Assembly (NCBI GenBank): GCA_965240325.2
Contig: CBDEKP020000003.1
Location: 1 to 22,701 of the forward strand
Direction: 5' to 3'
Length of the DNA stretch: 22,701 nucleotides
Origin: Rebecca billardiae RCC1528
Lineage: Eukaryota > Protista > Haptophyta
Position 1 is the stretch's first letter. Each line of letters opens with the position of its first letter. Positions 1 through 22,701 of the stretch are shown piece after piece. Under the pieces are notes generated by a model. The model saw nothing but the letters and a program-made list of their open reading frames with translations. It was not told where the DNA came from and ran no database searches. The translations under genes and the position numbers were made by a program.

Positions 1-979
1 CCGCGCGTGCTACTTGTGTGTTACATGGCGGTACTGTATAGCTGCCTAGACATGTCAGAAGGCCAGTCCCTGAGTAAGCTGCCGCGCACGGGCGCTGGTG
101 CCTGTGTCCTGAGTGTTTGTGTGGCCAGGCTTGAGGCTGCTGCCAAGCTCTGCGCAGAGTGCGTTGTCTGCGGTCTACCGCACTTCGCAGTCAGCAGCGG
201 TGTGTGGCAGATGCATCTCCTGCCGTTGCCAGTCTCGGCCCGCCAAGGCGCGCATCGCAGCCGCAAGCGACGGTGTTTATCTTCACTGGCGTTGTGCCAC
301 GGAACTACCTCCAGGAGGTGCTGCGCCGTGAGCGCGCGCGCCATGGTGGCGGCGGCTGATCAGCATGGCCGCCTGGCACTCCCCAGCCCATCGCGCGTGC
401 CGCTCAGGAGGCGGGTCAGGGCGCAAGATGACAGCGGGGGCGGTGGCGGCAGGCGGAGCGTGGTGATTCCTCGTGCGCGCAACGCTGGCGCGCCTTCGCC
501 ATTCTCGCCAGCTTGGCCGGCACGGGTGCCGGCCGGGTGCTCGGCGGTGCGCTCGTGGGGCTCCGCGGCCGCGCGCGAGCGAGTGACGGGTGTCGAGGTC
601 GGCCCGGGCGGTGCGAGAGGGTTCATCAGTCCACTCTACGGCCCCCCACGCGGTACGAGCCAATAGGCCGCAACGGTTGGCGCCCGAGGGCCCGCCAAGG
701 GGTCGCGTGCACTCCGGCGGGTGGAACGCACTGCTGTTTCCCCAAGCGGGCTCGCGTCGAGCCCGCTCGGCCGTTTCGGGGCGATGGCCGACGCGACGGG
801 AGTGGTGGGTTTGGCAGTCCGCGGCGGTTATCGCGTTATGACTGCCGCGTCGCTGCTCCGCCGCCGCCCGTGCCCCTCCCCGCTAGGTGGGGGTACCCGG
901 CCGGACGCGGGCTCGGCGCTCGCAGCGGCATCGCCGGAGTGACCGGACGGCGACGAGATGTGAGTCGGAACAGGGCAGT

Positions 980-1010
980 CACTACAAAAAGTCTCCGCTG
1001 GCGGAGCATC
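980..1010 (+). repeat. Left terminal inverted repeat (31 bp perfect, CACTA-start)
   Basis: CACTACAAAAAGTCTCCGCTGGCGGAGCATC is the reverse complement of 9920-9950. Confidence 0.9.
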
Positions 1011-3135
1011 GTGGGAGACCCAGACCCTCCGCAGGCGGAGATTTTTGTGGCCACGAAAAATCCCCGCTGGCGGAGCATGGGCGTTCCACGAATGCTCCGC
1101 TGGTAGAGCCTCGGCTAGGCCAATGTCATTATTGATGACTGACTTGACTTGAGCTGAGCTCCGCTGGCGGAGCTTTGGTGGCGGAGCATGTCATATTGGA
1201 GTGATGCGTAGCCGTCAACCGTCATCAGAATCCATATGACAGTATCCACACTCAACCTCCGCTGGCGGAGCTCGCAGACCTATTTGACTTGAACTGAGCT
1301 CCGCTGGCGGAGCCTCGACTGAGCCGAATGTCATTATTAATGACCCACTTGACTAGTGAACAGAGCTCCACTGGCGGAGCCTCGGCTGCGCCGAATGTTA
1401 TTGTTGACGACCCACTTGACTTGAACTGAGCTCCGCTGGCGGAGCTTTGGTGGCGCCGTATGTCATATTGGAGTAATGCGAAGCCGTTAACCGTAATCAT
1501 CATCCATATTGGCACTACGTAACTTCCGCTGGCGGAGCTCGCAGACCTATTGAACTTGAACTAAGCTCCGCTGGCGGAGCCTCGGCTGCGCCGAATTTCA
1601 TTATTATTAATGACCCACTTAACTAGTGGACTGAGCTCCACTGGCGGAGCCTCGGCTGCGCCGAATGTTATTGTTGACGACCCACTTGACTTGAACTGAG
1701 CTCCGCTGGCGGAGCTAATTGGTGGCGCCGTATGTCATATATTGGAGTAATGCGAAGCCGTTAACCGTAATCATCATCCATATTCACACCTAACCTCCGC
1801 TGGCGGAGCCCATTGGCCTATTCGACTTGAACAGAGCTCCGCTGGCGGAGCCTCGGCTGCGCCGAATGTGATTATTAATGACCCACTTGACTAGTGAACA
1901 GAGCTCCACTGGCGGAGCCTCGGCTGCGCCGAATGTTATTGTTGACGACCCACTTGACTTGAACTGAGCTCCGCTGGCGCGGAGCTTTGGTGGCGCCGTA
2001 TGTCATATTGGAGTAATGCGAAGCCGTTAACCGTAATCATCATCCATATTCACACGTAACCTCCGCTGGCGGAGCCCACTGGCCTATTCGACTCGAACTG
2101 AGCTCCGCTGGCGGAGCCTCGGCTGCGCCGAATGTCATTATTAATAATGACCCACTTGACTAGTGAACAGAGCTCCACTGGCGGAGCCTCGGCTGCGCCG
2201 AATGTTATTGTTGACGACCCACTTGACTTGAACTGAGCTCCGCTGGCGGAGCTTTGGTGGCGCCGTATGTCATATTGGAGTAATGCGAAGCCGTTAACCG
2301 TAATCATCATCCATATTCACACGTAACCTCCGCTGGCGGAGCCCACTGGCCTATTCGACTCGAACTGAGCTCCGCTGGCGGAGCCTCGGCTGCGCCGAAT
2401 GTCATTATTAATAATGACCCACTTGACTAGTGAACAGAGCTCCACTGGCGGAGCCTCGGCTGCGCCGAATGTTATTGTTGACGACCCACCTGACTTGAAC
2501 TGAGCTCCGCTGGCGGAGCTTTGGTGGCACCGTATGATTGTCATATCGGAGTGATGCGTAGCCTTCAACCGTCATCAGAATCCATATGACAGTATCCACG
2601 CTCAACCTCCGCTGGCGGAGCTCGCAGACCTATTTGACTTGAACTGAGCTCCGCTGGCGGAGCCTCGACTGCGCCGAATGTCATATTATTAATGACCCAC
2701 TTGACTAGTGAACTGAGCTCCACTGGCGGAGCCTCGGCTGCGCCGAATGTTATTGTTGACGACCCACTTGACTTGAACTGAGCTCCGCTGGCGCGGAGCT
2801 TTGGTGGCGCCGTATGTCATATTGGAGTAATGCGAATCGTAAATAACCGTAATCATATCCATATTGACACTCAACCTCCGCTGGCCGAGCTCGCTGATCT
2901 ATTCGACTCGAACTGAGCTCCGCTGGCGGAGCCTCGGCTGCGCCGAATGTCATTATTAATGACCCACTTGACTTGAATTGAGCTCCGCTGGCGGAGCTTT
3001 GGTGGCGCCGTATGTCATATTGGAGTAATGCGAATCGTAAATAACCGTAATCATATCCATATTGACACTCAACCTCCGCTGGCCGAGCTCGCTGATCTAT
3101 TCGACTCGAACCGAGCTCCGCTGGCGGAGCCTCGG
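993..3135 (+). repeat. Left subterminal array: hairpin motif (GAG)CTCCGCTGGCGGAG(C) in a ~265-bp higher-order repeat
   Basis: About 30-35 motif copies counted by eye, separated by four recurring linker types. CACACGTAACCTCCGC recurs at 2051 and 2318, giving a 267-bp period. Confidence 0.92.
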
Positions 3136-4940
3136 CTTGCGGTTTGCTGCAATTGGGGCTGGGCTCAGCATGGGGCAGCTGTTCTGCACAGCCCAGGCGG
3201 GGCGTCACCGCCTGTGGGCCGCCGGTGGGCAGGGCCGACGGCGTCGCAGAGCTCATGCGTGGGAGCAGCGCGTTGAGGAAGCGATCAAGGTCGAGAAGGA
3301 AGGGGCAAGCAGCAGGGGCTGCCGGTACGGTACGTTTGTACATGCCTCCACACCGGTGCACATCACCCTTGCTCACTGCAGTGAACAGTGCTGTCACTCA
3401 TCTCATCCTCGCTCACCATGCAGTGACGGCCGAGCTGCGGCAAACACTCACCGGCACCGAACACGCATCGGCGGTGCCCGCTGGCGCTGGCATCATGCTG
3501 TCCTCTACTTGCTGTCGGACAGCATTAGGAGACGGCACCGCCGCATTTCTGCGAGCGGGCGAGGTGCTGTCCTCTACTCAGCGAGGCTGAGAGGCTGAGC
3601 ACGGATCACGGATGGTGAGCCCTGGTATCTCAACGCATCCAGGAGAGCAGTTGGTGCATGACTGTGCTCAGACGTGCAGGACCAACCATCCGGTGCTGCT
3701 TCAAGCACCCGCGCCAACAGCGGCGGCACTCAACTCCACGCTGCTGATGCGGCCGCACGGCTGCAGGGATGGCACCACGGCGGGCGACGGCGGGCGCAGC
3801 AGCTCGCAGCTCAAAGTTGCGCGCCAGTGGGGCCTGGGCGCCGGGCGCACCGAGCGCGGTGACGCTGCTCACCTCGCCCAGCACGCTGGAGCCGCTGTCA
3901 TCCGACGCTGCTGTGCCCGCGTCCAGCTTGGGCTGCAGCAGCTGCGCTCGACTCCTCGCCGAGTGCGGCGGCAGCAGCGGGGATGGTACCACGGCGGGCG
4001 GCGGCTATCACTTCAGCTGGCAGCTCGGCGGCTCTCGCCTGAGGGGCCTGGACGGTGGATGCACCGAGCGCGGTGACGCTGCTCGCCTCGCCCAGCGCGC
4101 TGGAGCCGCTGTCATCCGACGCTTCTGTGCCCGCGTCCAGCTTGGGCTGCAGCAGCTGCGCTCGACTCCTCGCCGAGTGCGGCGGCAGCAGCAGGGATGG
4201 TACCACGGCGGGCGGCGGCTATCACTTCAGCTGGCAGCTCGGCGGCTCTCGCCTGAGGGGCCTGGACGGTGGATGCACCGAGCGCGGTGACGCTGCTCGC
4301 CTCGCCCAGCGCGCTGGAGCCGCTGCCATCCGGCGCTGCGGTGTCCGCGCCCAGCCGGAGCAGAAAGAGGTGCGCTCGACTCCGCACCCGTGCGGCGGCA
4401 GCAGCAGGGATGGTATCAAGGCGGGCGGCGGCAGTCGCTGCAGCTGGCAGCTCGGTGGTGCCTGCCCGAGGGACCTGGGTGACGGACGCGCCGAGCGAGC
4501 TGACGCCCCTCGCCTCCCCTATCACGCTCGAGCCGCTGCCATTTGATGCTGCTGCAGCGTTCGGGCAGCTGCAGACTCTGCGCTCGACTCCACGCCGCGT
4601 GCGGCCGCAGGCAGCAGCAGCAGCGGGCCCGAGGGGCCTGGGCCACGGACGCGCCGAGCGCGGTGACGCCTCTCGCCTCGCTCAGCGCGCTGGAGCCGCT
4701 GCCACCGGGCGCTGCTGCGCCCGCGTCCAGCTTGGGCTGCAGCAGGCCGCTCAATCAACTCCTCGCCGAGTACGGCGGCAGCAGCAGGGACGTTGCCACG
4801 GCGGGCGGCGGCTATCACTTCAGCTGGCAGCTCGGTGGTGCCTGCCCGAGGGGCTTGGGTGGTGGATGCACCGAGCGCGGCGACGTCGCTCGCCTCGCCC
4901 AGCGCGCTGGAGCCGCTGCCATCCGGCGCTGCGTTGTCCG
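3136..4940 (+). repeat. Inner left arm of the long inverted repeat (pairs with ~6395-8195)
   Basis: Near-identical reverse complement of the right arm with scattered substitutions; the ORF track shows mirrored translations. Confidence 0.92.
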
Positions 4941-5250
4941 CGGCTCCGCGCCCCGCCGGGGCAGCTAGCTGTCACAGCTGGCAGCTGCGCTCGACTCCGC
5001 GCCAGTGGGAGGGATGATGCTTCGGCGGGCGGTGGCGGTCGATGCAGCTGGCATCTCGGTGGTGCGCGCCCGAGGGGCGTGACCGGCTTAGGCAGCAGCA
5101 GCTGCGCTCGACTCCGCGCCGAGTGCGGCTGCAGTAGCAGGGAAGGCGCCACGGCGGGCCGCGGTGGTGGATGCAGCGATCAGCTCGGTTGTGTGCGCGC
5201 GAGGGGCCTGGGCGGCAGACGCGCCCAATGCGGTGACGCTGATGCACGCG
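3745..5250 (+). repeat. GC-rich tandem repeat, ~214-bp unit, about 7 variably degenerate copies
   Basis: GGATGGTACCACGGCGGGCGGCGG at 3981 and 4195 gives a period of 214. This is not a multiple of 3, and the same peptides recur in shifting frames, so it is non-coding. Confidence 0.88.
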
Positions 5251-6109
5251 TCCGATATGCTGGCCAGCAGCAGCCGTTGTGACACTTCTTCCGCCGGCTG
5301 ACGGCAGCAGGCGGTACCTCGGTCACATCGGTGAATTCGAATCGGGGAGAACCCGGCAGGCTTCAGTCCCGGACACTGCTGCCTGCCAATGACCTGTGAG
5401 GGCCGCAGGCCTTCCGGGGCGCGGGAGCCGCTGCGGTCAGCTCTTTGAGCTAGCCCGGCGCCGGGCGCGCGAACAAGTATGGCCCGGCGTAGGTGAGGCC
5501 GAGCAAGGCGCGCCGCCGAAGTGCCGCGGCCCAGATCTCAGCGCACGCACCATCAGTACTACGACATCACTGTGCAGCGGATATGGCTATGCATCAGATA
5601 GCACTGCTGATATGACTGATGATGATGATCCGCCGCGCGGAGCCCGACTACCAGTAGCAGGCGCAAATGATCCGAGCTGAGTACGTAAGTAGCCCGTGTC
5701 CAGTGGCGGTGTCACACTTATGACTCCGGAATCGGAGGAGTCGTTATCGTCATCGTCATCAACTCATCATCATGACGAAGATGCAATATAGCGGTCAGGC
5801 GGACCTGCGCCTCCATATGCCGTCAATATAGTGCTGAGGGCGGGGCCGGCAGCGTAGTAGCTTACTACTACTATCGATAAAGGAATAGCGCCCTCATAAT
5901 AACAGTAGCTGCGTGTGACCCGTCACCGCGTTCTCAAAACTCCTGCGCTGATGATGATTGGGACTCGGACGTACGCCGTACGTCTTAAGCCTATACCGGC
6001 GTGCGGTCGCCAGTTAATTCATGCGGCCCCTGCGACTCAGCGGCTCACCCACCTGGTTCATACGCAGCAACCGAGCAGTCACGGAGATCTGACAGCAGCT
6101 GTTAATCAC

Positions 6110-7585
6110 CAGCCTGCTGCTGCTGCTGCCTGCGGCCGCACGCGGCGTGGAGTCGAGCGCAGAGTCTGCAGCTGCCCGAACGCTGCAGCAGCATCAAACG
6201 GCAGCGGCTCGAGCGTGATAGGGGAGGCGAGGGGCGTCAGCTCGCTCGGCGCGTCCGTCGCCAAGGTCCCTCGGGCAGGCACCACCGAGCTACCAGCTGC
6301 AGCGACTGCCGCCGCCCGCCGTGATACCATCCCTGCTGCTGCCGCCGCACGGGTGCGGAGTCGAGCGCGCCTCCTGATGCTCCGGCTGGGTGCGGACACC
6401 GCAGCGCCGGATGGCAGCGGCTCCAGCGCGCTGGGCGCGGCGAGCGACGCCACCACGCTCGGTGCATCCACCGTCCAGGCCCCGGCAGGCACCACCGAGC
6501 TGCCAGCTGAAGTGATAGCCGCCGCCCGCCGTGGCAACGTCCCTGCTGCTGCCGCCGTACTCGGCGAGGAGTTGATTGAGCGGCCTGCTGCAGCCCAAGC
6601 TGGACGCGGGCGCAGCAGCGCCCGGTGGCAGCGGCTCCAGCGCGCTGAGCGAGGCGAGAGGCGTCACCGCGCTCGGCGCGTCCGTGGCCCAGGCCCCTCG
6701 GGCCCGCTGCTGCTGCTGCCTGCGGCCGCACGCGGCGTGGAGTCGAGCGCAGAGTCTGCAGCTGCCCGAACGCTGCAGCAGCATCAAATGGCAGCGGCTC
6801 GAGCGTGATAGGGGAGGCGAGGGGCGTCAGCTCGCTCGGCGCGTCCGTCGCCCAGGTCCCTCGGGCAGGCACCACCGAGCTGCCAGCTGCAGCGACTGCC
6901 GCCGCCCGCCTTGATACCATCCCTGCTGCTGCCGCCGCACGGGTGCGGAGTCGAGCGCACCTCTTTCTGCTCCGGCTGGGCGCGGACACCGCAGCACCGG
7001 ATGGCAGCGGCTCCAGCGCGCTGGGCGAGGCGAGCAGCGTCACCGCGCTCGGTGCGTCCACCGTCCAGGCCCCTCAGGCGAGAGCCGCCGAGCTGCCAGC
7101 CAAAGTGATAGCCGCCGCCCGCCGTGGTACCATCCCTGCTGCTGCCGCCGCACTCGGCGAGGAGTCGAGCGCAACTGCTGCAGCCCAAGCTGGACGCGGG
7201 CACAGCAGCGCCCGGTAGCAGCGGCTCCAGCGCGCTGGGCGAGGCGAGCAGCGTCACCGCGCTCGGTGCGTCCACCGTCCAGGCCCCTCAGGCGAGAGCC
7301 GCCGAGCTGCCAGCTGCGGCGACTGCCGCCGCCCGCCGTGGCACCATCCCCGCTGCTGCCGCCGCACTTGGCGCGGAGTCGAGCGCAGCTGCTGCAGCCC
7401 AAGCTGGACGCGGGCACAGCAGCGTCGGATGACAGCGGCTCCAGCGCGCTGGGCGAGGTGAGCAGCGTCACCGCGCTCGGTGCGCCCGGCGCCCAGGCCC
7501 CACTGGCGCGCAACTTTGAGCTGCGAGCTGCTGCGCCCGCCGTCGCCCGCCGTGGTACCATCCCTGCAGCCGTGCGGCCGCATCA
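6110..7585 (-). repeat. GC-rich ~214-bp tandem repeat, inverted copy
   Basis: Reverse complement of the 3745-5250 units. The innermost units (6110-6395) are arranged differently from the left arm. Confidence 0.88.
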
Positions 7586-8195
7586 ACAGCGTGGAGTTGA
7601 GTGCCGCCGCTGTTGGCGCGGGTGCTTGAAGCAGCACCGGATGGTTGGTCCTGCACGTCTGAGCACAGTCATGCACCAACTGCTCTCCTGGATGCGTTGA
7701 GATACCAGGGCTCACCATCCGTGATCCGTGCTCAGCCTCTCAGCCTCGCTGAGTAGAGGACAGCACCTCGCCCGCTCGCAGAAATGCGGCGGTGCCGTCT
7801 CCTAATGCTGTCCGACAGCAAGTAGAGGACAGCATGATGCCAGCGCCAGCGGGCACCGCCGATGCGTGTTCGGTGCCGGTGAGTGTTTGCCGCAGCTCGG
7901 CCGTCACTGCATGGTGAGCGAGGATGAGATGAGTGACAGCACTGTTCACTGCAGTGAGCAAGGGTGATGTGCACCGGTGTGGAGGCATGTACAAACGTAC
8001 CGTACCGGCAGCCCCTGCTGCTTGCCCCTTCCTTCTCGACCTTGATCGCTTCCTCAACGCGCTGCTCCCACGCACGAGCTCTGCGACGCCGTCGGCCCTG
8101 CCCACCGGCGGCCCACAGGCGGTGACGCCCCGCCTGGGCTGTGCAGAACAGCTGCCCCATGCTGAGCCCAGCCCCAATTGCAGCAAACCGCAAGC
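6395..8195 (-). repeat. Inner right arm of the long inverted repeat
   Basis: Mirror of 3136-4940 (coordinate sum ~11330). Confidence 0.92.
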
Positions 8196-9937
8196 CGAGG
8201 CTCCGCCAGCGGAGCTCGGTTCGAGTCGAATAGATCAGCGAGCTCGGCCAGCGGAGGTTGAGTGTCAATATGGATATGATTACGGTTATTTACGATTCGC
8301 ATTACTCCAATATGACATACGGCGCCACCAAAGCTCCGCCAGCGGAGCTCAATTCAAGTCAAGTGGGTCATTAATAATGACATTCGGCGCAGCCGAGGCT
8401 CCGCCAGCGGAGCTCAGTTCGAGTCGAATAGATCAGCGAGCTCGGCCAGCGGAGGTTGAGTGTCAATATGGATATGATTACGGTTATTTACGATTCGCAT
8501 TACTCCAATATGACATACGCCGCCACCAAAGCTCTGCCAGCGGAGGTCAATTCAAGTCAAGTGGGTCATTAATAATGACATTCGGCGCAGTCGAGGCTCC
8601 GCCAGTGGAGCTCAGTTCAAGTCCAATAGGTCGATCTGCGAGCTCCGCCAGCGGAGGTTACGTGTCAATATGGATGATATGATTACGGTCAACGGCTTCG
8701 CATTACTCCAATATGACGTACGGCGCCACCAAAGCTCCGCCAGCGGAGCTCAGTTCAAGTCAAGTGGGTCATCAATAATGACATTCGGCGCAGCCGAGGC
8801 TCCGCCAGCGGAGCTTAGTTCAAGTTCAATAGGTCTGCGAGCTCCGCCAGCGGAGGTTACGTGCCAATATGGATGATGATGATGATTACGGTTAACGGCT
8901 TCGCATTACTCCAATATGACACTGATACGGCGCCACCAAAGCTCCGCCAGCGGAGCTCAGTTCAAGTCAAGTGGGTCGTCAACAATAACATTCGGCGCAG
9001 CCGAGGCTCCGCCAATGGAGCTCAGTTCACTAGTCTAGTGGGTCATTAATAATGACATTCGGCGCAGCCGAGGCTCCGCCAGCGGAGCTCAGTTCAAGTC
9101 GAATAGGCCAGTGGGCTTCGCCAGCGGAGGTTACGTGTCAATATGGATGATGATTACGACGATTAACGGCTTCGCATTACTCCAATATGACATACGGCGC
9201 CACCAAAGCTCCGCCAGCGGAGCTCAGTTCAAGTCAAGTGGGTCGTCAACAATACCATTCGGCGCAGCCGAGGCTCCGCCAGTGGAGCTCAGTCCACTAG
9301 TCAAGTGGGTCATTAATAATGAAATTCGGCGCAGCCGAGGCTCCGCCAGCGGAGCTTAGTTCAAGTTCAATAGGTCTGCGAGCTCCGCCAGCGGAGGTTA
9401 CGTGCCAATATGGATGATGATGATGATTACGGTTAACGGCTTCGCATTACTCCAATATGACACTGATACGGCGCCACCAAAGCTCCGCCAGCGGAGCTCA
9501 GTTCAAGTCAAGTGGGTCGTCAACAATAACATTCGGCGCAGCCGAGGCTCCGCCAATGGAGCTCAGTTCACTAGTCTAGTGGGTCATTAATAATGACATT
9601 CGGCGCAGCCGAGGCTCCGCCAGCGGAGCTCAGTTCAAGTCAAATAGGTCTGCGAGCTCCGCCAGCGGAGGTTGAGTGTGGATACTGTCATATGGATTCT
9701 GATGACGGTTGACGGCTACGCATCACTCCAATATGACATGCTCCGCCACCAAAGCTCCGCCAGCGGAGCTCAGCTCAAGTCAAGTCAGTCATCAATAATG
9801 ACATTGGCCTAGCCGAGGCTCCACCAGCGGAGCATTCGTGGAGCGCCCATGCTCCGCCAGCGGGGATTTTTCGTGGCCACAAAAATCTCCGCCTGCGGAG
9901 GGTCTGGGCCCCTTGCCCGGATGCTCCGCCAGCGGAG
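8196..9937 (-). repeat. Right subterminal array of the CTCCGCCAGCGGAG hairpin motif (inverted relative to the left array)
   Basis: Roughly 25-30 motif copies with the same linker types, but fewer and differently ordered units than the left array. Confidence 0.92.
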
Positions 9938-9950
9938 ACTTTTTGTAGTG
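9920..9950 (-). repeat. Right terminal inverted repeat (TAGTG end)
   Basis: GATGCTCCGCCAGCGGAGACTTTTTGTAGTG. Confidence 0.9.
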
Positions 9951-10280
9951 ACTCTTCTGGTCGGAAGCAGCTCGCCTTTGCGGCGCGGGTACCAAGCGGA
10001 AAGTGAGCGTACCTGCAGGCGGGCCGACCCTCTCGGCGTGACAGGCGCACCTTCGGGGCCGGTCAGGGCAGCCCACGTCGTGCAGTCGACCGCTTCCGCC
10101 GCGACTGCCCCCCGGCGCACCCTGCCCCGGCCGACGCCTGAGCACAGCGGCCCCGCCCGGGCCCGGGGCCCCCGGGCGGCAGGCCGCGGCGGCGCCGGCA
10201 CACTCACGGACAGCCAGCGGCGCTCCTCCGCCTCCTTCGTTCTTCGTTCCTCGGTGTCCCCTCGGTGTGGCGAGCAGCGC

Positions 10281-11025
10281 GCGCATTCATCCCGCCCGGC
10301 CTCATGAAATTGCACCCGTGCTGCTTCTGGGTCGCCTGCGGCTTCCGGCGCTGGGCGCACAGTGGAGCGGAGTGTGAGGGGGCGGTGCGCTGCCGTCCAT
10401 CGTGCGCGCTCTTCGCTCGTCACCACCCTCTGCCTCGCTCGAGCGAGGCGCGCGCTCCGCGCATTCTGCCTCGCTCGTGCGCCAGCGCGCTATTATCCTG
10501 GGGATGACGCGTGCATCCGTGCTGCTTCGGCGTCCTCCTGCACCGTCCGGCGGCCGAGCGCACAGCGGGGCGACGCGGGAGGTGCCGGTGCAGGGGCGTC
10601 CGTCGCGGTCACTCAGCGCTCATCGCCATCTGCTTCGCTCGAGCGAGAGCGCCCTCAGCGCATTCATCACGCCCGGCCTCATGCAATTGCACCAGTGCTG
10701 CTTCGGGGTCCCCTGCGGCTTCCGGCGCTGGGCGCACAGCGGAGCGGAGCGCGAGGGAGCGGTGCGCTGCCGCCCGTCGTGCGCGCTCCTAGCTCACCAC
10801 CCTCTGCTTCGCTCGAACGAGCCGCGCGCTCCGCGCCTTCTGCTTCGCTCGAGCTCGAGCGCGCTTGTATCCTGGGGATGACGACGAGTGCATCAGTGCT
10901 ACTCCTCCTGCAGCGTCCGGCGGCTGAGCGCGCAGCGGGGCGCCGCGGGAGGTGCCGGTGCGCGGGCGTCCGTCGCGGTCACTCAGCGCTCATCGCCGTC
11001 TGCTTCGCTCGCGCGAGAGCGCACT
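10281..11025 (+). repeat. Diverged tandem duplication, ~377-bp unit x2
   Basis: GCGCATTCATC[C/A]CGCCCGGCCTCATG at 10281 and 10658, with colinear similarity along the whole unit. Confidence 0.85.
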
Positions 11026-11274
11026 CATCATCACCTTCCGCCACCTCGCTCGAGCTGTGGATGGAGCGCGCTTCGGCGGGGCGGGCAGTGGCCACATCCA
11101 TGCTGCTACTTCTACGTCCTTCGGCAGCGCGCGAAGGCGGGGCGCATATCGATACGGACCAAGCCGCTCGCACGCGGCATGCTCGTGTCACGCACGCCGC
11201 CGCCGCTCGCCGCCGCTCGCCTGAACCCGCACTCGCGCGGCTGCGTGTCAGCCTGCGCCCAACTTCTCCGAGCG

Positions 11275-11406
11275 TCACATGCGCGTAACTTTGCTCCTTA
11301 CATGCGCGTGTCTTTGCGCCTCACTGCGCCTAACCTCTCCGCGCATCACATGCGCCTAACTTTGCGCCTTACATGTGCGTAACTTCGCGTGTCACTTGCG
11401 CCTAAC
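11275..11406 (+). repeat. Imperfect minisatellite, ~11-12 bp unit (AC[A/T]TGCGC[C/G]TA-like)
   Basis: ACATGCGCGTAACTTTGCTCCTTACATGCGCGTG...ACATGCGCCTAACTTTGCGCCTTACATGTGCGTAAC. Confidence 0.75.
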
Positions 11407-11416
11407 GGTCACTGAG

Positions 11417-12571
11417 TCACGGCTGTGGCTCCGAGGCGCTGGCACGAGAGCGCTTCTGCGACGAGCGGGGAGGCACTGTGGCCACCTGCTGCCGAAGCGC
11501 GGTGACGATGAAGGTGGCCGATAGGCTCAGCCTCACCGCACCGGACGGGTACGGAGGGAGCACACCATGCTCGACCTTCGAGCCCTCGAAGGTGGAGCAT
11601 ACCCCGTGGCCTCGAACACAGCACATCCGGTGCGGGTTGAGGTCGAGCTCAGCAGAGTCGCTCTCGCGCGGTGGCGGCGCATCCTTCGCAGGCTGCGCCT
11701 CGCCATGCGGGTAGCGCATTGGCTTCCGCGGCGCGAAAGCGAGCCAGAGCTCGGCTCGGTCTACGAAGCAGCTCCCCGAGCACCATCCGACGACAGCTGT
11801 CACCTGCCGGTCGTCCGGCCCCTGACCTGGGAGCGCCGTGTCAGTGTGGCTGAGCCCGGCACCTGCCTCAGCCAGCTTGTCCGGGCAGCATGCGTACAGG
11901 TTGACGGTGATGAAGCGCAGCTGCGCTTCGCACTGGGTGCCGCCACTGCTCGCGTGCTCCTCCGCGCAGCGCGCCATGTCCTCGAGAATTCGGCCCAGCG
12001 GGCTGCCGCCACGCGGTGCTGTGAAGTCGGAGGCGGCGGTAATGAGCGACGCGTGCGTCGTGGTGTCGTCGTGCTTGTCACGCGTCGGCACGAGGCCCAC
12101 CGCAGCGAGCGCGGCATACGCCTGCGCGTACGTGTGCAGCTCACCGCCTGGCTCGAGCGCCTGGAGGCTCTGCCATCGAACCTTGAGGACACCTCGGAGC
12201 CGAACAGAGTGAGCCACACGCTCGGCCGCGCCGCGTGTGCGCACCAATCGCATGTCGCGCACACGCAGCCCTCGCTCCGTCCGGTTGTTCGCGAGCTTGG
12301 CGCTCCACACCCGCCCAAGCCCCTCGCCCGACTCGATGCTGTCGGCGAGCTTCGCCTCCAAGCGCGCGCCGCACGCGCCTGCCGCGCCGACCGCTGCTCC
12401 TAGCGCTATCGCGACCCTGATGCCACCTTCGCGGCCGGCTTTCGCGCAGTGGGTGCGAGCTCCTTTGTACGCGAGACGCACTGGCTTCAGCAACTCGGCA
12501 ACGCGTCGGTCAGGCCCGGGGCGCATCTCCTCTCCCCCGCCGCTGCGCGGTGGGGCCCCTCTCGGTTGCAT
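11417..12571 (-). CDS. Putative 2-oxoglutarate/Fe(II)-dependent dioxygenase (AlkB-like DSBH fold), divergent
   Basis: Uninterrupted ORF (track start TTG 12610; first ATG 12571). The C-terminal half has the motifs in the correct order: FITVNLY (NxY), LSHTD (HxD), VTAVVG strand, EHGV (distal His), RLSLSATF (RxS 2OG-binding strand). Confidence 0.68.
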   Translation of the reverse strand: MQPRGAPPRSGGGEEMRPGPDRRVAELLKPVRLAYKGARTHCAKAGREGGIRVAIALGAAVGAAGACGARLEAKLADSIESGEGLGRVWSAKLANNRTERGLRVRDMRLVRTRGAAERVAHSVRLRGVLKVRWQSLQALEPGGELHTYAQAYAALAAVGLVPTRDKHDDTTTHASLITAASDFTAPRGGSPLGRILEDMARCAEEHASSGGTQCEAQLRFITVNLYACCPDKLAEAGAGLSHTDTALPGQGPDDRQVTAVVGWCSGSCFVDRAELWLAFAPRKPMRYPHGEAQPAKDAPPPRESDSAELDLNPHRMCCVRGHGVCSTFEGSKVEHGVLPPYPSGAVRLSLSATFIVTALRQQVATVPPRSSQKRSRASASEPQP

Positions 12572-12767
12572 ATGAAGCCTCTCCTCCTCTTCGCCCGCTC
12601 CCGCTGTCAAGGGCCGTATTGCCCACTCCGCGTTTCGTCGCGCTCAACGATTCACGAAAGGGCTCGACCCGATACCCCCACTGGTGAAAGCCGGCGATGA
12701 GCGGATCACAATTCACGTACTCACCACTACTCGTTCGTCGAAGAGCTCATGCTCAACGGTACGTACA

Positions 12768-12890
12768 AGTACAGTTTACTCAAGAGGATAAGAGACGCAC
12801 ACCGCTCATGATCAGGCAGGCGATCGAGATTGACGCTCGCCAACTGTTGACTTATCAAAAACAGAGATGCACACAGCTCAGACAGGCGAT
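12768..12890 (+). repeat. Dispersed direct repeat (AGTACAGTTTACT...GAGACGCACAC...CAGGCAGGCGA), one full and one partial copy
   Basis: 12768-12831 matches 14710-14760 with indels; a second partial copy GAGATGCACACAGCTCAGACAGGCGA lies at 12864-12889. Confidence 0.7.
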
Positions 12891-14709
12891 ATAATAATCA
12901 TCAAAGGCCGCTCGGGTCCCGTCAATCCACTTGTAATAAGAATACCATACTCCGTCACCACTATGATTCTGACTGATGCAACTGAGTACGGTCGTCTGTC
13001 CCGCAACGTCGGGGCCCCGGAGCGCTGCAGATTCACGATCATTCTGGTATATTCCGGTACTCTCACTCGTCCGCTCTGTCCCGAAACAGCCGTCGGAGGT
13101 GGCCGTTTTCGCCCGATTTTTGTGTTCCGGGCCCGAGAGTCCGGGTGCGAGAGTGCACGCAATCGGAAGGACGCGGACGGCGGCGCGCGAGAGCACCTTG
13201 CTGCTAGACGCCTCGATGTAGGTTGCGGTTTTCGACGGCGGTACCCGCGGGGCGTTCTGCGGGCTCGAGTGCGCCCGCACACGATATCTCCACACGGTAC
13301 AGCCCCCCTCTTCTCTGTCGCACGCGTTGGAGACAGCACGTGCGCCCCCACGGGCGCCGTCGGACGGCGACCGATTCTCTGACCGACCCAGACCCATCCT
13401 GCCCGAGCGGGGGACTGCATCCAAGCTCGGCCTGGCGCCTAGCCTGCTCGGACGATGACCCATGGCCCACGCTCTGCTGCCGACCGCGAAGCCGGCCGAG
13501 CCGCGGCGTCGGTTTGTCGGCCTGGCCCCGCCGCAGACGATCGTTGCCTGAACTATGACTCGGCGCGTGACTGGCGCAGCCTCCGGCGGCGGCCCGCCGC
13601 TTGAGCGCATCGCCCAGCACTCGCTGAGTGATTGTCGCTAGGCATCTTGCTCGTGTACATCACCGCCACCTCCGGCGAGGCGAGGCGAGCCATCCGTTCA
13701 GATTCACGCGGCTCGTCATCGGACCGTCCGCGCGCTCGCGTCAAGGTGCAGTGTCGCTCGTGCCGGCGCGGGAGGCGCGCGCAGGCGCGACATGGGTCTG
13801 GATGCCTCCCGCCCCGCCCCCCCCCCCATCAACACCCGTCTCGAGCATGTCCTGCTCATGCCATCGATCAATTGAGTCGAGTGGTGGGTTCACTTGCTTC
13901 GTGGCCGCACGGGTCGCCGCGCAGCATCGGCCTCCGCATACAAGCGTTCTGCCGCGCGGGGTTGGGGCGTCGGCTCGGGACCGCCTGTAAGCCCCAGCAC
14001 CGCATGCGTGCGCGCTGCGCTCTTGCTATCAGCGATCGCTCGGGACGCACCTGCGTCCGCACACGCAAGCGCAACGGGTGAGTGCTGACTCACGCGTTGT
14101 CGTTGTCAGGTCGCGCAGCCAGCCTGGGTCCGGTGCGACCTCAGGCGTAGCTCGCTCGACGCACGTGCGTCCAGCCGCTGCCACTGCCACTGCCTTGCCT
14201 GCGCTGGCTACCGACCCCGCCCCGCCCCCCCATCATACCTGTCTCAAGCCATCCCAGCTCTTGCGGCGGTTGCGTCGCCTTTCGGCGGTAGGCGGTGTCG
14301 CGCGCTTCCTGATCTCGCCCCGAGATCGCTTGCTCGAACCAAGGGAACCAATCAACCGAACCACAGTATTAATATTATTGCGTGGCCTTTATTCATCGGC
14401 GGGTTGGCGACATACCGACGCCCGACGGTGATGAGTAGTGTGCGTGCATATCATTGTGAAGATGCGTCTGATTTCTCAAACTCGAGCACACCTATGTGGT
14501 GATTGGGTGATCGGAGCTGGGTGAACATCCGTGATTTATTCAGCGCCGCTCGTGGGCAATACCACGCTCGTGTTCATTGCGACCTCCTTCTATGATAAAG
14601 TACTCCGATGCGGGAATCTTTCAAGAGGTCCAGCACCTTGAGCCCGAGATCGTCAATCACCCAATAATCCGGACTTACCATACTCACTGTGTCGTGCAAT
14701 CCTAGAATG

Positions 14710-14760
14710 AGTACAGTTTACTAAGAATAGGAGACGCACACAGCTCAGGCAGGCGAGATT
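14710..14760 (+). repeat. Dispersed direct repeat, copy upstream of the ZnF-ASCH ORF
   Basis: AGTACAGTTTACTAAGAATAGGAGACGCACACAGCTCAGGCAGGCGAGATT, ending ~76 bp before ATG 14837. Confidence 0.7.
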
Positions 14761-14836
14761 CAGTACCTGGTAGGAGCCACGTGCTCTGCCTTCAACCAGG
14801 GCCCAGGCGGGTCCGCGCCTCCGCGGGCGCCACACA

Positions 14837-15649
14837 ATGCTCACCGAGACGTCCTACAAGCCCGTGGTGTTTGCGGCGGAGCCCTCCTCCAAGTGCTGCT
14901 TATGCGGCGTGCACGCCAAGGATGCGTTCTCCCTGAGCGTTCACGTTGACATGCGCCATCGCTCCTACGTGTGCTGCTCGGTGCTGTTCCTCGGTCGCGC
15001 GGCATGGCTCGCGCACCAACGTGACGCACACCCGTCCGGGCGCGCGCCTCGCCAGCAGGCGCCCAGGGAGTACCGCCCTTCGGCCCCGCGTCGCGGGCCT
15101 GCGCCGCGCCCGACCCCACCGCTGGAGCTGGCGGCGCCCAGCAGCTCCATGCGTCTCGTCACCGTCCACGCGCCGTCGGTGCAGTGCGTCGCGCTCGGGT
15201 GGAAGCCAGAGAATGTCTATTGGTACGAGGCAGGGCTGGCCGACTCGGTGATCGCCATTCGCGCGGGCAGTGCATACGCGCATGCGCGCCTGCCCACGCA
15301 GGTGAGGCAGGCGCTCGACGGTGTCGCCGCCGAGCACGGGCTGCGGCTGGCGCAGCTCGGGGGCGCCGCTCCCGTCCAAGGCAGCATCGTGGCCGTTGGC
15401 GTCGTGGCCGGCGTGCATCGCGCCTCCAATGCGTGTGCGTACTTCCGATTCTCCGTCGTGTTCAAGCAGATCTACCTACTCACGCGGCCGGTGCGGCGCG
15501 TGCGCGTTTGCGCTCGCGGGCTGTCGACCGTGGATGAGCGCGACCGCCAGCGGATCATGGCTGCACTACACTCGGCGCGGGGCCCTCCAGTGCATCAGTT
15601 GGACGATGCCGCGCGGGTGGCCTTTGCACGTGCGGTGTGGCCCTGCTGA
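14837..15649 (+). CDS. Tandem C2H2 zinc finger protein with a C-terminal ASCH (ASC-1 homology/PUA-like) domain
   Basis: ATG start. CCLC-x12-H-x4-H and YVCC-x12-H-x4-H fingers, then a Pro/Arg linker. The C-terminal MRLVTVHAP..VALGWK....W......VIAIRAG...GSIVAVGVV...VVFKQIYLLTRPV....ARGLSTV is colinear with the ASCH consensus (MKaLSi+qP..IxxGxK.iEnRxW....lIHA...GaIvG.v...w.l....l..Pvp.rG..Glw). Fingers are confident; ASCH is moderate. Confidence 0.72.
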   Translation: MLTETSYKPVVFAAEPSSKCCLCGVHAKDAFSLSVHVDMRHRSYVCCSVLFLGRAAWLAHQRDAHPSGRAPRQQAPREYRPSAPRRGPAPRPTPPLELAAPSSSMRLVTVHAPSVQCVALGWKPENVYWYEAGLADSVIAIRAGSAYAHARLPTQVRQALDGVAAEHGLRLAQLGGAAPVQGSIVAVGVVAGVHRASNACAYFRFSVVFKQIYLLTRPVRRVRVCARGLSTVDERDRQRIMAALHSARGPPVHQLDDAARVAFARAVWPC

Positions 15650-15688
15650 CCGCGAGCCAGGCTCCATCGATGCGGCCGCCGGCTCGTA

Positions 15689-17621
15689 CCAGGTCGTTCC
15701 CCCTGCACTGGGAATCCGCGGTTTGGACATACGAGAAAAACAGCCGCAGGACGCACCCGTCGCTACCCGCGAATAAGATTTTCAGGTCTCGCGGGTGCGG
15801 ATGTGCGTCAATCGATGAGCTGGTCTCGCAATCCCAAAATTGAGCCGCAATGAGATAGATGGTGCAGGGAGCCCCCGGCCGGTGGCGGCTCGGCAGGCGA
15901 GGGCCGACCAAATCTTGACCTTTGCCCTCGGCGGCAGGGCGGGCAGGCGAAGGCGGCCGAGCGCCGTTGGCGGCCGGCGCGCCCGGGGCACGGCGCTGCG
16001 GGCGCGGATGTGCTCGCGGAGCCGGCTTGCGTGGACAGGCTGTTGCGGGAGAGTATATGGCGCCCTCCTGCGCCGCGCGTCTCGCGCCACGCCTCTTTTC
16101 GCCGCGGCTCAGGGCAGCGCGCACGCGCGCGCCGCCTCGGAGGCCAGGGCCGCACCGTGCCCGCGCCGCAGCCGCAACCGCGCGCGCGCCGTGCGCGGCG
16201 TGGTCGGGAAGGAACGGGGGGTGCTGCCGGGCGAGATGACGACATCATGTGCGCACGCCATGCCGCCCCGCGGCGCCGCGAAAGGGCACGATAACGGATC
16301 CGCACAGCTGTTGACGAGTGCTGATTTCTTGTCGTGCCTGAAGCCAGACCTCGGAGCTCGAAGAAGATGATGAAAGTGCATCCGCGCGAGGAAAGCGTCG
16401 CACCCAGCACTTCTACACGACCACGTGGTGATGAACATTCATGTAAGAGTATCCCGCGTGCCCGCTTGGCACTGTTCTGTGTCTCAATGATCGTCCCGGC
16501 AAGGGTCACGACGGCGAGGCCGTGGCACACCATTCATAGTGTGACAACTCGAAGAGGCGTGCAAACGGACCAGCGACACGCTCGGCAAGGCGTGGCGGGG
16601 CGGCATGGCGTGCGCACATGATATCGCCATCTCGCCCGGCAGCCGTGCCCGTTCCTTCCCGACCACGCCGCGCACGGCGCGCACGCGGTCGGCTGCGGCG
16701 CAGGCAAGGCTGGCCTTGAGGCGACGCGCCGCGTGCGCGCTGCCCTGAGCCGAGGCGAAAGAGGCGTGGCGCAAGTCGCGCGGTGCAGGAGGGCGGCAGA
16801 TACTCTCCCACAACAGCCCGTCCACGCACGCCGGCTCCGCAAGCACATCCGCGCCCGCAGCGCCCTGGCCCGGGCGCGGCCCCCAGCGGTCACGACCGCC
16901 GCCGCGAGGCCGCGTGCACACCATTTGTGACAACTCGAAGAGGCGTGCAAATGGACCAGCGACACGCTCGGCAAGGCGTGGCGGGGCGGCATGGCGTGCG
17001 CACATGATATCGCCATCTCGCCCGGCAGCCGCGCCCGTTCCTTCCCGACCACGCCGCGCACGGCGCGCGCGCGGTCGGCTGCGGCGCAGGCCGAAGGCTG
17101 GCCCCGGAGGCGGCGCGCGCGTGCGCGCTGCCCTGAGCCGAGGCGAAAGAGGCGTGGCGCAAGTCGCGCGGCGCAGGAGGGCGGCAGATACTCTCCCGCA
17201 ACAGCCCGTCCACGCACGCCGGCTCCGCAAGCACATCCGCGCCCCCCAGCGCCGGGCCAGCTGCATCGCACTCGCCGCCCGGCCGCAGGCGCAGGGGGCG
17301 GGTCAGAATCGGTGCTCCGCACCCGCGGGAGGGCTCCCGCCTCCGCGGTTGCACGCGAAGAACTCATTTCCAGCGCCTCGATTTCGTGAGCGGACTATCG
17401 CTGACGAGGCTGATTACTGCGTTCCACGGCTTTGCCGCGCTCGGGATTTGGGTTCTCTAATGGATGGATGTACTTTCGTCATTTTCAATTGGAAACCTCG
17501 ATTAGATCGTTCAAGTGGTCTGATAGAGCAAGCGGAAGAATAAATCTGCGTTGCTATGCCGCGGCCTCGTGCTCTGAATAGTGCGAAACCGCGGATTCCC
17601 AGTGCAGGGGGAACGACCTGG
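15689..17621. mobile_element. Non-autonomous TIR DNA transposon, Tc1/mariner-type (TA target), 1933 bp
   Basis: Perfect 36-bp TIRs CCAGGTCGTTCCCCCTGCACTGGGAATCCGCGGTTT at 15689-15724 and 17586-17621. TA lies on both sides (15687-88, 17622-23). No transposase ORF inside. Confidence 0.85.
15992..17245. repeat. Internal ~280-bp module: one forward copy (15992-16271) and two inverted copies within a ~386-bp tandem duplication (~16504-16887, ~16888-17245)
   Basis: GGCGCTGCGGGCGCGGATGTGCT... is mirrored ending at ~16865 and ~17244. GTGACAACTCGAAGAGGCGTGCAAA occurs at 16541 and 16927. Confidence 0.85.
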
Positions 17622-17694
17622 TAATACGGTGAACCAGGTATGACGACCGCGCAGCTTCTACCGTCGAGTCTGACTCTGGGGACCTGCTCGTGCG

Positions 17695-17788
17695 TATATC
17701 TATATATATATATACATTTAGTAGATCAAGATTAATTACATATATATGATATATTTCAAATATATATGATATATATATACATCATATG
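17695..17788. repeat. Interrupted (TA)n / AT-rich patch
   Basis: TATATCTATATATATATATACATTTAG...ATATATATGATATATATATAC in an otherwise GC-rich background. Confidence 0.85.
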
Positions 17789-18586
17789 TGTCCTCCTGCC
17801 TGCATGAAGACAGCGACGCGACGCCATATTGTGATTGAGTATCCTGCAATTCGGAGTCACTCATCAATCACCCGGTTGGTAAGTTGCCACGCCGACTGAA
17901 GATGACCTTGGGTAGTATGATCTCCAGCGCCGGATAGTAGTGCGGACGGGACGGGAGCGGGTACTAGTATAAGTAGTAGTACTCAGAGGAATGAGCCCGA
18001 GTCGGTCAAGGGGCACTACTAGGTACAGTAACGCGCCTCGCGGCCTGCCATGCCCGTGCTAACTCAGCGTGCCCTCCCGCGCCGCCGCCGGACACTGCCG
18101 CTCGGCGCCGCGGTTGCGCGTCCGTATTTGAAGTTGATGGCCCGCCGCAGCCGTTCGATTCAACAACGATTAACGAGATTGTGAGCTGTACCTAAGCCAA
18201 GCAGCCTCCACGGGTCAGCAGCTGACTGTACAGTGATGAGACTTACTCCGTCAATATTGCATATATATAATACTATTATAATAAAAGCTGAGACTGAGTG
18301 GCGGCCGGCGTCACGCGATCCGGTTCGCGGGTTTCCGCGTTTTCGGGCACGTGCATCTGAATAGCGGACAATCCGGCTGCATCCGCGCTGGCTACGAGTC
18401 GTCAGCTCAGGCGTCACTGTGACTGTCGTCACTGAGTCGCCAACCGCCGGCGGGCGCCAAGAGCACGGGGGATCCCTCGATCGACTCGCACACGTCCACG
18501 CGGATGCCCCCGGGAGGTGCCCGGTGGCGGTGCCTGGCAGCGTGCCGCGCCGCCGTCGAGTACCCTCGTCACTGAGTCTGGACTCG

Positions 18587-19660
18587 TCAGACGGCTGAGG
18601 GCCCAAGCCCGAGCTCGAAGCTGCGGGGGATGATCGTCTTTGTGAGCATCTCGTACGCCATCCACTGGCGGATGCTCGGGATCTGCGCCTGCGAGAAGTC
18701 GAGCTTGCGGCCGAAGACCAGGCAGCGCACGTACATGCACACGAACACGCCGCAGTCGAAGCCGTTGCCCTGCACGGGCGCGTCGTCGCGCAGCACGCTC
18801 GGCCAGTGTGACACGTCGACATGCGCGCCGTACTTGGTGTGCCATTCCTCGGCGAGCCACGGGCGGAGCAGCCGCGCGCACGAGGGGTGCCGCGGACGGT
18901 ACGAGTCAAGGAGCTCGAAGCGCTTCGCCTTCAGGTCGATGGCGGCGAGCACCCAGTGCGCCTGCCCCAGGTTGATCGGCACGAGAATGCGCTGGTACCT
19001 GCGCAGGTCGACGTCCTTCGTCCAGCGGCGCACGCCGTCGTAGTCGTACGCAGCTGTGTCAGTCGCCCTGGCGAGGCGGGTGTAGAAGAAGCAGCTCATC
19101 ACGTGCGCGCGGTGCGCCATCCTCGGCCGCTGCTTGGCATACTTGTCTAGCATGCCCAGGTAGACGTTGATGAGCTCATCGTTCAGCCACTCGCCCCGCC
19201 GCATGCGCGCCATGCACTGCCGGGTGACGTTGTTCCCGCGGAGCGAGACGAGCACCTCAAGGGGGCGCTTGCGGCAGCTCGAGCGATCGAGCGCGTCGCG
19301 TACCGCGCGCGCCTCGTCGCCCCCGACCGACCACGGCGAGTGCCGGGCCCTGGTCCGCCTGAACGCACGCCTGCGCAGGAAGCCCCATGCCGATGACCGT
19401 AGTCGCAGGCGGCCGATTTGGCGCAGGGCGCTGAGCGCGTCGACGGCGGAGACGAATGACCTGCGCCGGTGGCGCCGCGCCGGGCGATGCTCGGCGAACC
19501 CGCCACCCGCGGGACGCCACCGAGAGCTGCGGGCCCTACTCGGCCACTGCCACGACGGCGCCATCTGCTCACGCGGCTTTTTAAGCCCGGCTTTCTCGAG
19601 CAGTGACAGTAGCCAGCCGGACGCCGGTCGCTCAGCACCCGACGCCGTCAGATTCGTCAT
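18587..19660 (-). CDS. ULP1: Ulp1/SENP family SUMO-specific cysteine protease (peptidase C48), with a basic N-terminal extension
   Basis: Signature motifs WLNDELINVY, MSCFFY, VRRWTK, ILVPIN..AHW (catalytic His), LLDS, PVQGNGFDCGVF (oxyanion Gln and catalytic Cys), DFSQAQIP.IR. The domain is uninterrupted. The symbol is a family-level call only. Confidence 0.95.
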   Translation of the reverse strand: MTNLTASGAERPASGWLLSLLEKAGLKKPREQMAPSWQWPSRARSSRWRPAGGGFAEHRPARRHRRRSFVSAVDALSALRQIGRLRLRSSAWGFLRRRAFRRTRARHSPWSVGGDEARAVRDALDRSSCRKRPLEVLVSLRGNNVTRQCMARMRRGEWLNDELINVYLGMLDKYAKQRPRMAHRAHVMSCFFYTRLARATDTAAYDYDGVRRWTKDVDLRRYQRILVPINLGQAHWVLAAIDLKAKRFELLDSYRPRHPSCARLLRPWLAEEWHTKYGAHVDVSHWPSVLRDDAPVQGNGFDCGVFVCMYVRCLVFGRKLDFSQAQIPSIRQWMAYEMLTKTIIPRSFELGLGPSAV

Positions 19661-20017
19661 CCACGTGAGTCCGGCAAGCGGTATACCACGACTAGGCTGT
19701 CTGCCAACTACACAGGGTCCGCAGTGTCACGATCAGCCCAGTGCCGCCGCAATCAGAGTGGGCTACACACGTTGTACACACGCACACACACACGCGTCCT
19801 CATTCATTCGGCTGGTCGGACCCTAGCCCCCGCCCGGCAGCAGCCGGCATGCTGCTGGCGCGTCGGACCATCAGCTCGTGCCAGCGCCCGAGCGGCAGCC
19901 GGCCCGCGCTGGGAGCCGTTCGCACGGCAACCGCGCTGCATGCTCGTGAGCAGCGCTCTGCAGCCGGGCGCTCGAGCCTCCCGCTCGAGCGAGAGCTGCC
20001 GGTGCGACCCGAGGCGC

Positions 20018-21328
20018 TTACGCCCACCCAGCGCGACCCTTGGCGTGCTTGGCGTGCTTCCCCCCCTTCTTGTCCTTCGGCTCCTTCTTGATCTTCTGCT
20101 GCGGCGGGCGGCCGCCGCCTTCGCGCGCCCGCCAGCGCGCGCCATCTTCTTTGATCTCGCGCAGCTCCGACTCGAGCTCCTCCAAGTCGGAGTCGGCGTC
20201 TGTGCGCTCTCCGCGGCCTCGTTTGTTCGTCGTCGACACCGGCTGCAGCAGCGCGGCCCGCGACGCGGCCAGCCCAGCCATCACGTCCTCCTCCTCCGAA
20301 TCCTCCTCCTCCTCCTTCTCGCGCGCCGCCGCCGCCGCCGCCGCCGCCTCGCGCGCCGCCTCACGCGCCGCCTCGCGCGCACGCTTGGCCTTGATCTTGC
20401 GGCGGCGCTCGCGCTCGCGCTCGTCCGACTTGCACGCCGCCTCGCGCGGCTCCGCCTGCTGCCGGCCCGCCGCCGCGCGCGCGCGGGCTCGCGCCGCCGC
20501 CGCCTCCTCCTTCTCCTGCTCAGCCGCCACGTCGCGGGCGCGCCTGGCCGCGGCCGCCTCGCGCGCCCGCTCGCGCGCAGCAGCCGCCTCCGTCTCCTGC
20601 TCAGCCTGCTCAGCCGCCTCGCGCACGCGCGTGGCCGCCGCCGCCGCGCGCGCTCGCTCGGCCGCCATCGCGCGCTCGGCCGCCGCCGCCTTCGCCTGCT
20701 CGCGGGCTCGGGAACCCGCCAGGGCGTTGCTGTGCTCGCCGCGGCGCGTGCCCAAGCTCGTCAGCTCCTCGTCTCCGCCCGGCACGGCAGCCGCAGTCGG
20801 CGGCGCCCGCACCGCCCCGGTGAGCGGCGGCGCCCGCACCGCCGCGGTGAGCGGCGGCGATTCCGGCGGCGGCGCCCGGCAGCGCGGCGGCGGCGTCCGC
20901 GGCGGCGACGGCGATGCCGACGGCGACATGGACGGCCGCGTCGGCGACACCCGCTGCGACGGCGGCGTCTGCGCGGCCAGCGGCGCCCGCTCGCGCAGCG
21001 GCGTCGGCGTCAGCGGCCCGTCCGCCGAAGGGCTCGGGCGGCTAGCGGGGCCGTCCTCCTCCTCCCCCTCGTCCTCGTCCTCCTCGTCCTCGTCGTCGCC
21101 CACCGAGCGGTCGCCCTCCGAGCGGTCGCCCTCCGAGCCTAGGTCGGGGATGCCATCGTCCTCGTCCTCGTCCTCGCTGTCGTGGGCGTGGTCGTCGGGC
21201 GACCCGATCGGCTGCGTCAGCTGGTGCATGAGTTCGCTGATGCCGGCCTCGTCGAAGTCGACGGACTCCTCTCGGCCTGCGCGCGCGACCGGCATGGCGC
21301 GCACGCGCCTCGGCTGGTGGCGCCTAGG
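20018..21328 (-). CDS. Hypothetical low-complexity protein (acidic tract, Pro/Ser region, Ala/Glu/Arg coiled coil, Lys-rich tail), probably 5'-truncated by the telomere
   Basis: ~430-codon frame with protein-like segmented composition (DSEDEDEDD, EAAREAAREAA, KIKKEPKDKKGGKHAKHAK). The frame stays open from TAA 20018 up to 21328, at the telomere junction. The first ATG is at 21295. Confidence 0.65.
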   Translation of the reverse strand, partial: PRRHQPRRVRAMPVARAGREESVDFDEAGISELMHQLTQPIGSPDDHAHDSEDEDEDDGIPDLGSEGDRSEGDRSVGDDEDEEDEDEGEEEDGPASRPSPSADGPLTPTPLRERAPLAAQTPPSQRVSPTRPSMSPSASPSPPRTPPPRCRAPPPESPPLTAAVRAPPLTGAVRAPPTAAAVPGGDEELTSLGTRRGEHSNALAGSRAREQAKAAAAERAMAAERARAAAAATRVREAAEQAEQETEAAAARERAREAAAARRARDVAAEQEKEEAAAARARARAAAGRQQAEPREAACKSDERERERRRKIKAKRAREAAREAAREAAAAAAAAREKEEEEDSEEEDVMAGLAASRAALLQPVSTTNKRGRGERTDADSDLEELESELREIKEDGARWRAREGGGRPPQQKIKKEPKDKKGGKHAKHAKGRAGWA

Positions 21329-21622
21329 TTAGGGTTAGGGTTAGGGTTAGGGTTAGGGTTAGGGTTAGGGTTAGGGTTAGGGTTAGGGTTAGGGTTAGGG
21401 TTAGGGTTAGGGTTAGGGTTAGGGTTAGGGTTAGGGTTAGGGTTAGGGTTAGGGTTAGGGTTAGGGTTAGGGTTAGGGTTAGGGTTAGGGTTAGGGTTAG
21501 GGTTAGGGTTAGGTTAGGGTTAGGGTTAGGGTTAGGGTTAGGGTTAGGGTTAGGGTTAGGGTTAGGGTTAGGGTTAGGGTTAGGGTTAGGGTTAGGGTTA
21601 GGGTTAGGGGTTAGGGTTAGGG

Positions 21623-21663
<41 letters not shown>

Positions 21664-21688
21664 GGTTAGGTTAGGGTTAGGGTTAGGG

Positions 21689-21729
<41 letters not shown>

Positions 21730-22395
21730 GGTTAGGGTTAGGGTTAGGGTTAGGGTTAGGGTTAGGGTTAGGGTTAGGGTTAGGGTTAGGGTTAGGGTTA
21801 GGGTTAGGGTTAGGGTTAGGGTTAGGGTTAGGGTTAGGGTTAGGGTTAGGGTTAGGGTTAGGGTTAGGGTTAGGGTTAGGGTTAGGGTTAGGGTTAGGGT
21901 TAGGGTTAGGGTTAGGGTTAGGGTTAGGGTTAGGGTTAGGGTTAGGGTTAGGGTTAGGGTTAGGGTTAGGGTTAGGGTTAGGGTTAGGGTTAGGGTTAGG
22001 GTTAGGGTTAGGGTTAGGGTTAGGGTTAGGGTTTAGGGTTTTAGGGTTAGGGTTAGGGTTAGGGTTAGGGTTAGGGTTAGGGTTAGGGTTAGGGTTAGGG
22101 TTAGGGTTAGGGTTAGGGTTAGGGTTAGGGTTAGGGGTTAGGGTTAGGGGGGTTAGGGGTTAGGGTTAGGGTTAGGGTTAGGGTTAGGGTTAGGGTTAGG
22201 GGTTAGGGTTAGGGTTAGGGTTAGGGTTAGGGTTAGGGTTAGGGTTAGGGTTAGGGTTAGGGTTAGGGTTAGGGTTAGGGTTAGGGTTAGGGTTAGGGTT
22301 AGGGTTAGGGTTAGGGTTAGGGTTAGGGTTAGGGTTAGGGTTAGGGTTAGGGTTAGGGTTAGGGTTAGGGTTAGGGGTTAGGGTTAGGGTTAGGG

Positions 22396-22436
<41 letters not shown>

Positions 22437-22650
22437 GTTAGGGGTTAGGGTTAGGGTTAGGGTTAGGGTTAGGGTTAGGGTTAGGGTTAGGGTTAGGGGT
22501 TAGGGTTAGGGTTAGGGTTAGGGTTAGGGTTAGGGTTAGGGTTAGGGTTAGGGTTAGGGTTAGGGTTAGGGTTAGGGTTAGGGTTAGGGTTAGGGTTAGG
22601 GTTAGGGTTAGGGTTAGGGTTAGGTTAGGGTTTCGGGGTTAGGGTTAGGG

Positions 22651-22687
<37 letters not shown>

Positions 22688-22701
22688 GTTAGGGTTAGGG
22701 T
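21325..22701 (+). repeat. Telomere (TTAGGG)n, G-strand on +, ~1.37 kb
   Basis: Continuous TTAGGG from 21329 (preceded by TAGG) to the window end, with occasional TTAGG/TTTAGGG/TTAGGGG variants. Confidence 0.99.

Follow-up and report, generated by a model that had tools for sequence, protein, structure and literature searches.

A very recently active foldback transposon family with long modular arms in the haptophyte Rebecca billardiae

The locus described here raises the question of what a 9-kb stretch of mirrored DNA near the start of a contig of the haptophyte Rebecca billardiae RCC1528 represents, and what could have put it there. The window analyzed comprised the 22,701 nucleotides of contig CBDEKP020000003.1 (positions 1 to 22,701, forward strand; assembly GCA_965240325.2). 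The source contig has a G+C content of 65–70%. In the original prediction, positions 980–9950 were read as a possible CACTA-derived foldback family mobilized in trans. The foldback structure, the non-coding character and mobilization in trans were upheld, and the derivation from CACTA elements was not. We consider it very probable that positions 971–9959 (8,989 bp) are a complete copy of a non-autonomous foldback transposon of the cut-and-paste DNA class, with boundaries common to 16 paired copies in the genome.

To establish where the element ends, its terminal sequence was searched against the whole genome. The family comprised 16 complete copies of 6,987–9,396 bp (plus fragments), distributed over 11 contigs with unrelated flanks. 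A 31-bp perfect terminal inverted repeat had been predicted and was recovered, the CACTACAAAAAGTCTCCGCTGGCGGAGCATC motif at 980–1010 being the inverted repeat of 9920–9950. However, CACTA…TAGTG did not mark the ends, because homology ran 9 bp further out on both sides in 16 of 16 paired copies, each of which starts with CAGGGCAGT followed by CACTAC and ends with GTAGTG followed by ACTCTTCTG. The search suggested earlier thus did return paired ends with target duplications, but at a boundary 9 bp beyond the CACTA motif. The real termini are CAG…CTG, and CACTA occupies nucleotides 10–14 of the element. The left terminal repeat (971–1010, plus strand) consists of nine asymmetric outer bases, CAGGGCAGT, and then the 31-bp perfect repeat from CACTAC; in the right one (9920–9959, minus strand) the outer nine bases read CAGAAGAGT on the minus strand before the same 31 bp. 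Every copy carries one CAGGGCAGT end and one CAGAAGAGT end, the outer 9 bp being conserved among copies yet unlike each other, and both ends can be summarized as CAG(GGC/AAG)AGTCACTAC. A 22-bp terminal pattern (two mismatches allowed) located 34 genomic sites, corresponding to the 16 pairs plus two solo ends. Unpaired ends on contigs C10, C12 and C17 are truncated copies adjoining ordinary host genes (GNAT acetyltransferase, pseudouridine synthase, short-chain dehydrogenase and methyltransferases).

Independent evidence for these boundaries came from the repeat into which the element is inserted. A dispersed host repeat flanks it on the left (771–970), matching at least 35 other loci at 96–100% identity, all of which stop exactly at 970; the right part (9960–10430) matches the same loci from exactly 9960. 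In at least 23 uninterrupted paralogues of this repeat, the left- and right-flank alignments overlap by exactly 7 bp. The overlap proves both the ends at 971 and 9959 and a 7-bp target-site duplication, GTCGGAA, read directly at 964–970 and, identically, at 9960–9966 and single in the paralogous empty sites. Elsewhere in the family, duplications were variably preserved. An exact 7-bp duplication surrounded seven copies, one further copy had a single mismatch and one had 6 bp, the nine clear cases being GTCGGAA, GCTGAAC, CCCTCGC, TACATCA, AACTAC(T/A), CGGCGC, GCATTCG, AGCCACC and CGCGCGC. Short or absent duplications (5, 4, 3, 3, 0 and 0 bp) in six copies need secondary deletion or recombination as an explanation.

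These junctions bear directly on the proposed CACTA origin. CACTA/EnSpm elements (CMC superfamily) have 5'-CACTA…TAGTG-3' termini and generate target-site duplications of 2–3 bp. The algal family resembles them in its near-terminal CACTA motif, with a 31-bp perfect inverted repeat that opens with CACTAC, and in having the subterminal repeat arrays typical of CACTA elements. Against a foldback family derived from them stand the 9 bp of homology beyond CACTA in each of the 16 copies, and the junctions, which the empty sites fix at 971 and 9959 with a duplication of 7 bp rather than the expected 3 bp. A Transposase_21 (PF02992) scan of the genome, run without a positive control, gave no match, and the predicted autonomous Transposase_21/TnpD partner between the same terminal repeats was not found. 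As the 7-bp duplication and the CAG…CTG ends exclude CACTA/EnSpm, we regard such a derivation as highly improbable.

We also considered whether the structure could reflect a segmental duplication, or an artefact of assembly or of palindromic reads, instead of a mobile element. The contig is short (22.7 kb). The first 970 bp repeat a part of contig C34, and the match stops exactly where the element is inserted; this suggests a break in the assembly at the foldback, apparently caused by the element and adjacent to a telomere. In contrast, the precise 7-bp duplications, the many empty sites and the 16 copies, spread over 11 contigs in unrelated surroundings, are at odds with such readings. A palindromic-read origin is excluded by a second genomic copy (C5:1580709–1589694) with the same arm asymmetries, consistent with the original argument that differences in array copy number and point changes between the arms speak against it. 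The artefact reading is therefore extremely improbable. The C5 twin lies in unrelated flanking sequence and is 99.9% identical to the window copy, from which it differs over 8,989 bp by seven substitutions and a single 3-bp indel; seven copies of 6,987 bp differ from one another by 2–10 substitutions. Such near-identity among some of the 16 copies indicates that the family moved very recently.

Self-alignment and module probes confirmed that inverted homology continues inward for about 4 kb through three modules. Arms aligned between 977–2200 and 8721–9953 (93% identity) and between 2709–5076 and 6268–8619 (96%, with a 2,054-nt core at 99%). The left arm is about 4.1 kb long and the right about 3.7 kb, each with two tandem arrays, and from the outside inward the order is terminal repeat, palindrome-rich tandem array, 0.59-kb unique module (U) and 214-bp satellite. 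Tandem Repeats Finder, motif counts and the module probe placed the outer array at 1094–3134 on the left (plus strand; period of about 267 bp, 67-bp sub-units) and at 8193–9833 on the right (minus strand; periods of 198 and 274 bp). Module U (3140–3730, plus strand) is about 100% identical to its inverted partner (7600–8190, minus strand), compared with 91% identity of the two to other subfamilies; it occurs in all copies of the family, and other foldback families contain it at 89% identity. The satellite extends from about 3729 to 5076 on the left (plus strand; about four clear units with diverged units after) and from 6268 to 7567 on the right (minus strand; repeat finder, self-alignment and module probe). 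At 80–84% identity it is also found in many other inverted pairs of the genome, and the inner arm modules are common to other local families with different ends. The arms of the window copy are unequal in their hairpin arrays (2,041 versus 1,641 bp) and satellites (1,013 versus 1,204 bp), and also by point changes. A loop of about 0.85 kb had been proposed, but the inverted self-alignment delimited one of 1,191 bp (5077–6267); about 0.85 kb of this (5301–6150) is the family-specific portion, for which a genome search matched only the 16 copies. Module order was constant across all copies while array lengths varied, and one copy (L033) carried a nested insertion. Judged against the asymmetric ends, the block of satellite, loop and satellite has the opposite orientation in two of the 16 copies (the window copy and the C5 twin) from that in the other 14.

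The outer arrays carry a 14-bp palindrome, CTCCGC-YR-GCGGAG, which occurs once within the terminal repeat and 17–20 times per arm in fixed orientation. All 20 copies in the left array have the spacer TG (CTCCGC-TG-GCGGAG) and all 17 in the right array have CA. Strict palindrome motifs numbered 37 in the element and zero in the remaining 13.7 kb of the window, and other family copies carried 37–53. By analogy with the long terminal inverted repeats (TIRs) of Galileo, in which THAP sites within tandem repeats have this role (PMC4168063, PMC3688188, PMC3573991), the palindromes probably serve as an array of secondary binding sites for a transposase.

Any such enzyme would have to come from elsewhere in the genome. 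Pfam searches of 10 open reading frames of the element (E ≤ 1), those of the loop included, gave no match. Together with the near-identical pairs, the empty sites and the occurrence of the 16 copies at separate locations, this supports a foldback family mobilized in trans. Genome searches with terminal queries of 121 bp and, at E ≤ 10, of 60 bp recovered family members only, and no element in the assembly with the same ends exceeded 9.4 kb. A looser terminal pattern, CAGNNNAGTCACTAC, gave four extra exact genome matches, about the number expected by chance. Three of them (L050–L052) lacked palindromes, looked random and were rejected as ends; the remaining match, at C26:1000231, reproduces 16 nucleotides of the left end exactly. 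In public metagenome contigs, a single scan with the terminal pattern returned no match. Genome profile scans with PF12017 and PF21789, run without positive controls, also gave no match. PF21787 had one match above its curated cut-off, at C21:1533970–1534365, within an open frame of 1,322 amino acids, and this segment encodes a P-type RNase-H domain.

The closest known design is that of Galileo, a P-superfamily element of Drosophila that also makes 7-bp duplications (PMC4168063) and exists as non-coding copies of two arms and a spacer. Its longest copy in D. willistoni, 9,021 bp with TIRs of 4,246 and 4,680 bp and without a transposase, has already been described (PMC4168063), so arms of about 4 kb are not new. 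The two systems share tandem repeats of about 200 bp whose number varies between arms and copies, multiple candidate binding sites along the arms, and exchange between copies and subfamilies (PMC4168063, PMC3573991, PMC3688188). Unlike Galileo, the algal family has no linked P-type transposase, and its host is a GC-rich alga rather than a fly. There was also no GTANTAC-type palindromic target consensus among the nine clear duplications, a small sample. The algal arms further differ in joining two distinct arrays to a unique module, in inner modules common to local families with different ends, and in two outer 9-bp ends that are conserved but dissimilar. Drosophila FB and Tetris elements likewise have multi-kilobase arms of tandem repeats, a short loop and mostly gene-less copies. 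FB duplications are 9 bp, in contrast to the 7 bp found here, and neither the ends nor the repeats of these fly elements show a sequence relationship to those of the alga. The arm repeats of Tetris also behave as a satellite (PMC4079207), which parallels the presence of the algal 214-bp repeat at many loci. The long tandem-repeat arms, short middle and mobility evident from copies and empty sites place the algal family in the foldback structural class.

Structural class does not by itself name the enzyme. A P-superfamily (Galileo/1360-like) transposase is our leading guess, tentatively held at a little short of an even chance, because of the 7-bp duplication (within the 7–8 bp of the Galileo/1360/P superfamily), the Galileo-like architecture and the P-type transposase gene in the genome. 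As no element outside the family shared its termini (60-bp query, E ≤ 10; 22-bp pattern, two mismatches), no autonomous partner was identified, and the P-type link is drawn by analogy. It is quite possible, if on balance doubtful, that the mobilizer is instead hAT-like, Mutator-like or of an undescribed superfamily; the likeness to Galileo would then be convergent, as could be the case because several superfamilies have long arms with internal repeats. hAT elements end in YARNG, a pattern with which the CAG termini of the family agree, and non-autonomous derivatives are common among them. Duplications are usually 8 bp in hAT and 9–11 bp in Mutator elements, unlike the proven 7 bp of the algal family. 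A length of 7 bp is characteristic of Galileo/1360 (PMC4168063). Among classic foldbacks, FB of Drosophila and Tm1 of nematodes have been linked to Mutator-type enzymes (PMC3169594). The 60-bp terminal search is compatible with a non-P mobilizer as well, since the genome held no partner of any kind, hAT included, with these ends at that threshold. An enzyme that belongs to none of the canonical P, hAT and Mutator groups is an unlikely mobilizer; candidates would be an undescribed transposase superfamily or divergent P-like elements of two genes, with an HMG-box partner, and in the latter case the HMG-box protein would recognize the palindrome or cruciform-prone arrays. Dada elements, with duplications of 6–7 bp, were rejected as a source, as they have no terminal inverted repeats and target small-RNA genes (PMC3706591).

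Whichever enzyme is responsible, the proposed mechanism is one in which a transposase supplied in trans would recognize the roughly 40-bp termini and cut its target with a 7-bp stagger. In the window, the element inserted into a copy of another repeat and duplicated 7 bp of target. Unequal exchange may lengthen or shorten the arrays, producing almost all of the size range of 6,987–9,396 bp, and recombination between the inverted arms could both homogenize them and flip the inner block.

The classification of these elements is thus corrected, in that the family is not a CACTA derivative. A search of the open-access literature listed no paper that combined foldback with any of five haptophyte genus names. 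With the family described here, an algal lineage gains a foldback family that is well documented and was active very recently. Like those of Galileo in flies, its inverted arms provide substrates for inversions, and the sharing of the 214-bp satellite among several mobile families makes this genome suited to studying the seeding of satellites by transposons.

The flanks of the window copy of the foldback element (771-970 and 9960 onward) are parts of another dispersed repeat (the host repeat, with at least 35 copies), and at least 23 further copies of this repeat show an overlap of exactly 7 bp between the left- and right-flank alignments, as at C30:68087-68281 and 68275-68743 on another contig of the assembly (further sites on C1, C7, C10, C11, C13, C15, C16, C20, C22, C23, C25, C26, C31, C32, C35 and C36). 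These uninterrupted copies are empty sites, and the window therefore carries an insertion of 8,989 bp with duplication of GTCGGAA (964-970 and 9960-9966). When the family copies were aligned at their ends, homology extended 9 bp outside the CACTA motif in every copy (one end CAGGGCAGT before CACTAC, the other CAGAAGAGT before CACTAC), so that the element spans 971-9959. The original prediction had taken CACTA...TAGTG as the element ends; the copies instead share a boundary 9 bp further out on each side. Each of the two ends is conserved among copies, yet they differ from one another. The terminal 121 bp had 36 matches in the genome and a 22-bp terminal pattern had 34; pairing of the ends, as proposed with the original prediction, resolved these to 16 complete copies of 6,987-9,396 bp, spread over 11 contigs, plus two truncated ends and two degenerate fragments. 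Target-site duplications read from 15 copies were an exact 7 bp in seven, 7 bp with a single mismatch in one, 6 bp in one and 0 to 5 bp in the remaining six, some of which had eroded terminal bases. The copy in retrieved segment L042 (C5:791052-799970) has no duplication, and its flanks are partly mutual inverted repeats (ctcggaagtcc / ggacttctccgag), suggesting either a palindromic insertion site or an inversion after insertion. Outside the family, C26:1000231-1000246 holds a perfect match to 16 bases of the left terminus (CAGGGCAGTCACTACA), where chance would give ~0.1 such 15-mer matches.

The perfect 31-bp inverted repeat that opens with CACTAC was confirmed at 980-1010 and 9920-9950, and the long inverted arms of three modules hold in outline, with outer homology between 977-2200 and 8721-9953 (93%) and inner homology between 2709-5076 and 6268-8619 (96%, including a 2,054-nt core at 99%). 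Module order is the same in both arms: a tandem array with periods of ~267, 198 and 67 bp, a 591-bp unique module (U; its two copies within the window element are ~100% identical) and, innermost, a satellite with a 214-bp unit. The loop between the arms measures 1,191 bp (5077-6267) rather than the ~0.85 kb first estimated; a ~0.85-kb part of it is found in this family alone. A Pfam search of ten ORFs inside the element returned no match at E ≤ 1; the element codes for no recognizable protein and is non-autonomous. All 37 occurrences in the window of the 14-bp palindrome CTCCGC-YR-GCGGAG lie inside the element, none more than 2.2 kb from the nearer end (37 to 53 per element in other family copies), the outermost sitting inside the terminal repeat at element positions 23-36. 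The spacer is TG in 20 of 20 left-arm copies and CA in 17 of 17 right-arm copies; every palindrome therefore faces the same way with respect to its nearer end. THAP-binding sites lie in tandem repeats within the long terminal inverted repeats (TIRs) of Galileo (PMC3688188), and on this analogy the palindromes are candidate secondary transposase-binding sites.

The window copy differs from that at C5:1580709-1589694 by seven substitutions and one 3-bp indel, with unrelated flanks, and seven copies of 6,987 bp differ pairwise by 2 to 10 substitutions; identity between subfamilies is ~88 to 95%. Module order is identical in all 16 complete copies, and size variation resides almost wholly in array lengths (palindrome array, 1.2-2.4 kb; satellite, 0.5-1.2 kb per arm). 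With the asymmetric ends used to set the direction of each copy, 14 copies had the loop and adjoining unequal satellite arrays in one orientation and two, the window copy and its near-identical C5 counterpart, had them in the other, which argues that recombination between the arms flipped the inner block and that the flipped isomer transposed afterwards. The U module and 214-bp satellite recur at 80 to 89% identity in many other genomic inverted pairs with different outer modules, and positions 5158-7185 of segment L049 carry the inner modules under a different outer part. Local foldback families are thus modular, with inner parts in common. L049:4950-10000 (C17:644400-649474) represents a second, larger foldback family with U and satellite in common (86%) and another hairpin repeat in its outer part (AAACTGGG...CCCAGTTT), evidence for exchange of inner modules between families. 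In the L033 copy (C27), element positions 717-3122 are a nested 2,406-bp element; its terminal inverted repeats, which match perfectly over at least 36 bp (AGACCCCTTCAGGG...), and what appear to be TA flanks suggest a Tc1/mariner-type insertion.

The window, 22,701 bp, is the whole of contig C6; the assembly comprises 72 Mb in 41 contigs. At 21327-22701, ~229 tandem TTAGGG repeats, G-rich strand outward, reach the contig end, which is therefore a telomere and places the foldback ~11 kb from a chromosome end. Window positions 500-970 match contig C34 (C34:1054286-1054756) at 100% up to the exact insertion point, beyond which C34 matched neither the element nor its right flank; C6 is probably the continuation of C34, with the assembly broken at the foldback. 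The host repeat spans 771-970 and 9960 to ~11030, including two tandem copies (87% identity) of a 377-bp unit at 10281-11027; a 23/71-bp minisatellite follows at 11253-11406. Its end (~480 bp) recurs in direct orientation ~3.8 kb away at several loci (for example, C30:68087-68743 and 71885-72352), so that the host repeat resembles an element bounded by long direct repeats; the second end repeat is absent from the window, and Pfam searches of ORFs adjoining the host repeat gave no match. G+C content along the window is 55 to 79%, and a tract of 72 to 79% with short degenerate repeats (periods of 12-87 bp) directly precedes the telomere at 19700-21330, where long ORFs on both strands are probably compositional. 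A 357-aa ORF at 18587-19660 (minus strand), 1.7 kb from the low-complexity zone next to the telomere, gives a strong match to the Ulp1/SUMO-protease domain (Peptidase_C48, E = 1.9e-34). Such proteases are frequent transposon cargo.

CACTA/EnSpm elements have CACTA termini and 2- to 3-bp duplications. Membership of that group is therefore ruled out by the 7-bp duplication and CAG...CTG ends; of the proposed CACTA-derived foldback family, the foldback, mobile and non-autonomous character stood and the CACTA derivation fell. A check for a partner with Transposase_21 between the same TIRs had been proposed, and a genome search, run without a positive control, gave no Transposase_21 match. Genome-wide, the termini revealed no element outside the family with the same ends, and metagenome contigs scanned for the terminal pattern gave no match. 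At least one P-type transposase domain in the genome exceeds the Pfam cut-off (C21:1533970-1534365, in an open frame of 1,322 aa). Galileo, a member of the P superfamily, makes 7-bp duplications and shows exchange between subfamilies; its TIRs contain ~210-bp tandem repeats that differ from arm to arm, and one copy of 9,021 bp has TIRs of 4.2 and 4.7 kb but no transposase (PMC4168063, PMC3573991). It is the nearest described design to the Rebecca family, sharing 7-bp duplications, tandem repeats in long arms and transposase-less copies. Our best guess, held at somewhat less than even confidence, is that a P-type transposase moves the family; a hAT-like, Mutator-like or undescribed enzyme is possible. 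The element is a genuine foldback transposon, non-autonomous and mobile in the recent past, and its family is new, built to a design already known and not derived from CACTA.
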